From: a virus
Taxonomy: Duplodnaviria; Caudoviricetes
IMG/VR virus record: IMGVR_UViG_3300005567_000154
Coordinates: 1-36,757 of that record
DNA: 36,757 nucleotides
Direction: 5' to 3' (one strand)
Shown here piece after piece: positions 1 through 36,757 of this stretch (position 1 is its first letter; each line of letters starts with the position of its first letter). Position numbers and translations under genes: made by a program. A model generated the notes under the pieces. The model searched no databases, was not told the origin of the DNA, and was given only the letters and a program-made list of their open reading frames with translations.

Positions 1-537
1 ATGAGTGTAAATTTAAAAAGCCTATTAACCTCGATAATTAAGCAAGTTCAATATCTTGAGTTTGTTTTTAATGATATTGAAAACGGGACAACTTTAAATG
101 CTGCTATTGGCATTCAGCTTGATGGTATTGGTGATTTAGTTGGGTTACCTAGATTTACCGACGATGATGATGCTTACAGGGCGGAAATAAGATTCCAGAT
201 TTCTTTGAATAACAGCTATGGAACACCTGAAGATATTATTGGTTTTTTGAAGCAACAAACAAACGCAACTTCAATTCAATATCAAGAGAGTTACCCGGCT
301 AAAGTTGTTATTAATATCGAAGCTTTAATATCAGATATTCCAGGTGATATTTTAGCCCAAACAGAACGGATCGCACCGGCAGGCGTTCAAATTCAAATAA
401 CCCAATCAGAGCCCGGACAAATATTTTTCGGGTTTGATCCTGAAGGTGGGGTTCAACCACTTGTATCTGGATTTTCAGAACCCAATTATGTGCCTGATGC
501 CGGGCTGGGTGGTCAATTATCAGAAAAATTTTCGTAG
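1..537 (+). CDS. Baseplate wedge protein (DUF2612-like); may be 5'-truncated
   Basis: LNAAIGIQLDGIGDLVGLPR..DDDAYR..IR motif and late FFGF motif typical of DUF2612-type wedge proteins; directly upstream of the tail fibre. Confidence 0.75.
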   Translation: MSVNLKSLLTSIIKQVQYLEFVFNDIENGTTLNAAIGIQLDGIGDLVGLPRFTDDDDAYRAEIRFQISLNNSYGTPEDIIGFLKQQTNATSIQYQESYPAKVVINIEALISDIPGDILAQTERIAPAGVQIQITQSEPGQIFFGFDPEGGVQPLVSGFSEPNYVPDAGLGGQLSEKFS

Positions 538-547
538 GAGCATAAAA

Positions 548-1609
548 ATGGCTATTAAACCAACAACTATTGTGGAATGGGCCACAGCAAACCCACAAGA
601 CCCCACAAGTTTACAGGACGCTATTATTGAGCCTACTGCCGGTAAAAAGGCAAGTGGATTTTTAAGGCTTGAGAAGCCCTCTAGACAGGATTTTAATTGG
701 GTTTTGAATCTAATTGGTTTATGGATTGATTATTTTGAGCAAACAACGGATGATAATCTTGCTAATATAGCTACAAATACTGGTGATATATCTACTAATG
801 CCGGTAATATTGTAGCTGCAACGGCAGCGGCAGGGGCCGCTCAAGATGATATTGATGACCATATTGCAGACACAGCCGGCGCACATAATGACACCGCTAT
901 TACGAACACTTCAGGAGTTGTGGGCGCAAATGTTTCTTTGGCTTTGGATCAGGTAGATACGGATATTAATAATCATCTTTCTGATACTGTTGGAGCCCAT
1001 GCAGATACAGCAATCAGCAATAGTTCAAGCGTAGTTGGCACTAATGTAAAACTAGCCCTTGATCAACTTGATAGCGATGTTGGTGTAAACACTGGCCTTA
1101 TTGGTGGTAACAATACTCAAATAGGTACTAACGCCGGTAACATTGCAACTAACCAGACAAACATTAGTGCTAATAATACTCTTATTACAAGCCATATTGC
1201 AGACACAGCCGGCGCACATAATGACACCGCAATTGCAAATACTTCAAGTGTAGCCGGTGCTAATGTTCAACTGGCTTTGAATGCTTTGCTTGCTGCTATA
1301 AAAACGCCTTTAAGAGAGGATAAAGCGCCAGGGTCTATAAACTTTCCTTCCACAATCGCGGTCAATAGTTCTGGTGAAAGTGACACTTTCACTTTTACTG
1401 GTGCCGCTGTTTCAGATTCGGTTTTGGTGCAACTGCTAAATAGAAACTCCCTTGGGGTTAATGATAATGCTAAATGGTGCGTGTTTGATGGTATAATCAC
1501 TGCGCCTAATACTATGAAAATCTTAGTCGGAAACCCTAATGGGGTAAGTACCGTTCCACCCGCTGATCTTGAAGATGCAAATTTTAGGATCACAGTTTTT
1601 CCCGCTTAA
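548..1609 (+). CDS. Tail fibre protein with His-containing repeats
   Basis: Start reassigned to ATG 548 (TAGGAG at 535-540). N-terminal EWA..GF...EKPSRQDFNWVLN is a typical fibre anchor; three HIADTAGAHNDTAI-like repeats; Asn/Ile-rich coiled-coil. Confidence 0.75.
   Translation: MAIKPTTIVEWATANPQDPTSLQDAIIEPTAGKKASGFLRLEKPSRQDFNWVLNLIGLWIDYFEQTTDDNLANIATNTGDISTNAGNIVAATAAAGAAQDDIDDHIADTAGAHNDTAITNTSGVVGANVSLALDQVDTDINNHLSDTVGAHADTAISNSSSVVGTNVKLALDQLDSDVGVNTGLIGGNNTQIGTNAGNIATNQTNISANNTLITSHIADTAGAHNDTAIANTSSVAGANVQLALNALLAAIKTPLREDKAPGSINFPSTIAVNSSGESDTFTFTGAAVSDSVLVQLLNRNSLGVNDNAKWCVFDGIITAPNTMKILVGNPNGVSTVPPADLEDANFRITVFPA
859..1230 (+). repeat. 39-bp exact direct repeat inside the fibre gene (859-897 and 1192-1230)
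   Basis: CCATATTGCAGACACAGCCGGCGCACATAATGACACCGC occurs twice. Confidence 0.9.
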
Positions 1610-1636
1610 ATAGCTTTTTATTCCCATGCTAGGAAT

Positions 1637-1663
1637 GCGGTCAGAAATGGCCGTGTTTTTTTT
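1637..1663 (+). terminator. Intrinsic terminator ending the structural operon
   Basis: GCGGTCA-GAAA-TGGCCGT hairpin followed by a T8 run. Confidence 0.85.
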
Positions 1664-1721
1664 AATCTTTTTTTATTATTATGTGGTAATATAATTAAAT
1701 TTATTGTATTATATAAATATG
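1664..1721 (+). promoter_or_regulatory. Repeated promoter, copy 1
   Basis: 27-bp AATCTTTTTTTATTATTATGTGGTAAT; GTGGTA 1683-1688, N18, TATTAT 1707-1712, N6, ATG 1719. Confidence 0.75.
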
Positions 1722-1748
1722 AATAAGGAATTAACAAAAGGGGCAAAA

Positions 1749-2069
1749 ATGACAAACGAAAAAGATGTATTATGGGATAATTTTAAAACTCCAGATTTAA
1801 GTTCTGATGAGCTTATGGATAACGGACTCAACCAAAAATGCTCTAATTGTAAATGTTGGGTTTCTAAAAGAATTCAAATAAGGGGCCTTTGTCCAGATTG
1901 TAGGAATAAAGACAAAGAGAGAAAATTCAGGGTTGGTGATATAAAAGAAATCATTTTAAAATATTGCGAGGGTGCCGATACACAAGAGCCTGGTTTCCAT
2001 ATAGATAATCTAGATGAAATGGCCGAGGATATTCATGAATTTTACACTGAAACCAAGGGAGTGGGATAA
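1749..2069 (+). CDS. Hypothetical zinc-finger protein (alternative in-frame start 1719)
   Basis: CSNC...CPDC; AAGGGG before ATG 1749. Confidence 0.65.
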   Translation: MTNEKDVLWDNFKTPDLSSDELMDNGLNQKCSNCKCWVSKRIQIRGLCPDCRNKDKERKFRVGDIKEIILKYCEGADTQEPGFHIDNLDEMAEDIHEFYTETKGVG

Positions 2070-2071
2070 AA

Positions 2072-2242
2072 ATGACTTACTTAATGAATAAAAATACCGG
2101 ATCAATAGATACCCTCGAAAATTGGGGGGATAATTACCTAGCTGATGCCAATTCCACTTGGGAACAGTGGAGTAGAGAACTAATAGAAGTTACCAAAGAT
2201 GAAAAAGGTAATTGGATTGAATCGGGGGTTGAAAATGGATAA
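2072..2242 (+). CDS. Small hypothetical protein (56 aa, MTYLMNKNTG...)
   Basis: Translated by hand; fills the gap, purine-rich SD, overlaps next start. Confidence 0.55.
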   Translation: MTYLMNKNTGSIDTLENWGDNYLADANSTWEQWSRELIEVTKDEKGNWIESGVENG

Positions 2243-2405
2243 CCATCAGCAAATGGAACTGATTCTAAGTACCCTATTGTCCTGTGATAGAATCAAAGGG
2301 AACGGGGCAAAAGACCAAATCAAACGAGTACTAAAAGAATACCATGAACAGTATAGTATTGATGGCAAAATGACACCAGATAATTTTAAAGGGGCACAGA
2401 TATGA
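2235..2405 (+). CDS. Small hypothetical protein
   Basis: ATG 2235 after GGGGG; stop overlaps next ATG. Confidence 0.55.
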   Translation: MDNHQQMELILSTLLSCDRIKGNGAKDQIKRVLKEYHEQYSIDGKMTPDNFKGAQI

Positions 2406-3301
2406 GTGAAGAAATAACCACAGCAAAGCAAAGGGAAGGGCTAAAGCAAAGGGAAGGGCTAGAAAAACTAAGAAAGCCTTTTCCAAAAAACCAAATTGGG
2501 AAGCTACCCAAACCCACCAAAAAGCAGACAGAAGAGGCCAAGGGGCCTAAATGGGACCGTATCCATTGCCAGGTTTGTAATCAAAAACACCACAAAGATG
2601 TGATTCATTTGGATTATGTGGGCCACGCAGCTATAACTGATAGGCTATTAGATGTTGATCCTGGTTGGGATTGGAGGCCGTTATGTTTTGACAAGGAAAC
2701 CGGTCTACCACTTTTTGATAAAAATGGCGGCTTATGGATTGAGTTAGAGGTTTTGGGTTTAAAAAGGCTTGGTTATGGGAACGCTGCAAGCGTGTCTTTT
2801 AAAGATGTTGGCAGCAGAGAAAAAGAAGTAATCGGTGATGCTCTTAGAAATGCCGGAATGCGTTTTGGTATGGCTCTTGATTTATGGCACAAGGGAGAAT
2901 TACACGTTGATGAAGAACCTGAAAAAACAACAGAGAAAAAGAAAGAAACCACCAAAAACGTAGTTAAACCAGTAAGGGCTACGCTGAACGCTTCATTGGC
3001 AAAGATTAAAGACCCTAAAATTTTCGGGCAGATGGTTGAAAGGTTTGCCAAAAAATATGGCCCTGGTATTTGGGCTGAGAAAACAGCTCACAAAAACGAA
3101 ACTTGGAAACATTTATTTGATACTCATGGGGGCAAATTCGATAAGAAAGAACCAAACCCACAAACCGTATTCGATAGCCTTTTAAAAGACAGAACCGTGG
3201 ATGGCTTATCTGCTGTTTGTGACCATTATGACAACCACAAAGAATTAAAAAATGAAAAAAATAAAAAAGAAATTTCAATTTTATCAACAGAGGTGAATTA
3301 A
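2402..3301 (+). CDS. Rad52/Sak-like single-strand annealing protein
   Basis: LDYVGHAAITDRL..VDP.W and KEVIGDALRNAGMRFGMALDLW match the Rad52-family core. Confidence 0.7.
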   Translation: MSEEITTAKQREGLKQREGLEKLRKPFPKNQIGKLPKPTKKQTEEAKGPKWDRIHCQVCNQKHHKDVIHLDYVGHAAITDRLLDVDPGWDWRPLCFDKETGLPLFDKNGGLWIELEVLGLKRLGYGNAASVSFKDVGSREKEVIGDALRNAGMRFGMALDLWHKGELHVDEEPEKTTEKKKETTKNVVKPVRATLNASLAKIKDPKIFGQMVERFAKKYGPGIWAEKTAHKNETWKHLFDTHGGKFDKKEPNPQTVFDSLLKDRTVDGLSAVCDHYDNHKELKNEKNKKEISILSTEVN

Positions 3302-4015
3302 ATGGATAATTATATCGAGAAATTCGATGTGGCTAAGACCTCCACAAATGAGATTACACACTTACTAGAGAACATGGTCATCACAGACCATGATACTAGA
3401 AATGATGCTTATGAGGCTTGCAAACAAGCTAATGCACTGAAAAATGAAGTGGATGAGAAACGCCTAGAGTTACTTAGACCAATAGCCGCCGAAAAGAAAT
3501 CCATGAAAGCTGATCATAAAAAAGAACTTGAACCACTGGATGAACTAAAAAAACAAATTGAGGAATACGCAAACGACAATTTGATAGGCCCCTTAAACAA
3601 GGCTATTGCAATAAGAAAGCAAACCATTATCGCCTGGGATGATAAAATAAAACGAGAAGAGGCCGAAAGATTGGCTGAAATTGAGAGAAAAAGGGTAGAG
3701 GCTGAAAGAAAGCACATTGAGGATCTAAAAAAGACCGAAGAAAAAACAGGCATTGCAAAAGAGATTGCCCAAGAAAAAGCAGATCAAAAGGTGGAAGAAT
3801 CTAAGGTTGATTTGGAACAAGAAAAAGAGGATCTATTATCCAAGAAATCAGGCAGGCAGAAAGAAGTAATTCGACACGAATTGGATAATATACACATGGT
3901 TCCTGAAGAATACCTAAAACCAAGAGAGGTGGATTGGGTTAAGGTAAAGGCCGCAGGGTTTAAGCAAATACCTGGGTTTAATGTTTTTAAAGAAAAAGAA
4001 TTGATGTTTAAATAA
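3302..4015 (+). CDS. Coiled-coil protein of the recombination module
   Basis: Long E/K-rich helical sequence ending in IPGFNVF; next to the annealase. Confidence 0.6.
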   Translation: MDNYIEKFDVAKTSTNEITHLLENMVITDHDTRNDAYEACKQANALKNEVDEKRLELLRPIAAEKKSMKADHKKELEPLDELKKQIEEYANDNLIGPLNKAIAIRKQTIIAWDDKIKREEAERLAEIERKRVEAERKHIEDLKKTEEKTGIAKEIAQEKADQKVEESKVDLEQEKEDLLSKKSGRQKEVIRHELDNIHMVPEEYLKPREVDWVKVKAAGFKQIPGFNVFKEKELMFK

Positions 4016-4022
4016 GCTAAAA

Positions 4023-4412
4023 ATGAATATAACTCTTAAAAATGGCAAAATAGAGGAATCCCTATCTGATTTAAAAGATGGGGATTACACTATTGAAAAG
4101 CTCAAGAAAAAGAGAACTAATCCTCAAAATTCGTGGATTCATGGGTTCTTATTCCCACCGGCAGCAAAGATTATGACTAGGCACCTGAAGATTCAAATTA
4201 GCCCAAAGATGGCTAAACACGTCCTAAAAGCTAGGTGTGCAGTTGATTATATACCGGCTTTAGGTGACTGGATACAGCTTGATACTAGCGATATGGACAC
4301 TATAAGAATGATGAAATTTATAGAAGACTGTTTAAAATATCTGGCCACAAAATATGGTGAATATATTGAGGGGCCAGATGATATGAACTATCAAAAAATA
4401 GAAAATATATGA
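4023..4412 (+). CDS. NinB/Orf-like recombination accessory protein
   Basis: KRTNPQNSWIHG and TSDMDTIRMMKFIE match the RSxxQN / TSxMxxxEMxxFIE pattern. Confidence 0.6.
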   Translation: MNITLKNGKIEESLSDLKDGDYTIEKLKKKRTNPQNSWIHGFLFPPAAKIMTRHLKIQISPKMAKHVLKARCAVDYIPALGDWIQLDTSDMDTIRMMKFIEDCLKYLATKYGEYIEGPDDMNYQKIENI

Positions 4413-4492
4413 TTTTTTACTTGGAGATGGTGTACAATTAATTATATTAAAATAAGCAAAAGTAATCGACTTACTCAACTTGCAAAAATTTA

Positions 4493-4561
4493 GCTCTACC
4501 CGGTTCTGATGAATATCAGACGGTTTATTTTAGTCGATTAATCCGGCTTGCCGGGTAGGGC
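4493..4561 (+). ncRNA. Structured RNA resembling C4/CI antisense RNA
   Basis: 11-bp closing stem 4493-4503/4551-4561, hairpin TCTGAT-GAAT-ATCAGA, second hairpin whose loop region is complementary to upstream 4463-4471. Confidence 0.6.
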
Positions 4562-4572
4562 ATGAGGTATAA

Positions 4573-5040
4573 ATGGCGAAAGAACTCCCGTATTTCAGAT
4601 TTTACCCCCAAGAATGGCAAAACGGCGATATTACCCTGGAGTCATTAGAGCAGCAGGGTTTATTTATGAATATTTGTGCTTATTACTGGATTTCAGATTG
4701 TAATGTAAGATTAAAGACTCTTGAAAAGAGATTTAAGGAAACTGAATCTTTATTTGAATCTGAAATTTTGCACAAAGATGGTGATTTTCTGATGATCAAA
4801 TTCTTAGATAAACAATTTGAAGAATTACACGAATATAGAGAAAAAAAGCGTATTGCAGGCAGAAAAGGGGGTTTAAAGAGGGTAAGCAACACTAAAGAAG
4901 TGCTAAAGCATAACTCAACCATAAAAGAAAAGAAAAAAGAAAATGAAAAGAATAGTAGCATAACTAAAGCGGAGCTTGATTTACCAACAAAAAAAGATAT
5001 AGCTGAGTTTAAGGCTCACATGAAAAAGGTCTTATCATGA
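4573..5040 (+). CDS. DUF1376/YdaU-like replication initiator or organiser
   Basis: PYFRFYPQEW...SLEQQGLFMNICAYYW N-terminus; AGRKGG motif; SD GAGGT. Confidence 0.7.
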   Translation: MAKELPYFRFYPQEWQNGDITLESLEQQGLFMNICAYYWISDCNVRLKTLEKRFKETESLFESEILHKDGDFLMIKFLDKQFEELHEYREKKRIAGRKGGLKRVSNTKEVLKHNSTIKEKKKENEKNSSITKAELDLPTKKDIAEFKAHMKKVLS

Positions 5041-5642
5041 GTAATTATTCAGATTTACTCAAGAATCCTAAATGGCAAAAGAAACGACTTAAAATAATGG
5101 AAAGAGATGGTTTTAAATGCCAATACTGCCATAATGGCGATAAAACCTTAAACGTACACCACATAGTTTATTTTCAAGGAAAAGATCCTTGGGAATATGA
5201 AAATCGCTTTTTAATCACCTTTTGTGAAGACTGTCATCAGAAAGAACATCAAATGGAAAATGAGATGGGGAAATTAAATATAAGCCAATATTTAAGAAAC
5301 CTGGGTATGCCTAATCTTTTTTTAGGAAAATTCTTAAAAGCCATAAAATCAATTAGTGGTAATGATAACTACCATGAAATTATACAAAGTATTATTACAG
5401 GCCCTAAACCTTTTGTAAATAAGAAAGAAACACTTAGAGTTCACAAAAAACGTAAAAAGTCCACCAAAAAAGAAAACGACCTTAAAACCTTTAAGCTTTG
5501 CCGTAAATGCAATGGTCAGTTGGTTATTAGAAAACCTAGAGGAAAAATCAAATCAAAACAGAAATATTACTTTAAATCGTATTTTTATTGTACTGACTGC
5601 AAAGCAATGTACATGAGAGAAAGCGAAAAGGTGTTTATATAA
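5037..5642 (+). CDS. HNH endonuclease with C-terminal zinc ribbon
   Basis: WQKKRLKIMERDGFKCQYC..LNVHH..LITFCEDCH; C-terminal CRKC...CTDC. Confidence 0.8.
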   Translation: MSNYSDLLKNPKWQKKRLKIMERDGFKCQYCHNGDKTLNVHHIVYFQGKDPWEYENRFLITFCEDCHQKEHQMENEMGKLNISQYLRNLGMPNLFLGKFLKAIKSISGNDNYHEIIQSIITGPKPFVNKKETLRVHKKRKKSTKKENDLKTFKLCRKCNGQLVIRKPRGKIKSKQKYYFKSYFYCTDCKAMYMRESEKVFI

Positions 5643-5804
5643 ATGGCACTACCAACTTATCAAGAATGTCAAGAAGCAAGAGCACAAGGTAAAATGACAC
5701 CAATCCACTGGTTTATATTAGAGTATGAGCCAATGGGGATACACACAGAGAAGTTCAGGGATGGGCTAACTAAGGTGATTCATTATGTGCGAAAAATAAA
5801 GTAA
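5643..5804 (+). CDS. Small hypothetical protein (53 aa, MALPTYQEC...)
   Basis: Translated by hand; abuts previous stop. Confidence 0.55.
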   Translation: MALPTYQECQEARAQGKMTPIHWFILEYEPMGIHTEKFRDGLTKVIHYVRKIK

Positions 5805-5860
5805 TCTTTTTTTATTATTATGTGGTAATATAATTTAATTTAATGTATAATATGAATATG
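5803..5860 (+). promoter_or_regulatory. Repeated promoter, copy 2
   Basis: Same 27-bp block; GTGGTA 5822-5827, N18, TATAAT 5846-5851, N6, ATG 5858. Confidence 0.8.
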
Positions 5861-5886
5861 AATGAAACACACAAAAAGGGGCAAAA

Positions 5887-6018
5887 ATGACTTACACAAA
5901 AGAAATGAAATTTAAAATCGGTGTTTATATGTATTACTCAGAAGCTGCAAAGGCCCAGGGGAATATCGAAGCGTATGAATATTTTGAAAGAAAATTAAAA
6001 AAATTAGGCATAAAATAA
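5887..6018 (+). CDS. Small hypothetical protein (43 aa, MTYTKEMKF...)
   Basis: AAGGGGCAAAAATG start context identical to 1749. Confidence 0.55.
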   Translation: MTYTKEMKFKIGVYMYYSEAAKAQGNIEAYEYFERKLKKLGIK

Positions 6019-6204
6019 ATGAAAACTGCATTCATAATATCCTTTTCTCTAATTGGTTGGTTAGGTCTAGCGATATTCATTATCAGGGACCACCAACCAC
6101 CAGAACCATGTGAATGTGCTATACCCTTGGAGTATTGTAAGCAGAAACTAAAAGAGATGGACCAGTATTCAGCAAGATATTTTACTATAGGAGAATGTAA
6201 ATGA
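6019..6204 (+). CDS. Small membrane-anchored protein
   Basis: N-terminal hydrophobic helix; stop overlaps next start. Confidence 0.55.
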   Translation: MKTAFIISFSLIGWLGLAIFIIRDHQPPEPCECAIPLEYCKQKLKEMDQYSARYFTIGECK

Positions 6205-6392
6205 AATACTTACTAGATGCTGAGAGGAACCTTTCAGAACGTAGGGCCGAGACTAGAGAAAAGGACAAAATCACAAAAGCCCAAAACGACCTTATTTTTA
6301 GAGAAAAACGCCAAAGAGAAGCTTTATACAAATTACCAGAAGATAAAGAAAAAGGAAGGAAACCACAAGCATATAGGAGAAAGGAAAAATGA
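6201..6392 (+). CDS. Small basic hypothetical protein
   Basis: SD AGGAG; ATGA overlaps at both ends. Confidence 0.55.
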   Translation: MKYLLDAERNLSERRAETREKDKITKAQNDLIFREKRQREALYKLPEDKEKGRKPQAYRRKEK

Positions 6393-6811
6393 AATTTTCA
6401 ATTTATTCAGTAGTGTTTTTATTAATAATAAACTTTACCGCTTGCGTTGTAGGCGAAGATCCAATTGAAGCAAATAATTTAACCGCTGATGAGTCTTTTA
6501 GTGTTCCAGTATTGAATGTAATCGAAACCACTTATGAAGAGGTATGCCCAACAGATCGAAGTTGGGGCGTTATTGATGCTCTACCAAATACAGTGGTGAC
6601 AGCTTTTAGTATTTATTTACACGCCTCGCCTGATTTTTCAGGGGTAGCAAATAGCCATGACTATTATTCAACATTACTAAACCGTACAGTTAAGAAGCAG
6701 ATCACTGGTAGCCTTTATGATACTGGAAACCATCAGTTTTTATATGATTGTCATGGATCTAATATTGGGGGCCAACACGAACCAGGTTTTAAAATTGAAG
6801 TTATTTATTAA
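6389..6811 (+). CDS. Putative lipoprotein
   Basis: MKF + hydrophobic stretch + FTAC lipobox-like Cys. Confidence 0.6.
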   Translation: MKFSIYSVVFLLIINFTACVVGEDPIEANNLTADESFSVPVLNVIETTYEEVCPTDRSWGVIDALPNTVVTAFSIYLHASPDFSGVANSHDYYSTLLNRTVKKQITGSLYDTGNHQFLYDCHGSNIGGQHEPGFKIEVIY

Positions 6812-6822
6812 GGAGTACAGAA

Positions 6823-6978
6823 ATGATAGATATGATGAAGAGGTTAGACGAATTAATTCTTGAATGTGAGAAAGAGGTTTTAATAGCAGATACTCTTATG
6901 GATAAAAGCTTTTGGCAAGGGAAAGAAACCGCTTACTTAGAACTATTTATTGAAGTAAAAAAAGGGATAAGATTATGA
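6823..6978 (+). CDS. Small hypothetical protein (51 aa)
   Basis: SD AAGGAG; translated by hand; ATGA overlap with 6975. Confidence 0.55.
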   Translation: MIDMMKRLDELILECEKEVLIADTLMDKSFWQGKETAYLELFIEVKKGIRL

Positions 6979-7622
6979 ATAACAATACAGGCGAAAACAA
7001 TACAGGCGAAAACAATAAAGGGGACAGGAACTCTGGGGACAGGAACTCTGGGTACAGTAACTCTGGGGACTGGAACTCTGGGAACAGGAACTCTGGGGAC
7101 AGGAACTCTGGGTACAGGAACTCTGGGGACAGGAACTCTGGGTACAGTAACTCTGGGGACTGGAACTCTGGGCACTGGAACTCTGGGGACTTCAATTCAA
7201 CAACACCAGATACAATAAGATGCTTTAATAAAGATGTTGATAGGGAGACTTGGGAACAGGCAGATAAACCACAGTTCATTTATGATGTAAACCCAAATAT
7301 ATGGGTAGATGAATCAGATATGACAGATGATGAGAAAAAAGAGTTCTCAGGGTTCCATGATAGAGGTGGGTATTTAAAAACCATTGAATACAAAGAGGCA
7401 TGGAAGATTGCATGGGATGAGGCGAGCGAAGAGGATAAAACTCTATTGTCTAAGTTACCTAATTTTGATGCAGATGTGTTTGAAGAGATCACTGGAATAA
7501 ATGTATTTGTGAATGGATTGGATTTCTCTGAATCAGGAAAGGAATCCAACGCAGAAGAATTTACTGTAGGTGAAATCGAAAAGCTTCTAGGAAAGAAAAT
7601 AAAAATCATAAAGGAAAAATAA
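6975..7622 (+). CDS. NSGxx pentapeptide-repeat protein
   Basis: 11 NSG(D/Y/N/H)(R/S/W/F) repeats, then FNK..W...GGYLK..YKEAW..LPNFDADVFEEITGI, a recurrent phage family. Confidence 0.8.
   Translation: MNNNTGENNTGENNKGDRNSGDRNSGYSNSGDWNSGNRNSGDRNSGYRNSGDRNSGYSNSGDWNSGHWNSGDFNSTTPDTIRCFNKDVDRETWEQADKPQFIYDVNPNIWVDESDMTDDEKKEFSGFHDRGGYLKTIEYKEAWKIAWDEASEEDKTLLSKLPNFDADVFEEITGINVFVNGLDFSESGKESNAEEFTVGEIEKLLGKKIKIIKEK
7029..7193 (+). repeat. 11 x 15-bp coding tandem repeat (AACTCTGGGnACnnn)
   Basis: Directly visible; units 1-3 recur as units 7-9. Confidence 0.95.
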
Positions 7623-7623
7623 C

Positions 7624-7905
7624 ATGGAAGAAATAAAAGAAATAATTATGAGTCACTGCAAAGGGATAGCTTACCCAGAATTTGAACTTGAAGATTTGAA
7701 CGTGATGGTAAAAGAAATCAATGACCATTATACTAATGTAAAGAGCCAAGAGCTAACCAAAGCAAAGGAAGAGATCGAGAGGTTGAAACAGTACACCACT
7801 CACGATGAGCTAACTTGCCAATTAATCACAGCTGGGTTTTTAAAGCATGTAGATAATAGAGTGTGCACCTGTGGCCTTGACGAACTACTCAAAGAGGTGA
7901 AGTGA
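7624..7905 (+). CDS. Hypothetical protein with H..C...CTCGL motif
   Basis: ORF track; SD AAGGA. Confidence 0.6.
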   Translation: MEEIKEIIMSHCKGIAYPEFELEDLNVMVKEINDHYTNVKSQELTKAKEEIERLKQYTTHDELTCQLITAGFLKHVDNRVCTCGLDELLKEVK

Positions 7906-8543
7906 TGGAATATAGAGGTATGAAGAGAATGAAAACTATATTGCATTTATGCGCTAATCTTGGAAGTGATAGCAGGTTCTACCAATTAGATAATGATTAC
8001 GATGTTATAATGATTGGGAAACATATAGGGGTTGAGAATTACGAGCCGCCAGAAAATGTACATGGAATAATTGCGAATCCAGTATGTACAGAGTTTAGTA
8101 ATGCTAAAAACTCAGGTATCCCGCGTGATTTTGAAAAAGGAATGTTTTTAGTACACCACTGTAAAAGAATAATTAAAAAAGCAAAACCTAAATGGTGGGT
8201 AATAGAAAACCCGAGCACGGGAGCCTTGAGGAAATTTATAGGTAAACCGAATCACACGTACCAACCTTGGCAATACGGTAGCCCTTGGACGAAAGGCACG
8301 GGGCTATGGGGCGAATTTATAATGCCCGAAAGAACTGTTAAAAATAGGTATGACGTAATTAAAAACCCAAACCTATATATTAAGCCTAGAGGAACGCTGC
8401 CAGAGTTTACGGCCTTACATAAAAGTTCGATAGAATTTATAAAAGAGTTTGAATTCGCAAAAGACTTTGTGAATGTAGATGCTGATTTTAGAAGCTTGTG
8501 TAGTCAAGGATTTGCAAAAGAGTTTTACAAGGCTAATAAATAA
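7902..8543 (+). CDS. Compact C5-cytosine methyltransferase-like protein (start may be 7920 or 7929)
   Basis: ILHLCANLGSDS (degenerate motif I), ANPVCTEFS (PC-type motif IV), VIENP (motif VI), YG.PWTK.T.LWG. Confidence 0.7.
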   Translation: MMEYRGMKRMKTILHLCANLGSDSRFYQLDNDYDVIMIGKHIGVENYEPPENVHGIIANPVCTEFSNAKNSGIPRDFEKGMFLVHHCKRIIKKAKPKWWVIENPSTGALRKFIGKPNHTYQPWQYGSPWTKGTGLWGEFIMPERTVKNRYDVIKNPNLYIKPRGTLPEFTALHKSSIEFIKEFEFAKDFVNVDADFRSLCSQGFAKEFYKANK

Positions 8544-8567
8544 CCCACTAACAAAGACTAAGGAGAG

Positions 8568-8741
8568 ATGAAGAGAATGGAAGAAAGAACATGGAAAGAG
8601 AGAGCTGAATCCGCAGAGTTAAGGTTAAAAAGAGTTTTAAACAGAGCTGCTTGGCATAGAAAATATTTAGTATCAGTGAATGATTATGAGAAAGCCTGTA
8701 TTTGCTCAGATATAATTTATAGCCAAGACGATGAAGATTAA
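8568..8741 (+). CDS. Small cassette ORF (57 aa, MKRMEERTW...DED)
   Basis: Translated by hand; SD AAGGAG. Confidence 0.6.
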   Translation: MKRMEERTWKERAESAELRLKRVLNRAAWHRKYLVSVNDYEKACICSDIIYSQDDED

Positions 8742-8760
8742 CCAAAGAGGAACTGTAGAG

Positions 8761-9045
8761 ATGTGTGAATCAATAGGCCCAACTAATTACCCAAAAGCCA
8801 GAAAAGATCATGATTGCATGGCTTCAGTATTCTTGAATGAGCAAAATTGGAGTCCATCAGATTTGAGTATGGGAATCACAGAGGCAAAAGATTGGGTTAA
8901 AGCTAGGCAAAACAACTACAAGATCAAAAAAGGTGAGAAATACTTGAACCAAACAATGACTCATGAAAGAAAACTTTACTCTTTCAAGGCTATTCCAAAA
9001 ATACACAATATATGTCTTAAATATGATTTATATGACGAATGTTAA
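8761..9045 (+). CDS. Hypothetical protein (KARKDHDC...IKKGEKY)
   Basis: ORF track; start reassigned after GAGG. Confidence 0.6.
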   Translation: MCESIGPTNYPKARKDHDCMASVFLNEQNWSPSDLSMGITEAKDWVKARQNNYKIKKGEKYLNQTMTHERKLYSFKAIPKIHNICLKYDLYDEC

Positions 9046-9057
9046 GACTAAGGAGAG

Positions 9058-9159
9058 ATGAAGAGAATGGAACAGATAATCATACACACAATAGAAACTA
9101 GTATAAGCGTTTTTATAGCCTATTGGATCGCTAAAGTACTAGTACCATTAGAAGATTAA
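9058..9159 (+). CDS. Small hydrophobic cassette ORF (33 aa, MKRMEQIII...LED)
   Basis: Translated by hand; same SD and start repeat as 8568. Confidence 0.5.
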   Translation: MKRMEQIIIHTIETSISVFIAYWIAKVLVPLED

Positions 9160-9177
9160 CCAAACAACGGAGAACGA

Positions 9178-9303
9178 ATGATAGTTAGAAGAACAGTAAA
9201 GTTTCAAAGAAAGCAGATTGGCCCGGACAGACTTGATAAATCTATGCTGAAAATAGTTACTTGGTGGTTTCTATTCATCCCAGTGGTTGTAATCAATGAA
9301 TAG
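9178..9303 (+). CDS. Small hypothetical protein (41 aa)
   Basis: SD GGAG; C-terminal TWWFLFIPVV. Confidence 0.5.
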   Translation: MIVRRTVKFQRKQIGPDRLDKSMLKIVTWWFLFIPVVVINE

Positions 9304-9309
9304 GGCTGT

Positions 9310-9492
9310 GTGATGGATATAGACGCACTAAGACAAGCACACGAAAAGCTGAAGCGAAAGAGCCAGAGGCAACGTGACCGCATAAAGGAACTAGAATCTT
9401 GGATGGATCGTGAATTGAATAGCGGTAAAACGTCTGATTTATATTATGGGATTCACAGAAAAGAAGGGCAAGAACTTTTAACCCAAGGATAG
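9310..9492 (+). CDS. Small coiled-coil protein
   Basis: ORF track. Confidence 0.5.
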   Translation: MMDIDALRQAHEKLKRKSQRQRDRIKELESWMDRELNSGKTSDLYYGIHRKEGQELLTQG

Positions 9493-9655
9493 GTAAGTGA
9501 TGGCAAGTAACTACAAAGAAATGGGCTTATCAGACAGAAAACACGCTGATTGGCTATACAAACAAAGCTTTAAGTCACTTGATATTGATTGGGTTCTCAG
9601 ATATTTAAGGTTGACCCTTTCACACATAAAACTTTCACAACCCAAGGATAGGTAA
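9480..9655 (+). repeat. 17-bp direct repeat (9480-9496, 9639-9655) flanking a small ORF
   Basis: AACCCAAGGATAGGTAA occurs twice. Confidence 0.85.
9500..9655 (+). CDS. Small hypothetical protein (51 aa, MASNYKEMG...)
   Basis: Translated by hand; bounded by the 17-bp repeats. Confidence 0.5.
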   Translation: MASNYKEMGLSDRKHADWLYKQSFKSLDIDWVLRYLRLTLSHIKLSQPKDR

Positions 9656-9660
9656 CAAAG

Positions 9661-9837
9661 ATGAGCACACCACTAACAAAAATTCAATTGACAGACTTAT
9701 GTATAGGGTTTGGTGAGATTGTTATTGAAGATTGGCTTGAGGCGCAATATACCTGTGACAAAATACCAGATTGTGTTCTTACAAGAACAATGGCCAAATT
9801 AATGTACCTATACGAACTAATGGAGCAACAAAGATGA
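9661..9837 (+). CDS. Small hypothetical protein (58 aa, MSTPLTKIQ...)
   Basis: Translated by hand; ATGA overlap with 9834. Confidence 0.5.
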   Translation: MSTPLTKIQLTDLCIGFGEIVIEDWLEAQYTCDKIPDCVLTRTMAKLMYLYELMEQQR

Positions 9838-10295
9838 AAACACTAGAAGAAGCAAAAGAACACCTTAGAGAAAACTATAAGGACGGTACTAGATGCCCCT
9901 GCTGTGATCAATTTGTTAAGCAATATAAGAGGAAAATAAACTCTACAATGGCTTACGGGCTAATTCTGATGAATAAAAATCCTAGTTGGCTTCACTCAGA
10001 AACCTTTTTCCATTCTATAGAAAAAGTACCATCATCCATTCGGGGTGATTTACCTAAATTACGGCATTGGGGCTTAATCGAAAAAGAAGAATCTGGAAAA
10101 GAGGATGGTAACCCAAACCAAGGGCTTTATAGAATCACACAGGCAGGAAAAGATTTTGTTGCAAAAAGAATCACGGTCTCAAAATACGCTTATTCTTACA
10201 ATAATAAAATACAAGGGTTTAGTGAAGAATCGTGTACTATCGATCAGTGTTTGGGTAATAATTTCAACTATTCAGAGCTAATGGCAACACATTAA
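9834..10295 (+). CDS. Putative DNA-binding protein (CPCC plus winged-helix-like)
   Basis: CPCC; LRHWGLIE...GLYRITQAGKDF winged-helix signature; start reassigned. Confidence 0.6.
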   Translation: MKTLEEAKEHLRENYKDGTRCPCCDQFVKQYKRKINSTMAYGLILMNKNPSWLHSETFFHSIEKVPSSIRGDLPKLRHWGLIEKEESGKEDGNPNQGLYRITQAGKDFVAKRITVSKYAYSYNNKIQGFSEESCTIDQCLGNNFNYSELMATH

Positions 10296-10326
10296 TTCAC
10301 TATTTGAGGTCTTTAAAACTTAATTT

Positions 10327-10563
10327 ATGGATATGATTATCACGTTATGGGGTGGACCTGGAGATGGTAAGGAGATCGAAATCAATGATTTGGATACCGA
10401 AAACCCTGATTATTTATATTTCAGCATTATTTCGCCTAATTTTGAACCTAAAGAACCCAAAGGTGATTTGACGATCATCCCCCCAGATATGATTGACAAA
10501 TACACTTATGTGAGAGGCCCTAAAATCGGTAAGAAATGGGTTTATGAGATTCAAAATGAATAG
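10327..10563 (+). CDS. Hypothetical protein (GGPxDG motif)
   Basis: ORF track. Confidence 0.55.
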   Translation: MDMIITLWGGPGDGKEIEINDLDTENPDYLYFSIISPNFEPKEPKGDLTIIPPDMIDKYTYVRGPKIGKKWVYEIQNE

Positions 10564-10825
10564 TAAACTTTATAATTTATATATAGCAGCCAAAAGGCTT
10601 TACAATAGTTTAAAGCCCACAGAAATATGGGATATTAAAAACAATATTGAGGTACAACCAGGGGTTTGGAGACTTGAATCATACGAAAAAAAGGTATTTT
10701 ATGACTTCACTTCAGACCAGTATATTAAAAGCATTGGGCAGCACCGGGAGACGGGCAATATCTTTGCTTCTACTGATCTAAGGTATCAAAATAACCCTTT
10801 ATTTATAACGCTATATGAACCCTAA
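10544..10825 (+). CDS. Hypothetical protein (start may be 10556)
   Basis: ORF track. Confidence 0.55.
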   Translation: MRFKMNSKLYNLYIAAKRLYNSLKPTEIWDIKNNIEVQPGVWRLESYEKKVFYDFTSDQYIKSIGQHRETGNIFASTDLRYQNNPLFITLYEP

Positions 10826-10843
10826 AAACACCACGAGAGAGAT

Positions 10844-11275
10844 ATGCCAGAAATAGAAAACACTGATCCAGAATTTTGGAAAGTATTAAATGCCCATTTC
10901 GGGTTTAAGTATGATTTAGCCTGCAGCGCTTCAAACTGTCTTTGCCCTAATGGGATAACTAAAGTTGAAAACTCATTACACCAACCCTGGAATGAGCTAC
11001 CAAATTGGAAATTCCTAAACCCACCACCAGAAAACATGGGTTTATGGGTAGATAAGTGTTATGAAGAATCAAAACTAGGGGCTAAAATCGTAATGCTAAC
11101 ACAAGCGGAGACCGGTTCTACTTGGTTTAAGAATTTTATCTGGGGAAAGGCTAGGATTAGGTTTTTATCCGGCAATATGGAAAACCAACCCTCAAATAAT
11201 TTGATGATTTCAATGTTTGAGCCTAGAATCTTTATGAACCCTGATGTTTGGGAATGGAGAAAAGGATGGGAGTAA
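10844..11275 (+). CDS. Phage Dam-type N6-adenine methyltransferase, degenerate
   Basis: F.YDLACS..N, FLNPPP (for NPPY), WVDKCYEE..G.KIVML..A.T...WF, IRFL.G. Confidence 0.7.
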   Translation: MPEIENTDPEFWKVLNAHFGFKYDLACSASNCLCPNGITKVENSLHQPWNELPNWKFLNPPPENMGLWVDKCYEESKLGAKIVMLTQAETGSTWFKNFIWGKARIRFLSGNMENQPSNNLMISMFEPRIFMNPDVWEWRKGWE

Positions 11276-11667
11276 ATCGCAGCTTATGCCAAAAGCTAGA
11301 TAAGGTGTTTTCGCTTTATGTGAGGCTATCTAATACCGATGATTCAGGGGTGGGAATTTGCGTAACCTGCAGCCGTATAAAAACCATTCGTGATTTAGAC
11401 GCAGGCCATTTTATTAGCCGTAGATATTACCCCACTAGATGGGACTTAAAGAACGTAGGGGTACAATGCCGGTCTTGTAATAGGTTTGAGCAGGGGCGAC
11501 AGTTTGAGTACTCTACTTATATCAATAAGAAATACGGGCAAGGTGAAGCGGATAAATTGGAATTTAAGGCTAAATCAGGCAAGGCTCCTCATAATTTTGA
11601 AATAGAAGAAATGATCAAATATTACAAAGAACAGGTCAAGAAACTGAAACTGGAGAAATGCCTCTAA
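11266..11667 (+). CDS. ninG: NinG/Rap-family recombination endonuclease
   Basis: LDKVFSLYVRL, CVTC, DAGHFISR, TRWDLKNV..QCRSCN. Confidence 0.85.
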   Translation: MGVNRSLCQKLDKVFSLYVRLSNTDDSGVGICVTCSRIKTIRDLDAGHFISRRYYPTRWDLKNVGVQCRSCNRFEQGRQFEYSTYINKKYGQGEADKLEFKAKSGKAPHNFEIEEMIKYYKEQVKKLKLEKCL

Positions 11668-11724
11668 ATCTTTTTTTATTATTATGTGGTAATTAAATAT
11701 AACTATATGTATAATATGAATATG
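11667..11724 (+). promoter_or_regulatory. Repeated promoter, copy 3
   Basis: Same 27-bp block; GTGGTA 11686-11691, N18, TATAAT 11710-11715, N6, ATG 11722. Confidence 0.8.
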
Positions 11725-12783
11725 AATTATAATTGGAAATTATCAGACGGATACCCAGAAAAGAATGGGTATAGAGTATTCAGCTGCTTTTCTTGTGGTG
11801 GTGGTTCTACAATGGGCTACAAATTAGCCGGGTTTGAGGTAATCGGGAATAATGAGATTGATCCAAAAATGAACGAGTGCTATGTGAAAAACCATAACCC
11901 CAAATATTCATTCTTAGAGCCTATACAGGACTTTAAGAACAGGGGTGACTTACCAAAAGAATTGTTTGAACTTGATATTTTGGATGGTTCTCCGCCTTGT
12001 AGTAGCTTCTCAATGGCAGGGAATAGAGAAAAGGATTGGGGAAAAGAAAAGAAGTTTAGAGAAGGGCAATCTGAGCAGATTTTAGACACTCTATTTTTTG
12101 ACTTTATTGATTTAGCTAAGAAATTACAACCAAAAGTGGTTATTGCTGAAAACGTAAAAGGGCTGCTCATGGGGGATGCTGTAAACTATGTGAGAAAAAT
12201 TAACGAAGAATTTGAAAAAGCAGGGTATTATATACAACACCATTTGCTTGATGCTTCTAAAATGGGCGTTCCACAGAAAAGAGAAAGAGTGTTTTTTATA
12301 GCACTTAGAAAGGATTTAGCAGAACCTTTCTTATACCAGAAAACAATGTTTGATATGGAACCAGAGCTAAAATTAGAATTTAATGAACCCAAAATCCTAT
12401 TTGGTGAGTTTAAAGATGAGAATGGGCGTATTATGTCTAAGTTCCAAACTGAAATTTGGGAAAACAGAGAAGAAGGTGATCCAGATTTTTCTTGCACTAA
12501 TACTCGATTTAGAAATAAGCCAAATACTGGTTTTGGGCAAAATTATCTTTATACAAATAAGGTTTGCGGAACTATTACGTCGCATGAAGATTGTTATGTT
12601 CTTTTTGATTCTCCTAGATATACAAGCAAAAACGAGGTTTGTAAAATTGGGAGCTACCCTTTAGACTATGATTTTAGAGACAAAAAACCTCATTATATGA
12701 TAGGGATGAGTGTACCCCCACTAATGACAGCAAAGATAGCAGAACAAATCAAAACCCAATGGTTAGATAAACTTGTACTATAA
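11722..12783 (+). CDS. DNA (cytosine-5)-methyltransferase
   Basis: FSCGGG, GSPPCSSFS, ENVKG, PQKRERVF, IGMSVPP; probable leaderless start at 11722. Confidence 0.9.
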   Translation: MNYNWKLSDGYPEKNGYRVFSCFSCGGGSTMGYKLAGFEVIGNNEIDPKMNECYVKNHNPKYSFLEPIQDFKNRGDLPKELFELDILDGSPPCSSFSMAGNREKDWGKEKKFREGQSEQILDTLFFDFIDLAKKLQPKVVIAENVKGLLMGDAVNYVRKINEEFEKAGYYIQHHLLDASKMGVPQKRERVFFIALRKDLAEPFLYQKTMFDMEPELKLEFNEPKILFGEFKDENGRIMSKFQTEIWENREEGDPDFSCTNTRFRNKPNTGFGQNYLYTNKVCGTITSHEDCYVLFDSPRYTSKNEVCKIGSYPLDYDFRDKKPHYMIGMSVPPLMTAKIAEQIKTQWLDKLVL

Positions 12784-12813
12784 ATTAAATTAAATACCTA
12801 TATTATTACTATG
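12775..12813 (+). promoter_or_regulatory. Variant copy of the repeated promoter
   Basis: GTACTA 12775-12780, N18 AT-rich, TATATT 12799-12804, N6, ATG 12811; no SD. Confidence 0.6.
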
Positions 12814-13041
12814 GAAAAACGAATTAAAGGCAAACGATTTAACACTGATAGCGCCAATAAACTGGCCTCAGTCACTAGAGGGTCTGGTGCTTCTAGGTTC
12901 ATAGAAAACCTTTATATCTCACCACGAGGGGACTATTTCTTACACGGTAAAGGCGGGCCTCTAACCCGTTGGAACGGTGAGGGAATAGTCTCCATTAGTA
13001 TTGAAACAGCAAAACACTGGATGGAGAAATATGAGAAATAG
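12811..13041 (+). CDS. Conserved mobile-element hypothetical protein
   Basis: IKGKRFNTDSA...ENLY....GDYFLHGKGG pattern recurrent in phages. Confidence 0.65.
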   Translation: MEKRIKGKRFNTDSANKLASVTRGSGASRFIENLYISPRGDYFLHGKGGPLTRWNGEGIVSISIETAKHWMEKYEK

Positions 13042-13171
13042 CATTACTAGAACTTTACTAGGGGTGTTTTGTTACGCCTTGGTGATTTTACTTTCTTTAA
13101 AATGGTATGATTGGAAGCTTCTTTTGTTGATGTTTCTGTTTGCCCTTGCTAATAATTTGGAGAGAACATGA
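13031..13171 (+). CDS. Small membrane protein (46 aa)
   Basis: Translated by hand; two hydrophobic segments; SD GGAG; ATGA overlap. Confidence 0.5.
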   Translation: MRNSITRTLLGVFCYALVILLSLKWYDWKLLLLMFLFALANNLERT

Positions 13172-13371
13172 CAAATAAACCAGGCAGACCACCACTACAC
13201 GAAAGCGGAACCGCTTTTGTAGGTACTTCACAGCCCAAATATTTAGCAGATAATATGCTTGAAATCGCCAGAATTGAATCATCTGATGAATCTAAGACCT
13301 GGCGATTGGCGGCAACACGATTTGTAGAAAACTGGAAGAAAGAGAACCCTGGTGTTTTGGAAGCCAGATAG
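13168..13371 (+). CDS. Putative ribbon-helix-helix DNA-binding protein
   Basis: GRPP, short beta strand, then two helices (S..WR.A...F). Confidence 0.5.
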   Translation: MTNKPGRPPLHESGTAFVGTSQPKYLADNMLEIARIESSDESKTWRLAATRFVENWKKENPGVLEAR

Positions 13372-13432
13372 AGGGTGGTTTAACTATTGCTCAACAATCA
13401 AACTAATTCCTTGCTTGTTCCCTCTATCTGGC
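13363..13432 (+). other. Intergenic RNA stem-loop with 13-bp perfect closing stem
   Basis: GCCAGATAGAGGG / CCCTCTATCTGGC; no poly-T tail. Confidence 0.7.
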
Positions 13433-13451
13433 CTAACCAAAAAGGAGTATT

Positions 13452-13640
13452 ATGCAGCCTAAATTAACAGCAAACGTATCTGATTTTAAGGCCGGAAGAT
13501 CTGCCGTAAAACTCCACCTTTTGGCAAGGTTCAATAAACAAATATCTAATAGCTCTGAAAGATTATCTGATTACAGTTTCCGGTTCTATGTAAAAACAGG
13601 CGTTATGCACTTATCAGCTAAACTGAAGGGGAATGAATGA
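13452..13640 (+). CDS. Small hypothetical protein
   Basis: SD AAGGAG. Confidence 0.55.
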   Translation: MQPKLTANVSDFKAGRSAVKLHLLARFNKQISNSSERLSDYSFRFYVKTGVMHLSAKLKGNE

Positions 13641-13852
13641 GTAAAGAAGTTGCCCCAGAAAGCCTAATCGATGAATTAAAGAGATTAAGACAGGAATACT
13701 TTTCAATGAAGGAAATGACTGGTAAAATGCAGGGAATTTTACCTTGGGTTAATCATAAATACCATTGCCCTTTATTTATAGATGAGAGTTCAAAGAAGGA
13801 TTGCAACTGCGGATTGAGTGAGTATTTATCCACATCCCCCACAAGCAAATAA
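13637..13852 (+). CDS. Small protein with H..C...CNCGL motif
   Basis: ORF track; ATGA overlap. Confidence 0.55.
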   Translation: MSKEVAPESLIDELKRLRQEYFSMKEMTGKMQGILPWVNHKYHCPLFIDESSKKDCNCGLSEYLSTSPTSK

Positions 13853-13866
13853 CTTACTTTTATTTA

Positions 13867-14190
13867 ATGGAAGAAAATGATGATTTAAACCGTAACCATT
13901 CACCACTGGCGAGAATAGAAAAAACACAAGGAACCCTTAACAAAGAAATTACAACCTTAGTTGCTTGGAGAATAGAGCATGAAACAAATGCTAAACGAGA
14001 TAGAGAAGATTTAGAAGGGGTCAAAGTTCACCTGTACGGTAAAGATGGCAATGGTGGTATCTTTGGCAATGGCGGCTTAGATGATAAAGTCAAAGCTATG
14101 GAAACCACGAGTAAAAATTTATGGAAATATATACTAGGAACAGGGGTTTTGGTCGGAATACTATCAAATTTGGACAAAATAATAAGATGA
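13867..14190 (+). CDS. Coiled-coil protein with C-terminal membrane anchor (holin/XhlA-like architecture)
   Basis: Coiled coil, GxxGNGG, hydrophobic WKYILGTGVLVGIL. Confidence 0.5.
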   Translation: MEENDDLNRNHSPLARIEKTQGTLNKEITTLVAWRIEHETNAKRDREDLEGVKVHLYGKDGNGGIFGNGGLDDKVKAMETTSKNLWKYILGTGVLVGILSNLDKIIR

Positions 14191-14564
14191 AAATAGCTGT
14201 AATTGATGATGAAAAAGATGATAGGTTTTTTCTTAGTCGAATATTGCTAAAATATAATGTTGAAGTACAGACTTACACCTCGAGCATTGATTTTGGGGCC
14301 CATGCCAATGCAGATGACTTTGATTTTGTTTGGATAGACTTTACTATAAATCACGGGGCAGGGGCTAAAAACATCCTTAGAGCCCTAACAGTTAAATCAA
14401 AAACAAGAGTTGTATTTATATCGCATGGCGACAAACACTTCACGAAAGAATTCAGAGAAAACCCTATTGTATGGGGTCTACTCCTAAAAGGGGATACTGA
14501 TTCGATTCATGAACACATAAAAAATAGGCTATACGAAAGGGCACACCCTGAAATTTATCAATAA
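14187..14564 (+). CDS. Single-domain response regulator (CheY-like receiver)
   Basis: MKIAVIDDEKDD, DFVWID (phospho-Asp), VVFIS, LLKG; start reassigned to the ATGA overlap. Confidence 0.8.
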   Translation: MKIAVIDDEKDDRFFLSRILLKYNVEVQTYTSSIDFGAHANADDFDFVWIDFTINHGAGAKNILRALTVKSKTRVVFISHGDKHFTKEFRENPIVWGLLLKGDTDSIHEHIKNRLYERAHPEIYQ

Positions 14565-14620
14565 ATCGCTTTTATGATACCCAACAGATACTTATATTTA
14601 AACTTCACCACGGGTAAAAT

Positions 14621-15928
14621 ATGTTAAAATGGTCAAATGAAGACCGACTCATTTCTGAAATAAGGGAATGGTCGAAAAACCCTAGAATCATTGGGGGCAA
14701 GAAATTTGAGGATCTAATAACCTCAATGGATCGCTTCGGGTACGTTGACCAAATTGTTATAAATACTGACGGTGAGTTAATCGGTGGCCACGCTAGGTTA
14801 CAGAAACTAAAACAAGATGGTGAAACATCCGTTTCTGTAAGAACCCCAGATAGAAAACTAAATGAAGCCGAATTCAATGAACTTGCAATTAGACTGAATA
14901 AGAATATTGCAGGGGAATGGGATTTTGATGCCTTATTGAAGGATTTCGATTCTGGGGATCTAACCGATTGGGGGTTTGATGAATTAGATTTTTCTGATAT
15001 TTCCACAGATATTTCGCCAACCATCAATGAAGAAGAAATAAATGAAAAACTGACAGAAGTGTTTATAATACCTCCCTTTTCAATATTAGATACTAGGCAA
15101 GGTTACTGGTTAGAAAGAAAACAGATGTGGAAAAGTTTAATAAATGATAATGGAGAAAGCAGAGAATCAACATTGTATAAATCAAAAGGAGATCCGGTAA
15201 GCGAAAAAATAAGAAATACAGGTACAGTTTCTATTTTAGATCCTGTATTGGCTGAAATATCATTAAAATGGTTCAATATTAATGGTGGAAAAGCATTTGA
15301 TTGTTTTGCCGGTGATTCTGTCTTTGGTTTCGTTTCTTCTTATTTGGGCCACAATTTTACAGGAATCGAGCTAAGAAAAGAACAGGTCGATTTGAATCAA
15401 AAAAGGATTGATCAAACAAAGACAAAAAGCCGGTATATTTGTGATGATGGCCAAAATGTAGGCAAACACATAAAACCCGAAACCCAAGATTTACTGTTTT
15501 CATGCCCCCCTTATTTTAATCTTGAGGTTTATTCTGATTTACCTGATGATGCAAGCAACCAGGGTAGTTATGGAGATTTTATGTTAATAATTGAAAACGC
15601 CTTCTCTGATGCTATTAAATGCTTAAAAAACGATAGATTTGCCATTATTGTGTGTGGTGATATTAGAACGAAAAAGGGTGATTATCATAGGTTTCCAGAT
15701 CACCTAAAGGATTTGTTCATAAAAAATGGTATGGTTTTGTATAATGAATTGATATTAGTTGAACCGATAAGCACTAGTAGGCTAAGAGCAAGGCCTAATA
15801 TGAGAACCAGAAAAGTGGTGAAAACCCACCAAAATGTATTAGTGTTTTATAAGGGCGATATGAAGAAAATAAAAGAAAATTTTCCTGAAATAGAGGTTGT
15901 AATTGAAAGCGAAAATATGGAACCATAG
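14621..15928 (+). CDS. ParB-N domain fused to an amino-(N6A/N4C)-methyltransferase-fold domain
   Basis: NPR..FGYVDQIVIN..LIGGHARL..LN(K)..GEWD (ParB/Srx); DCFAGDS, GIELR, FSCPPY. Confidence 0.85.
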   Translation: MLKWSNEDRLISEIREWSKNPRIIGGKKFEDLITSMDRFGYVDQIVINTDGELIGGHARLQKLKQDGETSVSVRTPDRKLNEAEFNELAIRLNKNIAGEWDFDALLKDFDSGDLTDWGFDELDFSDISTDISPTINEEEINEKLTEVFIIPPFSILDTRQGYWLERKQMWKSLINDNGESRESTLYKSKGDPVSEKIRNTGTVSILDPVLAEISLKWFNINGGKAFDCFAGDSVFGFVSSYLGHNFTGIELRKEQVDLNQKRIDQTKTKSRYICDDGQNVGKHIKPETQDLLFSCPPYFNLEVYSDLPDDASNQGSYGDFMLIIENAFSDAIKCLKNDRFAIIVCGDIRTKKGDYHRFPDHLKDLFIKNGMVLYNELILVEPISTSRLRARPNMRTRKVVKTHQNVLVFYKGDMKKIKENFPEIEVVIESENMEP

Positions 15929-16166
15929 TGAGTGGGCAGTAATAAACCCAGATAGCAACCTAAAAGAAACATACACCGGGCTATTAAAGGCCAGTGGATT
16001 TAAAATATTAGGCTTTATTGAACACCATTTTGACCCACAGGGGTACACAGCACTTTGGCTATTAGGTGAAAGCCACTTTGCGATCCACACCTTTCCAGAG
16101 GAAAACAAATATTATATAGAGCTTACAAGCTGTAATGAGGATTATCTAAACAATTTCAAAAAATAA
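15903..16166 (+). CDS. speD: S-adenosylmethionine decarboxylase proenzyme (short class 1)
   Basis: HHFDPQGYTALWLLGE-SHFAIHTFPE...ELTSC; SD GAGGT with TTG start overlapping the upstream gene. Confidence 0.9.
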   Translation: MKAKIWNHSEWAVINPDSNLKETYTGLLKASGFKILGFIEHHFDPQGYTALWLLGESHFAIHTFPEENKYYIELTSCNEDYLNNFKK

Positions 16167-16377
16167 GCAATTCAAGGGATTTATAACATTTTGCAACACA
16201 ATCATCAATATTATATCCTAACTGCTCATAAAAACGAGGGTTATTAATGCAATCAGAACCCCTTAATATATCATCACGGTATAAACCCAGGTTAGGCCAT
16301 TTTTTAACAATTGCAAGAGCTTTGGTTTTTTGCCCACTTTCATACAATTCTTTAGCTTGTTGTTTTTTTGATACCAT
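16156..16377 (-). CDS. Lone minus-strand small protein (73 aa), moron-like
   Basis: ATG 16377 lies 6 nt after a TATAAT of the repeated promoter; NPRFYEQLGY motif. Confidence 0.7.
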   Translation of the reverse strand: MVSKKQQAKELYESGQKTKALAIVKKWPNLGLYRDDILRGSDCINNPRFYEQLGYNIDDCVAKCYKSLELLIF

Positions 16378-16413
16378 ACCCTTATTATACCATAAATTTA
16401 ATTTAACTACCAC
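16375..16413 (-). promoter_or_regulatory. Repeated promoter, minus-strand copy
   Basis: Reverse complement reads GTGGTA-N18-TATAAT-AAGGGT-ATG. Confidence 0.75.
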
Positions 16414-16429
16414 TGATTCATTAAAATAA

Positions 16430-16954
16430 ATGGCTGTTAAAAAGAAAAAAGCAAAGAAAAAACCAGTGGGCCGTCCACCTTTCGAGGCTACTGAAAAACA
16501 CCACGAATCAGCTTACAAAGGAGCTAAAAAAGGACTTAACGAACAAGAGATTTCCAAGGTAATGGGGATCGGATATTCCACTTTTAAGGAAAATAAGCAA
16601 CTATTTCTGGCCGATATTAAAAAAGGACGTGAAGCTTCACAAGATGAAAGATTAAAAACAGTCGAAAACTCATTACTAAAGAATTGCGAAGGATACTTTG
16701 TTGAAGAAACAGTAATGGAGCGTAGAGGCACTTTAGACCGAAACAACCAATTTACAGGTGATACCAATGCAGTACAAAGGAAAACTAAGAAATATATCAA
16801 ACCATCTGATATGGCCATATTCTTCTTTCTCGTTAATCGATCTAATGGTAAATGGGAGTCTATCAATAGAAGGGATTGGTCAACCGAAAACGATTCTGGA
16901 GAAATATTAAATGCTATAAGGAAAATGAAACAAGATGCTCAAAGTAGAAAGTGA
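16430..16954 (+). CDS. terS: Terminase small subunit (HTH type)
   Basis: GRPP, GLNEQEISKVMGIGYSTF HTH, VENSLLK...GY, PSDMAIFFFLVNR; upstream of TerL. Confidence 0.75.
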   Translation: MAVKKKKAKKKPVGRPPFEATEKHHESAYKGAKKGLNEQEISKVMGIGYSTFKENKQLFLADIKKGREASQDERLKTVENSLLKNCEGYFVEETVMERRGTLDRNNQFTGDTNAVQRKTKKYIKPSDMAIFFFLVNRSNGKWESINRRDWSTENDSGEILNAIRKMKQDAQSRK

Positions 16955-17201
16955 AACCTGGAAAAAAATTCAAGGATTTGAAAGATATGAGGTTTCTACC
17001 CATGGAGAAATAAGATCGCTATGGTTCAAAAATGGCAAAACAGAATCAAAAAGGGAAACACCAAAAAAATTAAGGTTAAGAGAATCACACAATGGGTATT
17101 TGAGAACTACCGTTTTTAATAATGGTAAGCCTAAATCTTTTAACGTTCATGTTGTCGTTTTAGAGGCTTTTGTTTCAAACAATGAAGAAAAACGCAATTA
17201 A
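16935..17201 (+). pseudogene. Truncated NUMOD4-HNH homing endonuclease
   Basis: WKKIQGFERYEVSTHGEIRS..GYL..VHVVVLEAFV, then a stop before the HxDG..N..NL core. Confidence 0.7.
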
Positions 17202-17210
17202 GGGGGAATA

Positions 17211-17282
17211 ATGGAAGAATACAAACTAATACTAGTTTTCGTGTTTGTGGTAGCTTTTGTTATTGCGGTGGTTTTGAAATGA
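17211..17282 (+). CDS. 23-aa hydrophobic peptide
   Basis: SD AAGGGGG; single transmembrane segment; ATGA overlap. Confidence 0.45.
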   Translation: MEEYKLILVFVFVVAFVIAVVLK

Positions 17283-17443
17283 AGTGCCCATTATGCAAAC
17301 AAGACAAGATCAAGGATGAATTCAAGCCCTTTAACGGAGATGAGAACCTACTTCAAGTAACAGGTGATTTGGTCTGCGGTGGTTGTGGGGTGAAGTTTAG
17401 CTCTGAAGTGATGAGAAAGATTAATATTCCAATACCTTTTTAG
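17279..17443 (+). CDS. Small zinc-ribbon protein (54 aa)
   Basis: MKCPLC...CGGCG; translated by hand. Confidence 0.55.
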   Translation: MKCPLCKQDKIKDEFKPFNGDENLLQVTGDLVCGGCGVKFSSEVMRKINIPIPF

Positions 17444-17451
17444 GGGGTAGT

Positions 17452-17604
17452 GTGCCGAGGATACCTAGATTACAACCAAGATATGATTTTATACCAATGA
17501 AAGGTGTTGACGGTGAGGTTAGTAGAGTTGCCGTAAAAAAAGAAAAAACCAGTATTTACCAATCACTAAAGAAACTATTCAACAAATATGTTTTATTGGA
17601 ATAA
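17452..17604 (+). CDS. Small hypothetical protein (50 aa, GTG start)
   Basis: SD AGGGGG; translated by hand. Confidence 0.4.
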   Translation: MPRIPRLQPRYDFIPMKGVDGEVSRVAVKKEKTSIYQSLKKLFNKYVLLE

Positions 17605-17626
17605 AATAGTCACACAACCCCTATAA

Positions 17627-18856
17627 ATGGAACTATCCCAAAAACAAGCCTACTATATGGAGAACGCCAATGCCAGGTGCAATATTGCTCATGGTTCGGT
17701 TCGGTCTGGTAAGACTGTAGGGTTAAACCTCAAGTTTATTGAGGAAATCGGGGAAACAGGAAAGGTCAAAGGCGCTCATCATATCATGATAGGGAGAACA
17801 GAAAGAACTTTGGCCGGTAATGTTCTGGACCCTATTCAAGATTATCTAGGTAAAAGAAACTTCAATTACTCAACTGGCACCCACATGGCTTATATGTTCG
17901 GGGTGCCTATACAACTTTATGGTGCTTCAGATATAAGGGCTGAAGGTAAAATTCGTGGCTTAACCGGCTGCAAGGCTTTAGGCGATGAAATGACCATATG
18001 GCCGAAAGGCTTCATGAATATGCTTATGACCAGGCTGTCAGTTGAGGACTCTAGGTTTCACGGAAGCACTAACCCAGATTCACCTTATCACGAAATTAAG
18101 ACTAATTATATCGATAAAGCAGGGGTTAATGATTTAAAAGAATTTCATTTCGCTTTAGAGGATAATCCATTCCTACCTAAAAAATATGTACAAAACCTAA
18201 AGAAAGAGTTCTCAGGGCTGTTTTATAAGCGGTTTATTATGGGTGAATGGGTGCTTGCTGAAGGGTCTATATTCGATTTCTTTGAAGAAAAAGAGCCATA
18301 CGTATTTAAAAAAGGGAAGTTACCAAAAGCCAAATGGTATACTGCCGGTATTGATTATGGTACTAGCAATGCCTTCGTTTGTGTTTTGGTGGGACATAAT
18401 CCAGACGCAACCCCTAGTTGTTGGGCTGAAAAAGAATACTATTACAGCGGTAGGGACAGCAATAAGCAAAAGACAGATCTCGAGTACTGTGAAGATTTGA
18501 AGGAATTTTTTGGTGAAATAAGGCCCAGAAAGATAATTGTCGATCCATCTGCAACTAGTTTTAAAGTACAGGCATCAAGGTCTGGTTTAATGGGGATTAC
18601 TGATGCCGATAATGATGTTTTAAATGGAATAGCCACCCATTCTAGGATGTTAAAAAACGGTGATTTTTCTGTTTCAGATGAATGTGGGAATTCTATAAGG
18701 GAATATATGTCATACGTTTGGGATGAAAAAGCCCAGGATAAAGGCGAGGATAAACCCAAAAAACAAAATGATCATGCAATGGATGCGATCAGGTATGCTT
18801 TACACACCCAATTTGGACAAGATTACCTAGATTATAGTAAACTGGTTACTTGGTAA
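17627..18856 (+). CDS. terL: Terminase large subunit (PBSX-like)
   Basis: HGSVRSGKT Walker A, ALGDE Walker B, STNPD, IDYG, VDPSA, DHAMDAIRY. Confidence 0.95.
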   Translation: MELSQKQAYYMENANARCNIAHGSVRSGKTVGLNLKFIEEIGETGKVKGAHHIMIGRTERTLAGNVLDPIQDYLGKRNFNYSTGTHMAYMFGVPIQLYGASDIRAEGKIRGLTGCKALGDEMTIWPKGFMNMLMTRLSVEDSRFHGSTNPDSPYHEIKTNYIDKAGVNDLKEFHFALEDNPFLPKKYVQNLKKEFSGLFYKRFIMGEWVLAEGSIFDFFEEKEPYVFKKGKLPKAKWYTAGIDYGTSNAFVCVLVGHNPDATPSCWAEKEYYYSGRDSNKQKTDLEYCEDLKEFFGEIRPRKIIVDPSATSFKVQASRSGLMGITDADNDVLNGIATHSRMLKNGDFSVSDECGNSIREYMSYVWDEKAQDKGEDKPKKQNDHAMDAIRYALHTQFGQDYLDYSKLVTW

Positions 18857-18898
18857 ATTAAAGTTAGGATATAACTTTAAATAAAGTATTTTATAGAT

Positions 18899-19375
18899 AT
18901 GGCTTATAAGTGCAAACACTTTAAGATTTACGAGCTAGTCGATCCCGTCACATATAAAAAATATGGTCAAATGTGTTGGAAGTTCTTTGACCCTCGTGTT
19001 TTAGAGGCTTTGGATATACTCAGGCTTATTTTTGGCTCAATTACAGTTAACGATTGGAAATGGGGCGGTAAATTCAAGTGGAGCGGTTTAAGGGTTTTTG
19101 GTTGTGGTTATGGCACTGAATACTCAGCCCACCAAAGAGGTTCCGCAATTGATGCTAAATCAAAGAAATATTCAGGTATTGCCATGAGGCGACTTTTGAA
19201 AAAGTATGATAGGAATCAATTAAACATTACACACGCAGAATGGAAGAAGCTTACAAAGCGATTTTTTGAATTGATAAACGAAATTGAACTAGGCACAAAA
19301 ACCTGGCTGCATATAGCGGTAACAAATAGAACCGGACTTAGATGGATTCCGTTACCCAAGAAAGGTAAAAAATGA
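18899..19375 (+). CDS. Peptidase M15-family protein, likely endolysin
   Basis: F...EL, SGLR, SAHQRGSAID, WLHI zinc-peptidase motifs. Confidence 0.8.
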   Translation: MAYKCKHFKIYELVDPVTYKKYGQMCWKFFDPRVLEALDILRLIFGSITVNDWKWGGKFKWSGLRVFGCGYGTEYSAHQRGSAIDAKSKKYSGIAMRRLLKKYDRNQLNITHAEWKKLTKRFFELINEIELGTKTWLHIAVTNRTGLRWIPLPKKGKK

Positions 19376-20796
19376 ATAAAGCTGTAAAGAAAAGCGTAAA
19401 GAAAAGCGTAAAGAAAAGCGTAAAGAAAAAAATCACTACTAGAAAAGATGTAGCAGAAGGGAAAATGGAAATAATCCATGAAGATGGGTGGAGCAACCTC
19501 CTAACCAAAATGGGTACTTCCAAAGATAACCAAACCTCGGATGTTTTCGGGGTAACAGTAGACCGAACGTTTGGCGAATTAGAGGAATTATACCGGGGTG
19601 ATGGTTTAGCAAAGAGAATTGTCGATTTACCTGCGGCGGAAATGACTCGCAATTGGTTTGATGTCACAGGTGATACTGAAGGTGATGTTGAAAAAGCATT
19701 AGTCGAATTAGATGCCAAATCTCTTGTAAACAAAGCTTTGAGATGGGGCGGGGTATATGGTGGGGCACTAGTTGTAATGCTTATTGATGATGGTGGTGAG
19801 CTTAAAGATGAGCTTGATTTAAACAAAATCAACAAAGTCGAAGAATTAAGGGTATACGATAGATTTAAAATTTGGGCAGACCCTACAGATATTCAGCAAG
19901 ACCCACAAAAGCCCGGTTTCGGTAAACCTTTCAGGTATCAAGTAAACCCAATTGAAAACACTTTTTCAGGCGCTCTTTTCACTGTTCATGTTTCCAGGGT
20001 ATTATCGTTTGATGGGGTTGATATTTCTGAAGTTTCCAGAAAAATAAACAAAGGTTGGGGTGATTCTGTTTATCAGGCGATCCATAAACAGCTTTCAAAT
20101 GTTGGTGGTGCTTATCATTCTACAAGGTCAATTTTAAATGATTTCATCCACCCAGTACTTTCTATTGATAATCTTCAAGAGTTAATCGCAGGTGGGCAAG
20201 AGAATTTAGTTAAGGCTAGGCTCGAAATTATGGATTTATCAAGATCTATTCTTAATACAACTTTGATCGACTCTAAAGAATCCTACGAGAAAAAAGCTTC
20301 CAGTGTTGGTGGTTTAGATGCTCTTATTGATCGGTTTACGGTTGCCTTATCAGCTGTTTCTGGTATCCCTCACACCCTTTTAATGGGCCAATCACCTGCA
20401 GGGTTGAACAGTACTGGCGAATCAGATATAAGATTCTGGTATGATAAGATTGCAGCATTACAGCAAGAGAAGATGCTCAAACAAATGACTTATCTAGTCA
20501 AAATAATAATGCTATCTAAACAGGGCCCTACTAATGGAAAAGAGCTAGATGATTGGTCAATTCAATTCAACCCTTTATGGCTACCAACAGAAAAAGAGCA
20601 GGCTGAATTAAGAAAGATCCAATCTGAAACTGATGTTAATTACATTAATACTGGTGTTTTAATCCCTGCAGAAGTTGCTGTTTCAAGGTTCGGCGGTGAT
20701 CAGTACAGCACCGAGACAATTTTAGAGCCAGGCGATAGAAAGGATTTAATCACTGATCCTGAAGATTTTGAGGATAAAGAAACCAGGAAAAAATAA
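19372..20796 (+). CDS. Portal protein (DUF1073-type)
   Basis: LYRGDGLAKRIVDLPA, IPHTLLMGQSPAGLNSTGESDIRFWYD, FNPLW. Confidence 0.9.
   Translation: MNKAVKKSVKKSVKKSVKKKITTRKDVAEGKMEIIHEDGWSNLLTKMGTSKDNQTSDVFGVTVDRTFGELEELYRGDGLAKRIVDLPAAEMTRNWFDVTGDTEGDVEKALVELDAKSLVNKALRWGGVYGGALVVMLIDDGGELKDELDLNKINKVEELRVYDRFKIWADPTDIQQDPQKPGFGKPFRYQVNPIENTFSGALFTVHVSRVLSFDGVDISEVSRKINKGWGDSVYQAIHKQLSNVGGAYHSTRSILNDFIHPVLSIDNLQELIAGGQENLVKARLEIMDLSRSILNTTLIDSKESYEKKASSVGGLDALIDRFTVALSAVSGIPHTLLMGQSPAGLNSTGESDIRFWYDKIAALQQEKMLKQMTYLVKIIMLSKQGPTNGKELDDWSIQFNPLWLPTEKEQAELRKIQSETDVNYINTGVLIPAEVAVSRFGGDQYSTETILEPGDRKDLITDPEDFEDKETRKK
19384..19429 (+). repeat. 12-bp tandem repeat GTAAAGAAAAGC, about 3.8 copies (VKKS)
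   Basis: Directly visible. Confidence 0.9.
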
Positions 20797-21200
20797 TGGA
20801 ATACAGAAAAGGCTATAAATATCAACTACACAAAGATGAGGTCATTGTATTAGGTGAGGCTTTCAGGACCGTTAAACCAATAAAATCCGATTTAATAGAA
20901 TTATTCGATAATGTTTTAGTAGTTAAAGAGCATTATGCTTGGGATGGTGCCAGTGGCCCCACCAAAGATACGGATGATACAATGACAGCTTCTTTATGCC
21001 ATGATGCCTTATACCAATTAATGAGGAAAAGGCTATTACCGCATTCTTTATGGAAACAGGCAGATAAGGAATTAATGAAACTTTTGAAAAAGAATGGAAT
21101 GCCACTTTTCAGGCGCACCTACTGGAATTTTTTCCTTTCCAAAGCCAGGGGTAAACACGCCTCGCCAAAGAATGTAAAAAAAATATACAGTGTAAAATGA
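20796..21200 (+). CDS. DUF1353-like protein
   Basis: WDGASGP...ASLCHDALYQ...AD. Confidence 0.7.
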   Translation: MEYRKGYKYQLHKDEVIVLGEAFRTVKPIKSDLIELFDNVLVVKEHYAWDGASGPTKDTDDTMTASLCHDALYQLMRKRLLPHSLWKQADKELMKLLKKNGMPLFRRTYWNFFLSKARGKHASPKNVKKIYSVK

Positions 21201-21508
21201 GTGAAGGAAATGACAGCACATTCAGTTTCAAGATTGATAAGAAATCAATTAAACTATTACTTGGGCTTGTGCTTTTACCAGGTGGGGGTTATTCAGTAAA
21301 AACTTTGATTTGGGAACCTTATAATGAAATTAATCAAGCCCGGATCAAATCAGATTCATTACGAACAGATAGGATTTTGGAAGAGCAACACCACTCCAGG
21401 AGTGAGCTACAGCAAATCAAACATGGTATTATAGTAATACAGCACCAATTATCAGGCATGGCTTTAGATAATGCGATTGAAGCTACCAATGAAGAGTTAA
21501 ATGAATAA
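21197..21508 (+). CDS. Membrane-anchored coiled-coil protein (possible lysis accessory)
   Basis: LLLGLVLLPGGGY hydrophobic segment followed by coiled coil. Confidence 0.5.
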   Translation: MSEGNDSTFSFKIDKKSIKLLLGLVLLPGGGYSVKTLIWEPYNEINQARIKSDSLRTDRILEEQHHSRSELQQIKHGIIVIQHQLSGMALDNAIEATNEELNE

Positions 21509-21707
21509 GAAAGTAGACCATGAATTATACAAGAAAGCATTAGATACAATACGAATGACCAAAATTCTCTTAGATGAGAAAAAAAAACTTATAGAGGTCT
21601 TAAATAATATTATTGATACAATGGAAAAAAAGTATGTTATTCAGGAAAAATATATCAAAGATCTTGAAAATCTTGTGGAGGTTCAGCTTGAAATGTTTAA
21701 ATTGTAA
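21501..21707 (+). CDS. Small coiled-coil protein
   Basis: ORF track; overlaps neighbours. Confidence 0.5.
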   Translation: MNKKVDHELYKKALDTIRMTKILLDEKKKLIEVLNNIIDTMEKKYVIQEKYIKDLENLVEVQLEMFKL

Positions 21708-21945
21708 TGATGAGGGGGCCACTACTTTTAGAGGTATAGCCACTTGCCCAGAATGTAAGTATAAATGGAAAATACCTAGAAATTTCCGTACTAATGAAAT
21801 GGAGGTTCCACGTGAAACAATTGTTAAGCCTACCGAACAAGAGCCAACTATTTCCAAAATGGAAACTGTTGAAATAAGCAAGAAAACAGGAAAAAAGAAA
21901 AGAGTCTATAAGAAACGCAAAAAGAAATCCACCACGAAAGAATGA
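21688..21945 (+). CDS. Zinc-ribbon protein with basic tail
   Basis: GGAGG SD with TTG 21688; CLNC...CPEC; KKKRVYKKRKKK. Confidence 0.6.
   Translation: MKCLNCNDEGATTFRGIATCPECKYKWKIPRNFRTNEMEVPRETIVKPTEQEPTISKMETVEISKKTGKKKRVYKKRKKKSTTKE
21804..21819. promoter_or_regulatory. parS-like site
   Basis: GGTTCCACGTGAAACA, 15/16 match to the chromosomal parS consensus TGTTNCACGTGAAACA. Confidence 0.6.
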
Positions 21946-22907
21946 TTGCAACTAGAAGAGACAGGGTTGATCTTGTAAATGAGATCGCAATGAGGCGTGA
22001 AAACCTCAACAAAAGGAAGGTTAAGAAAACGCCTACTGTTAAATGGCTTTTCCCAGTTCCAGTATCTAGGCAATACCAAAGAATCTTAGATCGCCATGTT
22101 GAGAATATGATCGCCTTAACAATCCAGATTGTGGTTAATAACCTTGAGAGTTTAACCGCTCAAAGAGACTTAGAATTCCCAGAACTACTTAAAACAGATG
22201 CTTTTGAGGAATCCGCAGACAGAGTTATCAATTCCCTTCAATTAGGAATTGCCTCACAGCCTCTAGGTAAAGTTTTAACCGCCGAAGAGATAGGCCAAGA
22301 AACTTCAGTCTGGAATGATGCCCAGTGGCAAAAAACAATGAAAAACGTGATGGGCGTTGCAATATTCCAACAAGAACCATGGTTGGGGCCTGTGTTAAAT
22401 GGCTTTACTAAAGAAAATGTGCAGCTTATAACGAAATTAGAGCAAGACTACCTTGCTGATGTTTCAGGTATTGTACAAAGGGGCCTTAGACAAGGCGATA
22501 GTCATAGAACTATAGCTACCCGATTATTAGGTGATGCAAGATTAGCTAGTGGGTTGAGATCTGGCATAGTTCAATTCGAGCAAAGAGGGAAAAAGTTCCC
22601 TATTAAAGGAAAAGATCTCGCATCCAAAACAAAGAACCGGGCCAAGCTAATAGCCAGGGATCAGGTAAGTAAATTAAACGGGCAACTCACGAAATTAAGA
22701 GAAACTAATCTAGGCATCCAAAAATACACTTGGAGAACTGCACAAGATGAGCGAGTAAGACCCACCCACAGGGCAAATAATGGAAAGGTTTTTAATTGGG
22801 ATGAATCACCGGCAAATACAGGGCACCCAGGGGATGATGTACAATGCAGGTGCCATGCTGAACCAATTTTTGACGATATAATAGAGGGGATTTTACAGAA
22901 TGGCTGA
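21942..22907 (+). CDS. Head morphogenesis protein (SPP1 gp7 / Mu gpF family)
   Basis: RAKLIARDQVSKLNG, YTWRTAQDERVRPTH, HPGDDVQCRC. Confidence 0.9.
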   Translation: MIATRRDRVDLVNEIAMRRENLNKRKVKKTPTVKWLFPVPVSRQYQRILDRHVENMIALTIQIVVNNLESLTAQRDLEFPELLKTDAFEESADRVINSLQLGIASQPLGKVLTAEEIGQETSVWNDAQWQKTMKNVMGVAIFQQEPWLGPVLNGFTKENVQLITKLEQDYLADVSGIVQRGLRQGDSHRTIATRLLGDARLASGLRSGIVQFEQRGKKFPIKGKDLASKTKNRAKLIARDQVSKLNGQLTKLRETNLGIQKYTWRTAQDERVRPTHRANNGKVFNWDESPANTGHPGDDVQCRCHAEPIFDDIIEGILQNG

Positions 22908-23073
22908 TTCTAGTAAATTACAAGAAAGCTTGGCGAATATTGCTAGAGAAATTCGATCTGAGTCAGACAAGAGTTTCACAGGTAGAATTGACGTTGGGAT
23001 TAAGATGAATCAAGGCGGGATAGACCATATTTCAATGAAAGTTGAAAAAAATATCAATTTAAGAAAAAAATAA
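22900..23073 (+). CDS. Small protein (57 aa, FTGRIDVGIKMNQGGI)
   Basis: SD GAGGGG; translated by hand; resembles DUF2292-like small proteins. Confidence 0.55.
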   Translation: MADSSKLQESLANIAREIRSESDKSFTGRIDVGIKMNQGGIDHISMKVEKNINLRKK

Positions 23074-23148
23074 TTAGGATTAAGCCCTAAAATATCGTAT
23101 TATAGAAATAGTCTTTTGGAATAATTTCCTTTTAATAAAGTGAATATT

Positions 23149-23189
23149 AATCCCGGCGAAGTGTTAAAGCTTTTCCGGGATTTTTTTTT
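23149..23189 (+). terminator. Intrinsic terminator
   Basis: AATCCCGG...CCGGGATT stem followed by T9. Confidence 0.85.
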
Positions 23190-23197
23190 GGTCAAAA

Positions 23198-23350
23198 ATG
23201 ATTAAGCAAGCAAAAGTAATCCTCTACCCTATTTTTGTAGGGTTTGGAAAAAAAGTCATATCTGCACTATTTTTGACAGATACAGAGGCACCTGCTAATT
23301 TTCTAGTAGACACAGAATTACCTCCAAATAGGCTCGTTTGTAAATTCTAA
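23198..23350 (+). CDS. Small hypothetical protein (50 aa)
   Basis: Translated by hand; TAATG overlap with 23350; weak SD. Confidence 0.4.
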   Translation: MIKQAKVILYPIFVGFGKKVISALFLTDTEAPANFLVDTELPPNRLVCKF

Positions 23351-24849
23351 TGGCAGTACACGGACCAAGCATAAATGTAGATCCAGATGCGATCCATGAT
23401 AATGTCGCTGATGAAATAGGTGTCATTGCTGAGAAAGTAACGCCAATTGCTGCTGATGAAATCATCATAGAAGATAGTGCGGATTCAAACAATAAGAAGA
23501 AAGTACAAGCAGGGAATTTACCAGTTGCTTCTCATACTCACACAGAAAGTGAAATATCTGATTTAGACCACACTGATGCCGATGCAATCCATGATAATGT
23601 TTCGGGTGAGATAAATGCAGTAAGTGAAAAAACAACCCCTATTGGCGCTGATTTAATATTGATTGAAGATTCAGCCGATAGTAATAGTAAGAAGAGAATA
23701 CAGATTTCTAACCTTCCAGGTGGTGGTGATGCAGATGCAATCCACGACAATGTTGCAGGTGAAATCACAGCCATTACAAGCAAGGGTACACCAGTAAATG
23801 CTGATACAATTGTTATCGAAGATTCTACTGCTGCTGATGCCAAAAAAAGTGTAACAATCGGAAATTTACCTTTTGCTGCTCCAAGCCATACTCACACCGA
23901 ATCAGAAATTAGTGATTTAGATCATACTGATGCTGATGCCTTACATGATAATGTGGCAGGTGAGATCTCATTAATAACTAATAAAACCACACCCATTGGT
24001 GCTGATTTACTGGTTATCGAAGATTCAGCAGCCACTAATGCGAAAAAGAATGTTTTAATTGGTTCTTTACCTTTTACAGCCCCAGGCCATACACATACTG
24101 AATCTGATATAACAGATCTAGTACATCCTTTTATGGAAGGATGGGTCAAAGGTTTAGAGATGACTTTTGCAAGTGTATCTACGGTATCAATTGAAGCGGG
24201 TAAATGTAGAGATAGCGCGAATGGGTTTAATATTATTAATACAGCCACGAGAACAGCCGATATTACTACTTCTGGCCTAAATGGGTTAGACACTGGGACA
24301 GAAGCGGTCAGCACTTGGTACGCATTATTTATAATTGATGATTCTACAGGTTCCAATACAGAAGGGGCTTTATTGTCTCTTTCTAGTACCGCGCCCACGC
24401 TTCCAGGTGGATACGATGTATTTAAAAGGGTTGGATGGGTTCGGAACAATGCTTCTGGTGATTTTATAAAATTCATCCAAACAAGAACGAATGATTTTAG
24501 AAAAGTTTTCTATGATGAGGAAATTACTAATTTAACAGTTTTATCACTTGGTTCAGCTACCATTTACACGGGGGTAAGTTTAGCTGCATTCGTTCCACCT
24601 ACATCATTGGAACCTATTTTGGCCCTTGTTATAGCCCCAGATGATAGGGGTGATTTCCTAGAAATTAGGCCGACAGGCTCCACAATGGACAATGCCACTT
24701 ATAAATTCAATGGTATTGATGACAAGAATAAATCTGGGTACGGTATTCAGGAAACTATTTGTAGTAATCTTCAAAACATTGAATATAGAGTAACACAAGC
24801 ATCTGATGATGCTAGTATCGGAGTAGTGGGTTATTATGACCAACTTTGA
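23350..24849 (+). CDS. Repeat-containing fibre protein located in the head module
   Basis: Four DAIHDNVxGEI..KxTP..AD..IEDS..KK repeats, three HTHTES(E/D)I(S/T)DL motifs, fibre-like C-terminal domain (WYALF..LS.S.TAPTLPGGY..KRVGW). Confidence 0.7.
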   Translation: MAVHGPSINVDPDAIHDNVADEIGVIAEKVTPIAADEIIIEDSADSNNKKKVQAGNLPVASHTHTESEISDLDHTDADAIHDNVSGEINAVSEKTTPIGADLILIEDSADSNSKKRIQISNLPGGGDADAIHDNVAGEITAITSKGTPVNADTIVIEDSTAADAKKSVTIGNLPFAAPSHTHTESEISDLDHTDADALHDNVAGEISLITNKTTPIGADLLVIEDSAATNAKKNVLIGSLPFTAPGHTHTESDITDLVHPFMEGWVKGLEMTFASVSTVSIEAGKCRDSANGFNIINTATRTADITTSGLNGLDTGTEAVSTWYALFIIDDSTGSNTEGALLSLSSTAPTLPGGYDVFKRVGWVRNNASGDFIKFIQTRTNDFRKVFYDEEITNLTVLSLGSATIYTGVSLAAFVPPTSLEPILALVIAPDDRGDFLEIRPTGSTMDNATYKFNGIDDKNKSGYGIQETICSNLQNIEYRVTQASDDASIGVVGYYDQL

Positions 24850-25162
24850 GATTGTAGACTGCTTGGATTGCGGGAAATGTTGTACCTCTAAAAGTTTGGA
24901 GAATATTTCTGTATATGCCACTGATGAAGAATGGGAAGCTATTCCGAATCGATATAAGCCAATATTGAAATGGCAAAAAAACCACATGGGGTTCAAGCCA
25001 CATGATGATGGTTTTTGTTGCAGCGCTTTGTCTGGTGAAGTCGGAAAGAAAATCAGTTGTGATATATATGAAATACGCCCGGACTCTTGCAGAAAGTTTG
25101 AAGTGGGTAGTGAAAGATGCTTGGAAGCTAGAAAGCTTGAAACTACGGGGTTCTTACAATGA
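24836..25162 (+). CDS. YkgJ-family CxxCxxCC (Zn/Fe-S) protein
   Basis: CLDCGKCC...CSAL...CDIYEIRPDSCRKF. Confidence 0.85.
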   Translation: MTNFEIVDCLDCGKCCTSKSLENISVYATDEEWEAIPNRYKPILKWQKNHMGFKPHDDGFCCSALSGEVGKKISCDIYEIRPDSCRKFEVGSERCLEARKLETTGFLQ

Positions 25163-25728
25163 CAATGCACATAGTTACAGACACAGCTACCGGAAGGATT
25201 TTAAGAAGCGGTCACGATGTTGATTTTGAGAATGATGGTTCCTTTGATTCATCTACTGAATCTTATAGAACAGATGCCCCTGATAACGTAAAGGCTTCCA
25301 AATTAGATGATACATCAGACCATGATATATACAATGGGTTCGCTTATGAGACTGTTTCGGAAACAACCCCTGAAAAACTTATTAAATACAAGAAAAAGAA
25401 AAGAAAAAAGATTACTAATAAAACATATAAAAAGCTGAGCGAAGGATTTTCGCATAACGGAAAACATTTCTCTTGTATAAAAAAAGCACAAGATTTTATT
25501 GCTCACATGAAACAATTTATCGATAAAAGTAAACTTTTCATCCCATTACAAATAACCACTATTGAAGATGAGACTTATGTTTTTAACACTATTGAGGATT
25601 TTAATTTATTTGTGGACACCGTTTTGGGTACAGTAAAAAATCATAAGGATGAGGAACGTCCCATTAAACAACAACTTTTTGCGGCTACCGATATTGCTGC
25701 AGTTGACGCGATACTAGATGAGAGGTAA
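25159..25728 (+). CDS. DUF4376-like / fibre-assembly-type protein
   Basis: K..KI......GF..NG..F, helical C-terminus ending A.DIAAVDAI. Confidence 0.55.
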   Translation: MTMHIVTDTATGRILRSGHDVDFENDGSFDSSTESYRTDAPDNVKASKLDDTSDHDIYNGFAYETVSETTPEKLIKYKKKKRKKITNKTYKKLSEGFSHNGKHFSCIKKAQDFIAHMKQFIDKSKLFIPLQITTIEDETYVFNTIEDFNLFVDTVLGTVKNHKDEERPIKQQLFAATDIAAVDAILDER

Positions 25729-25730
25729 TT

Positions 25731-25994
25731 ATGCAAAATAACGGATTTACAGCACCAAATGGTTCAACTCTTGAAGTGGCCACAGTATCCTCGGATACCA
25801 AATTAATTCTAATTCAGAATAACGACGCCTCAAGTGATTTGAGATTTGGGTTTACGGATGCTAAAACAAACGCTACCGATGGGTTTTTGGTTGAAGCAAA
25901 ACAAACATTTCCTTTGCCAGTAGATGGTAATGGTGGAAAAATATTTGTTTTTGGTGTCGGCGCAATTGTTGCCGGGGTAATAGGTCAACTATGA
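25731..25994 (+). CDS. Small beta-rich virion protein
   Basis: SD GAGG; LILIQNN...LRFGF...GF.V pattern. Confidence 0.5.
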   Translation: MQNNGFTAPNGSTLEVATVSSDTKLILIQNNDASSDLRFGFTDAKTNATDGFLVEAKQTFPLPVDGNGGKIFVFGVGAIVAGVIGQL

Positions 25995-27100
25995 GAAGAT
26001 ACGATACAGGCCGACTTAAAAACGCTAGAATACTAGATGATGGCAGGTTAATGGCTGATGTAATCGTTTCTAGGACTGGAGTTTTGGATTATCGAAATGC
26101 TGATGGATCAGCTAGAAAAGAGTTTAGGGATCCTGATGAAGTGTTTAAACTTGATAGCCTAGCAACAATGAATATGATTCCTGTTACTGATGGACACCCT
26201 TCAGCGGGCCTTGTTACTTCAGAAAACGTAAAAGAATTAGGCGTAGGGCAAACAGGGGAAAATGCTCGTGCTGATGGCATATATGTAATGAACACTCTCA
26301 CGGTCAATAACCAAGATGTAATCGAAAAAATTATGTCAGGTAAGCAAGAGTTGAGTTTAGGCTATCAGCTTGACCTTGACGAAAGCCCAGGGGAACATAA
26401 AGGCATTCATTATGACGCCGTACAAAAGAACATAAAATACAATCATCTGGCTTTAGTAGTTAATGCCAGGGCAGGGTCACAAGCAAGGATTTCCCTTGAT
26501 TCTGGCGATGCCATCCAAATAAACAAACAACAGGAGAAACCAGAAATGGAAAAGAATTTACTTACCGTAAATCTGGATGGCATTGAATATCAAGCCTCCC
26601 CAGAGGTCAAGAAGGAACTTGACAGACTAATCTCTCGCGCTGATAAAGCCGAAGGTTCAGTTTCCACAATTAAAGAAGAAAAAACCACTCTTCAAGCTAA
26701 GTTTGATTCTCAGAAAGAAGAATTAGAAAAGCTTAAAAATGTGGATAATTCTGAAGAAATTAAAACAGCTGTTGACGCTAGAATTTCTCTAGTAAGTTCA
26801 GCTCTTAAACATCTTGATTCAGAAGAATCTAAAGAAATCGAGCTTAAAACTGATAGCGAAATCAAAATTGCTGTTATCAAAAAGTACTCACCTGATTTCA
26901 ATGCTGATGACCAAGAGGAATCTTACATCAAAGCACGTTTTGATATTGCCTTAGAAAACACACCTAAAAAATCAGGTGTTGCTGATCAAAGACAACAAAT
27001 GCAAAACAAAGATGGTGAAGAACCTATTGTAAATTCAGATGAAGCCCGTAAAAATATGTACAAAACTGTAACAAATGCCCACAAAGGCGAAACTAAATAA
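25991..27100 (+). CDS. Prohead protease/scaffold (DUF2213)
   Basis: RTGVLDY, PVTDGHP, ELSLGY, NHLALV..ARAG; coiled-coil C-terminus. Confidence 0.9.
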   Translation: MRRYDTGRLKNARILDDGRLMADVIVSRTGVLDYRNADGSARKEFRDPDEVFKLDSLATMNMIPVTDGHPSAGLVTSENVKELGVGQTGENARADGIYVMNTLTVNNQDVIEKIMSGKQELSLGYQLDLDESPGEHKGIHYDAVQKNIKYNHLALVVNARAGSQARISLDSGDAIQINKQQEKPEMEKNLLTVNLDGIEYQASPEVKKELDRLISRADKAEGSVSTIKEEKTTLQAKFDSQKEELEKLKNVDNSEEIKTAVDARISLVSSALKHLDSEESKEIELKTDSEIKIAVIKKYSPDFNADDQEESYIKARFDIALENTPKKSGVADQRQQMQNKDGEEPIVNSDEARKNMYKTVTNAHKGETK

Positions 27101-27118
27101 CCAAAGGAGAATTGAAAA

Positions 27119-27598
27119 ATGTCAGTACAAACTTCATATAACAGTAACTCCGATGTAGCCTTTGCAGGCATGAAAGCCGACTCAGGCTTTGATCGGGTGA
27201 ATTCAGGAATTGGTGAAAGCACTATTCCTTTCGGACACGGCCTTATCGCCGGAACAAACGCGGAAACTCAGGTAAAAAATGCTGATGGTGCCGGTGTTTT
27301 CCGTGGTATATCTGTTCACAAACATAAAGAACCTTCTGCAGCCGGTGTTAATGATGCTGAATATGCAGACGAAGAAATGGTTTCAGCACTTACCCAGGGA
27401 AGAATCTGGTGTGCAGTTGAAACTTCTGTTTCCGGTTCAATCGCAATTGATGACGATGTTTTTATTAATATCGATATTGGCGGTGCCGAATTAGGAAAAG
27501 TAACTGATACTGTAGGGACTAATATCGCTACTGGAGGCAAAGTCATAAAAGTAGACGTTGCTTTGAAACTTGCACAAATTGAAATCAACCTTCCATAA
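27119..27598 (+). CDS. Capsid decoration/cement protein
   Basis: QTSY..AFAGM..IPFG..GRIW; lies between protease and capsid. Confidence 0.75.
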   Translation: MSVQTSYNSNSDVAFAGMKADSGFDRVNSGIGESTIPFGHGLIAGTNAETQVKNADGAGVFRGISVHKHKEPSAAGVNDAEYADEEMVSALTQGRIWCAVETSVSGSIAIDDDVFINIDIGGAELGKVTDTVGTNIATGGKVIKVDVALKLAQIEINLP

Positions 27599-27620
27599 CG
27601 AATAAAGGAGAAACATCATA

Positions 27621-28568
27621 ATGGAACAACTAACAAATCTTGATGCCGGTGAATCGGTCTTCTTTTCCCGTCAATTGGAAAGCATCAAAACAAAAGTATA
27701 CAATGTTTTATATCCTGAGTATAAAGCAACTAGCCTATTGCCTGTAGATACATCTGCCGGTCCTGGTGCTGAAACAATTACTTACAGGTCTTTTGATCGT
27801 GTAGGCGTAATGAAACTGATCGCAGATTATGCTGATGATCTTCCACGTTCTGACGTTAAAGGTAAAGAAGTTACCATTAGAGTTAAATCGTTGGGTGGAT
27901 CTTTTGGCTATAATCTTCAGGAAGTACGAGCTTCAGCAAAAGCCGGTACAGCCTTGAGTCAGTTAAAAGCTAATGCAACTAGACAAAGCTATGAAGCAAA
28001 AGTAAATGAACTCGCCTTTTTTGGTGATGCTGAAGCAGGCTTATTGGGCCTACTTAATCAGCCCGATGTACCTGCTGCAACAGTTCAAACTGGCGTTGTT
28101 TCTGGTAATGTTACTTGGCTTGGCGCTTCTCCTAAAAATACTGATGAAGTATTAAAGGATATGAATGACGCGGTTAGAGATCCCATGACCCTTTCAAAAG
28201 GTGTTGAGATCCCTGATACCCTTCTTTTGCCTCTTGATGAGTATAGTTATGTATCTACTACTCGTTTAGCTGCAGGAACAGACACTACTATTTTGCAATT
28301 TTTTCTTCAAAATAATCCTGGTGTTACTGTTGAATGGGTGAATGAATTAGCTGATGTTGCCGTACTACCTTCTGGTGGTGGTGGACCCGCTAATGTAATG
28401 ATCTCATACAAGAAAAGCGCTGATAAATTAACCTTAGAACTACCTTCTCTTTTCGAGATGTTAGCAGTGGAGGCTCGCGGTTTAGAGTTTATCGTTAATG
28501 CTCATGCTCGATATGCCGGTGTTCAGGTTTATTATCCACTTTCAATGAATATTGTTGAAGGAATCTAA
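27621..28568 (+). CDS. Major capsid protein (DUF2184-type)
   Basis: FFSRQLE.I, ADDLPRSD, AFFGD..GLLGLLN.P, GVQVYYP. Confidence 0.9.
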   Translation: MEQLTNLDAGESVFFSRQLESIKTKVYNVLYPEYKATSLLPVDTSAGPGAETITYRSFDRVGVMKLIADYADDLPRSDVKGKEVTIRVKSLGGSFGYNLQEVRASAKAGTALSQLKANATRQSYEAKVNELAFFGDAEAGLLGLLNQPDVPAATVQTGVVSGNVTWLGASPKNTDEVLKDMNDAVRDPMTLSKGVEIPDTLLLPLDEYSYVSTTRLAAGTDTTILQFFLQNNPGVTVEWVNELADVAVLPSGGGGPANVMISYKKSADKLTLELPSLFEMLAVEARGLEFIVNAHARYAGVQVYYPLSMNIVEGI

Positions 28569-28572
28569 TTAC

Positions 28573-28641
28573 TCTCGTGGTGAGAGGTTGCCTCGCCGGT
28601 ATGCCGGGGCTTAAAAAAATAGCATACTACTAACCACGAGA
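28573..28641 (+). other. Three-way-junction RNA structure after the capsid gene
   Basis: TCTCGTGGT/ACCACGAGA, GAGG-TTG-CCTC, GGTATGC/GCATACT. Confidence 0.55.
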
Positions 28642-28656
28642 ATAAGGAATTAAAAA

Positions 28657-29013
28657 ATGATTATTAACAGAAAGAAATCAAACCCATACAGATGCGAAGG
28701 CGTATTAATTATGCCTGGTGTAACTGAGATCAAGAACCCAGAAGATGTTAAAAAGCTAAAAGCAAATAAGCAGTTTCAATATCAAATTGATAATGGTGTA
28801 ATGCTGATAGTTACTGGAAGAGATGATAAAGGTAAAAAAGTTAGTGAGCCCAGTGAAATGACTGATGAATTATCTATTGGAGTAATCGAACAGACTTTTG
28901 ATGCTAAGACTCTTGATAGTTTCAAGGAAAAAGAAATAGACAATAAAGGTAGAGGAAAAGTAATCAACTTTATTGACAAACAAATAAAATCCTTAACTGA
29001 TCATCATAATTAA
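28657..29013 (+). CDS. Hypothetical head-associated protein
   Basis: Position after capsid; SD AAGGA. Confidence 0.6.
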   Translation: MIINRKKSNPYRCEGVLIMPGVTEIKNPEDVKKLKANKQFQYQIDNGVMLIVTGRDDKGKKVSEPSEMTDELSIGVIEQTFDAKTLDSFKEKEIDNKGRGKVINFIDKQIKSLTDHHN

Positions 29014-29015
29014 TC

Positions 29016-29399
29016 ATGGCAATTACTACCGTACCAGAAATAGTCGCTTTAAAAAGCCCGGATTTCGCAGGCGATTCACGCTTGACGGATTTTGAGGCTT
29101 TGGCACGACTACAACTAAGCGCTGATGTGTTTGGTGATAAAGGTACGTATGCAATTGCTCTTTTGGTCTTGCATTGGCTCCACTTGGATTCACTTTCAGG
29201 TGGTAGCAGTACGGGGTCTGGTTCTGGTTTTGCCGGTACCATTACAATGGAAAAAGAGGGTGATTTGGCCCGTTCTTATAGTGCCCCAACTGCCACTGGT
29301 AGTGCTTCAGAAGCTTATTATGGGAAAACCATTTATGGCCAAGAGTTATATCAATTAATTAGGGGCTGCCTCATTTTACCCATGAATAGGTGTATATGA
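29016..29399 (+). CDS. Head-tail adaptor (DUF4054-like)
   Basis: P.F..ALLVLHWL..EGDLARSY..TIYGQELYQL. Confidence 0.8.
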   Translation: MAITTVPEIVALKSPDFAGDSRLTDFEALARLQLSADVFGDKGTYAIALLVLHWLHLDSLSGGSSTGSGSGFAGTITMEKEGDLARSYSAPTATGSASEAYYGKTIYGQELYQLIRGCLILPMNRCI

Positions 29400-29887
29400 G
29401 CACAAGAGATATTGATTTAGGTTGGGGTAAGTTCATGGACAACATGGTTGCTGTTGATGATTCATACACAAAGGTTGGTTTGCCTGAAAATGCTACTCTA
29501 AAGCCTGGAACTAAATCTGGTTCTGGTGCAGATGAAGCTAGTGATATGTCTGAATTGATTAAGATCGGTGCAATACATGAATTTGGAACAAAAAACATAC
29601 CATCCAGACCTTTCATGAGAAACACTTTCGACCAGAACCGAACCAAAATAAATAAGATTCAACAGGTAATGTATGATAGGTTGGTCAAAGGTAATACTAC
29701 AGTTAAAAAAGGCTTGGGCATTATTGGTGAGTCTGTTTCTAGGTTAGTCAAAAAACAGATTACGGATTTAAGATCACCCCCTAATAAACCATCCACAATT
29801 AAAAGGAAAAGAAGCTCTAATCCTTTAATTGATTCTGCACAAATGAGAAATTCAATATCTCATACTGAGGTTACACGTGGCGTCTAG
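29396..29887 (+). CDS. Neck/virion morphogenesis protein
   Basis: IGAIHEFGT.NIPSRPFMR, PNKPSTIKRK.S.NPLIDS. Confidence 0.8.
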   Translation: MSTRDIDLGWGKFMDNMVAVDDSYTKVGLPENATLKPGTKSGSGADEASDMSELIKIGAIHEFGTKNIPSRPFMRNTFDQNRTKINKIQQVMYDRLVKGNTTVKKGLGIIGESVSRLVKKQITDLRSPPNKPSTIKRKRSSNPLIDSAQMRNSISHTEVTRGV

Positions 29888-30227
29888 TTTTGGAAATACT
29901 ATTTCAGGCGTTCGACATTCTGGTGCCGGAGCTTATGATGCTCTAGGTAAATGGTCTGAAGGTGGTACTGATCCAATCAGCTTTAAGGGTAGCATACAGC
30001 CACCACTAGGCGATGATATGGCCTCTTTACCCGAAGGGCGCAGGGAAGTTGAAGCTTATCGCATCTATTCAGAATTTGAATTAAAAACTGTAGATGAAAA
30101 TGGAAAGATTAATCCTGATAAATTAACACTTTTTGGTAAAACAAATGCTTTTGAAGTTGTTAGGGTTGAGGCTTGGCAGAATGGTGTTCGATCTCACTAT
30201 GAATCACTGGTGGCTTTAATTGGCTGA
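29877..30227 (+). CDS. Head-closure protein
   Basis: SIQP..LPEGRR..IYS; position. Confidence 0.7.
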   Translation: MASSFGNTISGVRHSGAGAYDALGKWSEGGTDPISFKGSIQPPLGDDMASLPEGRREVEAYRIYSEFELKTVDENGKINPDKLTLFGKTNAFEVVRVEAWQNGVRSHYESLVALIG

Positions 30228-30747
30228 TTTAACAACTATACAAACAGCTATTAAAGCATGGGTTGATTCTGAAACTACTAATGTATGTATTATGGCAGAA
30301 GGAAATGGGCCCAAACCAGACGCACCTTTCTTTACTTACCGTTTAGCTTCTTTTATAGATGAGGCTGAAGATCATACATCTAGCCCTGATGCAATTTCAG
30401 GTGATGTAGTCATCACTGGAAACAGAGCTTTCACAGTTGAAATAAATGGATATGGCCCAGGGGTCATACAGAAATTAAGAGATTTAAAAAATAGTACTAG
30501 AAAGGGAACAATATTAGACACCTTTCGTTTATCTAATTTAATCATAGTAAATAGGCTTGCAATAACAAACCTGACAGGATTAGATCAATCAAATTTTGAA
30601 GAGCGCGGTATGTTTGAACTTTTAATGAGAACTGATAGTGTTATTACAGACACCGGTTCAGTAATTGAAGATTTTAACGGAACGGGAACTTTAAGTCAAC
30701 CACCTAAACCAGATGTAACAACAACGTTGGAAGTTACCACACCATAA
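30220..30747 (+). CDS. Tail terminator/neck protein
   Basis: NGPKPDAPF..FEERG.F; immediately before sheath. Confidence 0.7.
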   Translation: MADLTTIQTAIKAWVDSETTNVCIMAEGNGPKPDAPFFTYRLASFIDEAEDHTSSPDAISGDVVITGNRAFTVEINGYGPGVIQKLRDLKNSTRKGTILDTFRLSNLIIVNRLAITNLTGLDQSNFEERGMFELLMRTDSVITDTGSVIEDFNGTGTLSQPPKPDVTTTLEVTTP

Positions 30748-30759
30748 AGGAGAATAAAT

Positions 30760-32064
30760 ATGAGTATCAATGATATTGTAAATGTCAATATCACCCGGCA
30801 AACTTCCTCAGTTTCACGGGTTGGTTTTGGAACAATAAATATAATGGGGGTAAGTAAAGCTTTTACACCTCTAATTAAGTTTTATAACACTTTATCTGAA
30901 GTTGCTGAAGATTTCGACACTACTGCAAAAGAACATATTGCAGCCAGTGATGCTTTCGCACAAAATCCACAGGTAAGTAGAATTGCCATTAGCCGTAGGG
31001 CCACCTCTGATACTTCAGTTGTGACTGTTGACACGGTAACTGATTCTGTAAACTATTCAATTGTAATTGATGGTGAAACATTCACTTTTAATTCTGGTAT
31101 TGGTGCAACAGCAATCACTATTGCAGCCGGATTAGTTGGTCTTATTAATGCTTCTGGAACTTTAGCCGTAACAGCTACTGATAACTTAGATGGCACTTTT
31201 GATCTAGATCCTGATGTAGCCAGTACAGATTATGCTGTTAAAATCGAATCTAAATTAACAATTACTTACACTACAGCAACAACCCCAGGCGCTGATCTTA
31301 CAGCTATCAATACGGCTGATGATGATTGGTATGGTCTTGTTTATACTGAAAGAGTTGAAGCAGATGTTGAAGCCATTATGGATTGGGTTGAAGCAGAATT
31401 CAAAGTATTTGCAACAGCTTCCGCTGATGCTAATATCAAAGACCAAACTGATGCGGTTGATGTAACCACTGCAGCTTATTATGCTAAATCACAATCATTA
31501 TCCAGGTCAGCGGTTTTCTACCATGCAAATGCTGCTACTCAATATCTCGATGCCGGTTTTCTTGCTGTTACTTTAGTTCAAGACCCAGGCTCTTATACTG
31601 GTATGTTCAAAACAGTTTCTAGTGTAACCGTTGACAGCTTATCTGCTACACAAGAAAAGAATGTAAAAGACAAAAATGCTAACACTTACTTAACCGTGGC
31701 TCAAGTGAATATCACAGCTGAAGGTAAAGTTGGCGAAGGTGAATATTTTGATGTAATTGTTTTTGTTGATTGGCTTAAATCAAGGATGCAAGAGCGTATT
31801 TATTCTGTATTAGTTAATAGCTTAAAAGTACCTTATACTGATGCCGGTATTGCTGCAATTGAAGCAGAAGTTACCGCACAACTTCAGGATGGTATTGCAG
31901 CTAAAGGGCTTACAAATAACCCTCAACCGACTGTTACAGTACCCAAAGCTATTGATATTTCTGCGGTTGATAAAGCCAACAGAGAATTAAACGGCATAAC
32001 ATTTCAGGCAACACTCGCAGGTGCGATTCATGCCGTAACAATTAATGGAACCGTTTCGGTTTAA
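30760..32064 (+). CDS. Tail sheath protein (DUF3383)
   Basis: INDIVNVNI, PGSYT.MFK, DWLK.RMQE, KVPYTDAGI, LAGAIH.V.I.G. Confidence 0.9.
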   Translation: MSINDIVNVNITRQTSSVSRVGFGTINIMGVSKAFTPLIKFYNTLSEVAEDFDTTAKEHIAASDAFAQNPQVSRIAISRRATSDTSVVTVDTVTDSVNYSIVIDGETFTFNSGIGATAITIAAGLVGLINASGTLAVTATDNLDGTFDLDPDVASTDYAVKIESKLTITYTTATTPGADLTAINTADDDWYGLVYTERVEADVEAIMDWVEAEFKVFATASADANIKDQTDAVDVTTAAYYAKSQSLSRSAVFYHANAATQYLDAGFLAVTLVQDPGSYTGMFKTVSSVTVDSLSATQEKNVKDKNANTYLTVAQVNITAEGKVGEGEYFDVIVFVDWLKSRMQERIYSVLVNSLKVPYTDAGIAAIEAEVTAQLQDGIAAKGLTNNPQPTVTVPKAIDISAVDKANRELNGITFQATLAGAIHAVTINGTVSV

Positions 32065-32074
32065 GGAGTAAAAA

Positions 32075-32500
32075 ATGGCAGTTTTAACCTATGACCCTAG
32101 TCAAGTTATAATAAGTGTTGGCGGTATCCCAATGTCAGGTTTTGCTGATGGAACCTTTGTTTCTATTATGCGATCTGAGGATGCTTATTCAAAAATAAAT
32201 GGTGCTGATGGTGTTACATCAAGAGCAAAATCTAGTGATAAATCTGGAGAAATGACTCTTACATTAGCGCAAACTTCACCTAGCAATGATGTACTTTCGG
32301 GTATTGCTCTTGCTGATGAACTTACAAATGGTGGGGTCGTTCCCATCATTGTAAAAGATGCTTCTGGACGAACTAACTATTTCTCAGGGAATGGATGGAT
32401 CAGAAAGACACCTGAAGCGGCTTTTGGCAAAGAAGTTGATAATCGTGAATGGACGTTTGACCTAGCGGATCTTGATGTATTCGCCGGTGGAAACGGATAA
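32075..32500 (+). CDS. Tail tube protein (DUF3277-type)
   Basis: TYDP..V..GFADG..GADG..L.QTSPSN..REW. Confidence 0.85.
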   Translation: MAVLTYDPSQVIISVGGIPMSGFADGTFVSIMRSEDAYSKINGADGVTSRAKSSDKSGEMTLTLAQTSPSNDVLSGIALADELTNGGVVPIIVKDASGRTNYFSGNGWIRKTPEAAFGKEVDNREWTFDLADLDVFAGGNG

Positions 32501-32533
32501 CTTAACCAACTCGCCACGAGGGAGAAATGAATA

Positions 32534-32983
32534 ATGATAAAAACACAGGACAAATTAATTGATGGCCAAAAGGTCGAAGTCACCCAACTGCCGGCGCGTA
32601 GAGGGTTAAAGCTAAAGCTTAAAATAACCCGCTTAGTCGGCCCTGCGTTGGGAAAATTAATTGGCGCAAAAGGCCAAACAGAATCTTTTCTGGATTCTGA
32701 TATTGATATTTCAGAAATGCTTGAAAAGCTATTTGAAAATGTTGATGAAGAAACCCTCATGAACCTTATACAAGAAATACTTGTTACCACTAGGGTCGAT
32801 GGCCAGGAAGTGGCTAAAGATGAAGTGTTTGATATGGTTTTTGCTGATGGTTATGCTTTAATGTATAAAGTAGTTTGGTATACATTGGAGGTGAACTTCA
32901 AATCTTTTTTGGAACTGATGGGTATTGGAAAAGCGAACAGCAAAGGCCAAACTCAAACGCAGAAAAAACGGAACAAAGGCTAA
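32534..32983 (+). CDS. Tail assembly chaperone
   Basis: Between tube and tape measure; ends LEVNFKSFL. Confidence 0.75.
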   Translation: MIKTQDKLIDGQKVEVTQLPARRGLKLKLKITRLVGPALGKLIGAKGQTESFLDSDIDISEMLEKLFENVDEETLMNLIQEILVTTRVDGQEVAKDEVFDMVFADGYALMYKVVWYTLEVNFKSFLELMGIGKANSKGQTQTQKKRNKG

Positions 32984-33156
32984 GTGAAGAATTAAGGGAA
33001 GAATTTATTATATGGCGAATATGGCACAGTGGGAAAGCAACATTGGAAGAACTAGATACATTCTGGTCACTTGATGATTGCCTACGCGCTGAAGCCGTAA
33101 TGGATATGTTTCAGTATTACGAAAAATTAGAAACGGATAAGGTTAATGAAAAATGA
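32905..33156 (+). CDS. -1 frameshift extension of the tail assembly chaperone
   Basis: In-frame slippery T TTT TTG at 32905-32911; -1 ORF carries ATLEELDTFWSLDD and has no convincing start of its own. Confidence 0.65.
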   Translation, partial: FFGTDGYWKSEQQRPNSNAEKTEQRLSEELREEFIIWRIWHSGKATLEELDTFWSLDDCLRAEAVMDMFQYYEKLETDKVNEK

Positions 33157-34928
33157 TCGTTAGGGAATTAGTCACAAAATTATCTTTCCGAGCTGATAAC
33201 TCAGCTGTTAAACGGTTCGATCAAAATATTGGAAGATTAAAGAATTCTCTCGGTGGTGTTACTACCAATTTAAAACAAACAGCTAATGGTATCCGTAATT
33301 TAGGGGCGGGCTTAACTGCTTTTGTAAGTTTACCTCTAGGTTTATTAGCCGGCGGAATGATTAAAGCTGCTAGTGATGCGGAAGAAACAGAGGCCAAGTT
33401 TGGAACTGTTTTTTCCAGTATACGAAGTGAAGCGGATGCCGTTGCTGATAATTTAAAAAAGAATTTTGGACTATCTTCAAATGCTTCTAAACAATTATTA
33501 AGTGATACGGGTGATCTTTTATCTGGCTTTGGGTTTGCTCAAGATGAGACTTTAAAATTCTCTAAAGATGTTAATGAATTGGCGGTTGATTTAGCTTCAT
33601 TCACTAACTTAGAGGGTGGGGCTGAACGTGCAAGCAGGTCGCTTACAAAAGCGCTTTTAGGTGAACGTGAATCTATTAAAGAACTAGGTATTGCAATTCT
33701 TGAAAAAGATGTTGTTGAACGTGTCGCATTAAACCGATCTAAAGGAATTACAAGGGCCACGATGAGGCAAGAAAAAGCCTTGGCCACTCTTCAATTAGCA
33801 CAAGAGCAAAGTAAAAATGCAATAGGTGATTTTGCCCGTACTTCAGAAGGCTTTGCAAACCAAATGAGAATCTTTAAAGCTAGGCTGAATGATTTATCTG
33901 TTGAGTTTGGTAAGATTCTTTTACCGGTTGCTTTAAAAGTTGTGAGGGCATTGGGAAAGGTTGTAGCAAAATTTAGTGGGTTAAGTAAATCAGCTAAAAC
34001 TACGATTTTAATAATCGGTGGTATTGTGGCTGCACTTGGGCCTCTTCTTTTAGTGTTTGGTGTATTAGCTAGTGCGGTTATTAGTTTAATTAGTTTGTTT
34101 TCAGTGTTTGGGGTATGGCTACTCCCTATAATTGCGGTAGTTGCTGCTATTAGTGCAGCGGTGGGCCTTTTGATTGAGGATTTTATTGTCTGGACAATGG
34201 GCGGTAAATCATTAATAGGGACTTTGATAGGTAGCTTTGAAGATTTTAAGGCGAAGGTCATGCCTGTTTTATCCCTGCTAAAAGATACCTTTGTGAATTT
34301 TTGGAAGGGTATTGTAAAAGGTGATCAGGAAGCTTTAGCTGCTTTTACTAAAAACATTGAAGAACTGGTTCCAGTATTAATAAAGGTTACTACTAAATTA
34401 TTAGGGGTGATGCTTAAAGTAGCTAAAGAACTGGGTAAACTGTTTTTTGGTATTCTTGAAAGGTTGATCTCTTCAATTGGTGGTGCCATAGCAAGGATGA
34501 TTGCTTCAGCTTTTTCTAAACTGATAAAATCCACGAATAATTTATTAGATGGGGTGGTTGATGGGTTGATTGAAAAATACCCAGTACTAGGAAAATTCTT
34601 AGTCGGTTCTGGCAAAAAAAGACCGCCAAAAGCACCGGAAACAGGGGGCAATAGTTCTGGTGGTGGATTTTTTGATAGCCTTAAAAATATAGGAAGTTCT
34701 TTTAAGGGGACGGCAAGTTCACAAAGTACAAGTGCTAATTTTGCAAGGGCTTTTAGTGTTGGTGGTAAACCTGGAATTTCCCAACAGAATCAATTCCATA
34801 CAGAATTAACTGTGCAGCTTACGCCAGGAACAACAAATGAACAGGCGGAAGAATTGTTAGGCATCATTAGGGATGAAAATGCACAAAACATTGAATCAGC
34901 AATAAACTCTTCACCGGTGACTGAATAA
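33153..34928 (+). CDS. Tape measure protein
   Basis: IVRELVTKL.F N-terminus, Ala/Gly-rich helical body, hydrophobic middle. Confidence 0.9.
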   Translation: MIVRELVTKLSFRADNSAVKRFDQNIGRLKNSLGGVTTNLKQTANGIRNLGAGLTAFVSLPLGLLAGGMIKAASDAEETEAKFGTVFSSIRSEADAVADNLKKNFGLSSNASKQLLSDTGDLLSGFGFAQDETLKFSKDVNELAVDLASFTNLEGGAERASRSLTKALLGERESIKELGIAILEKDVVERVALNRSKGITRATMRQEKALATLQLAQEQSKNAIGDFARTSEGFANQMRIFKARLNDLSVEFGKILLPVALKVVRALGKVVAKFSGLSKSAKTTILIIGGIVAALGPLLLVFGVLASAVISLISLFSVFGVWLLPIIAVVAAISAAVGLLIEDFIVWTMGGKSLIGTLIGSFEDFKAKVMPVLSLLKDTFVNFWKGIVKGDQEALAAFTKNIEELVPVLIKVTTKLLGVMLKVAKELGKLFFGILERLISSIGGAIARMIASAFSKLIKSTNNLLDGVVDGLIEKYPVLGKFLVGSGKKRPPKAPETGGNSSGGGFFDSLKNIGSSFKGTASSQSTSANFARAFSVGGKPGISQQNQFHTELTVQLTPGTTNEQAEELLGIIRDENAQNIESAINSSPVTE

Positions 34929-35623
34929 TGGCTGAATCTAAAGTTTCCTTATTGTTTGGTAGTAAAAAGGGTGCTACGATTGGTGAATTGGTATGTGATG
35001 CGACTTTAAAAGAAACGCATGATTACAAAAACGAAGTAACTCAATGGCCTATTGAAGAGGGCGCTAATATATCAGACCATATTAGGCAGGCCCCTGATGA
35101 AGTAGAAATCAATGGTTTTGTAACTAACTCGCCAGTACTCCAAGCTAATGTACAGAGGTTAGGGCAATTCGTAGGTTCACAAACTGACCCATTTATAGCC
35201 GGTGCCGTTGGGACCGCTGCAAATGTTGGTGGTTTGGTTTATAAGAACTTAAAAAGGCCCGGTTCAGTAAACCAAGTTGAACTGGCTAGGGATATTCTTT
35301 TAGATATTTCGGGGCGAACAGAAAACGGTAGTAACCACCAACCTTTAAAGGTTAAAATCGTCACTGGACTTAGATCTTATTCTGACATGGCCATGCTGTC
35401 TCTTAACATGCAGAGAGATGCTAGAACAGGTGAGGCGATGCCTTTTACTGCTAGGTTTAGGAAGATACGAACAGTTTCCACTGATACAGTTACTATTCCA
35501 AGGCCCTCGACTGATGTATCAAACACAACAGGTTCAACAGAATCAAATAAAGTAAATACAAATGAGACTACCGTACAAGAGGGTGAACTTGCTTCAGGGC
35601 TTTATAACGGTTTGGTGAAATAA
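34928..35623 (+). CDS. Baseplate / tail-tube initiator (Dit-like)
   Basis: DAT..ETH...VT.WPIEEGANISDH...P..V.ING. Confidence 0.75.
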   Translation: MAESKVSLLFGSKKGATIGELVCDATLKETHDYKNEVTQWPIEEGANISDHIRQAPDEVEINGFVTNSPVLQANVQRLGQFVGSQTDPFIAGAVGTAANVGGLVYKNLKRPGSVNQVELARDILLDISGRTENGSNHQPLKVKIVTGLRSYSDMAMLSLNMQRDARTGEAMPFTARFRKIRTVSTDTVTIPRPSTDVSNTTGSTESNKVNTNETTVQEGELASGLYNGLVK

Positions 35624-35625
35624 TA

Positions 35626-35958
35626 ATGAGTGTTGTAATACCTATAGATAATGAAATAACCTCTCAGGAGTTAGAGGTTGGTTTAGATGGTACTCCGTAT
35701 AAAATCAATTTCACATACAATGATAGGTTTGGTTTTTGGACAATGAGTTTTAAAAACTTGGAAGATGAAAGTTTAGTTTCTGGAATAAAGGTTGTTTTAT
35801 CTTACCCTCTTTTGGACCAGTTCACAGACAAGGGTTTACCCCCTGGTGAATTATTCGCAATTGATACCACCCAAAATGAAACGAGTGTAAATAGGGATAA
35901 TTTTGGAATAACTGTTAAAATGGTTTATATAACTGAGGCTGATATTGACACAATTTAA
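35626..35958 (+). CDS. Small baseplate protein
   Basis: LDG..Y...F.YN.R..FW.M..LV.GIK.V. Confidence 0.7.
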   Translation: MSVVIPIDNEITSQELEVGLDGTPYKINFTYNDRFGFWTMSFKNLEDESLVSGIKVVLSYPLLDQFTDKGLPPGELFAIDTTQNETSVNRDNFGITVKMVYITEADIDTI

Positions 35959-36757
35959 TCGGTCCACCTCTTTCAACATTGGGCCAGTAGCAGGCCAAGG
36001 CGTAAAGGTTCAGAATTTACGCATTAATTTTAATATTAAAAAAACCAATAACAAAGAACCCAATATAGGGAGTATTAAGGTTTATAATTTAAGTCAATCC
36101 ACGCGTGAACAGCTTGATAAAAATATTGAATCTGAAAACAAAAATAAGATTTATCTTAGTGCGGGGTATCTTGATTCAGAAGGGGAAAAGCTTCTATTTG
36201 TGGGTGATGTGAACAAAATCGAACACATGAAAGAAAATGCTGATGTGATTACTATGATTTCAGCCCAGGATGGGGCTAGAAATTTAAACACAGTAAAAGC
36301 TTCAGTTTCGTTTAAAAAAGATGCTTCTGCAAAAGAAATACTCGAGACTCTTTTGAAGTTATACCCCATTTCAAATGACCTTAAAAACACTGCAATCAAG
36401 GATATAAGACTTAAACAGGGCTTTTCTTTTGGTGGGTTGGCTAGTGAAGGTATTAAGAAAATAACTACTCTTTTAGGTTTGGATTTCAGTATTCAAAATG
36501 ATGAATTAAGAATCATTCCATTAGATGGAAATAACAGCACCTCAGTTGTTAGTTTAACTAGCAAGTCTGGGTTGATCAGATCCCCTACCAGAATTAATGA
36601 TGAGACAGAAAAATCATTAGGTAAATCAAAAAAGACGAACCCAGGTTGGAGGTTCATTTCTCTTTTGCAGCCTCTTATAATTCCAGGCGGAAGGGTTCAA
36701 GCTGAATCTCGGGATATACCCAAATCTGTTTTTACAGTCGTTTCTGTAGAACATAAA
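35945..36757 (+). CDS. Baseplate hub protein, 3'-truncated by the window edge (absent from the ORF track)
   Basis: GAGG with TTG 35945; LRINFNIKK...N...IKVYNLS..T, LSAGY, LFVGDV, SIQNDEL, SGLIRSP. Confidence 0.8.
   Translation, partial: MTQFNRSTSFNIGPVAGQGVKVQNLRINFNIKKTNNKEPNIGSIKVYNLSQSTREQLDKNIESENKNKIYLSAGYLDSEGEKLLFVGDVNKIEHMKENADVITMISAQDGARNLNTVKASVSFKKDASAKEILETLLKLYPISNDLKNTAIKDIRLKQGFSFGGLASEGIKKITTLLGLDFSIQNDELRIIPLDGNNSTSVVSLTSKSGLIRSPTRINDETEKSLGKSKKTNPGWRFISLLQPLIIPGGRVQAESRDIPKSVFTVVSVEHK

Follow-up and report, generated by a model that had tools for sequence, protein, structure and literature searches.

A two-gene module of a myovirus-like provirus very probably couples an enzyme of the DNA methyltransferase (MTase) type to decarboxylated S-adenosylmethionine (dcSAM). 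Across homologues, the presence of a neighbouring S-adenosylmethionine (SAM) decarboxylase gene, speD, tracks two positions in motif I of the transferase: an Asp after GxG and the loss of a basic residue three positions later. The first-pass annotation of this DNA had proposed that the enzyme places an aminopropyl group on a DNA base. The co-variation of loop and speD bears out the dcSAM half of that proposal; it shows dcSAM use but is silent on which arm of the cofactor is moved. On balance we favour the transfer of a 3-aminopropyl group from dcSAM to the exocyclic amine of a phage DNA base as the best reading, and the enzyme likely functions as aminopropyltransferases do, on the scaffold of an amino-MTase.

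The window, by which we mean the whole stretch of DNA analysed, is a record of 36,757 bp estimated to be 81% complete, and the module lies at the border of the replication genes and the packaging module. The first gene (14621-15928, plus strand) encodes a 435-residue protein with a ParB-like N-terminus and an amino-MTase fold, the predicted dcSAM-dependent transferase. The second (15903-16166, plus strand) encodes an 87-residue minimal class 1b AdoMet decarboxylase (AdoMetDC) proenzyme, and it starts with TTG, with GAGG 7-10 nt before the start codon. The coordinates agree with the overlap of 26 nt initially noted between the two reading frames. The adjacency to the small terminase gene that had also been noted needs correcting, as 263 nt separate speD from terS (16430-16954, plus strand; phrog_309, E 1.4e-18), most of it taken up by a small antisense ORF (16156-16413, minus strand) which matches no Pfam family and is probably outside the module. 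The large terminase subunit follows at 17627-18856 on the plus strand (PF03237, phrog_2). Three further MTase-family genes are found in the window, at 7902, 10844 and 11686, and scans for promoters and terminators gave no signal above shuffled sequence. The window had been said to lack a spermidine synthase; this extends to the whole record at its 81% completeness, in which PF01564, the SpeE family, has no match.

The speD product matches PF02675 with 56 bits against a cut-off of 25, and falls below the cut-off of the curated equivalog TIGR03330 (45.3 vs 75.65 bits), the whole clade to which it belongs being short. It aligns without gaps to the Thermotoga maritima AdoMetDC (1tlu) at an offset of +6, and keeps E56-S57, H62 and C77, which we take to correspond to the Glu-Ser at that enzyme's cleavage site and to its His and Cys; the intact self-cleavage site, His and Cys reported at first sight are thus in register. 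Its C-terminal tail extends 31 residues past the Glu of the ESH motif, which is the minimum of the clade (mode 36); since short tails are normal in this clade, a truncated or dead enzyme is unlikely. The top match from an isolated phage is gp67 of Croceibacter phage P2559S (57.7% identity over 78 residues), which is reported to restore spermidine in Escherichia coli lacking speD (PMC9992855) and so is a true AdoMetDC. From these sequence comparisons the window's speD is likely to be a working SAM decarboxylase.

The transferase opens with a ParB-like domain and an acidic linker (14645-15073, plus strand; residues 9-151 with a GHAR stretch, phrog_620, E 1.9e-20); in some relatives the ParB domain is missing or split off. 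The MTase domain follows (phrog_498, E 3e-114; PF01555, E 1e-11) with motif I, DCFAGDSVFG, at 15299-15328, running from D227 to the Gly after F235, and motif IV, SCPPY from S294, at 15500-15514. The Cys-Pro-Pro-Tyr of motif IV is invariant across the alignment, a sample partly selected on that motif. The two positions that vary with speD are Asp232 (15314-15316) and Phe235 (15323-15325), held by Gly and Arg in relatives without speD, and the loop FAGGSVRG, initially given for related phage enzymes, is indeed present in them.

An AlphaFold2 model of residues 142-435, built from 114 sequences, is a Rossmann MTase with a mean pLDDT of 93.1. The closest solved folds are tRNA guanine-N2 methyltransferases, namely Trm11 (Z 18.8, rmsd 2.8, 184 residues aligned) and TrmN (Z 18.4), with about 175-185 residues aligned at 13-16% identity for such matches; the 50 entries that VIA-align listed include neither spermidine synthase nor 3-amino-3-carboxypropyl (acp) transferases. 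In Trm11, TrmN and Trm14 a THUMP RNA-binding domain is fused to the MTase domain. Our transferase has no Pfam match to THUMP and carries the ParB domain instead. The closest solved sequences are TTHA0409 and N4-cytosine DNA MTases. With the N6/N4 MTases of PF01555 the enzyme shares the Rossmann fold, but its motif IV has Cys at the usual D/N/S position, and in motif I it reads FAGDSVF where TTHA0409 reads FAGTGTT and an N4-cytosine MTase FAGSGTT, canonical amino-MTases having Ser/Thr and Thr at the two switch positions. It therefore lacks the PF01555-type motif I, an FxGxG whose first Gly is followed by a small residue, with Thr three positions beyond that. The beta-class order of motif IV before motif I is also absent: motif I comes first, and the profile aligns to beta-class enzymes as two segments in permuted order. 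Judged by its sequence, the transferase is outside the beta class of DNA MTases in both of that class's defining features, motif I and motif order.

The distribution of speD was followed in several samples of homologues. When IMG/VR loci were seeded with the transferase (the best 80 of 198, window copies and near-duplicates included), 71 Asp/Phe enzymes had an adjacent speD and three had none in the locus, one of these (L071) having it elsewhere in the record; five more loci combined a changed loop with no speD, and one was cut. Among genome contigs (the best 80 of 455) speD adjoined 48 of 52 Asp/Phe enzymes, the exceptions being two cut loci and two truly without it, and none of the 28 others (10 Asp/Lys, 2 Gly/Phe, 6 Gly/Lys and 10 Gly/Arg). 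Approached from the decarboxylase, 37 of 44 speD-seeded loci had a transferase upstream, and all 35 that could be read were Asp/Phe; in two of the seven transferase-free loci the mini-speD adjoins a second speD-like gene.

A further sample was selected on motif IV only and covered 3 of the 64 parts that make up the collection. It comprised 120 loci, five of which were dropped for having no or a low score, leaving 115 family members; 111 were searched as whole records, many of them fragments, and four were judged on their flanks only. Here speD accompanied 10/10 enzymes with the Asp/Phe loop (FAGDxxFG) and 0/105 others. Nothing but the motif could initially be seen for 38 short loci; the records that then turned out to contain speD were the three with Asp/Phe and no others. 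Among 14 named phage records speD was limited to the two with Asp/Phe. Neither residue suffices as a predictor: Asp alone is contradicted by 12 Asp/Lys loci without speD (four host assemblies of such loci have no speD anywhere), and Phe alone by seven Gly/Phe loci without it. The expected co-occurrence of the loop Asp with speD thus holds in homologues for the pair of positions, but not for the Asp by itself.

A tree of 151 representatives (FastTree, SH-like supports, loop columns masked; short or cut loci and near-duplicates excluded) places the Asp/Phe enzymes as one clade inside the Gly/Arg family (SH support 0.993), several other nodes being weakly supported. The tree implies nine changes of speD, which was gained once and lost eight times. 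Of the losses, five coincide with a changed loop (L014/L027, L080, L326, L327 and a Bacteroidales clade in which Lys was regained and Asp partly lost), and the remaining three, in L038/L042, L316 and L318, left Asp/Phe in place; the host of L316 carries its own speD and speE. Not one of the 92 tips without Asp/Phe keeps speD. These figures should be considered with caution, as the independent events are few because speD was gained only once. In several branches (L126, L076, L142 and the L283 and L324 groups) the partner speD, judged by eye, is of a different and more canonical lineage. It would follow that the function rather than the gene has been retained, which suggests selection for the supply of dcSAM.

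The obvious consumer of this dcSAM is the transferase. Searches of 50 phage records (48 with Asp/Phe, two with speD only; 23 at least 90% complete) and of five additional ones found no speE. Host assemblies carrying the pair (n = 30 of 40 searched), many of them incomplete or possibly mis-binned metagenome-assembled genomes, had a strong speE match in eight cases, only a weak one in eight and none in 14. As speE is absent from the phages and from most hosts, polyamine supply through a host speE is not a general explanation. Genes of DNA modification, Mom and TAGT, are among the neighbours. Downstream, at a distance of up to 3 kb, 98 of 114 Asp/Phe loci with speD (redundant loci included) have a large terminase gene. 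This late position, together with the three other MTase-family genes, would argue against SAM depletion at entry. The alternatives first listed for the pair, namely polyamine supply, SAM depletion and an arginine or ornithine decarboxylase, have all lost ground, given a close relative that is a true AdoMetDC and the absence of speE from the phages and most hosts.

Two lines of evidence bear on the arm that is transferred. In spermidine synthase (PMC3725402) the loop Asp binds the amine of dcSAM and is thought to repel the carboxylate of SAM; its replacement (D103I) abolishes synthase activity and confers weak methyltransferase activity, which V106T, at the third position after the Asp, strengthens. 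Asp232 and Phe235 have the spacing of D103 and V106, in a register set by anchoring on the motif (beta-1). Set against four SpeE sequences in a profile comparison (hhalign), the transferase gave no significant match (probability 1.4%) and its loop fell two residues off that register, so the equivalence of the Asp residues rests on motif anchoring.

The second line comes from the sister enzymes. A fold-II PLP enzyme adjoins the Gly/Arg transferase in Vincenzo and Mae-JY30 and is inserted within it in Pam4, ZS04 and R6L. The PLP protein of Vincenzo, gp2, matches gp226 of phage ViI (86.7 bits, E 1e-23), and its phage matches listed are mostly from phages of enterobacteria and Vibrio, about 150-165 kb in size, which we read as ViI-like; the PLP-partner profile also matches M6 gp52 (69.8 bits). 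Both gp226 and gp52 remove the carboxyl group from amino acids carried on thymines in DNA (PMC8989533). A methyl group gives a PLP decarboxylase no substrate and an aminocarboxypropyl group does, so these partners favour the amino-acid arm. The PLP gene occurs in 11 of 38 Gly/Arg records (five of the 11 were preselected) and 0 of 12 Asp/Phe records; it is never found together with speD, and no Asp/Phe locus has one nearby. Since 27 of the 38 Gly/Arg records are without it, the link covers a minority of the Gly/Arg enzymes. The case for aminopropyl over methyl is built on these PLP partners together with the analogy to spermidine synthase.

In the favoured mechanism, speD would cleave itself between Glu56 and Ser57 and make dcSAM, as its 58%-identical relative has been shown to do. 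Asp232 would bind the amine of dcSAM and disfavour a carboxylate, and Phe235 would replace the Arg that otherwise binds the carboxylate of SAM. With the flipped base held by the CPPY motif, the aminopropyl arm (+57.06 Da) would be moved to it and methylthioadenosine released. Cytosine N4 is a first guess at the target, from the SPPY-like motif; adenine N6 or guanine N2 may instead be the acceptor. The phage would likely modify its own DNA in this way late in infection, near packaging, and one might speculate that the cationic base keeps nucleases from acting or makes the DNA easier to condense. The ancestral Gly/Arg enzymes may transfer 3-amino-3-carboxypropyl from SAM itself (+101.05 Da), and where a gp226/gp52-like PLP enzyme is present it may decarboxylate the acp group on the DNA, a putative second route to the same base.

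It is tempting to extend this to the whole family, about 3000 IMG/VR stretches fitting one of its motif patterns. The family would then move the amino-acid arm of SAM, and not the methyl group, onto DNA, with the Asp/Phe clade decarboxylating the cofactor first. Gly/Arg members would make an aminocarboxypropyl base, which some would decarboxylate or tailor with PLP and 2-oxoglutarate enzymes. We offer this broader reading tentatively, as plausible and a little short of an even bet.

The most serious alternative, which we nevertheless consider unlikely, is that a DNA methyltransferase has been retuned to take its methyl group from dcSAM. Such a phage could methylate its own DNA while turning SAM into a form useless to host enzymes, a private methyl donor. 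All of the co-variation between motif and speD is accounted for equally well; the fold, motif IV and the closest solved sequences are all of methyltransferases, and the geometry of transfer would be unchanged. The PLP decarboxylases beside and inside the sister enzymes are left unexplained, and the three other MTase-family genes of the window presumably need SAM. The spermidine synthase work (PMC3725402) also points away from it, the loop Asp there fixing the aminopropyl arm and its removal yielding methyl transfer.

Less probable still, though worth stating, is that aminopropyl is moved from dcSAM to something other than DNA, such as tRNA or some other RNA, a protein of the virion or the terminase, or else a small amine, the last of which would make the enzyme a new kind of spermidine synthase providing polyamine for packaging. 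The top structural matches act on tRNA, no large domain for target recognition is evident in the family, and a private polyamine route would be useful given that most host assemblies lack speE. The pairing of a transferase with a decarboxylase is also the logic of carboxyspermidine synthesis. On the other hand, enzymes with a PPY-type motif IV act on the planar amines of bases and amides, not on aliphatic amines. The fusion to ParB, the position before the terminase and the Mom and TAGT neighbours indicate DNA, as do the closest characterised relatives of the PLP partners, which act on DNA (PMC8989533).

Fainter again is the prospect of an ordinary SAM-dependent DNA MTase beside an unrelated speD, which would drain SAM against restriction or BREX systems or feed the polyamine synthesis of the host; we judge it very improbable. 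The database labels do read methyltransferase, members of the mini-speD clade occur without a transferase (the seven of 44 loci above), three lineages keep Asp/Phe without speD, and 8 of 30 hosts have speE. However, changes in the loop follow the gain and loss of speD, and none of the 92 tips without Asp/Phe keeps it; speE is missing from all 50 phage records and from most hosts; and a late position before terS would poorly suit SAM depletion against restriction. Finally, a speD neofunctionalised to arginine or ornithine, whose neighbour would use agmatine, putrescine or nothing from it, is scarcely credible: such homologues exist and are common where speE is absent (PMC10407285), and this protein is very short and under the TIGR03330 cut-off, but E. 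coli without speD regains its spermidine when given the P2559S enzyme, which shares both clade and gene pair with this protein.

If the favoured reading is true, it provides a new DNA base and a new role for decarboxylated SAM, known as a polyamine precursor, and explains why small phages without speE carry speD. A large set of 'DNA methyltransferases' would need to be re-labelled, and the family would offer two things besides: a switch of two residues, found in nature, that sets the choice of cofactor, and an enzyme placing a primary-amine handle on DNA. Should the whole-family reading also be true, no earlier nucleic-acid enzyme would have depended on dcSAM, and two undescribed DNA bases would be added. 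Full-text searches, mainly of the main texts of non-subscription papers and judged from the papers listed, turned up no account of a DNA base derived from dcSAM or acp; the survey of Iyer et al. (2013) may list such neighbourhoods.

The gene pair itself is present in isolated phages, as gp66-gp67 of Croceibacter phage P2559S and WID42107-WID42108 of Stutzerimonas phage ZRG1, in which the same Asp/Phe enzyme (56.5% and 59% identity, respectively) stands beside speD. The reading is thus directly testable, one of the two partners already working in E. coli. In the main text of PMC9992855, P2559S gp67 is treated as part of polyamine metabolism, and the words 'methyltransferase' and 'methylase' are absent. 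The paper on phage R6L calls its PLP-inserted homologue a methylase, by prediction only.

The same architecture and position are seen in the ParB-fused N6/N4 MTases of ParB-terminase loci, which in PMC4738411 and PMC12704722 are predicted to modify DNA during packaging and are treated as methyltransferases; the word 'decarboxylase' is absent from both main texts. ParB domains accompany other phage DNA-modifying enzymes too, and can activate them (PMC13229309 and PMC12704722).

The closest logic is that of CmoA-CmoX in Synechococcus phage S-B43, where, as set out in PMC12783734, the phage remodels SAM and a DNA MTase homologue with an altered pocket uses the product; ParB genes are often found near that pair as well. 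CmoX is a homologue of C5-cytosine MTases and takes the (carboxy)methyl arm of carboxy-SAM, whereas here the enzyme is PF01555-like, its partner belongs to PF02675, the cofactor would be dcSAM and the predicted arm is aminopropyl. With SpeE and putrescine N-methyltransferase (PMC3725402) the transferase would share SpeD-supplied dcSAM and, in the motif-anchored register, the loop Asp and a hydrophobic residue three positions later, two of the positions at which that pair switches cofactor and transferred group, the aminopropyltransferase motif being hhhhGGG(D/E)G (PMC11107197). Genetic coupling to AdoMetDC is a further trait of the SpeE family that is found here. Unlike SpeE, the transferase has a CPPY motif and a ParB domain, and its predicted acceptor is a nucleobase.

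The ViI gp226 and M6 gp52 pathways are related through the PLP homologues that accompany the Gly/Arg sisters, and an aminoalkyl base is likewise the expected product; there free amino acids are placed on 5-hmdU by way of a kinase and AADT, with no MTase fold or SAM arm (PMC8989533), and in our window no PLP gene stands beside the pair. In its product, the proposed chemistry comes closest to the cationic, amine-bearing bases alpha-putrescinylthymine of phage phiW-14 and alpha-diaminopropanylthymine of SH-Ab 15599. In these, free diamines are added to 5-hmdU by AADT/DADT, and not from dcSAM, and DNA containing alpha-diaminopropanylthymine resists restriction enzymes (PMC13458397).

Among the relatives' loci in the comparison set (L-numbers), one clade, mostly from Bacteroidales, is nested within the Asp/Phe group of transferases, named after its residues at the two motif I switch positions (L149, L156, L298-L323 and L338-L347). 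In this clade the Lys at +3 has been regained, speD has been lost and the Asp has been lost in part, and the clade is a natural reversion series inside the Asp/Phe group.

In larger phages, members of the mini-speD clade also occur without the transferase (L084:1026-1672 and L098:4968-5646); in both loci the neighbour is another speD-like gene, which carries the site ETSNI, and the two are possibly a polyamine pair. Two loci, labelled by eye, hold decayed forms: in L122:27-386 speD lies in frame after an apparent ParB remnant, without the transferase, and in L124:91-2450 a speD fragment is flanked by preQ0-type genes and terS. In L074:5833-6090 the cleavage site of a P2559S-like speD is gone through an internal deletion that may be either genuine decay or an assembly error.

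In the window, the immediate upstream neighbour of the ParB-transferase gene encodes a stand-alone response-regulator receiver-like domain (14187-14564, + strand), whose PF00072 match (E 1e-6) falls slightly short of the cut-off. The gap between speD and terS holds a small antisense ORF (16156-16413, - strand) that also runs into the stop codon of speD; it has 85 aa if counted from a GTG start and roughly 73 if counted from the following ATG, and a Pfam search gave no match for it. The early region holds three additional DNA methyltransferase-family genes, phrog_757, Dam-like and Dcm-like (7902-8543, 10844-11275 and 11686-12783), and the head module carries an insert (23350-25994) comprising a CxxCxxCC protein, two small genes and a 499-aa acidic protein with approximately three 'DADAIHDNV' repeats.

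Elsewhere in the family, the Asp/Phe transferase and speD of L085 and of three loci related to it have a SAM synthetase (MetK) gene upstream (2490-3521 in L085), and Mom-family, TET-associated glycosyltransferase, GNAT and sulfotransferase genes adjoin other members (L100:3162-3827, L091:2055-2930, L211:2716-3111 and L217:2622-3461). In two loci a Gly/Arg transferase is adjoined by an Asp/Asn beta-hydroxylase-like 2-oxoglutarate enzyme (L187:3121-4272 and L178:2354-3535), which could tailor an amino-acid arm; in L187 its gene sits between those of the transferase and the pyridoxal-phosphate (PLP) enzyme. A short, degenerate PLP-enzyme-like gene behind a transferase with a GGEQTKG loop (L130:3848-4363) corresponds to gp52 of Clostridium phage phiCTP1.
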